A stretch of 64,000 nt of DNA from Schizochytrium sp. TIO01 (Eukaryota; Protista; Bigyra: Labyrinthulomycetes): contig SMSO01000007.1 in assembly GCA_004764695.1 (NCBI GenBank), forward strand, positions 434,001-498,000, written 5' to 3'. The number at the start of each line of letters is the position of its first letter. Position 1 is the stretch's first letter. The notes below the pieces were generated by a model, which was not told where the DNA came from, ran no database searches, and saw nothing but the letters and a program-made list of their open reading frames with translations. Shown here in pieces: positions 1 through 64,000 of this stretch. The position numbers and the translations under genes were made by a program.

Positions 1-10376: not shown

Positions 10377-13247
10377 TTAATTTGGGGCCTCGTCGCCTGT
10401 AAATTCTTTTCGACCTTTCCTTTGGAAGTTAGTGAGGGGAGTAAAAATATTTCCGCGGGTTGTTGAATTGAGTTGCTTCTTTTTCTTTTCATTCCGTAGT
10501 TGATCCTGCAGTTCCAGTTTCTCCTGAGCTAAAACGGAGATTGTGTCTAAATTATTGTCATCTGTGAGTCTGGCTCGCTCACGCAATATCTCGGCACTTG
10601 ATTGCATGACCATATTTGTGACCGTGTTATACTCTGAGTTGGGATCATATCGAACCTCGCGGTCAAGCATATAAAGCTTGCCATGTTCAACGTAAGCCTT
10701 GTTGTTGTACCACTTTCGACGATAACGTAAAAGGAGGAATAAAGACACCGAAAGGAGCGCAAAGGCACCTCCACCACCTACAGATACATAAAAGTACTTT
10801 TCACTGTAAAAGTTTCTGGAACCCTCCCCAGAATCCGATGGCATCATCGTAGGGCGTGGTGTCACTGGAATCACACGAACTGCACGAGATGCTGATGCAG
10901 ACCATTCATGTTTCTGAGGGGATGCGCTTGCTGTATATAGAGTATCGCTACCTTCCAAGTTAGAAGATAAGACCTCAAACTCCACCTCAAAGTAGCAGCT
11001 CTGTCCAGTACAAATGTAAAGATCAAAAGTTCCCAGGATATTAGTGAACAGAGCTGCTGTATATGTACCATCACCGTTATCAACAATGGTTGCATTCACA
11101 ATCGCGGGTGTGCTAGATTTGTTGTAGTATGCTGAAGTAATATTGTCTGTAACCAGACCCCGACGAAGGTTCGTTTGGGTCATTGAGGAAGCTATAGTTT
11201 CATTTGCCGAGGGAGTAGCTTCAAGACGCTCAATGAAAATTCCATTGATCAGGTCTTCATCACCCCCATAGGTAATTGAATAGTTACACCAATCGCGATA
11301 TTGAACTGTTAGCCCACCCATGGTCTCTCCGTCTGCAGGAATCACGATGGGATCTACTTCAGCTCCATCCAAAAAATCAACCGCATCAGTAGCAGAAGAG
11401 TCAACAGAAACAGTTGAGATGGATAGATTTTTAATTTGCAGCCTCGAGGGGTCATCAGTTACCGCAGAAGTAAAACCCACGTATGCGTTTCGATAACCCA
11501 GGATGTCATGTATTGTAAAATTGTGTTGACGTAAATAGAGAGAATCATTAATGTAAACTTGTAACCAATCAGGTGTTGCAAGGTATTCAATACGAATATT
11601 GTGTGTTTCGTCATCGCGGCGCATAGTCCGCATTATTCCTTCATAGACACGCCTGGAATCAAAGTTTGCATCAATAGGTTCATCATTACTATTTGGATAA
11701 TGGATCGCAACACTCTGCTCACTGCACGTATCAGAAGAATTTCTGTCCGCGCACAGATCAAACACAACAGCAACTGCATTAGTTAAGAAGCGATATCCAA
11801 GTCCAGCACCCACAGAGACAGGCATATTGATAAGACCTTCATCACGCGCATGAAGGACTAGGGCGAAACCTTCGGTGTTGCCTACTTTTGATAGTTGAAC
11901 ATCGAATTCTATAACAAAACCGGCACCCACATTTTGCCGTTTGGAGAGATACGCAAATGTAGGACTAAAAGGAACTGACTTGTTGTGGATGAGATTTAGA
12001 ACAGGCTCCATACTTCCTTCACTTGTCCAGGAAACACCTGGACCAAGGAACCAGTCAGTCTCGACATTCTGAGAGTCCCACGAAAACGAAGAGGTCCCTG
12101 ACTTCACAACATTGCATGTGGATGCAAGCGTCGTTGTCATACGAAAGTTGGAGGCATCTGTTCGCCGCTCCGCATGGAATAGATCGAACGCATAGGTCTT
12201 GTTGATCTCAAGCTGAGCAAGTTCCGCGATGTTGTCGAGATGCACAGAGGCGGTAAGGGAGCTGTGCATTCCTCCAAGATCAACAACAAGCTCCCCATTT
12301 ATAAACACCCAAACGTCATCATCCCCGCGAAACTCAAAATACTCTCCACCGCGATATTCAAAATATGTATGAATTTCCGTTGTAAACCACATTTTCGACA
12401 TGCGATAGTATGGAGTTCCTGTAAAACCATAGTCGCTGTGCGGCCAGGCAGGTGTTTCCTGAACTGTGTATTGGTATTGTGACAAGTCAACGAACTCCTT
12501 AAGGGGGGTAAAGTAAGGCGTTTGATCATTAGTAATATCATCCGCATCAGAGCTTTCCGAGTCAAACACATAGTAGTCCTGGCCTGAGCCTGGGTTGTAA
12601 TTAAGTTGTATTTTGCGACCAACGCGACGGTTGTACTTGGAATCATCGTTGTACCAGGAGTGGAAATATGTCCTGTTTGTGGTAGTATAGAGACCTTTTG
12701 GGTGACGGCCACACCGTGTAGAATTGCAATATTGTACTTTCGGCAGTCCCGATAATGCGATTGCTGTTTGGTTGAGGACAGTAGCGTCAATATTTGCTGT
12801 GCAGCCTTCGCCTCGTACACAGCTTGGGCCATTTTCAGCATGGATAAACCAACCATACATTTCAAAATCTGGATGCCCACTAATCTCACCCGTTCGAAGT
12901 GATTCCCAATAAGGACAAAATGTATCGAGGCTACTACTAGACGAGGCCCAATATCCGTGAAAACCGCTTGTATCAACTTCAGACACGCTTGAATAAGCGA
13001 AAGAGCCATCCTTGATGCCACCGAACGCACCATCAGGAGTGACATTCCATGCGCTATAATATGTTGATGCCTCAACACATGCAGCAGGTAAGAAATCTCG
13101 TATTGTCATGGAATACGTCAGCGAGTCTTCAAGTGCAAAGCTAGGCCCTAACAACGATGAGACCAGAAGTATCACGAAACCAACGAAAATACTTTTATGG
13201 GAGGTCATCGGTAGGCGACTCACATTTTCGTCGCGAGGCTTAATCAT
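10377..13247 (-). CDS. Type I membrane protein: signal peptide, fibro-slime/PA14 domain, L-type (ConA-like) lectin domain, filamin/Ig-like segment, TM helix, cytoplasmic coiled coil (about 956 aa; alternative ATG at 13208)
   Basis: Long intronless ORF. Fibro-slime signatures: TIRDF...GHPDFE and FTTEIHTYFEYRGGEYFEFRGDDDVWVFINGELVVDLGGMH...FHAERRTDASNF. Lectin-like motifs: EGFALVLH...GLGY...AVVFD...AYVGFTS. Also DNGDGTYTA, and a TM helix VSVGGGGAFALLSVSLFLLL followed by RYRRK. Confidence 0.88.
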   Translation of the reverse strand: MIKPRDENVSRLPMTSHKSIFVGFVILLVSSLLGPSFALEDSLTYSMTIRDFLPAACVEASTYYSAWNVTPDGAFGGIKDGSFAYSSVSEVDTSGFHGYWASSSSSLDTFCPYWESLRTGEISGHPDFEMYGWFIHAENGPSCVRGEGCTANIDATVLNQTAIALSGLPKVQYCNSTRCGRHPKGLYTTTNRTYFHSWYNDDSKYNRRVGRKIQLNYNPGSGQDYYVFDSESSDADDITNDQTPYFTPLKEFVDLSQYQYTVQETPAWPHSDYGFTGTPYYRMSKMWFTTEIHTYFEYRGGEYFEFRGDDDVWVFINGELVVDLGGMHSSLTASVHLDNIAELAQLEINKTYAFDLFHAERRTDASNFRMTTTLASTCNVVKSGTSSFSWDSQNVETDWFLGPGVSWTSEGSMEPVLNLIHNKSVPFSPTFAYLSKRQNVGAGFVIEFDVQLSKVGNTEGFALVLHARDEGLINMPVSVGAGLGYRFLTNAVAVVFDLCADRNSSDTCSEQSVAIHYPNSNDEPIDANFDSRRVYEGIMRTMRRDDETHNIRIEYLATPDWLQVYINDSLYLRQHNFTIHDILGYRNAYVGFTSAVTDDPSRLQIKNLSISTVSVDSSATDAVDFLDGAEVDPIVIPADGETMGGLTVQYRDWCNYSITYGGDEDLINGIFIERLEATPSANETIASSMTQTNLRRGLVTDNITSAYYNKSSTPAIVNATIVDNGDGTYTAALFTNILGTFDLYICTGQSCYFEVEFEVLSSNLEGSDTLYTASASPQKHEWSASASRAVRVIPVTPRPTMMPSDSGEGSRNFYSEKYFYVSVGGGGAFALLSVSLFLLLRYRRKWYNNKAYVEHGKLYMLDREVRYDPNSEYNTVTNMVMQSSAEILRERARLTDDNNLDTISVLAQEKLELQDQLRNEKKKKQLNSTTRGNIFTPLTNFQRKGRKEFTGDEAPN

Positions 13248-15119
13248 TATAGCCAGCTTAGAAGAGCCAATGCGATATGAGTATGCGTAGCGTACCAAAT
13301 GAAAGCTTCAGACGGTTGATAAAAATCGTGTGGTAACTCGTCTGTGCTCGGCTTCTTGCTCAAAACCGCCTCTGGGACTGTGTCAGTTCAAGCTAAGACA
13401 GTCCTAAACGATAGCTGATAACCTCGAAACGTCGCCCCTCACAGGTCTTTATACACCTACCTCGCGGTCTAGTTTATGTTTCTTAGCTCGAGCACTTTGA
13501 CCTTCTCGACTTCAAGAGCAGTTCCCCGGCTAGCCTACGTAGCCCTGCCAGAATGTGTAGACCAAGGCTTTATGTGGTCGTTGTTTGGTACGATTATCTG
13601 TTTAATTAGTTGATCGATGCTCCAACCTGGAGGAACTTGTCCCCTCGGTCCCTCAACCATTTGGTTTTGCCTCACTGACTTGGTGCCTCTCATCGCGAGT
13701 CGAACCTCAACTTGCCTCAATGTGGTCCATAGCATCTCTTCCAAATACCCATGTTGCCAATGGACGGTGTGCACCGATCAGTGAATCCATATTAGTCACT
13801 TTTATGCATAGGCCAAAGTACTTGCTAGCTAGGCCGGCTATAGAAGTGGATTTTGGTGCAGTTCTGCGATCGACGTACGCGACTAATCAATTAATGTGTA
13901 GCTCCAACACAGAGACCATTCCTCGAGGGTCCCTAATGATGATCACTATGAATTTATTGTGAATCCGCCCAACCTGCTGTGTGCGTGGCGCCAATAAATA
14001 CCACAAATGACAAAGTTTCACAACGACTCTACTATTCAAAGTACCCGAGTTAGGCCGGGGTATCTTTGCAGAATGCCTCGGAGTTGCAATTTTGAGTGCA
14101 CCCAGTTCACTTATCATAACGTGCGTAGTGAACAATCTCTATGTACGACACCTGATTCTACGATTGTTGCTACTTTTAGCAGTGTTAGTCCAACTTATCT
14201 AATAGCAGGTGTATATGTACCTAGCTAGTACCTAACACAACTTATAGTCGGTTCAATATGCGCTAAGTAGCGGCTCCAAGGGTCAGATAGTTTGGCGTAG
14301 AAAATAAGCGTCATCGGCCATGGTCATGGTTCTTCTCTGAGGTGTTAAGTATAATTAGCTCGCGTTCACCTCATCGACATACCAGCCTTCAAGTCCGAAA
14401 GAGTGTGTAGAGAACCAACCCAGCCGTGACAGTCTTTGTGAATATATATCGCTAAACATACGCTTGAAAGGCCAAACCCGAGGTTGACAATTAACCTTAA
14501 AATTTTGGAGGTAATTTTTGTTTTCTGGTGTTAGATGTAGTGTCTTAAAAGGAAATCGTGTCAGAACAACTCCTTCAAGAGAGAGAGAGAGAGCACTTTC
14601 TAAATTAATATATGCATGGCTTGCTTGGGCTATGGGATTTGAACTACTATTAAGTCGCCGTGTTGGTTTTTCCTTTGCTATGTTTATCTAGCTAGACTTA
14701 GCTGTATTGTAGAAAGATCTCTGCGAACAAGTGTATTGAGAACGGTCTCGAACGAAATGAAACAAAAAATAAAGTTGAAAGTAAATGCTTCTTATTAGAC
14801 ATTTATTTGTTTTCTAGTTGTACAAGTTTAAGCAAAAAAGAGGAGTTTGTATGCGAGACGTAAAAGCTCCGAGAGACTATGATTATACAAGATAACGAAT
14901 GAAATGTACAGCGATAACCGTAAATCATGGTAGTCATTGTTGTCCTGCAAATTTCATATTGAGGGGAGAAATGAGCGCTCTGATCGTAATTGTACTTGAT
15001 CGAGTCTGCGTTTATAGGAGGCAAAGGCTCAACAGCCTAATCTAATTAAAAAGAAAATGTCTGCCAGGAACTGTTGTTGTTATTGCCGCTGTTGCTGATT
15101 GACAAATCTTTTTGCAGAA

Positions 15120-18100
15120 CTAATGATGGTTCAAAGGATTTTTCGTAAAAGAAGTTGAGGAGGATGAAGACGAGGATGAAATTAGGGGTCGCCGTGCTTG
15201 CTGAGGTTGGTGCGCGGCCGATGCAACATTGAAAGAGCGCTGTACCACTTGCACTGGTAACATGAGCTGGTCTGCAAGATGAGATAGCTTCTCTTCAGGA
15301 ATAGAAATGTTAACGTGCCCTTGATCCTCGCATTCTAGTTCTCCAATCTTGCTCAGAACACGAGGATTGTAAGATGCTTTAGCCATAATACCAAAGGCAA
15401 TATCTTGAAGAGTAGCTCGTGAGCTTTCAGCATTAGCAAGAACCAAGGTATCATCATCATTTGAAGATAAATCAGAGTCCAGCTTGCCGCTGTGCTTTCG
15501 AAGCCATGGGTGTTCCAACAGCGTCTCTGCATCCGGGCGATCTGCCGGGTCAAGAATTAAGGTCTGCTTGATGAAATCGCGAAGTTCAGGAGAAGGGGTC
15601 ACGATTCTCTGTTGTTGCTGTACGAGCAGAGGAGAGTGGTGCAACAACTCGGACGGAAGCTCAATACTGTGTCCAGAGTTCCAGCGTTCGAGGAGCTTCC
15701 AGTAAATCGAAGAACCCTGCCCTTGGTCGTTGGCATCTCCAGTGCTATTTCCGCCGGTCAGCGAGGCAATTGAGGCTTGTCGTGCTTTGTTGGTGCTACT
15801 TGGAAGAGATGATGATTGCAGCGGAACAGGTACTGCATCGGTTATCAGAGTCATTGGGAACTCACCAAGGATAAGGGTCATCAAAGTGAGACCAAACGAC
15901 CATACGTCGCTAGGATGGGAATGACCCTCTCCACGAAGCCGTTCAGGAGACATGTACTTCATTGTGCCAGCGAAAGTGTTCGCCATGCTATCCTTCTCGA
16001 GCTGTTTGGAGAGACCAAAATCTGCGAGCTTGACTTGCGATCGAGAATTGATAAGGATATTAGCTGGTTTGATGTCCAAATGCACATAGCTTTGTTCGTG
16101 CAAGAAAGCAAGAGCGCGTAAAACGCTCCGGGCAACTAAAGCCAAAGTTGGCTCGTCCACAATACCAGTGCTATGCATAAGCCCGGGCTTGAGCGCTGTC
16201 GGGCTTGGTGAGGCAACATAAGAAGAAGAACGATGAGATGGGCCCGAGCCATGAGTACCAACTGTGTCATTCGATGACGGGCGTGAGCGAAGGCGATTGA
16301 AAGCACGATTCTTCTTCGAAGTGCCTAATGTTCTACTCTCAGCATTTGCCAAGGCTTGCATGGCGGAATGCTTTAAGCGAAGCACCAGGTCTTCAAGGCT
16401 GCCGCCATCCATAAGTTCCATTACTAAACACACTGTCTGGGAATCGGCATCGAGATATGCATCATAAAGCCACACAATGTAAGGGCAACGTTGGTTTAGA
16501 CCTCGGCCAAGTTTCGAGAAAAGAGCTTTGAACTCGCGAGCTGCTTGGTGGCGCGAGTCGCGACTGGCGAAGCGAATTTCTTTGATTGCACAAAGGTCAA
16601 AATTCCGCAGATTCAAAGCAGCAGACACCGTTCCAGATACGCCCTTGCCAAGTTCAGCATAGCGGAAAAGGTTTTCCTTGACTTTTCCATCACTTTCTTT
16701 CCCTTCACTGGACATGCCGTCCTCCGTGAATCGAATACCCTGCACATCGATTGCCTTTTCTCCAAGCCACGTGAAAGTCTTTGACTCCGTTGCCAGCCCT
16801 TGCAAGGGATCATTGGAGCAATCGTTCTCAGACTTGAAGCTAGTCTTTTTAGTGGTATCTTCGAGCGAAACTTTACCTTGCTGACTTGGTTGCAGAGCAG
16901 AAATGTCTAAACCAAGTCCTGTAGGAGCTTCGCCAGGTGCTAGACTCTCACCGTCCTCATAACTGCCTTCAGATGTAGCCATATAAGGCATTTTGCCGTT
17001 TGCGGCTCCAGCGTGAATAAGTGCCAGACCTCCTACAGACATGGCCAAACCGCCTACAGTGTGCATAGAGCCATCTAAATTTCGATTGGCGCCCTCGGGA
17101 ATCACAGTAAGCTCTACCTGAGGAACATTCTTTCGAACTTCTCCATTCGCTTTGAGGCGGATATTGGCAGTGTCCTCCGCCTGGTTGATGTCAATTACAA
17201 CTGCATAAAGCTGACGTTTCTCGCTGTAATCCCAAACCTTCACAGAATCACCAATATGAAATTTAGCGGCACCAATAACATCCGTCTTCACACTCCGCGA
17301 GTCAATGATGCGATCAAGTGCCTTGATAATATCATGAAATGAAGGTCTATTTTCTGGATCCTCGTCCCAACAGTCCTGGATCAATTTAATTAGCATGGGA
17401 TCCACGCCAGTGTTTTCTTCGCACTTTGGCCTATACATATTATAGCGCACCTCGTAAAAGAGCTTCGGGACTGTCCAGGTACGTGGATGTGGCTGTTTTT
17501 CATACATTATTTGCCACAAGACAAGACTATAGCTATAGACGTCAATCTTGTTTGTAATACCCGTGTTCTCCCGAAGTAACTCGGGTGCCATGTAAGCAGG
17601 GGTACCTTGATGATTAACAGCGTCAATTTTGTCATCAGGACCCATGGTAAACTTAGCAATGCCCAAGTCACAAATCTTTGCGTGACCAGAAACATCCAAA
17701 AGAACATTTTCACATTTCACATCGAAATGAATCATGTGATTATCATGAATGTATGCCATTCCTGCTGCAATCTGCCTTGCTACAACAAGTTTGCGAGCAA
17801 TGTCAAAATTTTTGAACGACAGGTTGAGGGATTTGGGCAAACGAAAGATAAGGTCCTGAAGACTGCAAGCAGCGAGCTCCATTACTACCAAGAAACGGTG
17901 GCCACCAGTGTCATTGCTCATTGCAGTCGCACAACCAAAAAGACGAATGACGTTGGGGTGACGCAAACGACGAAGGTTCTTAACTTCTGCCAGCATTTCA
18001 TCAGACTCTCCTATTCCATTTAGCATTTCATCCTCCACACCATTGAAGCTATATGTCTCATGCTCTGGGACATTGTGCGCAGCTGCACCAGGGGTTAGCA

Positions 18101-21100
18101 AACCGCTTGTGTTCAACACGGAACCATTGCTCGTACCAAGACCGCCTACGCCTGTGTTTGTTGCGTCCATTGACATGGATCGGCTAGAAGAGGAAACTGA
18201 GGCATCTTCAGCAGGGAATGGAGAGCGTGCCACAGGGCCATCATCTGCTGAAGCGCTTAAAACATCAACATTACTGCAGGTTGAGTTTGAACGAACAGTG
18301 CTGCTATTACTTAAGTAACGGGGTGGCAATGGGTGGCGTCCAAAGCGATGCCGCGAGCCGACACTGTTATTGTCACCACTGGCAGTGGACTGTCGACCAA
18401 GACTGTAGCCCTTCATCATATTCTGTGCTCCGGCAGAACGAGTAGAGCGTGGAAAAAATTCTTTCACAGCAACATCAGATCCACAATAAGTTGCCTTAAA
18501 GATACGTCCACTACTACCCATTCCAATTGTAGGTCCAAGTTGTAGTTGTTTGATATCAACAGCTAATCCATTCATATCTGAAGCACGTGTGCCTTCGGAT
18601 GAATCATCATTGTGAGCCCTGAGGATTTCAGCCATGACAACATGCTTAGAACTACGCGATTCAAGACCATGACTGGACTGTGATTCGAACAAGCGAATGC
18701 ATTCATCGGGGCGGTACTCGTGAACACTCCCTGTGTGCTTACTAAATGTTTTCCCACCAAGCATAATCCGGTCCCTGGAGATGTCATCCTTATCGATCAT
18801 TTCTTCATCTTTACGTGAACGCCTACGCTTCCCAAAGACAATATAGAAAATTCCACAAAGGAGCAATAAACCACCGATTGAGGTGGTCGAAATAATTGCA
18901 ACATGGGTATCTTCTTTGGCAGCCGCGACAACTTCAACAGGAGCCACGGTGGGGCTTTCGGTGGGTGTATCACTAGCCAGGAGTTCAGTTATAGATACTG
19001 GGCACACAGTTTCATTGGCGTCGTCATTTGCCTCAGTGTCTCGGTCGGGTAGCTCGGCGGATCCGGAGTAGACGTAAGGAATGGAAGCTTCAATTGTCGT
19101 ATAGCTAGAATCAAGCCATATCGCTGCTACGATAGTACCATTTCCACTTTGCAAAGATCGTCGCTTGGCTGAGTAGATTGGCGAGTGCGTGTAATTCTCA
19201 AAAAGAAACTCAAGATAATCCTCCAGACTTACAACGTAGGAGGCTGGCTCGCTAGTAGGGGTGAGTGTGGGCGCAGTGGGTTGCATTGTAGGCGTTGCTG
19301 TTGGACGCATGGTTGTTGGTGATCCTGTTGGAGTAAGCGTAGTCGGCACCTCGGTTGATGTTGGCGAAAATGTTTGATTTGTTCCGTTGACGAAAAGGGT
19401 TGGTGCCGATGTCGAGTTTGTATCTGTTGTATTTGCATCCAACAGGACACGCCCGAGCATGCGGCGAAGGGAAGAAGTGGGTGATGCAGACGGCAAAAGC
19501 GTAGGAGCATTTGTTGCATTGGTAGAGTTGAGGGACCCGGTTCCAAAAGACGTTGGCGCTAGGGTATAGTTGGTACCATTGATGATATCCGTGCTGTTTG
19601 TTTGATTCGACCAGAGAGTGGGTGCAAGGGTTGGCGCAAAAGTTGGAACTCCTGTCGGCATTGCAGTTGGCGTGGGTGCAACAGTCGGCACTGTGTACCG
19701 TGTGTAAGAATCTGTGACAACAGGCATATCAACCACGCAAAGAGTTTGAAGACCACTCAGAACTGAAGCATCACTATCAGGATCAATACTAAAGCATGTT
19801 GAGTCCATGATAGTTGCTGTTGGTACAAGCTGACTTCCGTCAAAGTCATCGGAAAGAAAAGCCAATCGGGGTTCCTCGATTGCTGTCATTCCATCTGGAA
19901 CTGTAATACCCATTGCTTCGATTGCAATTGTTGAATTGAAGACCATTTCTTGCATCAAGCAACGAAGATCCTGCACCATTGTGCTTGTGACTTCATCGAC
20001 AGTGAGAATTCGGCGGCTGTCGTCATTTGTTGACTGTATCGCCATTAAGGATGAAGCAGTAGAGTTGGAGCCGTTTGAAGAAGAAAACGATGACGAGTTT
20101 GTTCCGTTTGAAGGAGTTGGTGCTAACGTCGTATAGTCATCGTAATCATCGTATGAATCTCCGTCACCTTGTGAGCGGTTACTCTCGATAAAACTTTGAG
20201 TGCTATCATCCCACGCCTGAGTGAATCCCATCCAGAAGCGAACGTGATAGGCAGCAAATAGAGGTAATGTAGGTGCTGGTGTAGGTGCAAACGTTGGGTT
20301 CATAGTTGGTGCTATGGTGGTTGGCTTTTCTGTTGGAGCGGACGTTGGAGTAAAAGTCGGTTGCACCGGCGCTGATGTAGGTTTCATAGTGGGCCTCTGC
20401 GTTGGACTCGAAGTTGGAGCTGCTGCTGGAATATAAGTATTCGTACAAAGTCCTCCCTTCGTGAAATAGCCGTTCTCGTCTATCTCGGTTGGACACCATC
20501 CCAAAATTGTTGTACCAAGTTCATCTTTTACCATAGCCTCCGCTGACTCCAGATTAGCTAGTTTGGTACTGGATGAGATAACATAAGAGATGCAGTTGCT
20601 TGAGTTGGTATAATTCCATCCCCAGTCCATGAACTCTGGAGGTGTGACGCATTGTGTTTTCGAAGAACTAACATCGAGCATCATGTGGTTAACAACCTTC
20701 TTTTTCCATGCGTTGGTTCCCTTGTACCATGCTTTGTATTTCTTATTTTTGGGGTAAAAGGTTTGATTCCAGTATGTTGTGACGTTTGATAGGGCTTCTT
20801 CTGAGAGAGAAGCCAGGGGTGGGACATATGAATCAGCTGTGCAGTTGCAATAGAGCCAGGCGTTCCGACTTGAGAGTGAGTCTGGGTCGGCTGATGATTT
20901 GTCATAAATCTGTGAGATAGGACACCACATAAGAGAGGTATTGAGGCTATCTGTTGTGTAAGGTGTGTACAGACCTGTGGTCGCGGCGCAGCGGCCCTCG
21001 CTGTAAGTTCGCGAGGCAACGCATGTAATATTATCGCTTGTTACGGTTCCTGGAGTACAAGTGGATGTAGGATACTGCTTGAACTGCCACGAACTTGAAT

Positions 21101-21554
21101 AGCACGTGATGGTTTCTTTTTGTGCCTCTGTAATAGAACTATAGGAAGTGCCTTTGTAAATTGGGTTACAGGTAATTTTGAGGTCGTTTTGCATGAAGGA
21201 CCATGACCCGAGCGCCGGCTTTACCATGCAACTGGCCACAGCCAAGATGCAAAGCACGATATTCACCCAGGACTCCAATCTTGTTGGATTTCTCTGTCGT
21301 TTTTTTCGAATTCCTCCTGCCTTATGGTTTGCTGTTGACGAACGCGATGAAGGTGACGATGACGATGATGATAACCTATTCAACAAATTAACTAAAGACC
21401 TTGGTTGATTTTCTTCCCTAACCTCTGCAGTGCCATAACAAGACACAGAAATGGGAGGATCGTGAGAAGAAGATAATAAATGAGCTTCTGTAGGTTCCAT
21501 CGGCAACCTGCGTTTCTTGCCAGCTTTGATATTCCACATTTCTGCCATCCCCAT
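15120..21554 (-). CDS. Single-pass receptor-like protein with Cys-rich and Pro/Thr (mucin-like) ectodomain and two cytoplasmic kinase domains (TKL-like, then MAP2K/STE7-like), 2144 aa
   Basis: 6.4-kb ORF. Signal/anchor VNIVLCILAVASC; TM VAIISTTSIGGLLLLCGIFYIVF followed by GKRRR. Kinase 1: GMGSSG/VAVK/HPNVIRLFG/HFDVKCENVLL/DLG/GTPAYMAPE/CWDEDPENRPSF. Kinase 2: GKGVSG/AIK/MELMDGGSL/HLDIKPANILINSRSQVKLADFG/ANTFAGTMKYMSPERL/SDVWSFG. Confidence 0.92.
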   Translation of the reverse strand: MGMAEMWNIKAGKKRRLPMEPTEAHLLSSSHDPPISVSCYGTAEVREENQPRSLVNLLNRLSSSSSSPSSRSSTANHKAGGIRKKRQRNPTRLESWVNIVLCILAVASCMVKPALGSWSFMQNDLKITCNPIYKGTSYSSITEAQKETITCYSSSWQFKQYPTSTCTPGTVTSDNITCVASRTYSEGRCAATTGLYTPYTTDSLNTSLMWCPISQIYDKSSADPDSLSSRNAWLYCNCTADSYVPPLASLSEEALSNVTTYWNQTFYPKNKKYKAWYKGTNAWKKKVVNHMMLDVSSSKTQCVTPPEFMDWGWNYTNSSNCISYVISSSTKLANLESAEAMVKDELGTTILGWCPTEIDENGYFTKGGLCTNTYIPAAAPTSSPTQRPTMKPTSAPVQPTFTPTSAPTEKPTTIAPTMNPTFAPTPAPTLPLFAAYHVRFWMGFTQAWDDSTQSFIESNRSQGDGDSYDDYDDYTTLAPTPSNGTNSSSFSSSNGSNSTASSLMAIQSTNDDSRRILTVDEVTSTMVQDLRCLMQEMVFNSTIAIEAMGITVPDGMTAIEEPRLAFLSDDFDGSQLVPTATIMDSTCFSIDPDSDASVLSGLQTLCVVDMPVVTDSYTRYTVPTVAPTPTAMPTGVPTFAPTLAPTLWSNQTNSTDIINGTNYTLAPTSFGTGSLNSTNATNAPTLLPSASPTSSLRRMLGRVLLDANTTDTNSTSAPTLFVNGTNQTFSPTSTEVPTTLTPTGSPTTMRPTATPTMQPTAPTLTPTSEPASYVVSLEDYLEFLFENYTHSPIYSAKRRSLQSGNGTIVAAIWLDSSYTTIEASIPYVYSGSAELPDRDTEANDDANETVCPVSITELLASDTPTESPTVAPVEVVAAAKEDTHVAIISTTSIGGLLLLCGIFYIVFGKRRRSRKDEEMIDKDDISRDRIMLGGKTFSKHTGSVHEYRPDECIRLFESQSSHGLESRSSKHVVMAEILRAHNDDSSEGTRASDMNGLAVDIKQLQLGPTIGMGSSGRIFKATYCGSDVAVKEFFPRSTRSAGAQNMMKGYSLGRQSTASGDNNSVGSRHRFGRHPLPPRYLSNSSTVRSNSTCSNVDVLSASADDGPVARSPFPAEDASVSSSSRSMSMDATNTGVGGLGTSNGSVLNTSGLLTPGAAAHNVPEHETYSFNGVEDEMLNGIGESDEMLAEVKNLRRLRHPNVIRLFGCATAMSNDTGGHRFLVVMELAACSLQDLIFRLPKSLNLSFKNFDIARKLVVARQIAAGMAYIHDNHMIHFDVKCENVLLDVSGHAKICDLGIAKFTMGPDDKIDAVNHQGTPAYMAPELLRENTGITNKIDVYSYSLVLWQIMYEKQPHPRTWTVPKLFYEVRYNMYRPKCEENTGVDPMLIKLIQDCWDEDPENRPSFHDIIKALDRIIDSRSVKTDVIGAAKFHIGDSVKVWDYSEKRQLYAVVIDINQAEDTANIRLKANGEVRKNVPQVELTVIPEGANRNLDGSMHTVGGLAMSVGGLALIHAGAANGKMPYMATSEGSYEDGESLAPGEAPTGLGLDISALQPSQQGKVSLEDTTKKTSFKSENDCSNDPLQGLATESKTFTWLGEKAIDVQGIRFTEDGMSSEGKESDGKVKENLFRYAELGKGVSGTVSAALNLRNFDLCAIKEIRFASRDSRHQAAREFKALFSKLGRGLNQRCPYIVWLYDAYLDADSQTVCLVMELMDGGSLEDLVLRLKHSAMQALANAESRTLGTSKKNRAFNRLRSRPSSNDTVGTHGSGPSHRSSSYVASPSPTALKPGLMHSTGIVDEPTLALVARSVLRALAFLHEQSYVHLDIKPANILINSRSQVKLADFGLSKQLEKDSMANTFAGTMKYMSPERLRGEGHSHPSDVWSFGLTLMTLILGEFPMTLITDAVPVPLQSSSLPSSTNKARQASIASLTGGNSTGDANDQGQGSSIYWKLLERWNSGHSIELPSELLHHSPLLVQQQQRIVTPSPELRDFIKQTLILDPADRPDAETLLEHPWLRKHSGKLDSDLSSNDDDTLVLANAESSRATLQDIAFGIMAKASYNPRVLSKIGELECEDQGHVNISIPEEKLSHLADQLMLPVQVVQRSFNVASAAHQPQQARRPLISSSSSSSSTSFTKNPLNHH

Positions 21555-24208
21555 TTTTGCAAACTAGCTTAGGCTAGCAGAGATATGACCAGCAAGCTAG
21601 TTAGCTATTGTGTCTCAACAAAATTCACCACTTGGAAATAGTCAAGCCGCTTGGTCTCCCTTTCGGTCTGTTTTCTCAAACTCCAAACTTTCAGCTCTGA
21701 CTGCACGTCACTGCCGCTGTGATGCTCCCTTCAGCGGCTGCTTCTTTTACTATTTATTTTTCGTTGTTGCTGTTGTTAACCTGCTAACAAGCCGAGGTTC
21801 GAGCTCCTTTGCCGTGCTCGCGACAGCAAGCGGGCGAGGAGAGGGAGAGGGAGGTTCGACGGTGGCTTGCCTCGCCGCGATGCCTGCGCGGGGGCTTGAG
21901 GTCGACCGAAGCTGGCGCCGCAGGAAACGACTTAAAGGCCCAAATGAAGCGAGGGACCAGCGAGCGCGCTGATCGACGGATCGACTGGATGAGTTACCAC
22001 CGCTCTGCAGAAGTTAGAGGAAACGGAGCACGCTCGCAGTGCCGCGAGCGGCCGGCAGGGATGGAGAGTCCCGCTCTCCGTCCTCCGCGGCCTCTTCCCA
22101 GGACCTGCGGGTCTGCCGGTCCTCGCCGCGTCGGAGAGGAAGGGCAGGCGCGACGAGGCCAAAACAGAACAGAAATCGAATAAGAAGAATAACAATAATC
22201 GACACTCAAACAAACAAACAAACAAACAAACAAACCAAAACTTTAACAACACACAACAATGAAAAGAAGAAGAAACCTCAAAGAAACTTAAAGAGTGAAC
22301 CAAACACACAAAAGCGAAAGAGAGAGAAAACAAAACAAACAAAAACCAAAATCAATCAAACTTGAAGGAAAAAAGAAAGACACCTTAAAAGAACGCCTCC
22401 ACAAGAACGCCTCTGACTGAAAAGAACGGCAGCGATAACTAACTAAGGCAGAGTCTGCGAGGGCCGGGCTCCTGCGCCGCTCCGCCGCGTGGGCAGGCAG
22501 CGGATGGCAGGCGCCTGAGACTGGCTGCCGCTGGCGCGGGGGGTGGCCTACCTCCCTCGCGGCGTACCTAGGTGCCGGCGCGAGGCTCCTGCGCTCGCGT
22601 CCGTGCGTGCGGCGGCCGGCCGCGCCCGAGGTGATGATGGTTGGCGATTGCCGCACCTATTTCTCCATTTCTTCTTCTTCTTTTAAATTCATTTTTAAAA
22701 TATTTTTCTTAAATTTTAAAAAAAAGTTATTATCATTGTTATTTAATTTAAAAGAAATTGATGTAATAGGAATTCGGAAAGTTCAAGTTCTCGAAATGCA
22801 ACTCTTTGGAATCGAGCTATTTAAAATTCTGGTATAGTTAGAGATTTTATTATTTATTTTTAAAGGGAAAAAGAAAAAGAAAAAGAAAAAGAAAAAGAAA
22901 AAAAAGAGAAGACTTGAAAAAATGGACGGTAATTTCTAAATGGTGCAAATGTGCACTTCGAAGAAAGGTCTCTGGTAGGACTTTGTTAGGTTCTTACTAC
23001 TAACCTGCCCCAGGTCTTGATTCTTTTATGCCTGGGAGGTACTGCTACTCTATGGTAAGTGACTTCTACAGACTCTCAGTCAACTTTTTCTTTTTGTTCT
23101 TCTAAAGACAAAAACCAGAGAAACTAACTTTAAAACGTTTTTATTATCATATTTTATATTTATATAGTAAATTGGACAGTCAGTCTGGCGCATTGGCTAT
23201 TGATCTGTTGACTTGCCTTTCAGGACAAGGTCATCGAGATCGAGTCAATTGAGCACGCCATCTCAAACTAAAGCACAACCTCTGCTCAAACTTACATTCG
23301 CACCTGATTTACGCAGAGCTCTCGCGATTCCCCTCGTCTCGATCTTCAAGTTCTCAAGCGCTCATGCAAAAGCAGGAGACCTACAAACTGAATAGCGCCT
23401 ATATTAGAAATACATGAAAGAGCGAATATTATAACAGGCATAGGACTAGCTACCCAGTTGCTAGGCGCTAGGTAGCAGTACTTTTGGTCTCTTTGGGAGC
23501 TGAGTGAAATCAACATGAATATTTTATTTTAATTCAAAATAATGTTTATTTAATTATTTAATTATTTTTTAAATGCCAAAATTAGTTATTTAACAGAAAA
23601 AGTGCAAAAAGGAAAAAACAAGTTTTCCGAGTTCCGAACAGCCAATGCTCAACAAGGCCAATTTGGAGGCGCTTCAGCGTTGCGTATCTTGGGCACCCGC
23701 CATCTTCTGCAGAGCTCATCGTCCATGTCAACACCCTTCCGCCTCTGCATTTCCCCGCACCCTGTCACGAAGGCCGAGGCTTTCCTCGAGCGCTCAGGGC
23801 TCCTGCTTTTCCAAAGGTGGGTCCTCCAACACCTTTCAAGCACCTCCTCTCTGCTGCTAATAATAGGCACTATTGTGGAGGTCACAGAATATGTATGTAT
23901 TCATTCATTGATTTAATTATTTATTTATGTATGTATGTATATACAGTATCAGTATGTATGTATGTGTGCTACCAAACAAGTAAATAACAACATCACCAAA
24001 TTTCTCAATCGCGCAGCACTTTTCAGCACTTGTGCAGCGATTACTCGCGTCGAGGCAGCTGCTGCTGCCGCTGACAATGGTGGCGATGGCTATGACTGTG
24101 GCGGCGACGATTCTCGCTCCTTCATAGCGGCCCCCGGATTGCCAGGTTCTGCGACGAGTTAATGAATGAATGAATCCCTCTCCGATCTCTCCGCCATTTC
24201 GCACACCG

Positions 24209-24255
<47 letters not shown>

Positions 24256-24257
24256 TC
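24209..24257. repeat. (TTTC)n microsatellite
   Basis: Directly visible tandem repeat. Confidence 0.9.
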
Positions 24258-27200
24258 ATTCTCGAGTTTGGCCTTTGTTTCTTATGATAGAATAAATAAA
24301 GCATTCATTCACAAACTCACAGTGCCACGACACGTTTAAACAGCGCCCAGGCCTACCCGCGGGTAGCTAACTCCTATGCCAGCCGCCTCGTACGTGCCAC
24401 TGAAGTCGCGCTTTTTCATAGCTCTAAATCACAGCTCCAAGTCCAGTGAAAACTTGCCGCTCGCCATGCCGGGCTGTGAAGGCAACCTCCTCCTCCTCCT
24501 CCTCCTCCTCCTGCTCCTCGAGATCCTCGGAGACTCGTCGCAGCAGCAGCAGGCAGGTAGGTGGGTGGGCGTCTGGATTTCGAGAATCGCTTAACTGGTA
24601 CGTGCCGCGCAATTTCTTCTTTTTCGGAATTGCTCTGAGAGCCTTCTTCTTCTTCTTCTTCTTCTTCTTCTTCTTCAAGCTTCGACAGGTTATTATCGAT
24701 CTCTCAACCTGACGAAGAACTTTGGTTTCCGAGCTCAAGCTCTTCAAGCTCTTCTGCCGAGCTTGCTCCGTGGGCATGAGAGCTCCTAACTCGTGGAAAG
24801 GGTAGGTAGGTCGTGCGTATTCGTGATCGAGAATTAACTCTCGCGAGCACACTGGCCTCTTGGCGCCAGAAACACGGCGCTGATTATGCTGCTCATGAAG
24901 GTTTGTTTGTTTATATGCGTATTCGAATGTCTTTCTTTCTTTGCCAGGACCTATCGTGATTACGTAATTTGGTGTATTCTGCAAAATACCGATACTCCGT
25001 GCGCCTTGACCATCTGCTGCTGCTGAGCTCAAGGTGGACGGCGATCGAATATGTGGATTGGCAGGCTTTCCTTTGTCCCGTTGATTCCATCCTCTGCTAA
25101 TAAGACGGTCACGTGCAGAGTCGCTCTATTTGCCACTACAGATAGTCACGTGCTGACTCACCGTGCCCATGATCACTCCACACGTGACGAACTTGAGATA
25201 GGTCAGAGAAGAAAGCAGCAGCTTCAGCTATTACTTCACTCACGGAGCGCGCAGCTTTGTCGAGAGAGAGCGACCTCTCAGAGGTCTGCTCTACCTCAGC
25301 GGAGTCTTCCATTCCACAGCCTTCACGGAAAGTCAATCTGTTTCACAGCAGTAGCAACCAGAAACTAGCTTGTAGCTTGTAGCTTGTTATAATGTTTCCA
25401 TCATATTGTTTTTTTTAATTTTTAGGAATAGAACTAATGATTCTAAATCAAAGCTATTTTTTCTAACTCGCTGTACCTAATGTGTCGAGCCTGATGGAAA
25501 TGATTTGAGAAAAGGAAGCCAGTCTACCGGTAGTGCTTGAGTCTCTGCGAGGCTAGAGATCCGAGTTGTCAAAAGTTTTTTGTTGGGCATAAGAGCAGAC
25601 GGAATCCATTGATAGTTAGTTCTACTTATTATCACTGTCGCTTTTTTTCTTCATTTTCTAATTTGATTGATTGATTGGTTGATTGATTGATTTATTGATT
25701 TATTTTATTTTTAAAACAAAAATAAAAACAAAAAACAGAAGAAGTTGCAACAAAAAGGAGTTTGGTCTCAATGGCGTCAAATACTTCAGAAATCATCAAT
25801 CGACATAAGACATAACGTCGGCCGAGTCTTTCCATGCCTTATGCCTTGCGCTCTAAGAGCAGTGAATACAGACGACTCTGTAGTGAACCACATGGCCGTG
25901 TCATCTTGCAATTCGGCTTCTTTTAGCTTCTTCGCGGCTCGATGCTTCAAGGCGGCGGCACGTGACTTGAGAAATATGATCGTATTGCTGATGTTTCTTT
26001 CGCAGATTGACTATTATGTGAACCTCGTTTGAGAGCCTGCGAAGCTAGAGGGTCCTGCTTTCAAGCCTTGGAGCTATCGCCATGCGAGGCATTTCCATAT
26101 CGTGCTTGGCGAATCGCTGTTCGAGGAAGGCTAATTTATTTCGGGACAAGGTACAGTCTGCGCGGTGGAGAATTGGCGATGATGCGTGAGCGCCACGAGC
26201 GTGGCTGCTGTGACCACGCCCGATCATCCCGATAATCGAGGAGGTGGCGATCCCGAATCATAGTTCTTCACGTCGTCGTTGTACATGAAGCTGAGGTTTT
26301 GAGGGTCCAGACTCGAAGGAGACGTGCTCCTCATTCGTTTCGGTCTCCATCTGTGCTTTCTGTCTTCTTGGCACTGATTGCTGGCAACCTCGCGAGTGAA
26401 TGACGACCACATCTGTTCTTCGAGGCCTCAATCAATCACCATCACCTGATAGTTTTTAAAAGTTATTATTTGTAATTTCTAATTTTAAACAACAACAAAC
26501 AAGAAAAGCGCCTGCTTAGTTTTGCTTCGAATAGTTTAGCTCGCCCTTCTTTTTCAATTAAAAATAAAAACTATGTATATATAATTTGTTATAAAGTGAT
26601 TGATTCTTGAAAGCAGCACATTTTGTCGTTGATAGTACGGAACGCCGGCCCTCTGTCATCCTAAGCTAGTGCTGCGGTTTTCTCCATCCAACGCACGCAC
26701 AGTCTGGTTCCTTTTAGAACAAACATAGAAAGTAAATTAAAGCAATGTCTTTTTTTTAAATTTAATATAAATAGAACCCAACCTATAGGGATTAACAAAC
26801 TGGCGTGTTTTAGGGCTTCCTTATTTCAATACCCAACTCGGTATCTACTTACGCTCATCTTTCATAAAGGGCTTGTTCTAGCTTTAGGTTTGCCCAAGCT
26901 TGAACATTCGCAGGGGAAACGTATCCTCGTCAACAGGGTCTTACGCGTTTGCCTGCTTTGGCGTCAACGTGCAACTTCAATATTAACATCAAATTCAACA
27001 TAGCTCGTTCGTATAGCTGTTGATTTGAGAACGCTATTAAATTTAACTTTCTTCACTTTTCTTTGGAGGTGATTGCATAAGGTACTTTTAGTTACCAAAG
27101 ACGACGGGACTATTGTACTGAGTCCCCCAACTTTTGCTTCGTGGCTTCAAGGTGGCTGGCTTCAAACTTTGTCTGGGAGCCTGAAAAAGGTGGCCTAGAG

Positions 27201-27864
27201 CCTGTTTAACATCCTCGCTGCACCTTCCACTTGACAACTCTGAGCAATTGCTTCGCAGGAGACCCATTTTGCGGAGAGTGCACGGGGTTTTGCGATTGCA
27301 ATGTTTGACCTTGGAATTGGTTTTCCTCTTTCTCCACAGTAGGTAGGAGTCGCCTATGAGGTTCCTAAACACGTCACCCATCAAGAACACAAGACGGCAC
27401 CTCTTTAGTAGTAGACTTACTAGCAGTATCACTAACAGTAGTCGTAGCTAACAAGTTAGATAGTTCTCTACCAGAAAATGATAATGATAAAACCTAGTTC
27501 TCTCTGAAGACATAAGAAAAAAGGGTAGGTGGGAGTAGTACCTCCTACCTCCATTGTTCTTTTTCAGCGAGTCAAGAAAAAGCTTTTGGTTGAATGAAAA
27601 GAAAAGAAAAGAGAAGAAAAGAGAAAAAAAAGAGAAGAATTTGTTGCTCAAGTTGTGCACGGAACTTGAAGGAAGAAAAGACTGATAGAGAAATGCGTAG
27701 GAGGAGGTAGGGAGGATGAAATTAAGAGAAAATGATAGGAGGAAAGCATTTGAAGGCCCAAGAGGAGGAAGAAGCGCTCTTTTATGGACTCTACGTAATG
27801 AATGGGTGACAGGAAGTTAGGACTTTCAGGGAAGCAAGCAGTAGGTAGGTTAGTCCTACAAAGA

Positions 27865-28187
<323 letters not shown>

Positions 28188-28539
28188 CCTCTGTTCGAGT
28201 GAATGAGATGGGGAACTAAGTCGATTTAATTCGATGTGATGGAGCAAAATAGGATAAACCAATCAAGACATAACGACATGATAGAATGGTATCACGATAT
28301 CATCAGCATACGCCGCCATCTTCCAATTGCCCCTTGTGGTCAGTCTCTCGGACTTCCACACTACTCTAGCTAGGAGAGCGAGCTAGCTAGAAAAAGTTAG
28401 TTTTTAGGCTCTTTGCTAAATGAATAATTGCACGCAACAACTGCGAAGCTGCTCCGCCCTAAAGCTTGCTGCTCAGCTGACTTGGCCGACCTGCTTCGGT
28501 TTGGCCTGCTCGAACACGATCTTATCGGAAACAATCTGA

Positions 28540-28540
<1 letters not shown>

Positions 28541-28579
<39 letters not shown>
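28541..28579. repeat. (CTG)13 microsatellite
   Basis: Directly visible. Confidence 0.95.
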
Positions 28580-31500
28580 ACCCGACTGCTCTCTTCGAGT
28601 TGGCTGCCAGGCGTGAACTTCACGCTGTCGAGATGCACTTCATCTCGAGCTCATGCAACGAAGTCGAACAGTTGGAACGACACGAGACGAGACGACCAGT
28701 GACACCTGAGGAGTTGGGGCAGGGCATGGTGACTGACTTATTGGGCAAATGACCTGCGAGGGAATCAGGAGCCTGAAGAAGAAGCGAGTCGATCTGAGTT
28801 CGGGAAGTCATCTAGCTGACTTCTACTATTACAACCTTCTTCTTCTGCAATGATTCATACGCATCTCTCCCAGGCCACCGTTTCTGCGATGGCAAAGCAA
28901 AGCAAAGCAAATGCTGATAGATATCATAATTGTGTGCCACAAGATCGGCAAAGCCTTTCGCTGGAGCAAGAATGATATCCAAGTTGGTCTTCTCCCCGTT
29001 CTCGCTTTCGAGTGACTGACTTGCTGTAAACTCGCTTTTGCCTTCATGACACATTCATTGCATAAGGGACATTACATGGGTATATTCGGCTGTGGACATC
29101 TGTGACGTGAGAGAGAGAGAGACTCTTCTTGGCGAAGCAGCAGAAGCCCTCGCTCTGCTGCACTGTCGTCTACTCATGCGCATGGAACAGTTTCGCTGAG
29201 ACTTCTGCTGCTTCGTGCCTTTCGAGTAAAGCTTACTCGAAACGAAAGAGAAGGCAAGGGAGGGTGAATCGGCACTTGTCCTTTTCACTCTGTCTTCTCC
29301 TCCTTCTTCACAGTACCCGCCTAAACACTGTCTGCCGTTTAAAAGGTTTTATCAATTTATACCAGGTAACCATTGGTGTTTCTAAAGATCCCCTTTCAAG
29401 AATACCAGCGAGATTCCGCGTATCAACATATCTCCCTATTGAGAAACGACCACTCCTGCAGCTAAAGCAGTATGACTTAGATTTTGAAGTATCGTCGTTG
29501 GCTTTGACTTGGTTTCAAGTAGATCATAACGATTCTCTGATTCACGATGTTTTTTCGCTTTTGCTTTTTTCAATTGTTCTTTAGTTAAAATAAATCAACA
29601 TAAAAATTTAACTCAAGATTTTTTAATATTTAAGAAAAAACACTATTAAAAAAAAAAATTTAAAAAAAATCTAATAATAATAAATTTTAATGCTTATGTA
29701 TTACGACTATTGAAATTATTACCATTGATAGTAGGATGGGCTAGTCTAGCTTTGAAACATTCAAAACAAATTAAAAATGTTTCTAAATTAAAATAAAAAT
29801 ATGATGAGGAAGAGGTCAAGGGAACCAGGCGCAGAATTGGATAATGTCAAGCAAAATGAGGACACGAGAAGAGGTGCTGTGCTGCTCAAGATAAACCTGC
29901 CGAGGCTATTCCAAGCTTCTGTACTCCGTCACATAATATTTCGGACGTCGAGGTCAATTCGTAAATCTAAATAGGGGATCTACATAAATGAGGTCCACGG
30001 AGCATTATCAACTTCGGGTTGGCACTCCTTTCACTCGCCGACACGAAAATGAGCCTCCTCGAGTATCGCACCCCCTTATTAAGTCGCTTTTGCCGCACGC
30101 GCTTACTCTTCCCCCACTGCCTCCGAATCTTTATAATTTCCCTCCTAATACACTGACCCTTTTGAGTCTCAGTGTAGCACCAGTATTTGTTCAGGGTAAG
30201 ACACAAGAAGTTATCGGCAGATGAGGGGAGCACCACTGACTTTATAAACAGGGTGGGAAGCAAAAAGGTTAAATTGCGCTTCTTGCGTGGATACTGGGTT
30301 AAAATGAAGCAGCATCTGGCTGCGGCCAACCTGGGCGAGTTCTTCGCCTCGCAGCCAGGCCACGCCAGCTCCAAATAGCCTCAGGCCGCCTGGTGCATAG
30401 ACCGTCACGCATACATGAACAGAGCTTGTCCCATAGCACCAGCGCGTGCCCACGACGAATACAACCGCCGACCTGCTTGGTCCCCAATGAGCGCTCTTTT
30501 TTACACTGTCTTCTACTTCGCGGCGCACGGTGCGGCGGCATGAGAGCGTGCATGTCCCCGATGCCTACTCTGGTGCGTGGCGGCGGTCGGGCTGGCCCGC
30601 GAGACGAGGCCTTCTGGACTGGACCTATCTGGACCGCCCCGGGCCTCGCTGTGCTCAAACGCCGGGCTCGAGAGACGAGGCCGGCACAAGGCGAGGCGAG
30701 CGGCGAGCGCGACTTTGGCGAAGGACCGTAACGGTCAAATTGCTGATATTATGATGAGAAGAAGGAGTGACCTTCGGTACACACCTACACTTTGGAGAGG
30801 TGATGGTGACTTGAGGTGAAGAGGTGGTGGTGCCGATGAGCGCCATGGTCATTGGCGTGAGCAGCTAGTGTCGCCTGCTTTGACTTGAAGAACGTAGCGT
30901 ACTGTTTGGTTTGAGCTGCTGGACTGTGACTGTTTTGGAGGTGTTTTAGCATTCAGGGTATAGGATATAGCTGTTGCTGGCTATATGCTGAAGGGGCGGT
31001 CAGCGCGGCACTGAGAGCCGTGCCAACGATAGGAGCAATCAGTGAAGGGGGTTTCATATGCTTGCATACTTGAATTTTTGCAGGATGACGTTGGGAGTGC
31101 CACATTGGCCACCAGACTGGAGAATAGAACGTTTTGCGAAGAAGAGGCGGAGCTCTTAGATCCTCGAAACTTGGGTGGTTCATTTGGGTTTGTAAAGGAG
31201 GTAGGTAATATCTCTTTGTATCTGTAAATGATAACAAGAATTCTCAACTAACTCGATCCAAATACGCCAATGCAGTCGAAAACGAGCGAGGATTTATTCC
31301 CGCGAAATCTATCACTAGCGGCCGCTACCATGCACCGGAGCAGGAGTCATCGAGAGCAACGCGCTGCCAAAAAACCTAGCGAGACCTCTGGGAAGAGGCA
31401 AGATGGATGCTGGATGTCTGCTTGCCTGCCAGTGGAAGAGACTTCAGCGTGCGGCCATCCTACATGTACCGCGCTAGTGCGAGCTTTCTAAAACGTGAGA

Positions 31501-34500
31501 CAAAACATTCTGCTTCGACTTCAACTTGTTTGCCTGTCCGCTAGTTGGTGGCCCAGATGCACGCTGGTGACAGCGCTTCAATTTACAGGGGCCTCGATCT
31601 TTTCCAGCTGTCCGACGTTAACCGCATCAGTGGTTCCCTAATAGTAATACGAAGTCTTCTGTAGAAAGGGTGGACGAGGAGGACTAGGTGGCACTATACT
31701 AAGAGGTTGTAACGGTAGTCCTTACATAAGAGACTGCTACGAGCATGGCCTTTTTCGCCACGTGAACTAAACGGAGCGTAATCTAGGCTGCTAGATCAAC
31801 GAAAGCTTCTTCAGATGATTGGGTGCGCGAGACCGAAGCGACAAGAAACGCCATTGCGACAAGCGCTTCATCTTGTGATGGGTGCGAGGCAGGTATGAAA
31901 GAACGAGAAGCAATGAATTTACAGGTTTCCGCTTGAAGTATTGTGGAATACAGCACAGTACAGCACAGTAAGGTTGGCCGATGCAACTTCAAAGGAAGTT
32001 CATTGCTTGCACAGCCTGGACCGGGTCTGGCCGAGAAGGTATCGGTTTGGGAACGGACCTCAGCAATCATAAAAACTCACCATCCAAATTATAGAATGTT
32101 CGTCACCAGTATCAAATGTTCGATATTTTACCCTGCTTCGACGAAGCATCCAGGATTCGAACAACTTTAAGCACCACAGAGACTTCTGCGCATCACTTTG
32201 TTAACTCGAATTCGAGGCAAGATCTTTATGAATGTTTCGCCTTTGGCAGAGATCCTCATGTAAATGTGGTGATATTTTCGCACTTTACTGTGATTAGGAG
32301 GTCGACCTTAGCAGCTCAACCGCAAATGCAAAGTTCAACTTGGAGTTGGCCGATTCATAACTCAATATAGCATGAATTCAGATTCTTTGCAAAAGCATCA
32401 ATGGTTGCTCTCTTGTTGCTGTGAAGACTCCAAAACTGCTCCTCGAGTTATACCTTTTCTATCGCATATGGCTCCATTGTTTCAGCCAAATGAAAACAAA
32501 ATAAATGAAGCAGTTTATGTAATTATTTAGAAATCGTGTCACCGCAATTTAACCCCCCTTCGAATTTGCGCTTGTTCTACTCTTCTCAGCCAATGGCGTA
32601 GCCACAAGGCAACAAATTGAATAAATATATTTCATTGTATAGCTGGAGCTTTCTTTTAGGGAGTAGAAGAAAAGAAAAGAAAAGGTATTCAAAGTTTCAA
32701 TATAGTTCCCAGTTTTTGTAGTTAGAAGCAAAAATCCTTGAGAGATTTGGAAAAGAAGAAAAAAAAAGGAACCGACGAGACTTTCAAAAGACCCTCTCAT
32801 GCTGCAATGAAGTTTGTAGCGGTGATTTAGGCGTATCTGCAAGTGCAACTTCGTGATTATCAACGTCATCTCAAGCAGGTCCATTTAATGTTCATCTTTT
32901 TTTTTGTGGTGATCCTTGGAGACTCTGCCTCGCAGGTTGCTTGTTTAAGGGTAATAGTTGGCAGAAGGTACCGAGGTCATAGCAGTTTACATAAATTTTT
33001 GTTTTATGTTCAATTTTTTAGATTTAAAAATATATGTTGACAGAATACCTTTTCCTTTTTATTTTCCTTTCTCCCCTTAACTTTTCAATTTTTCAATTTT
33101 AAATTAACTTTAATTTTAAAAAATATATACGTAACAAAATACTAAATATTTATGATCATGATAATAATAATAATAATAGTACTAATACTATGAATAATAA
33201 CAAATAATTAAATAGAGCGCCATCTTGAATAGTTAGTTAGAATTCAGACGAAAGGTAGAGACGATCTCACGATGGTTTTCGTTGAATGATGAAAACCAAA
33301 ATGAATCTTGGACTCATTCTGTGCTGAGGCTCTCAGAGGTTCAATCATTCTTTATTGCATTATAGAGTACCTTCTCTTCGTGCCTCCATGTGCTGGACTT
33401 GGAAAAGAGAGGTTTGGAACTCCCTCGGCGACCGTTCGCATTAGTCTTATTTTTTACGGTATATAGGGCTACTCGTTCAGGACACGATTTTTGATTGACC
33501 AATCTCAGTGCATCCCCATCGCTCTATTCCTACTCGCTCAAAAGTATAAACAGCTATGAAACGACAGACAAAGTGGCGGCACGTTCGCAGGCGGCCGCAC
33601 GTTCATTAGATCTAATATGGTGCTTGCACCACTCAGGATATCTATGGTCTCGCTGGGAATGATGTCTCACTCTAGCATCTCATTACCAGCACTTGCCGTT
33701 TTTTCCTTTTCACTTTTTTGTTTTTGTTTTGTTGTTTCGTTTGGTGCTACAAGTGAGTGGTTTGAAGATCAGATCTTGAAAATCTGTGGAGTCTAAATTT
33801 GTCAATCCAAGCATATTTAGTCAAGTTGACCGGGGCCAAGTCAAATCGCATGGAGAGAGCAATGACGTAGATCCTGCGAGGGCTTCCGATGGGTATTTTC
33901 ACCAAAAAAAGTTTGCTTGCGTCGGTGAAAGATCGAAAAGCGAGCACTGCCCAGCTCGATCCGCTGCTCCGAGCGAGCGAGCATCTGCGCCGGCTACCGG
34001 TTGTAGAGGTATTATTAGTCTATTCGTAAACTCACTCACTCGCTAGATGCAATGGTGCCTGAATGAATGACAAAACGAGAAATTTGCGTTGGTTGATTGG
34101 CTGATGGATGGAAATTACTCGCTGTTAGTTGTTTTGGTTGTTCGGCTGTTTGTTGATTTCGCAGTGAGTTTTGATTACATTCCCTGTCGAATAAGGTAAT
34201 GGTCTTCAGAAAGCTCTAGGTACCTACCTACCTTTCTACCTACCTTCCTACCACTCGGTAGCACTAATTCCTTCAACTGATCGGGCTATTTACAAGTGCA
34301 GCTGTTTTGGGATCTTGATTGTCACCTCGAGCTGCTTGTCAACGAGGCTGCTATGTTTGAAGTTGTTTGCTAGCACTCGCTACGTATAATTATTTTGTGG
34401 CGGTGTGTTATATTTTCCAAAGCGATTGTTCGCTTATTGGAAAAAACAAAATAAAAGGAAACATTTATTGTTGTTCTTGTCCTCATTTCTTCGGGCAGAG

Positions 34501-36535
34501 CAGAGCGCTCGCTCAGACATGAAAATGGGTGACGCGAGGTGCAGGTCTGCGGATTCATGCAAACACGCTGTTGACAAGAATGCTCGATCGACGTGCGCAT
34601 AGCGTCCCCAAGCGATGCAAGTTGATTGGTAGAGAGCTTGAGCACCACACAAAAACTAAGGAATAAGTGGCCCTGATTTGTTTTTACTCATTTACACATT
34701 TTATTTTATTTTCGCATTCTTATAATTTATCTTCCTAGGCCTACTTCGTTTTTATCCACCATTGCACAAAATCTTGTTAGTAAAAGTAGATAAACAACCT
34801 GTTTGTGTGCCAGGAGAGTGGAAGTTTGCCTTTCTACAATTATTGATTGTCTATTTTACAAAATCGGGTCAACCACTCCATTGGTTACCAGCAGCGGCAC
34901 TTTTTCTTCTTTTAAATCATTTTTGTTATCCACCAAGCTTTTCATATCTAGGTAGGCAGTTTTTTTCCGCACCAGTTTGAGAAAAAACAATACTAGATCT
35001 AAGGCTATCGATTATCATCTTCATTCGTTCCCAGGATATACGCAAACATGTGGTTTGGATTTCCCATTTGTTCTACGGTATCTTCTATTTCCTTTTTTTT
35101 TAATTTTAAAACGAACAGAAAGATATCACAGTTAGAAAGAGTGAAAATGCGAACACGCTTGGCAGTAGGACAACGGCTTGAGTTAGCTTGGCCTGCACCG
35201 CGTCTCCGATCGGCGCTACTTCTACCCAAAAAAATCACACCTCGGGCAGGTCATTCATCCATTCTCCATTCACAACGTTTCCTCAAGTCTCGACTTGGAT
35301 CATGGAATGTAGTACTCCACGCTCGCGCTTCCCGGCAAGCAGCTCTTGCAATGCCCCTGTACAACAGTTGAACAAAAGAAATCACAGCAAATCATCATGC
35401 GGCACGTGTGGAGCAGCACTTGCAGCGCATGCAGGCAGGCAGCATCACCCTCAATTCCGAGCCTCTTTCCTATTCGTGTTCCCAGTTTGTGCCTATCGAA
35501 TCGTGACCTCCGCTTGAAGCGCTGCCGCGGCTGCCCAGGTACTCACTTGTCAGTCAGCGATCCTTGCGAGGGGTAAGTAAGATTGGAACCGAGTTGAACC
35601 TGGCCTCCAAGCCGTCCTTGGAACTGCCGGCACCTGCACGAGCCTTCGCGTGCCAAGGAAAAAACAGCAAAACACATGAGCCATACACCTGTTTGCACCC
35701 ATTAGGCCTCGCGAGGCCTACAACCAATCGTTTGATCACTATTACTGGCGAGAGCCTGTACACCCGTGCATCGAGTGTAGCATGGCACGCGCGGCGGACC
35801 AAGCTGCTGCAAAGTATCAGTGCAAACGGAGTTCAAGTGTATTGGCGAACCAAGCTATAACGCCTTAGTAAGTTAACTGTAACTGCTGGCGGCCATGTGC
35901 ACAACAACAGCAAGCAAGAATAGCACTGAGTGATTAATGATGAAATTACACTCCAGCATGGCAACCAGGAGCTCCCTAATAGAAAAGAGGAGTCTAACCG
36001 CTCGGCCAAACGCGTCGAGGTCATCTCCTGTACCGCTGTTGGTAAGGTTTGGGTACCTATTTGCTCGTAGAGCCCCGAGCGATTAAGCCCTTAAAAAGTC
36101 TTTCAAAGGTCGCGTGTGACCATCCATGATTTTCGCTTCGAAACCTTGCATGTCTATACTTTAGAGAGCAAGCTCTGACACAAGTGGAAGAGGCTTCAGA
36201 TATTTAGATAATCCCGACCCGTCATGGCCATGAACTGGACGAAATGCAGCGCTGCCCAAGCCTACAATCCTCTGTTGAATTGTTCGTTGTCATGACCAAT
36301 AGGCCTATTTATTAAGACAGCAGAGCAAAGGGCCACTTTTTACTAGGTAGACGTAAAGATTTTGTAGAAACTAAAGACCACAGAAAAGGCTCACAGCACC
36401 TCTTGCAAGCGTGTGCCTGCCCAGAAATACCTGGCCGTAGAGCTCCACCCTGACGGTTGCCCCTTTTCACTGAACCTACTTAATCAGCACCAACCAAACG
36501 CAGTGCCAAAGGTTTGAGCGTGACAAGTGGCAGCC

Positions 36536-37420
36536 ATGGCAGACATCGGGCTGCGCAAGGCGCACCACGAGACCACAGAAGCTGGCGTTACGGAGACAGA
36601 TTATAATGAAGAGGCTCAACAGGAGTGCACACCGTTTCAAGTGCTTCTTCTGAAAGATGAATCAATACCCTGCAAATACCAGACTGCTCTGACGCCACGC
36701 GGCGGCGAGGTTCTCTACTGCCCGGTCCTCAGCTTTGAGTTTGTGAGCGGTGCGGAAGGCCGTGTGCAAGCCGCGTTGCAGGCTGCTTCTAACGAAGGTA
36801 AGGAGGTTGCTGTCGTGGTAACAAGCCCAAGATCCGCAGAAGTGGCCGCAAGAGCTGTACCACTTGAATTCCAACCCCAGCCGGATCAGTGGTTTGCTGT
36901 AGGTGAAGAAACAGCAACCCGTCTTGGACGCGATGATGATTCAATTCAAGGCGCTCAGTCTGGGTCTGCTCAGGTTCTGCTGCCCGAAATCAAAGCGTGG
37001 TTTGCAGAGAAGGAGGACTCGAGGCAAGTAATTTTCTTATGTGGCAACCTCCGGCGCGACACCATTCCCAATGGTCTTAAGGAGGCTGGCATTCCAATGG
37101 TCGAGATTGAGGTCTACCGCACAATCCCAGACCCCAACCCTGACCTGCCACCCTCCTGGACTACGACAGCACCTGGTGAACATCGCTTTGTAGTCTTTTT
37201 CAGCCCAAGCGGTGTCTCCTGCATTTCGAACTTACCTACTGAAAGCTCCCTCGCCTCTGATGTGCGAATTGTTGCGATTGGTAAAACCTCGGCCGCAAGT
37301 CTAGAGGCAGACGCGCCGCATATTCTTGAGAAAGCATCTCAAGAGTCTCTACTGGTGTGCGCCAAACCTTCTCCTGATGGCCTTCTCGCTGTTATTCAAG
37401 AGTCTTTGTCAGAGTCTTGA
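36536..37420 (+). CDS. UROS: Uroporphyrinogen-III synthase (HemD/HEM4), about 294 aa
   Basis: Family motifs PVLSFEF, VVVTSPRSAE, FAVGEETA, FLCGNLRRDTIP..L..G.....EVYRT, VFFSPSGV, VAIGKTSA and KPSPDGL. First ATG at 36536. Confidence 0.92.
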   Translation: MADIGLRKAHHETTEAGVTETDYNEEAQQECTPFQVLLLKDESIPCKYQTALTPRGGEVLYCPVLSFEFVSGAEGRVQAALQAASNEGKEVAVVVTSPRSAEVAARAVPLEFQPQPDQWFAVGEETATRLGRDDDSIQGAQSGSAQVLLPEIKAWFAEKEDSRQVIFLCGNLRRDTIPNGLKEAGIPMVEIEVYRTIPDPNPDLPPSWTTTAPGEHRFVVFFSPSGVSCISNLPTESSLASDVRIVAIGKTSAASLEADAPHILEKASQESLLVCAKPSPDGLLAVIQESLSES

Positions 37421-38129
37421 TAAGCAATGAGCAAAACCTCTACTGCTTGCATGGCAATGTGTGGCATACGTCTCAGTTACACTAAGATAGTTGTTGATAG
37501 TAATATAAAGATGAAGCCAATGATAATGCGATTCATTTAATCAATCTTCTGATTTGTTTCCGTATTTATCAAGTGGCATCACACACACTCCTGAAGGTAA
37601 ATACCTAAAGGTACTGCTAGTAAAGTATATATTAAACAGATACGATAGTCTAAGATTCATCTCCTTACATACGATACATGAATTGTTGCTTGTCTGTACA
37701 TAGATATAGGGGGGTCTCATCAATTATATACAGCATAGTCGGGCAGTTTGAATCATCTAAATTAAGTGACTGCTATTTTCCTGGATCTTTCTGCCGATGA
37801 CTTGCAGCGAAATGAGCGAGTTTCCCACAAACAAGTAATGAGGTAGAGATTTTATATAATACCATAAGTATGTATACAATTTGAAGAGAAAACGATAGAA
37901 TTGCAACTTTGGAAAATGGAACTTTAAAAACGAGTGCATAAGGCAATATACAAGTAATCTCAAGATCATCAAAACATGGTCATTTTATGAGGAAGTGAGT
38001 CAAACAGATGGCTAGTGATACGGCAAAAAGGAAAGTGTGGAAAAGGGGTTTTAAAACGATGCTGTTCGTAGTGAGAAAGGTGACTCACTTGGAGCACAAA
38101 GTCTCTTGAGCATTGCAACAACTCTAAAT

Positions 38130-39872
38130 CTAGTGATCACAATATCCAAGAGAGAACTCCCGCGTTACAACATCCTTGTCAAAAACGACAGAAGGCAAGA
38201 GTTTCATGAATCGATGCAAAATGTATCCTGTCAACCCCCAAATGACACGATCCTTGGGTGCATCCTTTTCACGGAAGACGGGCGGAGAATAGTCCCGCAC
38301 GACCCAGTTATCCTGGTCCAAAAGGGCGCTCACAGGAACCGTGAAGAAGTCCCGCACCTCATCAGGGTTGGGATCCAGCTTGAGCTCCTCAAAAGCACCC
38401 AAGTATCCTACCACAGGTGTAACTGCCACGCCAGTAATAGCTGCCAACTCGGACCAGTCACTCCGGAGAATACCAAGCACATTTACGGCCCCACGAGGGA
38501 TGCCAACCTCCTCATGCAATTCGCGGAGGCCCGTATCAACCACGCTCTTGTCTGTGTCATCAATCATGCCACCAGGAAAACAAACCTCTCCCTTGTGGCG
38601 ATTGATATTATGCGAGCGCTGTGTGAACAAGATAGACGGCACGTTACGCACATGACAGAGTGGCACGATAACTGAAGCGCGCTTGCGAGCTCGGCTTGAG
38701 ATTTCTCTCGGAAGACGATTGAGGCGTTTGCGAAGCCGATTAAGAACCTCAGGGTGAAAAAGCCCGCCCTCTCGAAAGTCTGGGAGCACATAATCGTGTG
38801 CATCATTGGGCACGGCGAGCTCCTCGCCCATGCTAAACTCGCGTTCTGGGTTGTCCGGGTCCCAGCGATCCATATTTGCCTCACGATAATGCGACCTTGC
38901 CAGAGACATATTTGCATACGGAGAAAGCAGATCCCTCGCAGCCTGGAGTGCCTCTGGACTGATCTGGTCATTACTAGCGCACACAATTGATGCACACTCG
39001 GCCAAGACCTCCTCGCGGTCTCTCAAAGCACGTGCAAGTGCCGGTGCCGTATAATGGTTTACCAGAGCGTCAAGATCGTCGGCCTTACGACCCGACACGA
39101 AGCTACCTCGAAACCCAGAGTCATCAGTTTTGTCAAGCCATGCTACAAGGCGGTCCACCATGATGTCCTTGAAGTCTGCCTCGCGCTCCTTTGCAGATCC
39201 TGCTTGGAGGTTCGCTTGAAGGCTCGCTTTTCGCTCAAGCCTCGGCCTAAACTCCCGCTGAAGTCCATCTTTGCCATCTTCTTGGTCTTCATTGACCATT
39301 GTGCGATCGTCAACACCAAGAGCGGCGCCTTCTGGTCCAGCAAGTTCGAGGTCTTCATCAACTTTAGAACTTGCTGAAGTCGAAAATGTTGAAGATATTG
39401 GGGATTCTAATTTCATTGACGCAGTTGATGTTGAACTTGAGGATGAAGATGAAGATGAAAATGAGCCTGGAGAAGCTTCAGAGGGGGCTGAAGAAGAGGA
39501 AGAGGCCGACGAAAGATTAGCAGAAGAAGCAGTGGAAGATGACGCCGAGGGAATAGATGAAGCAATCGGGTGGAGTTTGCTGACTGCAGCAGCCTCCTTA
39601 CGTTTGAGAGCGGCAGCAGTCTCATGGCTATCAGCGGATATGGAATCCGCCATGCGTAGAGAGCCTGCAGGAGGAGGAGGCTCTGTGCGAGCAGGTCGGC
39701 CTTTGGAGATCGAATCGGAGGTCTTCCCGCGGGAAATGACCGTCGCCACACCAGGCCTGGTGGCCTTTACGAGCAGCGGGGAGATAGAGTTCGATGCATC
39801 AGGCAACAGGGAGCTTGGCAGGCCAGCCCGGCCTGCCGCGAGCGCCCTGGTAAGCCCACGACGCGACAGCAT
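38130..39872 (-). CDS. NUDT8: Nudix hydrolase, CoA-pyrophosphatase subfamily (NUDT7/NUDT8/PCD1-like), probable mitochondrial presequence, about 580 aa
   Basis: RASVIVPLC...ILFTQRS...HKGEVCFPGG (CoA-diphosphatase motif) followed by the Nudix box GMIDDTDKSVVDTGLRELHEEVG, then VTPVVG, NPDEV and IWGLTG. The N-terminus MLSRRGLTRALAAGR is Arg-rich and acid-free. Confidence 0.88.
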   Translation of the reverse strand: MLSRRGLTRALAAGRAGLPSSLLPDASNSISPLLVKATRPGVATVISRGKTSDSISKGRPARTEPPPPAGSLRMADSISADSHETAAALKRKEAAAVSKLHPIASSIPSASSSTASSANLSSASSSSSAPSEASPGSFSSSSSSSSSTSTASMKLESPISSTFSTSASSKVDEDLELAGPEGAALGVDDRTMVNEDQEDGKDGLQREFRPRLERKASLQANLQAGSAKEREADFKDIMVDRLVAWLDKTDDSGFRGSFVSGRKADDLDALVNHYTAPALARALRDREEVLAECASIVCASNDQISPEALQAARDLLSPYANMSLARSHYREANMDRWDPDNPEREFSMGEELAVPNDAHDYVLPDFREGGLFHPEVLNRLRKRLNRLPREISSRARKRASVIVPLCHVRNVPSILFTQRSHNINRHKGEVCFPGGMIDDTDKSVVDTGLRELHEEVGIPRGAVNVLGILRSDWSELAAITGVAVTPVVGYLGAFEELKLDPNPDEVRDFFTVPVSALLDQDNWVVRDYSPPVFREKDAPKDRVIWGLTGYILHRFMKLLPSVVFDKDVVTREFSLGYCDH

Positions 39873-42444
39873 CGGCGAGATCTGCAAGGCTTGGCGTCTG
39901 GCGGTGGCCGTTCCCACGCACGAACCGCCTGGAAGCTTTCATCAAACTAGTATCTAAACCTCGGAAGCACGTTCCGGCAAGATTGGAGTTCCGCGTCAAA
40001 ACCTGCGCAGTTCAACCCAACATCTCAGGTCCTGAAGCTGGACTGCTCGAGGACTGCCTGTCGAGCTTGAGAGCCTTGGCTGATTAGCTTTTGCTTCAGA
40101 CTCAAGGCCGCGACACCTCAAGAACCATCGGAAGGGGACCATATGTACGCCCACGACGTCGTTCGGAGTAACTCTGAGAGCTAGATTCGCCGGTTTTATC
40201 ATAAGGGTTATACGAGCGCGTGTTCTGTTTGAAGTTTCGCCGAATTAGGGAACGGAACGGATTTGAACCGCGCCGGAGCAATGGGGACCGCCATTTTGGG
40301 GCCAGCAGAATGGGTAAAAGTATGCGAAGTTGCATACGGTCAAACGGGTATTAGTATGCTGAGTGGAGAACTTGGGACATGGAAGGGTCATAAGTGAACA
40401 ACGGAGACATGGAGAAGAATACGATGGTCCGACAAAGGTCTGGGTTTGGGGAGATGGCGCAGAGGGTTAAATATGGAAATGGTTGAAACTGGAGATACTA
40501 GAGAAGCCTCGGCTTTTAGAAATGATTTTTGCATCTTGGGAGATCAAAATATGAAAGGGTCGGGATGAAATTGGGTGGCTGCGGTGACGCTGGTGAAATG
40601 GAAACGAAGAAAGCGGTCGAAGTGACCAGAAAGAATTCAGCAGCAGCGTGCGCATAAGCATAAGGGGTGCCAAAAGGAACAAACGTGAAAGCTATATAGA
40701 AAAGGGAATGTGAGAAGAAAAGAAAAAAAGATCATTTACAGAGTTGCTGCACGATTTTGTATTTGTTAAAGGAGATACTACGAGGAAGGGCAGGTGCATG
40801 AATAAAAAGACAGTGTCATATTGAAGTGGTGATTTCCATCAGAAAGGTGTATGTTCGGATTAAGCCAGGTTTGTTTTAACTTGTTGAGTGGATTTTTCAG
40901 AATGACAAACAGTAGATAAAACCATTTTCCATTATAAGAAATTGCAAATAGTTATAGTAAAAACAATGTTATGCTTTAAAATAAGAATATAGCATCAGAA
41001 GCCAAACATAGAAGATATCTCTCATTCACCATACAAGTAACTCGTAATGAGTTCTTCTCCTCAGAAACCTAGATTTTTTCGGCTGAGGTCATTTCAAGTT
41101 AGTTGCTATCCAAAACGCAACTAAAGAAAACCATTCCCCATAAACACAAATTTGCAATGGTGCAATAAGAAGAGACAGCTCGATAGAAAAAGAATAAGAT
41201 TAGGATAAAATCTGAGCAACAATTTTTTGTTTTAAATCCCTATACCAATTGGTGATGATTTGTTGTTGCCAAGAATGGAGACAGAGAATATCCTACAAAT
41301 GAAACTACGTAAGTAGAAAGCGGTGAAATCTTTACTTTGTTTTGAAAGTAATAGATCAAAGACCTTACAGTATTTGCATCTCCCAAACATTTAGGCTCTT
41401 TAAAGACTTGGTAGTAGTATGCAAGCACAAGATCTGTTGAGAAGTTGCTAAGAGTGTGTGCGTATGCCGTGCCCCCTTCGCTGTACCTATCAAGACAAAT
41501 AGTAGAATGACTGAAAGTTTAATAGAAATGGCACGAGCCAAGTTTCAGAAATGCCATGAGTACCGTATATCTTGAAAATGACTTGACTTCAACTGATCAT
41601 TCAGAACTCAACCGAAACTATACACATACACCTATTCAACTTTGTTCAGTGCATACTTTCTCCTGGCTCCAGCCTCGCGCTCTAAAGTGTGCCCTTTCAG
41701 TTCAACGTTTGCTTCTTTTCCTCGAGGTTTCACTTGCGCAATTGTGTAGACAGCTACTCTAGGTAACTCATTCATTTCCCTATATTGAGAGGTAATGGCC
41801 ACATAAAGAAGCCTTGAGAACTCTTGTCCATACCAGATTCTGCGTCCAAATTCAGTTTGGTGTACATTATTTATCTGCTGCCGCTCGGTCTTACGCAGAA
41901 GCGTCTTACGTTAATTTGCCCTCTCAAACATGGTTTCCCTAACTATCCAGGCGACTCAAATAGGCCAAGACGGTTGCACGCTCTTCGTTTCACACCAAAC
42001 ATTGCACGAGGCCTCAACAAAGCATTTCTCGGCGACCTCGACAGGCCAAACCGGGCGTGCCGGGACATGTACCATGTCCCCCCAAACGGCCTGCTACATG
42101 ATCATTAAAGTGATCCCTAATCCAAAAGCCACTTCTCTTTGCCAGTAAACCATCATCCACAAAATCAAGAAGAGCTGCCCGTATAGGCCGACGCGGAGGC
42201 CTTGGACCTTGCGCAGGGCGCTCCGAAGAGCCTTGGCCTGGCAGAGGCCGTGACGGATCGGATCCGGAACAGTTCCGCGATCGTGCCGCGGATTGCCAAA
42301 TTGCCATCTTGACAATTTTAGTACCTCAAGCAAACAATCGCGCGATCCTGGCGGTGCGTGTCCAAGCTCTAGGCCAGCAGACCCGCTAGGCTGAGCTTGT
42401 GCGGACGGGGAAGAGGGGTCTGCGACAGTTTGCTGTCAGGAGTC

Positions 42445-43653
42445 ATGGCCAGGGAACCCATGCAAGTTGAAGGGCTGGGAAACTGTAAAGTTGAAGAGCC
42501 CTATTACGAAAAAGGCAAAGCAAGCATCATGGGGGTCTTTGCACAAAGTGGCCATCTGAAAGACAATGGTGACGACTTAGGGATGGAGCGGAGACAGCTT
42601 GAGCAGCAGGCTATTGACCAGCCTGACGAGAGCTCAAGAATCGCTACGATTTGCATTTTAATTGTGGTTCTCGCTGTGGTTCTTGCTGTGATCCTCAGAG
42701 TTCGTCTGCAACGCTTTGCGAGAAAATACCGCCAAGTGCTACGCCAATTCTTCAGTAATAGAACGGACATGGATCATATCTCCATAGAGGAGCTGCAGGA
42801 AATAGAGGAGGCGTTAGCACAGTACCCCTTAGTACCTCATGAAGTGCTTAAGAGGTTGCAGAATCAATCACGCGGAGAGCTTGTGCAAATTCTACTTTTG
42901 TGCGCTTTCCACGGTCTGTCAAACACAACGCGAGAAGTTGCAGCATTGTTAAGGTCTGAGGAGGATGAACTATCATCACACCTTAATAATGCACTGCTCA
43001 TTGCATCTAGTAATGGACGTGTCAACGTTGTGCAAGAACTGCTATTACGCAAGCTTGCAGACGCAAATGCGCGTAGCTCGCACCATAACTCAGCACTAAT
43101 CCTGGCCTCAACCAAAGGTCATACCGACGTAGTCAAATTACTCATGGACACTACGTTCCATGTTGATGTGAATCAAGCGAACTCGTTTCAAGTCACGGCA
43201 CTTGCCAGTGCATCTGAGCAGGGTTTCAATGACATTGTAGACACTCTGCTGCAGCGGCCGGACGTGGATCCTTCCATTAATTTCAATCTTGCTGTACGGC
43301 GTGCAGCACAACGTCGGCATGACAGAATAGTTCTCAAATTGCTTGAAACATCTCCTCGCGCAGAGCTTGCTCTAGCGCCAGTAGATATCGACGCAGCTCC
43401 TTTGCTGCGATATCTTCATTGCGCTGCTCTCGATAATACTCGGCGTGTGTGGCATATTATGAATGCTGATGATTTTGCTGATTTACCTCGCTCTATTCGT
43501 GCCAAAATTATGGGAATGGCATTTGGTTTGGGTGTTGTTCTCATTGGTCCAAATCGCCGTTTTCCAGACATCTTGTTTGAAAGTTTGGCAGATGCTAGCC
43601 ATACGCATGAGCTCCCTTCCAATGCTCGTTTCACATCTACTCACTTAGCCTGA
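42445..43653 (+). CDS. Ankyrin-repeat protein with an N-terminal transmembrane helix, about 402 aa
   Basis: TM helix IATICILIVVLAVVLAVIL followed by RVRLQR. Ankyrin repeats NALLIASSNGRVNVVQELL, SALILASTKGHTDVVKLLM, TALASASEQGFNDIVDTLL and LAVRRAAQRRHDRIVLKLL. The start codon is uncertain. Confidence 0.85.
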   Translation: MAREPMQVEGLGNCKVEEPYYEKGKASIMGVFAQSGHLKDNGDDLGMERRQLEQQAIDQPDESSRIATICILIVVLAVVLAVILRVRLQRFARKYRQVLRQFFSNRTDMDHISIEELQEIEEALAQYPLVPHEVLKRLQNQSRGELVQILLLCAFHGLSNTTREVAALLRSEEDELSSHLNNALLIASSNGRVNVVQELLLRKLADANARSSHHNSALILASTKGHTDVVKLLMDTTFHVDVNQANSFQVTALASASEQGFNDIVDTLLQRPDVDPSINFNLAVRRAAQRRHDRIVLKLLETSPRAELALAPVDIDAAPLLRYLHCAALDNTRRVWHIMNADDFADLPRSIRAKIMGMAFGLGVVLIGPNRRFPDILFESLADASHTHELPSNARFTSTHLA

Positions 43654-46600
43654 CTTTGAAAATTTCGAGGAATACCTTGATTCCGATATTGTTGTATAAT
43701 CTCTGTTACTTTGTATTACTATATTGTTGGTTTAATCTTCCGTATGTACATGTTCTGATTTCGTTTAGCTGGAGAATCTTTGGATAACGCAAATTGTAAA
43801 TCAGATCTATTTATGTCAACAGTCTCCTGTTTAGTTAGAAGCATGTTAAATAAGCCTGAGGCTCACTAATATCTAAGATCTGGCAATTGTTGATGGAATA
43901 TCAGAGTTACTATAGGATGATCTATATTATAAGGCACTGGAAAAATCTATATCTTGCAGATGCATTTTCGAAAGATTTTCATGATCATAGAACAAACTCC
44001 TTACAGAAAGTAATTCCCGAGTGCTATTCAGTAGTATACCTTATTCTAGATGAGCTACATGATGGCACGCATTGAAGTGACGAGTCTCTGCTCACTTAAT
44101 GATACATCAGCAGTGAGAAATCCAGGTTATAGATATAATTTTTTGTATTCTTTAGTAGAAACATGATTATAGAACTGAGATAATTCATTGATTGCAGTTT
44201 GAGAGTATGGCTTATACTAGTTGGGTGCGTCGCGGCTACAAATATGCAAAGAAAACTTGAGCGATTGGATTCATACATTTACAAAAAGTATTTTTTCTGC
44301 ACAACTATATTTGTCCATTAAATAGTGGGAGCAAGTAGTAAGATTTCGCCTACGCTGATGGGAGAAGCAATTTATACATGTAGAGCTGCTATTTGGAAAG
44401 AGAATTGTACGAGAAGTAGAAATGTCTCAAGTTTTTGCCAAATCACTGTTGTACCTTGTCCTAATCAGTTATATAGATTAATGCCTCGTAGGTGTAAAAA
44501 CTCTCAGGCCAAGCTTTTGCTCGTTAGACGTGAGAGCTGTGTGTTAATCCGCATCCTGAACTAGGCATCTAAATCGGGTTTTGTCAATCGCCAAGAACCT
44601 GTTTTTGGTCAGACTGAAAAATACATTTTAAATATTTACTACTCTCTAGAATATCTTCTTATTCCGATTTTTGCACAGCATTGTCATGTGTAATTTGAAT
44701 GAATACGTATGGACCTTTCAGTCTTGAAGCAGCGGGCGCTCAGTGTGTCATGAATTGACGATCAACTAGGAGTTACAGCTTCTATTGAAAGTTTTACGAG
44801 TCCAAGTCTTTTTAAAGAGGTCAAATATACGAGCCAAAATATCCAATCAGAAGGATCTATGAACAGGACATTGATAAGGTTCTTGGCGTAGCACTGTAAG
44901 TCCCGAATAGGTAGGTTTTAGGATACAACTAGAGTAATTCTGAAATATAAATCTGTCTAGCTAGAGATTGACCATGAAATGGAAGGGAAGAGGCTCGAGG
45001 AAGCCTTCGTCGAGCAAATTTGACATTATAAGTTATCGATCTACGGTCTCTGGAATTAGATATAAGAAAGGCTTAGGCATGATACAATTAGAATACTGAG
45101 ACAAACTTGATTTCTTCAAGACCCAACTGAAGGGATAATTTTGCTTGTCTCTTCAACCATTTCAATCATCAGTTTAGATCTCACCATGCTTGACTCCAGC
45201 TAGTGCATATACCTACTTTCAGTTCATAACTATTTTGAGTGCACAATCACGGATTTTGCTTTCTAGTTCAGATCCTATTACGTCTTAAATCTTGGGGGTT
45301 ACAATGGAACGCCACGATTGAGATGTAGTTTTTTTGGTTATTTTATGCGGTTTCGTTTAGAGAAAGTTTAAGTGTTGGAAAACGCAGCTTTATTAAATTG
45401 ATTTTGTTAATTCTAATTAATTAGTAACCTTCGTATTTATGAAAAGGGAGTTTAGAAGAGTGGTAAAAAGAAAGGTATGCATTATAAAGTGAAATAAAGC
45501 TTAGTTAGTAATGCGCAGCTAGCTGAGGATCTCTAGCAATGTCTCGTCCACTTGATTCTTCAATAGAGATTTAAGCAAATCCGATAGCCGGATTTATGGT
45601 TGCAAAGCAAAGGGAGTTGAGAATTGAAGGTAAATTACATACTTAATCTAATGTTTGTGGTTGACATTTGAACCGTGGATAAGCAATTGAGTAATTTAAC
45701 CCCTTCAGGCAAGTGGAGGAAAGGCCAATTCTAGCTTGATTTCCATACTATAGCACAAACCAGTTCACTAAGTTCAAACCGTCGCAGAACACAAACTCAC
45801 ATGCTCAACATTTACAAAGTCTTCCTATGTCTTCTCCAAAGCCACTCAGCATCCTGACACTGATTTGCGAGTCAACCTCCAGCTGACCAACCTCACTTTT
45901 CAGCAAAACACTTTCAGTCAGTGACTTCTCAGGCCATGGCAGGCACACGCTTCTGTTGCTGTGTTCACAGTTAAAACGCATGAATTGCATTGCAACGGTT
46001 TTGTTCTCGAGGCATCTAGACGTCAAAGCTTCATAATTTGGTTTTGTTGATAGGAATTAAATAAGTACTGTGACTGTTGGCAACTGCAGATATTCATTAG
46101 AGACCTCAGGGCCAACGCATTCCATGGACCACACTTGACTAAAAGGCTGGTTTTCAACTTGCACGACAGCACAACAAGATAGAGTACCCTGGTACAATGG
46201 TTGTGGCTGACTTCTGAGATCTCTCATGACTTATTGATGATTGTATATCGCTGAAGTCCTGGACACACCACCGTATATCCCGAAGGCGGAAGGTCTGTTC
46301 GATAAGAACAAACAAATATTACGTGACTGAAAAGCCTAGAACTCCAAAAGTTCAGATGTTTCAGATACTTACACCTGTGAAAACAATAGAAAAAGCGGTT
46401 ATAGCTAAAATGCATTTGGGAATGCGCAGCTTGCTTCTGCAAAGTTTATCGTGTCAATTACTTAACTGGAACTATGGCAGCGCGCCATGATCAAGTTGAA
46501 AGTTAGGATTGGTTGGAGCGGGTAAAATCATTTTCGCTCCCTGATAAAGAAGAGAACGGTAAAATAGAGTGCATATTAGATTGTCTGCTCAATTCGTATA

Positions 46601-46662
46601 AAAACAAGATTGTAATTTAAAAATGTGTGGGTTAAGCTAAATTGATGATTAACTATTTTTTG

Positions 46663-48180
46663 TTACCACCACGCTGCAGGTGAGCTTCCAATTTCAACAA
46701 TACTGGGATTGACCCTCGCACGTATTTCAGGCTGAGTCATAAACGGGACATCGAGCATTACTACATCGATATCCTCTGCTGCGCCTGTGGGGACCGAGCA
46801 TTGAACAAAATGGTGTTCGATCTCAGATTCCAAGATTTTTTCTGCGGTCTTCCAAGCCTCATCGCTTGGATCCTTAACACCATGGTCATTCAAGAATTTG
46901 GCGGTGCGTGCAAGCGACACCCGAATAATTCGAGATGACGGATCCTCACTTTCAACTTGATCATGGCGCGCTGCCATTGTTGCAAACGCAGCGAGGTAGC
47001 CCGTCACGTAGTCCAAAAACTGTACAGGAATGAGTTGAGGCTCGGGCTCCTCCAAGGAAGAGGTGTGTAGATGCGCAATGCCAGTGCTCATTTGCACAAC
47101 AGCATCTACTCCTCGACGTTCCGCCCATGGCCCAAGCCTGGAATAAGCATCGATCTCCACGACTACAATGCCGGGGTATCGTTCCGCAATCTGTTTAGAA
47201 CTCAACTGAAGCTTCTCGAATGACCCTCGACGGTATGAGTTAATGTAGACATCTGCGCCTTGTAAGAGGTTTGCAAGTGTTTCTTGCCCAAATTGGGTGT
47301 CGAGATCAATCTCACAGGCACGCTTACCTGGACCAGTAAGAATTGCGAGCGGTCCAATGAATGGCAGTTTGGGACCACTTACGCGGAGCACTTTTGCGCC
47401 TAAATCGGCAAGGGTACGACCAGCTATAGGACCAGCAAGAACACGAGTAAAATCAACACAGCGCAAACCATGGGCACTTGTCTGACCATTTTGACGATGT
47501 ACCCACGCGTGCAGACGCTCGCGGGCCGTACGATGGGCATCTGAGTTCACAACTGGGACTCGCTCAAACTCGATAAGTGGAAGCTTTGCCACAGCCATTC
47601 CGTGTGGATGCACCTCCCATTCCTGCGGACTCCGAAGCACTGCACCACATGCTCCAGCGCGGCTAAGCTTTTCTTCAAGCTCAAATGCATCTGGCTCAAG
47701 TAAGATTGCGCGCTCAACATCTGAACGTTCAGTGGCTTCCATATCTCTAAAGCCAAGGGCCATCAAGGCCCGGTCGCGCATGCGTGGGAATAAACAATTG
47801 ATGATGACCTTGCGACCATCTCCAGTAGTATAGACTCCTGAGAGCTCATCATCGCGAACAAAAGGTTCACCATCAACTTTGATAAAGTTGTGCTGCTGAA
47901 TCGCAGCGGCAGCAATTTGCGGGTCCACAAGGACCCTTTCCGAGGGTTCTGTGTGCATTTTTTCAGACATGAGACCTATGGCCGCAATGGCTGCTGTCGC
48001 AATACTCTCAGCTCGTAACGGAGTTCGCAGCAGAGCATGCGGATTCGAGGCCTTTTTGTCTTCAGGCCGTTCCTGAATCTCCACCTTGGTCGCAAAATCG
48101 CTTGCTCGGAGCCCTGCACAGTGAAGGACCTCTGCGAGAGCTTGCTCCACATCCTGCGTAAATCGTTCCCTTCCGCTCAT
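46663..48180 (-). CDS. CoA-transferase family III (CaiB/BaiF), about 505 aa
   Basis: GLRCVDFTRVLAGPIAGRTLADLGAKVLRV, GKRACEIDL, ADVYINSYRRGS, GPWAERRGVDAVVQ, and the catalytic-Asp region PVQFLDYVTG. First ATG at 48180. Confidence 0.92.
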   Translation of the reverse strand: MSGRERFTQDVEQALAEVLHCAGLRASDFATKVEIQERPEDKKASNPHALLRTPLRAESIATAAIAAIGLMSEKMHTEPSERVLVDPQIAAAAIQQHNFIKVDGEPFVRDDELSGVYTTGDGRKVIINCLFPRMRDRALMALGFRDMEATERSDVERAILLEPDAFELEEKLSRAGACGAVLRSPQEWEVHPHGMAVAKLPLIEFERVPVVNSDAHRTARERLHAWVHRQNGQTSAHGLRCVDFTRVLAGPIAGRTLADLGAKVLRVSGPKLPFIGPLAILTGPGKRACEIDLDTQFGQETLANLLQGADVYINSYRRGSFEKLQLSSKQIAERYPGIVVVEIDAYSRLGPWAERRGVDAVVQMSTGIAHLHTSSLEEPEPQLIPVQFLDYVTGYLAAFATMAARHDQVESEDPSSRIIRVSLARTAKFLNDHGVKDPSDEAWKTAEKILESEIEHHFVQCSVPTGAAEDIDVVMLDVPFMTQPEIRARVNPSIVEIGSSPAAWW

Positions 48181-50927
48181 CCTGCCTAGGTCTTGCAAAC
48201 TCTTAAGATTCCCCAACCGGTTTTCTCAACACGAAGAGGATTTCCAAAGTTATCTGCAGCAGCAATGCCAGCTATCTTATCCCGAAACCACCCTTCGAGG
48301 CACTCTCAAGAGCAAGCCTCGTGTCTGCTCTTCCCAATTTCGTCCCTGCCAAAGCAAGCTTTGCCAAAGCTATTGAGATCCGTCGCGATTTCAAGGTTTG
48401 CTTTCCCAGCGCCGTGGATATAATAAGCCCCTCAACAACCCTGTACCTGGCTTCTTTCCTGAGGGGAGCGTCCCTCGCACTACGCTGCTGTGGTCTTCGC
48501 CAGATCGAGCTCTGCGTCCTCTCGCGGGGTGCTCCTTGGTGCGTCCTGCCAGAGCTCTCCGGGTCTCTGCGAGTTTTCGGTTTGCTTCTTCTCCACGGGC
48601 TCGTCAGTGATCGCGTCCCGCCCGCGATCCCTCATTTCGTTCGCAGTTCTTTTATTGAACCCACAACAACAACAACAACGAACACATTACATTTCATAAC
48701 AAAACAAACAATCTTTGCAATAAAAAAGCGCACAAAAATATCTTTTTCAAGACTTGGCCAGCCAGACCTTCGGTGCGTTCACTCGCTTGATTGATCGCCG
48801 GGCCCTGCGTGGTGTCAGCGATGCTTGTTGCGAGTTCTTCATGCAGCCGAGCTCGTCCACGAGCCCCGTGATGGATTTGATTTGCTTGCGAGTGGATGAA
48901 GCGAAGAGTAGAGAGAACTCGGAAGAGAGGCACTCGCTGGATGGCTCCGGGTCTGGTTTGGACGCACTCTGAGGGGGTCGCTCGTGACCTCTTATCACTT
49001 CTCATGGGTTCTGAGGTCCGTCGAAGCGAGTCAACTTTGGTTTTTATGCCTTCGGGTTTGGACATGTGCTTGAACATCGGTTTCGAAGGTTTAGCCTGTC
49101 TTGAGCTGCCCATGCTCTCACATGGTCGTTTGCGGGATCGTGAGGTTCAAGTGCCGCGATAGAGGCTGTTACAACAAGAGTCAGCGAGAGGAAACTGAGG
49201 GTTGGAATAAGCGTTGGCGGCTGGAATGGAAGCAGTGATGGTGGATTGGATCAGCGTGGAGGCCAAGGCTCTCTGCCGTGGAGACCTTCGAAGAGGCTCG
49301 CAAAGTTTGGGTCGGGTCGAGGGTCTTTTGAGGTTTGTTAGCTAAAGAAAATTTTGGTTTTGGCTGAGGATGATCTCTGGAGCTCCGAAGAAAGCTAACG
49401 GCGGAGGAGCGCTTTAGATGGGACTCAGGTTTCAGGGCTGCTCCCAGAATTGTGTTTTCGTGATGAGGGCGATGCAGTTGAAGAATGATATCCATGCTGC
49501 TATTACTCCCTGCAGTGTTGCTAAGCATTGCGGGAATGCCACAGCTCGCGGTTTCCTATTTTGTATTTTGGTGTGAAGCACAATTTACAAATCCAGCAAT
49601 ACACAAAAAGAAGAACGAATGCGTATCTTCTTGAAAAGGGGTATGGTAGAGAAAGACCATTTCTGCAAGCTTAAAAGAATGCCAGAGAGTGCTTTCTAAA
49701 GTTCTAGACAAACACACTGGCACCATGTGTGTACGTACATTCTAAATTATCACATAATATTCAATACCATAGCAGGCCAGAGTGATATTTCTGCAGCCTT
49801 ATCATACGCACGGCTCCTCGCACCGTATTCAATGGTGACGAGTTCCTTGTCTACTCCTTCTTTGTCCATTGCCCAAGCTCTCTGTCTTGCACGTGCCCGT
49901 TTCGGTTCTTTATCTCGGGCAGATTCTCCAAACCCAGTGTTTCGTGTTTCCGCCTACCAATCAAACGGCTTCACCATTGAGCAGAGCCTTCCGCACAGCG
50001 TTCGTGCAAGCCAGGTGGTGTTCGGGTCGTCGTGGTCAACACAGTTTCATCTCATGGACATCCCGCTTTAGAATGAATGCGGCAATTTTTGGGGATATGA
50101 ACGGCTTCGGCGTCGAAGAACTGAAGAACTTTCGATGTCTGACGAGTAGTGTAGAACCAAGTGCGCACATTTTTGTTCCGTGTTTTGCTTCTTTCGCTGA
50201 CCCAAATGCCGAGCCTTGGGATACGCTTGGAGTAGATTGAGCACAGCGCTCGTGTCAGATCGGGCGTGAGGCGATATGTAGAGAGAGACCAGGTTGCTGG
50301 CTGCACCTTAGTTTCTCCGACGAGAAATCGGCGCGGGCGTCTTCGATTTGTTGCTTAAGATTACTTATTTGTGACAGTTTTACTATAGAGTATTCACTTT
50401 TCTACTATAGAGAATACGTAAATACTTGATTTGTTTAGGTGCAGCATTCTAAGTGGCAGGTACTTAGAGGATCGTTTCCCATTGCCCTTTTTTGCGCGTT
50501 GCTTGCTTTCGCTGTGGTGGTTTGCTTGCGCGGCAGATCCTGATAGCCACCGCGTCGGTGGCCACCAGAGCGACCTTGGCGTCGCTTCTGGGACATTTTA
50601 CAGCCTCTGAGCTAGACCGCCTAGTGGAGGACCGGGGTTTCTAACCTAGTCGTCGCCGCCGACGTCTACATTTATCTAGCTTTGTTTTTACCTCATCTTC
50701 AGGTTTCCTCTCGCCGGGTTCGTCTTCAGCCTTGCGCGTTTGAGCTCAAAGGATTGTCCTCTGAGATCTTGGGCTTGGCTTTAGCTTCATTTCTAAAGTG
50801 GGTCTGAGCAGCTTCGAGTTTGGTCGCTAGTGCGCACCTCAATTGTGATCCATTTTAAGTCGTGAGCAGCTGCTCCCGTGGCGAAATTGAACGAGTCGAG
50901 ATTGCATCAAATCTATAACTAGCTGCA

Positions 50928-52491
50928 ATGTGGTGGCGTCAAGTAGCCTCTCTAGGTATGCGCCACAGGCGCCCTGCGATGGGGCTGGCTGGCTTGGGTG
51001 TGGCAGCCGCGACTCTTGCGGTATCTAGCTCAATTTTCAGGAGCGAAGCCATGGCGGATGCTGAAGGAAAGCCTGCGAGCGTCACCTCGAATGACCGTGT
51101 CATGTCTCGATTTGCGAGTAGGACGCGACTACGGCGGGCAAACACCAATCTCACGAATCTTGACAGCGTCATTTTGGGTTACGAGTATCGTTTGCGTGAA
51201 ACAGCTTCTCTGGAGAAAATCTTCAAGTATTTCAGTTCTGTTGTCCTGGATGGAGAAGAATTCATGACCCCGTTGGACCTTGGTAAGTTTTAGCTTTGGT
51301 TTTGAGAAAAGGTCTCCTTGCCTTCTTGTTTGACTGTTTGGACTAACATCTTGAGGATTCTGGGTGATCATGATTGTTTTCAAATGTTGCTTGTAAATTC
51401 TATGCGGTTGCGCAGTGCGAGCAATTACTCCTGGTGTGCCTCCATCGCCAAATTCTCGCCCTATTAATATCCCAATGTTTGAGAAGCACAATGATTCGCT
51501 CGAATTTACCAAGGATGAAATGCCTGATTTCTTCAGGTTTGGCGAGGACGACTCTGGCCTGATTTCTTATTCACGGTTTCTTGTGATTGTAACTCTTTTG
51601 GCGCTGCCCGCTGCTGAGATTCCTGTAGCCTTTGGAATGTGTGCTGGTGAGGACTTCCGCAACGTACAGCTGCGAGGCACGGGTTTGAACGTCCACAACT
51701 TTCACTTTGTAATGGAACGTAACATCAAGATCCGTGGGCAAGGATATACTCGTGACCATGAGGCCCCGAGCATTGCGCACTTTCTTTTTGGACCTAACCT
51801 TGAACGGACCTTGTCCTTTACCCAATTTCGGGACTTTCACCTCAAGCTTCGTGACAATGTGCAGCACATGCAATACTATCTTTTAAGTGATGGCATGGAT
51901 GATGCTGGTCAAGCAACCATGTCTTTGAAAGCCTTCGCTCGCAGTGTAGCTGCGCTAGTTCCTTCAGACTACCGCGGAGACTTTTTGGACCGCGCAGACT
52001 CTGTGGCTTATACGCCGATTCCCATCGAAATTGTCGAACAGGAGATCGCCGCGGGTCGGTTGCCGAATACTGTGAACAAAGAAAAGGTTGTGGGCAATCA
52101 GCTTCGTGTGAGCTTTGACCAATTCGTCATCTGGCAAGAAGTGGTGCGCTCGCTCGTGCAAATGGAGGAGGCTGTGCGGCGCTATAGTTATGAAGATGGG
52201 CATTTTAGCCCTACCAATATTAACCGTGCAGCCCTTGCAGTAACGGGAGCTAAACTTACCAAGGCTCAAGCTTGGAGCCTCTTTCATTTGTTCGACAAGG
52301 ATGGTGTGAAAATGCTACATCATGACCAATTTGTTCGCTTACTGCTACCGCATAGCATGGCAACTAACCCTCGTTTCGCCGCTGAGGGCCTAGGCCTCTA
52401 CTCTCTGTTCGACTGTCTCCAGACAGAGTGCAAGAAATGTGTTCGCAATTGGTATGAGGGAACTACTGATAGCGACGAGGAGCAATCATGA
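50928..52491 (+). CDS. MICU1: Mitochondrial calcium uptake protein (MICU1-like), 2 exons 50928-51282 and 51416-52491, about 476 aa
   Basis: Presequence-like N-terminus. YEYRLRETASLEKIFKYFSS and the spliced FMTPLDL|VRAITP match the MICU1 N-domain pattern. The GTAAG...CAG intron 51283-51415 joins the two ORFs in frame. Also GLISYSRF and LFHLFDKDG. Confidence 0.85.
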
Positions 52492-53357
52492 GTTTTTTCG
52501 CCTCCCATTTTTAGGGAGCCTGAAGCTTTCATGCGCTTGCAACGACAGCGCATTCAGAGGTGGCTCGCAAATGGTGCAAAGGTGCATGTTACTCACTTAC
52601 CAAGAGACAGAGTTACTTTTTTTCAAGCACATGCTGGGCACGCGATAGAACGACCACGAACACTCTTTTCAGACAATGAATAAAGAGACATGAAGAAAAC
52701 TTCTGATATCGTTGCCGTCGTCGTCCGCCAACCATCCTCAAAGCCCATGGCCTGGCCATCATCGTCTGCAGGCACGTGTAGCACCTTCTCTCCGTTGTCC
52801 CATCAATCTTCACTCTGTAAATTACTTACTGCCTGCGTACCTACTTATCCAACTTTTTTTTTTTTTTTTTTTCCAATCAACCAAAACATACTACGAGTAG
52901 ATAAAATACTCGTAGGAAAATAGTTCTCTAAAGCAAAATAATAATAATAATAATAATAATAATAAGGAATTAATATTAAAATAGGAAGCTCCATCTCATG
53001 ATCTGGTCCATAGAAAGGGCTTGAGGTATGTATTGCGTGCATTCTCTTCGCTGCTTGTGCATCATGAAATGGTTGGCTTTTCGAGCTGCGTCGCGGGGGC
53101 AGTGTTGGCACCAAGGCCCAGCTCAACCAACTCTGCACCCGCCCGACACGCGGCCCAATTGGTTAAATGATCACAATTCCGGCGCCATCACTTTTTTCTT
53201 TCTTTTCTTTTCTTTTCTTCTTTACAACTGGAAAGCGAATGAGCAGGAAAAAGGATTGAGTGACACCTTGAAGGTGAACATAGCATGGTAAAAAGTATCA
53301 GGTAGAAGGATGAAAAATGGAAAACCTCGGAGTGACCAGGTTTGAGAGGAGGTATGT

Positions 53358-53431
53358 GAGTGAGTGAGACAGAAGAAAAGCAGAAGAGTGAGTAGAGTGA
53401 GTGAGACAGAAGAAAAGCAGAAGAGTGAGTA
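53358..53431. repeat. 37-bp tandem direct repeat, two copies
   Basis: gagtgagtgagacagaagaaaagcagaagagtgagta occurs twice in tandem. Confidence 0.85.
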
Positions 53432-53925
53432 GAGTAAATTATTCTTATGTGTACAAAAGTTCTGTTGCTGATTTTGTTGTTGTTGTCAATAATGGTCAAA
53501 AGTGTGGCGCTAGCGGCATCCAGTTTGGTCAAGAGCAGTCAATAGCTCGTAGATCTTGGCGTGCGCTGCGAAGTGTTTGAGTGGGCTGTGAATAGGGAGC
53601 TGGACATGTTCATGTTAACTTTGTGCAGAGAACGACCCATTGGCTGCTGCTTTGGGTGCAACTGCAACTGCTGCTGCTGCTGCGTGGGTGGCGAGTGAGA
53701 AGACAGTGCTTTGCTTTACAGGAGGTTGTTTCTTCACTCGGCCAACGTAGCTGGCTCGATCGTTTATCATTTTGGGTGGCAGAGCGCAGATGCCTTGTAA
53801 GAAGGAGTTGATGCTGCGCTATGCTGTGCTTGGGTTGCCGGTTTGTGTGCTTGTTGTTGAGCTTGTGCGGGTCTAACAGTTGAGCACAGGGTCGTGACTC
53901 TGTGCGAAGAATATGTGATGGATGT

Positions 53926-54411
53926 TCAAGGGTAGCGGAGCTGAAGAATACCTTGGCTAACGTGGAAGGCGAGGCTGAAGAACCTGTTGCGGTCCTCAGG
54001 CTTGGCCAGCTTGAAGCCGAGGCGGTCGTAGAGGGTTTCTGCCACAAGGCTAAGCACAATGACGGAGCTGAGGTCGTAATCGAACCGTGTTGAGCGCATC
54101 TCCAGAAGTGGCCATTTGCACAGAACGATTTCAATGAGGGCTGCCTGAAGGCCCTCGACGGTCTTGGCGCCAAAGGCAGCGTGTGCCTTCTTGGCGTAGT
54201 CGCGCCCGATCAAAGACTTGAGCGACTTTGTCTTGATCTTTTCGCAGGGCGCGACGTTCTGCTGGGCCTGTTTCCACGCAAGCACCAGGCCGTAGAGCTT
54301 GGTCTCGCGCTTGTACTCGAGGTTGTAGTCCACTGAGGTTTTGCGCCAGTCGTGATCGCGTTCGTCTTCAAACACGAAGACTTCTGCGCGGTCCGCGAAT
54401 GTCACGGTCAT
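53926..54411 (-). CDS. Hypothetical protein, 161 aa
   Basis: ATG in an ACCATG context, GC3-rich coding-like codons (CGC GAG ACC AAG CTC TAC GGC CTG) and globular composition. No family recognised. Confidence 0.5.
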   Translation of the reverse strand: MTVTFADRAEVFVFEDERDHDWRKTSVDYNLEYKRETKLYGLVLAWKQAQQNVAPCEKIKTKSLKSLIGRDYAKKAHAAFGAKTVEGLQAALIEIVLCKWPLLEMRSTRFDYDLSSVIVLSLVAETLYDRLGFKLAKPEDRNRFFSLAFHVSQGILQLRYP

Positions 54412-56158
54412 GGTTGCCAGTGTTTTACAGGTCTGCCGGCCTCCTCGCTTGCTTCGTCACTTTTCCTATCTCTGCTCTCTCTCTCTCTCTCTCTCTGGCA
54501 GCTCTTGTTGCTTCTTGCCCGTGTCTGACTTGGCAAGTCCCTGATGCTGCCGACGCTCTTGCTGTCGTTGTAAATCCCCCTGCTTGGCGGAATTCTTGCT
54601 TTGACGAGGTCGTGCTACCTCTGATATCTCTGATCTCGCGCCGTCGACAGGGCCACCCACCCACCACGCTGAGTAGCAGCTGGCAGCCGCTGTTTCCGTT
54701 TCTTCCGTTGCGATCTACCTTTGCTTGCTCGTGGCGCAGGTTCGCGTCCCGTACTCTCTTTTCTTGCTTTGCTCGACTTTGACTGCCTGGGCTTGTGGAG
54801 TTTCGATTCTGGTTCTGCTCTTGCCGGGACCTCATCCAATCTCGCCTCTTCTTCCTCTCTTTTTATTTATCATTACGGTTCCTCATCATTGAAACAACAA
54901 AACAAACCTGAAAATGTTCACAATCATCATATTACCACTTCATTTAAAAAAGCTTTCTTTCATCCTTTCATTCATTCATTCATTCATTTCTTCCGCTTTC
55001 AAAGAAAGTTCATCTCTTTTCTCTTTCTTTCTTCTCTCTCTCTTTTCTCTCTCTTCGCCACTCCCAACTTAAAATAAAGCACCATTAATACTCTTACCGG
55101 GTACCCACTAGTAAACCAAAGTTTCATTTGTTTTTGTCTTTGTTTAATCCAAACTTCTATTTTATTTATATTTTGGTGCAGTACTAAGCACCTACTTAAT
55201 ACTGCTACTTCCATATCATTCTGTTCGGCCTTTTAACTTTTGCACCAATCCAGATGATACAAGTTCAATAAGGCTTTAATTTCCGAAAAACTTTTATCGA
55301 GCTTACTAGTGCGTAGTGAGTCTTATTGCAGTTGCCCTCCATCTTTGCTCAGCTGAAGTACCTTCTTTGCCCCCTCACTACAGAGAAGCCGGTTGGCTCG
55401 CCACCTCTGTCCGTACTGTTTTGAGTAGGTAGCCCTATCAGTAAAAGTGCGACCACGTACTCAGTGGGGACAGATTCGGGACATCCTTCTGGAGACAGCG
55501 CGGGCGAACCTCGCGAAGAGCATGGCGCCTCTTGCACTTGTCATGGGCCTGCTTCTGAAGGTTCCTTGCTGCGAGTTGGGCGTCTCTTGCCCGAGGCGTG
55601 ATCAGCTTCGGGCGGTTCTGTGCTGGTTTTGGGATCCATCAAGGCGGCCACACGCTGGATGCCTGGGTTTATTGGTTTGTTTCTTTGTTTCTTTGTTTGA
55701 TTCTTTCCTCCAAGTTCTCCTGCAGCCTGAGACTCCTTCGACTTCAAGTTTTTTGTATTTATGGAAAATAAAATGATGAGAAATAGATAATTAATTATTT
55801 TCCCCCCAAAGGCTTTAATTCGAGTTTTCAGTTCTGTAATTATAAACGTCCAACGCCGCGATATCTGCTCCGAATGAACGAATGAAGGGACTCCCTTTAC
55901 TCCCTCGCCTCGCTATTATGCGGCCCTCAGAAAGAAAGTGCCACTGCTCCCTTTTTATAAAACTCGAGCACGGCAGCTGACTTTTGATCTCTTCTACTTA
56001 TTTTTCATTGTTGAATACTAATTTATTAAAAAAAAAAAAAAAAACTTAAAAAAAAAAAAAAAAAAAACTATTTTCTTTCTTTCTAAGTAATTAAGGAGGA
56101 GAAGAGATCAGAAGAGACGCGAAGAGAAGGAAGAAGAAAGAAAAGAGAGAGAGATAGA

Positions 56159-56190
<32 letters not shown>

Positions 56191-56339
56191 AAGAAGGCAC
56201 TTGACGCCTTTCTTTCTTCCTTTGCCATTCTCCGCTCTTTTCGTCTCTTCGCTTCTCTTTGACGGGGTTCTTCAACACGTCACAATAAGTATCTCTCCAG
56301 CTGTACAGCAGCGTGGGCCTCGGCATCGTCAAGTTTCTC

Positions 56340-56452
56340 ATTGCATTGCACTCCATCGTATTGCATTGCATTGCATTTCATTTCATTGCATTTCATTGCA
56401 TTGCATTGCATTGCATTGCATTGCATTGCATTGCATTGCATTGCATTGCATT
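56340..56452. repeat. (ATTGC)n pentanucleotide microsatellite
   Basis: Directly visible, with imperfect copies at the 5' side. Confidence 0.93.
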
Positions 56453-57459
56453 CTTTCCTTTCTCATTGTCACTGTTTATTGTCCTTTCGAGGTCCCCGGA
56501 ATTCCTGGAATTACTGGCGCTGCCGAACTCAGGCACAAAGGAAAAGCAATGACAGAGAGCAGTGAATCAATCGATTGACACAGAGAGCAGAACGACGACG
56601 GGCAACAAAACCCGCCGGCGGACGCGGACCCCTGCGCCTGGCACTAGGCTCCGCTCGCAGAGGGAGGCTGCCATGCGCTGCAACGGACGGCTCAGACAGA
56701 TCAGCCAACCATCGCTGTGCTCGAGGTCCCCTATTTCTCTCTGTTCTCTCATTCATCCATTCATTCATCCATTCATTCATTCATTCATTGATTTCCATAT
56801 TTATTTTGTTTCGTTTGTTTATTTTGTTTTATTTGTCTATTTTGTTTTATTTGTTTATTTTGTTTTATTTGTTTTCCGGCGAAGAAAAGAAGAGAAGGGA
56901 AGTGCCGCCAGTAGCAGCTGCCTAGCGCGCAGTAGGGCCCCTGCTTTCTTTCTTCGCCCCTTTGAGGTTGTTTGGAGAAAGAAGAGAATTCTCATCACCG
57001 TCACCAGTTTCTCTTCTCTTTCTTTCTGTTCCCTGAGTTTGGTACATCACAGCTGCGTGGTTCTGCGAGGCCTTGGGGCCTAAGGGGTGCTAGTGGTTCC
57101 TGGTAGGATGAGGTTCTCCGTCGAGCGGATCTTGGAATTGTGGCGCTCATCTTCGCCGTCGCCGTCGCCGCCATGATCGCAGCGAGAGAACTAACTGGCT
57201 GTCTGCTCGATTGAGCTGGCGACGGTCAGCGCGAAAGAAACCTCGAAGCTTCTGGCCCGAAAGACTGCTGCTTGTATTTTGGGGCGAGGTTAGGCTGTTT
57301 ATTTCTGGGTTCGCACGAACGTTGGTTCATGCGCTCGAGGATTCCGTAGCTTTCGAGGGGCACGCTTCTTGAGCGAGGAGTTCAAGTTGAACCTGGACTT
57401 CAAGTCGAAGCTAAGTAGAAGTTGGAGTCGAAGCTGGAGTCGAAGCTGAAGTTCAAGAT

Positions 57460-57556
57460 GAACTTGAACTTGAACTTGAACTTGAACTTGAACTTGAACT
57501 TGAACTTGAACGAACTCGAACTCGAACTCGAACCCGAACTTGAACTCGGACTCGAA
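57460..57556. repeat. (GAACTT)n grading into (GAACTC)n hexanucleotide repeat
   Basis: Directly visible. Confidence 0.9.
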
Positions 57557-59621
57557 TGGAGTAGAATCTTCAACCTCTTATGCGCTGCTTTATATCTTGA
57601 AGATCCCTCGACATAAGAACTTGGAGAGAAACGGGGGAACATTTCCGTCATCCGTCCAGATAAATGCATCATTGCAAACAAAGGTCGACGACAGAGCCGC
57701 AGGAGATTCTGTAATTCAAGCCGCCCAAGTTCGCCGACGGGTTAGCTGCTGAGGGCAGGCAGTCCTTGGGCTCTGGCCACCGTGACAGCGGCCGAGTGCA
57801 CGTGTCTTTGCCTCCAGGAAAGCCTAGGCGGGCGAGAACCTCGCGATGGTCCGCTCCGAGCTGCTCTGAGAGCTCTTTTTGTCATCAGTACGAAGTTGAT
57901 CAATTCGTTCGTTCGTTCATTCATTCATTCATTCCTTGGTTTATTGACTGGTTGATGGATGGACAGACTGCAATTAATTCTGCGATCAATGCCGTTCGGC
58001 GTCTTCTCTTCTCCTCTTCTTCTCGTGCCCGAATGCATCTCTTGGATTGCGGTTATCTGCGCCAAAACCCATTGTTGCGATCGCAGCGGTGTCCTGAAGA
58101 AGACAGTGCTGCGTTCGTGGCGTGGGTCTGGGCTCGAGTTCGAGCGAGTTCCTGCTCGCTGCCTGGAAAACTAACTCACAATCTATCCAGTTTCCAGGCC
58201 CCCTCCGGCACGTTATGGAACACGGTCGTGGCGTACATGGACGATGAGCTGACTGACTCTGACTGAGCACATAACCAACTCAGCATCACTCGCGAGCTCA
58301 CAACACAAACTTGCTGACCGGGCTGAGGAATCTTGCAGCCGAGTCAGAGCTGGCAGCATTCCTCTGCAAGACATGCCTTCGATGATGCCATCTTCGATGA
58401 TGTCATCTTCGAGTTGGTCGCCAACTCAGTTCGTCGTTTCCGTTCACTCGCTCTGTAAGAACTGGGCTCTGTAAGAACTGGAGCTTTGCCTTCAGGTACT
58501 AACTAACAAACCGTCTGCTGTGTTTTGCCACATGAGAAGAAGGGCTCTGAAAACGAGAAGACAGCGCAGACCCATTTTGCCACCTCGACCAGGGCCAGCA
58601 GTCGGTCGGTCAAAGTTTATTTATCACTCGCGCTGCGAGCAATCCGACTCCTGCGATGATGGCGGTGGCGATGACGCTGATGGCGATGGTGATGGTGGTT
58701 CTTGTTGTCCTTATTCTTGTCATGACTCATATTTATTTTTTATTATTAAATTTAATATTTTATAAATAATAAAATGTAAATCAAAGATTAACGAACATGA
58801 AGCGATTGATTAATCTTTCTTTCTTCAGTTTCCACCATTATCGCTGTGACTTTCTTTCTAAATAAAAGCAAAAACAACAAAAGGGAAGATGAAAGAAACA
58901 CTTCGCAATGGCATAAAACTGGAAATTACAATCCAGCCAGCCAGCGTGCGAAGATAGATAGATAGCTAGACAGAATCCTTGAGCGATATCTCCAGCTCAA
59001 AGATTCGAGCAGAAACCCGAACAAACAAGAGCTTAAACGCGAACCTGCACGCAGCAAGCAGAAATTACCTGAAGCTCTTCAGCCAGCGCAGCCTCCCTTT
59101 CGCGAATCTTGCGATCGCGCGGCGGGCGTCCGTTGCGTGCTGCTCGCTACCCTTCTAAGAGCACCCTAGTTCTGCAGAACCGACGCGGAACCCACCGCAC
59201 TGCTCTCTCAGGCGGTAGGACCTGGTTAAGCGGGGCTAGCGCTCAAGCCTCGCCGGCTTTTTCTGGTGGCGCAATACTGCGAAAGGTGAAGAATAAAGTA
59301 AACACAGAGAGAGAGAAAATAGTAATAATCAAGTTCAAAGAATGCTGGAAATGAGGAGGGCATCGAACAAGAACAATTATCCAATGGCGGTTCGACTGTT
59401 GAGGAAGACGGCCGCTTTCGCTGGAGGTTTGGTCGGTGAGCGGAGGGAGGGGTGTCTTCGAGGGTTTCCGAACGTTGGCGCCGGCGAGCGCAGGCTCCCT
59501 GCGTGTGACTTTGAAGGTGCAGAAAACCAATTGGACGCACCGCACGGGAGATTTTTTGGCTCCTTACTCTTCGTTTTGTCGTCTTTTTTTTCCTCTTCCT
59601 TTTCTTCTTATTCTTCTGAAT

Positions 59622-59652
<31 letters not shown>

Positions 59653-60962
59653 TCTGAAGCTTTTAGCATCATCTCATAGTTCGAAAGTTTTTAATATGAA
59701 AATCATTATATGTATGAAAAGATATGTATATATATGTATATACTTTTAAACAATATGAAAGATCTCAAGGGAGATAAAAGAGAAGAGAAACAATCATTCG
59801 TTTCGATAAATTACAATCAATGGAAACTTGGTGGTGTGTAGTACATACGTTCATAAGAGCCTCCGTACGAAGGAAAGGGAGAGGAAAGCAAGATTCTAAG
59901 TAAGGCTCTCAGGACCAAGCCTTCCAGGCCGATCTTGGCCAGCAAGCACGCTTTGGGAGCTCTTCTGCCAGGTTTCTTTCATCTTTTGACTCATCTTCGC
60001 TCTTTCGCCGCGTTGATCAGAAAGGTGCCCTGAACTGATTGAGTGCAGCTCAGTGACTTCTTCTTTCCTGAAAAATAAAATATAATAATTAATTTATTGT
60101 AATTATAAACATTGAATCATAATACGCATGCTACCTATATATATGTTGGTCTCTGCTCACGAGAATCGTTGTGATAAATGAGAATAGTCACTCAGTAGAA
60201 TCAATCATAGCTTTGGAATGGTTGTTTTTGCTTCTTCTGCAAATAGTATTACTGTTTTCTCTTTAGCTTTTTTTATTTTATTAAAAAAAACAATTGTTTG
60301 AAAAAAGAGGGAAATAAGTAAAGCTTTGAAAGAGATGTGAGGTACAGCTACGTGAAACAATAGGAAATGGACAATGCCTGTGAAGAAAGAAAAGTGAGAA
60401 CGAGCAGTTTTCGCTGGCTTCTTGCGGTATTCAAGGCGACTATGAAGAAACGAAGAACCATCGTGAATCACAATTGATGATTTAGGATTTGATTTGATTT
60501 GATTCGATTTGATTTGATTGATTAAGTTAGTGAGCGACCACTGATAAGGATGACCAATCGTGCACACGCGGAGCTAGCGGGTTTTGGGCATAAAAAACTG
60601 TCTGAGTTAATAAATAAGTACTTTGCACCAAATTACACATTCGGATTGTTGTACAATCGCGAGGAAACAAACAGCTTGTTTGATATAATCCCAATTGAAT
60701 CATTTAATTGATCACGTTGATTCACTGATTGACCCGTGGATTTGTGGAATAAATTCACGGCGCCTGGAGCACTAGAAAACCATCGAATGCGAGAGACAAT
60801 GCATGCAGGCTGAGGCCGACTTTGATCGAGCTCACGCACAGAAAAAAAGTTGTATCTTGAAAGCGCTGCGCAACTATCAATGTCTCAGCGAATCGACGCC
60901 GCGGCTTCCACACGCCAGCGAGGGCCAGCTGAACCGTGGGGCAGCACCTCTTCAGTTCGTAG

Positions 60963-60963
<1 letters not shown>

Positions 60964-60998
<35 letters not shown>

Positions 60999-61079
60999 CA
61001 GATCGTTTGCATTGCATTGCATTACATTACATTGCATTGAATTGCATTGCATTGCATTGCATTGCATTGCATTGCATTG
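60964..61079. repeat. Compound (ATTG)n and (ATTGC)n microsatellites
   Basis: Directly visible. Confidence 0.9.
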
Positions 61080-64000
61080 TATTCAGCCAGGGCGCACAAT
61101 AAGAGCGCGGGAGGTTCGCAGAGCTGCTTGGGCTTGAAGGAAGACTCTGACGCCGCTGCGCCTAAGCGAAGAATCGAAGGTAGGATGAAGTTGAGGCGAA
61201 GTTGAGGTCTCGTTACCAAGAATAAAGTTTCGTGACCATAAGGCAGACGGACATTACGATGGGGTGCCGCGCTTCGCTGTTATGTATGATGGCGCGAACG
61301 AAGGAGCGTACGCCGGGGGGTGAGGAGCGATCGATGCGGGATTTCGATGGGCGCTTCCTCCGCAGAGGTGGAGAAGAGCAGATCAAGCTCGCATTTCTCG
61401 TGGCAGCTACTGGCTGGACGATCTTGGTCCCGAAGTTTTGCAGGAAGCGACGGCGAACGTGAAGGCTCTGGCACCCTGAAGTGGTGCTGCGAACTTGCAC
61501 GCAACGCCTGCCGGTCTGGTCCACGCACGAGGGAGGTTAGGGCGTCGCTTGCGATGTGCTCGCCTGGATCTACCAGAGCTCCGAGCCTCAAGTGATCGGG
61601 GAGGATGTGGCAAACTGGTTTTCAGACAAGCTCGCTGGTTTGGGCTTAGGGAGCAGACGTGAGCGAGCGAGCCTGGGAAAGTCGGCCAACTTGAAGCGGT
61701 GGGTCGTGCAGGCCTCGCCAAGTTCTCGAAACAGCAGCGAAGAGTTTCCCGAGTCGAACTTGAGGTTTCGAAGAGCTGTCTGAAGCGCCGCTTGATTGCA
61801 CAGGAGGAGACAGCGCATGCATGCGTCAACCATGAGAGCTCAGCTGTCCACTGTCTTTCATGACATTGGATTCTGAGGTCTGTCGTGTGCCCACTTCTTC
61901 GCACTTTTTCTGCCAATTCTGGGAAAATCGCCAGCGCGTTCATTCGCTGTCTTCGCAGAGCGGCTCTGGGCTGATCAAGATGTTGGTTGACACGCTCGCG
62001 AGAAACGGCGTAGCTAGCTGTGAACTTTTGCTTTGGTGGTACTGGGCTCTTAACCTAAATTGAGGCCTCAATAGCACAATCTCGTCAGCGTTGAGCATCT
62101 CATGCATTCTCTTCGGTTCTCTTCGATTCTCTTCGCTTCCCTTCTTTTGGCTTTTATTTTATTTATAAATATAATTTTTTAAGATATACAATTTTAATGT
62201 AAAAGAAACAAAATAAAACTTTTACCAACAAACAAAAAATGGTACCGTAAACCTATAATACAGCATTTGTATCAATACTCATAGATGCCTTCTATTAGGT
62301 AGATAAGAATAATAGGAAATAAGTCATTCTTCTTCCTGAACTTTAAAAATAAAACAGAAATACAAATACAAATATTGATTTCGTCAGATTGAACAAAGTC
62401 AATTTGCCAAAAAGATAAAAAAATGTCGTGAATCAGCTGAGATGATCGTATCATCATGGTAGAAAAGCAAAGTAGCACGTCACGGTCTTCTTATCTAAAT
62501 TTGAGCAATTTCAATACGATAAATTTGTGACAAAGAAATACTCGAAGAGCGATAAAGAATTGGTTTCGGGGCTCCGCAGCAGACGAGGCTGCAGTCGCTT
62601 TGTTGTATAAATTTTACTTTAAATTTAAAATTTAATAAAAGCTAGTTGATACAGATATATTAGACATTAGACGATAAGTTTCGAGGGAAAGTAATTCAAT
62701 GTACAAGTTAGGAATACAATCAGCACGCCCTTTCGGCCCTATATTTCAAAGGTTGCATAGAGTGCCCCATGGAAACATATTAATTAAGGGCGATCGAGTG
62801 CAACAGTAACGTTGAATGGAGTTCACCCTCTGATCCTACAAAGGTTAGAGATATAGGGCAGTCTATTTATTCAAGGTATTCAATTTACACAGCCTAGGAT
62901 GGAGATCTGGATCAAATAGCAGAACTCAATCTCTGACGACGAGGACGAAACATGTTCTTTCACGAAGTTCCATCCAAGTTAAATGATAGAGAGGAGTAGC
63001 CTCTGGTGAACCTGTGTGCGCCCCTCTATCTGCGAATGCAGTCGTAAAAACGCGAACGAAAGGCAATAAATCAAAGTGAAGCGCTCTGTGTCCTTGTGGG
63101 GTGCTTCCTTCAATCGCTAAACCCTCACTTCAGTTTGTAAGCGATGCGATGCTTTCGAAACAGGGCTTGTACACTAACATCAATCATAACAAACTACTTG
63201 AATTAGCATCATGTTTGTAAATGGATTCCCACGGCGCTCTTGGGATTCAGTTTAAGGAATACCATGTGCTCCCTAAGTCAACATCAAAAGACCGATTCTT
63301 AAGAGAAACGAGGTTCTTGATCTTAGCCCTAGGGTTTTCAAGCTTTTGGGAATAGTCACGTTGTGAAACGAGGTATCAGAATGGCAATCAAGTCAGAATT
63401 GCCCTTTTAAACCCCCATAGTATTTTGAAAAGATCAAACATACTGTGACGAAGGTTTGGTAAAAGCAACTTTTCGTCAGAAGATGATTTTTATTTTTTTA
63501 AAGAAAAAAATTAAATTGATTCTGTGGTACATAATTAGTAGGTAGATAGGTAGGTATTAGCTCATTTATGCTTAGTTTATTTTATTTTTTTTTAATGGAA
63601 AATGGAAAAAGGAAAAAATTGCCTATACACGAATACATGGCGTAGCACGCGACAACTTGCACGCGCTGCTCCCGAGTCCACTGCAGCTTGTGGAGTTGGA
63701 GCCCTTAAGCTAACTTTCCAGCTCAACTCTTGAGAAAAAGTTGATGTGTCTGTACCTGATTTTTGCCATATATCTCACCCATCATTTATCAGAGGCCTGC
63801 GTGTCCATCTTGATTGGGGAGCTGTCGCGCGTGATTGTAACGCGAGTCCATTGACCAAAAGCTTGCAAATAGGCTAAGCGTGAAGCTGCTAATCAAGGCT
63901 AGATATGACGTTCGGGACATTTTGGCAGGCGAGACGAAGTACTTGACCCTCTCCGGCACGCTCCCAAGCTGGTGAGTCCATCATTCTTTTAGAATAGTAC

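Follow-up and report, generated by a model that had tools for sequence, protein, structure and literature searches.

The analysed window, 64,000 nt of Schizochytrium sp. TIO01 DNA (contig SMSO01000007.1 of assembly GCA_004764695.1, forward-strand positions 434,001–498,000), encodes, in a single reading frame, a receptor fused to two kinases, one of the TKL group and one STE7-like. The product, P0001, consists of an ectodomain, a transmembrane (TM) helix, the TKL kinase (K1), a Tudor-like barrel and the STE7-like kinase (K2), in that order. It possibly represents a labyrinthulomycete receptor family with sensor, upstream kinase and MAP2K tiers in one chain, where K2 would have been rewired as a modular non-RD output with a single TKL phosphosite, turned into a pseudokinase in one paralog and placed on a multi-pass receptor in another. 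This general picture is offered tentatively.

The gene is a single-exon, intron-free ORF of 2144 aa on the minus strand (15120..21554), running from the ATG at 21554 to the stop at 15120 with no internal stops; all features given below lie on the same strand. A sequence-only reading of this DNA had described an uninterrupted ORF with a TM helix and two kinases, and its coordinates agree with those obtained here within about 15 nt. The interval it reported, 15500..18905, covers the kinases and the TM helix but neither the first 880 aa nor the tail at the C-terminus; the Tudor-like barrel and the non-RD status were also missed. The whole ORF is covered by a single 7.4–7.8 kb contig, without gaps or joints, in 4/4 sequencing runs from four studies; the contig is transcript-like, the RNA type being predicted for three runs and the fourth being unlabelled. 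Complete MMETSP transcripts of two relatives, P0029 and P0229, also encode both kinases. Given the stop-free frame, the gap-free contigs, these transcripts and the recurrence of the domain order in 22 representatives, it is highly improbable that P0001 stems from a pair of neighbouring genes or from misassembly, and the fusion proposed earlier is upheld. Pfam matches are Pkinase (E = 2.9e-92) and PK_Tyr_Ser-Thr (E = 1.8e-70). Both kinase domains appear catalytically intact: the catalytic Lys and Asp already noted in the earlier reading (K1031/D1278 in K1, K1658/D1827 in K2) are accompanied by the αC Glu (E1190 and E1674).

P0001 features the full predicted layout of a single-pass receptor kinase, with a signal segment, an ectodomain, a TM helix and a kinase predicted to be cytoplasmic. 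Hydropathy points to an N-terminal hydrophobic segment after a basic cluster (aa 93–118, 21201..21278), which is likely a signal peptide or signal anchor and has counterparts in P0003, P0004 and P0029. The following Cys-rich region (aa 119–372, 20439..21200), defined by its Cys positions and alignable in orthologs, is a candidate ligand-binding region. It has no Pfam match, no recognised family and no PDB match better than E = 0.03, and the best Atlas search result for the ectodomain (0.81) is a lead only. The missing Pfam, PDB or convincing Atlas match does not amount to a new fold. The rest of the ectodomain is, by composition, a Pro/Thr/Ser-rich mucin-like stalk interspersed with conserved blocks (aa 373–884, 18903..20438). 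Ser, Thr and Pro together make up 36% of the whole ectodomain, which contains 26 N-glycosylation sequons. The TM helix (aa 885–908, 18831..18902) is directly followed by the basic stop-transfer cluster KRRRSRK.

K1 (aa 1000–1415, 17310..18557) was assigned to the TKL group by PDB search and tree. Its top PDB matches are CTR1 (6e-30, 108 bits) and RIPK1 (3e-26, 96 bits). K1 is non-RD (HFD) and has DLG instead of DFG; among the fused K1 rows, 20/21 are non-RD and 19/21 have DLG. A Ser/Thr-rich insert of ~150 aa separates the β3 Lys from the αC Glu (nt about 18006–18449), and the usual loop phosphosite position holds no Ser or Thr. In the K1 tree, which contained no RAF or CTR1 sequences, K1 falls into its own clade (99/98) together with stand-alone TM-TKLs. 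On sequence grounds, K1 is a receptor TKL of the non-RD type, and it groups with TM-TKLs specific to the lineage. The TKL part of the earlier "TKL/Raf-like" label stands (Pfam, PDB and tree), but Raf kinship is not shown.

The linker between the kinases is 218 aa long in P0001 and 79–366 aa among 24 members, a length sufficient for contact between K1 and K2. It harbors a Tudor-like five-stranded SH3-type barrel (aa 1430–1486, 17097..17267), found in an AF2 model with pLDDT of about 87–95 across the barrel. Structure comparison with the TDRD3 Tudor domain (VIA-align) gave Z 9.4 and an rmsd of 2.0 Å over 60 residues, and the best Foldseek match was the SMN Tudor domain (E = 2.6e-3).

The K2 core (aa 1633–2017, 15504..16658) was classified as STE7/MAP2K-like by PDB search and trees. 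All the motifs quoted for it in the earlier reading are present, including YMSPERL, and DFG is kept as well. The best PDB matches are MEK2, dSOR1 and MEK1 (5e-36, 128 bits) versus 3e-26 (95 bits) for STE20 kinases, while for the K2 of the relative P0032 the margin is small (MAP2K 111 bits vs PAK3 110 bits). The phylogeny likewise bore out the assignment, K2 falling within the STE7 clade (99/98) in both IQ-TREE runs, one with 57 rows picked from 114 and the other with the 38 rows left after removal of 19 long-branch or redundant ones; STE7 rows were labelled by source names and profile scores, and the tree contained no STE11 sequences. Constraining K2 with four STE20-like rows changed lnL by −17.1 (p-AU 0.117) and, in the 38-row set, by −14.6 (p-AU 0.203), so that this placement is not statistically rejected; nor is K2 as sister to all remaining STE7 (p-AU 0.364). 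The flanks point in the same direction. A C-terminal helical tail common to stand-alone stramenopile-type MAP2Ks (15219..15449) scores 13.6 bits against a profile made solely from stand-alone MAP2K tails, and at least 10 bits were reached by 8/27 family rows versus 0/119 non-STE7 kinase proteins. The N-terminal extension (16689..16787) is conserved in alignment and weakly resembles that of stand-alone MAP2Ks, scoring 8.7 bits against a profile of their flanks, whereas none of the 119 non-STE7 kinase proteins exceeded 3.7; 0/27 family rows reached 10 bits with this weak profile. Within the otherwise variable αD–αE insert of K2, an RxSS motif (16266..16289) is kept in 6/6 closest orthologs examined and is a candidate regulatory phosphosite; the motif was defined post hoc from the alignment, and its shuffle rates are therefore optimistic.

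K2 differs from stand-alone MAP2Ks in its regulatory elements. In kinases, the HRD arginine normally reads the loop phosphate, and a basic residue three after DFG helps to bind it. K2 is non-RD, with HLD instead of HRD (nt 16082–16074). The arginine is present in 0/14 members of its clade (HLD in 14/14) versus 63/64 stand-alone MAP2K rows, and the switch maps to a single branch of the K2 tree (98/92). Lys or Arg occupies the third position past DFG in all 14 printed HLD-clade loops, and the catalytic Lys, Glu, Asp and DFG are kept in 14/14, which indicates selection for K2 catalysis in the window's clade. The S-x3-T activation loop reported earlier does exist in P0001 (Ser1856 and Thr1860, 15975..15989, by position and clade alignment), but is not family-wide. 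Thr1860, the second site, is invariant in the HLD clade (14/14), whereas a Ser/Thr at the first site occurs in 3/14 HLD-clade members, 1/5 HRD fused members and 46/64 stand-alone rows. The complete S-x3-T is found in just 2/14 HLD members, the window and Hondaea proteins, and grouping their K2 with MEK1-like DSMANT/SVANT kinases was rejected (p-AU 7e-6). With the first loop Ser kept in 3/14, the MEK1-like SMANT of K2 is convergent. A regular expression for the basic-hydrophobic MAPK-docking (D) motif, a simple consensus, had no match in the P0001 linker; it matched 4/13 fused HLD linkers (expected 3.4) versus 38/57 stand-alone MAP2Ks (expected 18.1).

The architecture search found the TKL-then-STE7 order in 22/150 cluster representatives among the matches listed, and one unrelated dinoflagellate protein has it as well. 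The TM helix precedes K1 in 18/23 TKL–STE7 representatives. Hondaea possesses three paralogs of this architecture, and this one genome contains RD, non-RD, dead and TKL-free versions of K2. The K1 and K2 trees have sub-branches in common. In one paralog group, to which Hondaea GBG25599 belongs, the catalytic Asp of K2 is absent in 6/6 members beside an intact K1; the three of these tested all nest inside the non-RD clade, and the second-site Thr is retained in 1/6. Multi-pass receptors with an HLD-type K2 and no K1 are represented by Hondaea GBG30141 and P0155. Both lack the second-site Thr and the post-DFG basic residue at those positions, which counts as one evolutionary event, and both have a Ser–Thr pair one to two residues upstream that could be a shifted site. 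The P0098 group stood apart from other fused K2 in the free tree, and a common origin for every fused K2 domain was neither rejected nor demonstrated (p-AU 0.362). Other kinase–STE7 fusions, kinase first, occur on separate branches in Cercozoa and a dinoflagellate. A metagenome locus scan (1/64 parts) returned weak generic kinase matches only (best E 4e-23). The sequence-only reading had not recognised the architecture as described, and no description of a receptor–TKL–STE7 fusion or a thraustochytrid kinome was found in the literature searched, which consisted of main texts and abstracts and included few subscription journals.

The mechanism that we prefer, though we put it slightly short of an even chance, is that K1 switches on K2 by phosphorylating a single conserved loop threonine, Thr1860. 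The ectodomain would sense a ligand or surface contact, leading to receptor clustering, and K1, which is non-RD and without the usual loop phosphosite, might be activated either by this clustering or once its Ser/Thr-rich insert is released. K1 would then phosphorylate the tethered K2 at Thr1860, either within one chain (cis) or between the chains of a receptor dimer, which would reduce the MAP3K-to-MAP2K step to one site. K2 would be the output, with a target that need not be a classical MAPK and that, given no canonical docking motif, may be brought in by other means, for which the Tudor-like barrel is one candidate. The conserved TKL-then-STE7 order, the shared sub-branches of the two trees and the invariant Lys, Glu, Asp and Thr support this mechanism, as do the absence of the Thr and the basic residue at those positions in the multi-pass fusions that lack K1 and the rarity of the Thr in dead K2. 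A precedent is provided by Ste11, which phosphorylates Pbs2 at the second site only (PMC7049814). The mechanism is weakened by the loss of the HRD arginine in 14/14, the seldom kept first loop site, docking motifs at chance level, the retention of dead K2 in 6/6 members of one paralog group and a kinship of K1 with RAF/CTR1 that is not shown beyond TKL. The invariant Thr could also be structural rather than a phosphosite.

The non-RD state of K2 suggests another, rather unlikely, reading, that K2 is an output kinase independent of loop phosphorylation, gated by clustering, release of autoinhibition or phosphorylation of the insert (RxSS), with K1 acting in parallel or on the inserts. The uniform HLD arising on one branch agrees with it, as do the RxSS conserved in the closest orthologs and the presence of the same HLD domain on multi-pass receptors without a TKL kinase. 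Loop phosphorylation is often unnecessary for non-RD kinases according to PMC3431628 and PMC3085482, the former describing NIK, a non-RD MAP3K, as active without phosphorylation. Against this, the second-site Thr and the post-DFG basic residue are invariant with K1 and absent without it, and EFR is a non-RD kinase still under loop-phosphorylation control (PMC8463890). The six paralogs with an Asp-less K2 and intact K1, together with the chance-level docking motifs, would also fit a K2 that mainly serves K1, the main output, allosterically or as a scaffold, like MEK on KSR or the JAK pseudokinase; PMC11257983 reports that RAF activation is promoted by MEK binding to KSR1. We consider such a role unlikely, since K2 keeps its catalytic residues throughout the window's own clade and K1-only relatives exist, some perhaps fragments. 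The hard-wired Raf–MEK cascade of the sequence-only reading, in which a Raf-type MAP3K phosphorylates Ser1856 and Thr1860 and K2 acts on a TxY MAPK via ordinary docking, holds as far as the TKL–STE7 fusion itself. The S-x3-T in the window and Hondaea proteins and the MEK1/2 matches speak for the full cascade; with S-x3-T convergent and confined to these two, the HRD lost, no docking motif found in the linker and RAF kinship not shown, it is quite improbable.

Ordinarily, a MAP2K is a soluble kinase of the middle tier that is read via a two-site switch in its loop and a motif for MAPK docking. K2 is a MAP2K-like kinase that follows a TKL domain within a receptor chain, without the RD arginine, usually without the first loop site and apparently without the docking motif. 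If K1 activates K2, two standard relay steps are folded into the receptor itself, and the family, if the general picture above holds, would be a natural series to test the purpose of separate MAPK-cascade tiers. The Hondaea versions of K2 allow direct comparison of kinase-on-kinase regulation, and since thraustochytrids are cultivable and in industrial use, knockouts and assays are feasible.

Among known proteins, K2 is closest to MEK1/2, plant MKK3 and Phytophthora MAP2Ks according to the PDB search, the tree and its flanks. In contrast to these stand-alone kinases, it is predicted to be membrane-tethered, lies behind a TKL kinase and a Tudor-like barrel, is non-RD and conserves neither the first loop site nor the docking motif. 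Dictyostelium ZakA and DPYK4 are likewise fusions of STE-group and TKL-group kinases, but PMC1420674 places them in Dictyostelium-specific families and counts a single STE7 kinase (Mek1), and the sections consulted mention no receptor-type layout for either protein. Among stramenopiles, catalytic domains are also joined to membrane receptors in the oomycete receptor TKLs, dual kinases and GPCR-bigrams, in some cases with two kinase domains; in P. infestans dual kinases, however, both domains are of the same family, TM helices occur in TKLs only, and none of the GPCR-bigram types listed has a STE7 domain (PMC3019232, PMC6033456). Trypanosoma brucei MEKK1 is a MAPK-cascade-type kinase that is also an integral membrane protein, with a single MAP3K-like domain and no MAP2K domain (PMC8519429). 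The RAF/CTR1-to-MEK/MKK relay and the KSR–MEK complex also pair a TKL kinase with a MAP2K-type kinase; these are separate soluble proteins, whereas K1 is part of a receptor and belongs to a lineage-specific clade of non-RD TKLs, placed in a tree without RAF. In the dual-domain kinases RSK/MSK and JAK, one domain regulates the other within one chain; they belong to other kinase groups and have no TM helix or ectodomain. The kinase–pseudokinase layout of JAK has a counterpart in the dead-K2 members of the P0001 family. The yeast Sho1 branch has a mucin-like sensor and an SH3 small β-barrel adaptor, its parts being separate proteins and Ste11 belonging to STE11 rather than TKL. Its Ste11–Pbs2 pair joins an upstream kinase and a MAP2K in one-site activation (PMC7049814); the likeness to P0001 is meant as a functional analogy, with no claim to homology.

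A stop-free ORF on the minus strand (15120–21554), encoding 2144 aa, contains the whole finding; its re-derivation reproduced the coordinates and motifs quoted in the sequence-only reading. All features lie on the minus strand. A hydrophobic segment (aa 93–118), the first in the protein and beginning about 90 residues past the first ATG, is followed by a Cys-rich region (aa 119–372), a Pro/Thr/Ser-rich stalk and a TM helix (aa 885–908) with a basic cluster directly after it. Then come the TKL-group kinase K1 (aa 1000–1415), a small middle domain (aa 1430–1486), the MAP2K-like kinase K2 (aa 1633–2017) and, C-terminal of K2, a helical tail. The catalytic Lys, αC Glu and catalytic Asp are intact in both kinases.

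The placement of receptor, TKL kinase and STE7-like kinase on one gene is borne out by a single gap- and joint-free contig of 7.4–7.8 kb, which spans the entire ORF at a depth of 51–114 in 4/4 runs from four studies, and by complete MMETSP transcripts of two relatives (P0029 and P0229) encoding both kinases. The contig ends at 14807–14845, and depth is 0–3 over intergenic 14000–14800. This pattern fits a transcript; three runs are presumed to be RNA, and the fourth carries no label. The contigs differ from the ORF at ten bases (six silent, four missense, zero stop). Two adjacent genes or an assembly artefact are highly improbable. Ahead of the first ATG, the transcript-like contigs continue for 600 nt or more (21555–22150, minus strand), implying a long 5′ leader. 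The next gene downstream, on the same strand (10377–13247), encodes a surface protein (956 aa) that has PA14 and L-type lectin-like domains and, at the C terminus, a TM segment; an 848-aa Roc-COR-TIR protein is encoded at 3330–5876 (minus strand).

In a PDB search, CTR1 was the top match of K1 and RIPK1 the second. The assignment of K1 to the TKL group held, and its kinship to Raf stays putative: in a tree containing no RAF or CTR1 sequence, 21/21 fused K1 rows fell into a single clade (99/98) with stand-alone TM-TKLs, separate from the sampled HRD TKLs. K1 is non-RD in 20/21 fused rows and carries DLG in 19/21. In the window protein, Ser/Thr is absent from the usual loop site and a 150-aa Ser/Thr-rich insert precedes αC. 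The middle domain, modelled with a 27-row alignment, is predicted to form a five-stranded barrel (pLDDT about 87–95) resembling Tudor/SH3-type barrels (top TDRD3, Z 9.4, rmsd 2.0 Å, 60 residues; best Foldseek E 2.6e-3). By itself, this modelled fold match gives no function.

The best PDB matches of K2 are MEK2, dSOR1 and MEK1 (E 5e-36), with STE20 kinases at 3e-26; for relative P0032, the MAP2K lead over PAK3 is below 2 bits. K2 is nested in the STE7 clade (99/98) in two IQ-TREE runs without STE11 rows; an alternative that joins it to four STE20-like rows was not rejected by AU tests (p 0.117, p 0.203). Its C-terminal tail scores 13.6 bits against a profile built solely from stand-alone MAP2K tails, whereas all 119 non-STE7 kinase proteins score 4.4 bits or less. 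The STE7-like character noted earlier is upheld, and a MAP2K origin is well supported, though not sealed.

Judged by its sequence, K2 is not a standard MAP2K. The catalytic loop reads HLD (non-RD) in 14/14 members of its clade and HRD in 63/64 stand-alone MAP2Ks, the exception being a fragment that clusters with the fused family. The second-site loop Thr is present in 14/14 HLD-clade members; the first-site Ser/Thr occurs in 3/14, versus 46/64 stand-alone rows. The S-x3-T loop highlighted in the sequence-only reading is indeed present, but within the HLD clade it is confined to the window and Hondaea proteins. Grouping these two with MEK1-like kinases was rejected (p-AU 7e-6), and their resemblance is therefore convergent. 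Upstream of stand-alone MAP2Ks, a docking-motif pattern occurs more often than by chance (38/57 vs 18.1 expected), but in fused HLD linkers it is not enriched (4/13 vs 3.4 expected); the pattern search gave no match in the window protein linker. The non-RD branch (98/92) includes the three paralogs tested whose K2 lacks the catalytic Asp, as well as multi-pass GBG30141 and P0155.

Of the 150 representatives listed from a search of 1.84 billion entries, 23 carry a TKL with an STE7-type domain after it; 18 of these 23 have a TM segment ahead of K1, and the 23 include one soluble, unrelated protein from a dinoflagellate. The receptor–TKL–STE7 architecture, correctly recognised from the start as one polypeptide, is real and conserved. 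The closest named relative is GBG34827 of the thraustochytrid Hondaea fermentalgiana (57% identity across the cytoplasmic region), one of three Hondaea paralogs with GBG24315 (HRD) and GBG25599 (dead K2); GBG34827 itself is HLD. The window's organism presumably belongs to the thraustochytrids as well. Paralogs with a dead K2 and intact K1 (P0095, which is GBG25599, P0092, P0093, P0096, P0097 and P0099) resemble a JAK-like kinase–pseudokinase receptor, but with reversed domain order. P0189, a dinoflagellate TGD transcript, encodes a soluble TKL–STE7 fusion; its TKL does not fall into the K1 clade. Family member P0101 (KAH9260707.1) is labelled Batrachochytrium salamandrivorans, possibly owing to a contaminated assembly. 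P0133 (Hondaea GBG30141) and P0155 join a multi-pass receptor to an HLD MAP2K-like domain without TKL; they have at least six predicted TM helices, and their large ectodomains show weak ephrin-receptor-like and LRR matches. Dual kinases with a STE20-like and then an RD STE7 domain (P0138 of Paulinella micropora, P0140 of Gymnochlora sp., P0174, P0186, P0207, P0217) lie on branches separate from the thraustochytrid family; cercozoan P0138 and P0140 have no predicted TM helix.

In the reading that we tentatively favour, clustering of the receptor would switch on K1, which would then phosphorylate Thr1860, the second activation-loop site of the tethered K2. It is suggested by the invariant Thr and basic residue after DFG, both missing from the multi-pass version without K1 (a single event), and by precedents: Ste11 activates Pbs2 through one site (PMC7049814), and EFR, a non-RD kinase, is still under loop control (PMC8463890). 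It is opposed mainly by the missing RD arginine: kinases of the non-RD type frequently dispense with a loop phosphate (PMC3431628, PMC3085482). K2 might instead be gated independently of phosphorylation, which is somewhat unlikely, or might serve K1 as an allosteric partner by analogy with MEK on KSR (PMC11257983), a rather unlikely role. The complete two-site Raf–MEK–MAPK scheme originally proposed is very unlikely; the HLD triplet throughout the clade, the scarce first site and the linker without a docking match indicate that the textbook two-site Raf–MEK mechanism is probably wrong.

Regulation of one kinase domain by another within one chain is known from RSK/MSK and JAK. Dictyostelium ZakA and DPYK4 are STE–TKL dual kinases and share this pairing with the window protein (PMC1420674). 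Among the kinases of P. infestans are TM-TKLs and three dual kinases, the latter each with both domains from one family (PMC3019232). Oomycete GPCR-bigrams are receptor–enzyme fusions, the STE7 type not being among those given in the accessible part of the source (PMC6033456), and T. brucei MEKK1 is a MAP3K-like kinase in the membrane (PMC8519429). A receptor–TKL–STE7 fusion is not mentioned in the accessible part of the Stentor kinome paper (10.1101/168187) and was not found in a literature search with supplements and most subscription papers outside its scope. The architecture, apparently undescribed, is a variant of dual-domain receptor kinases.
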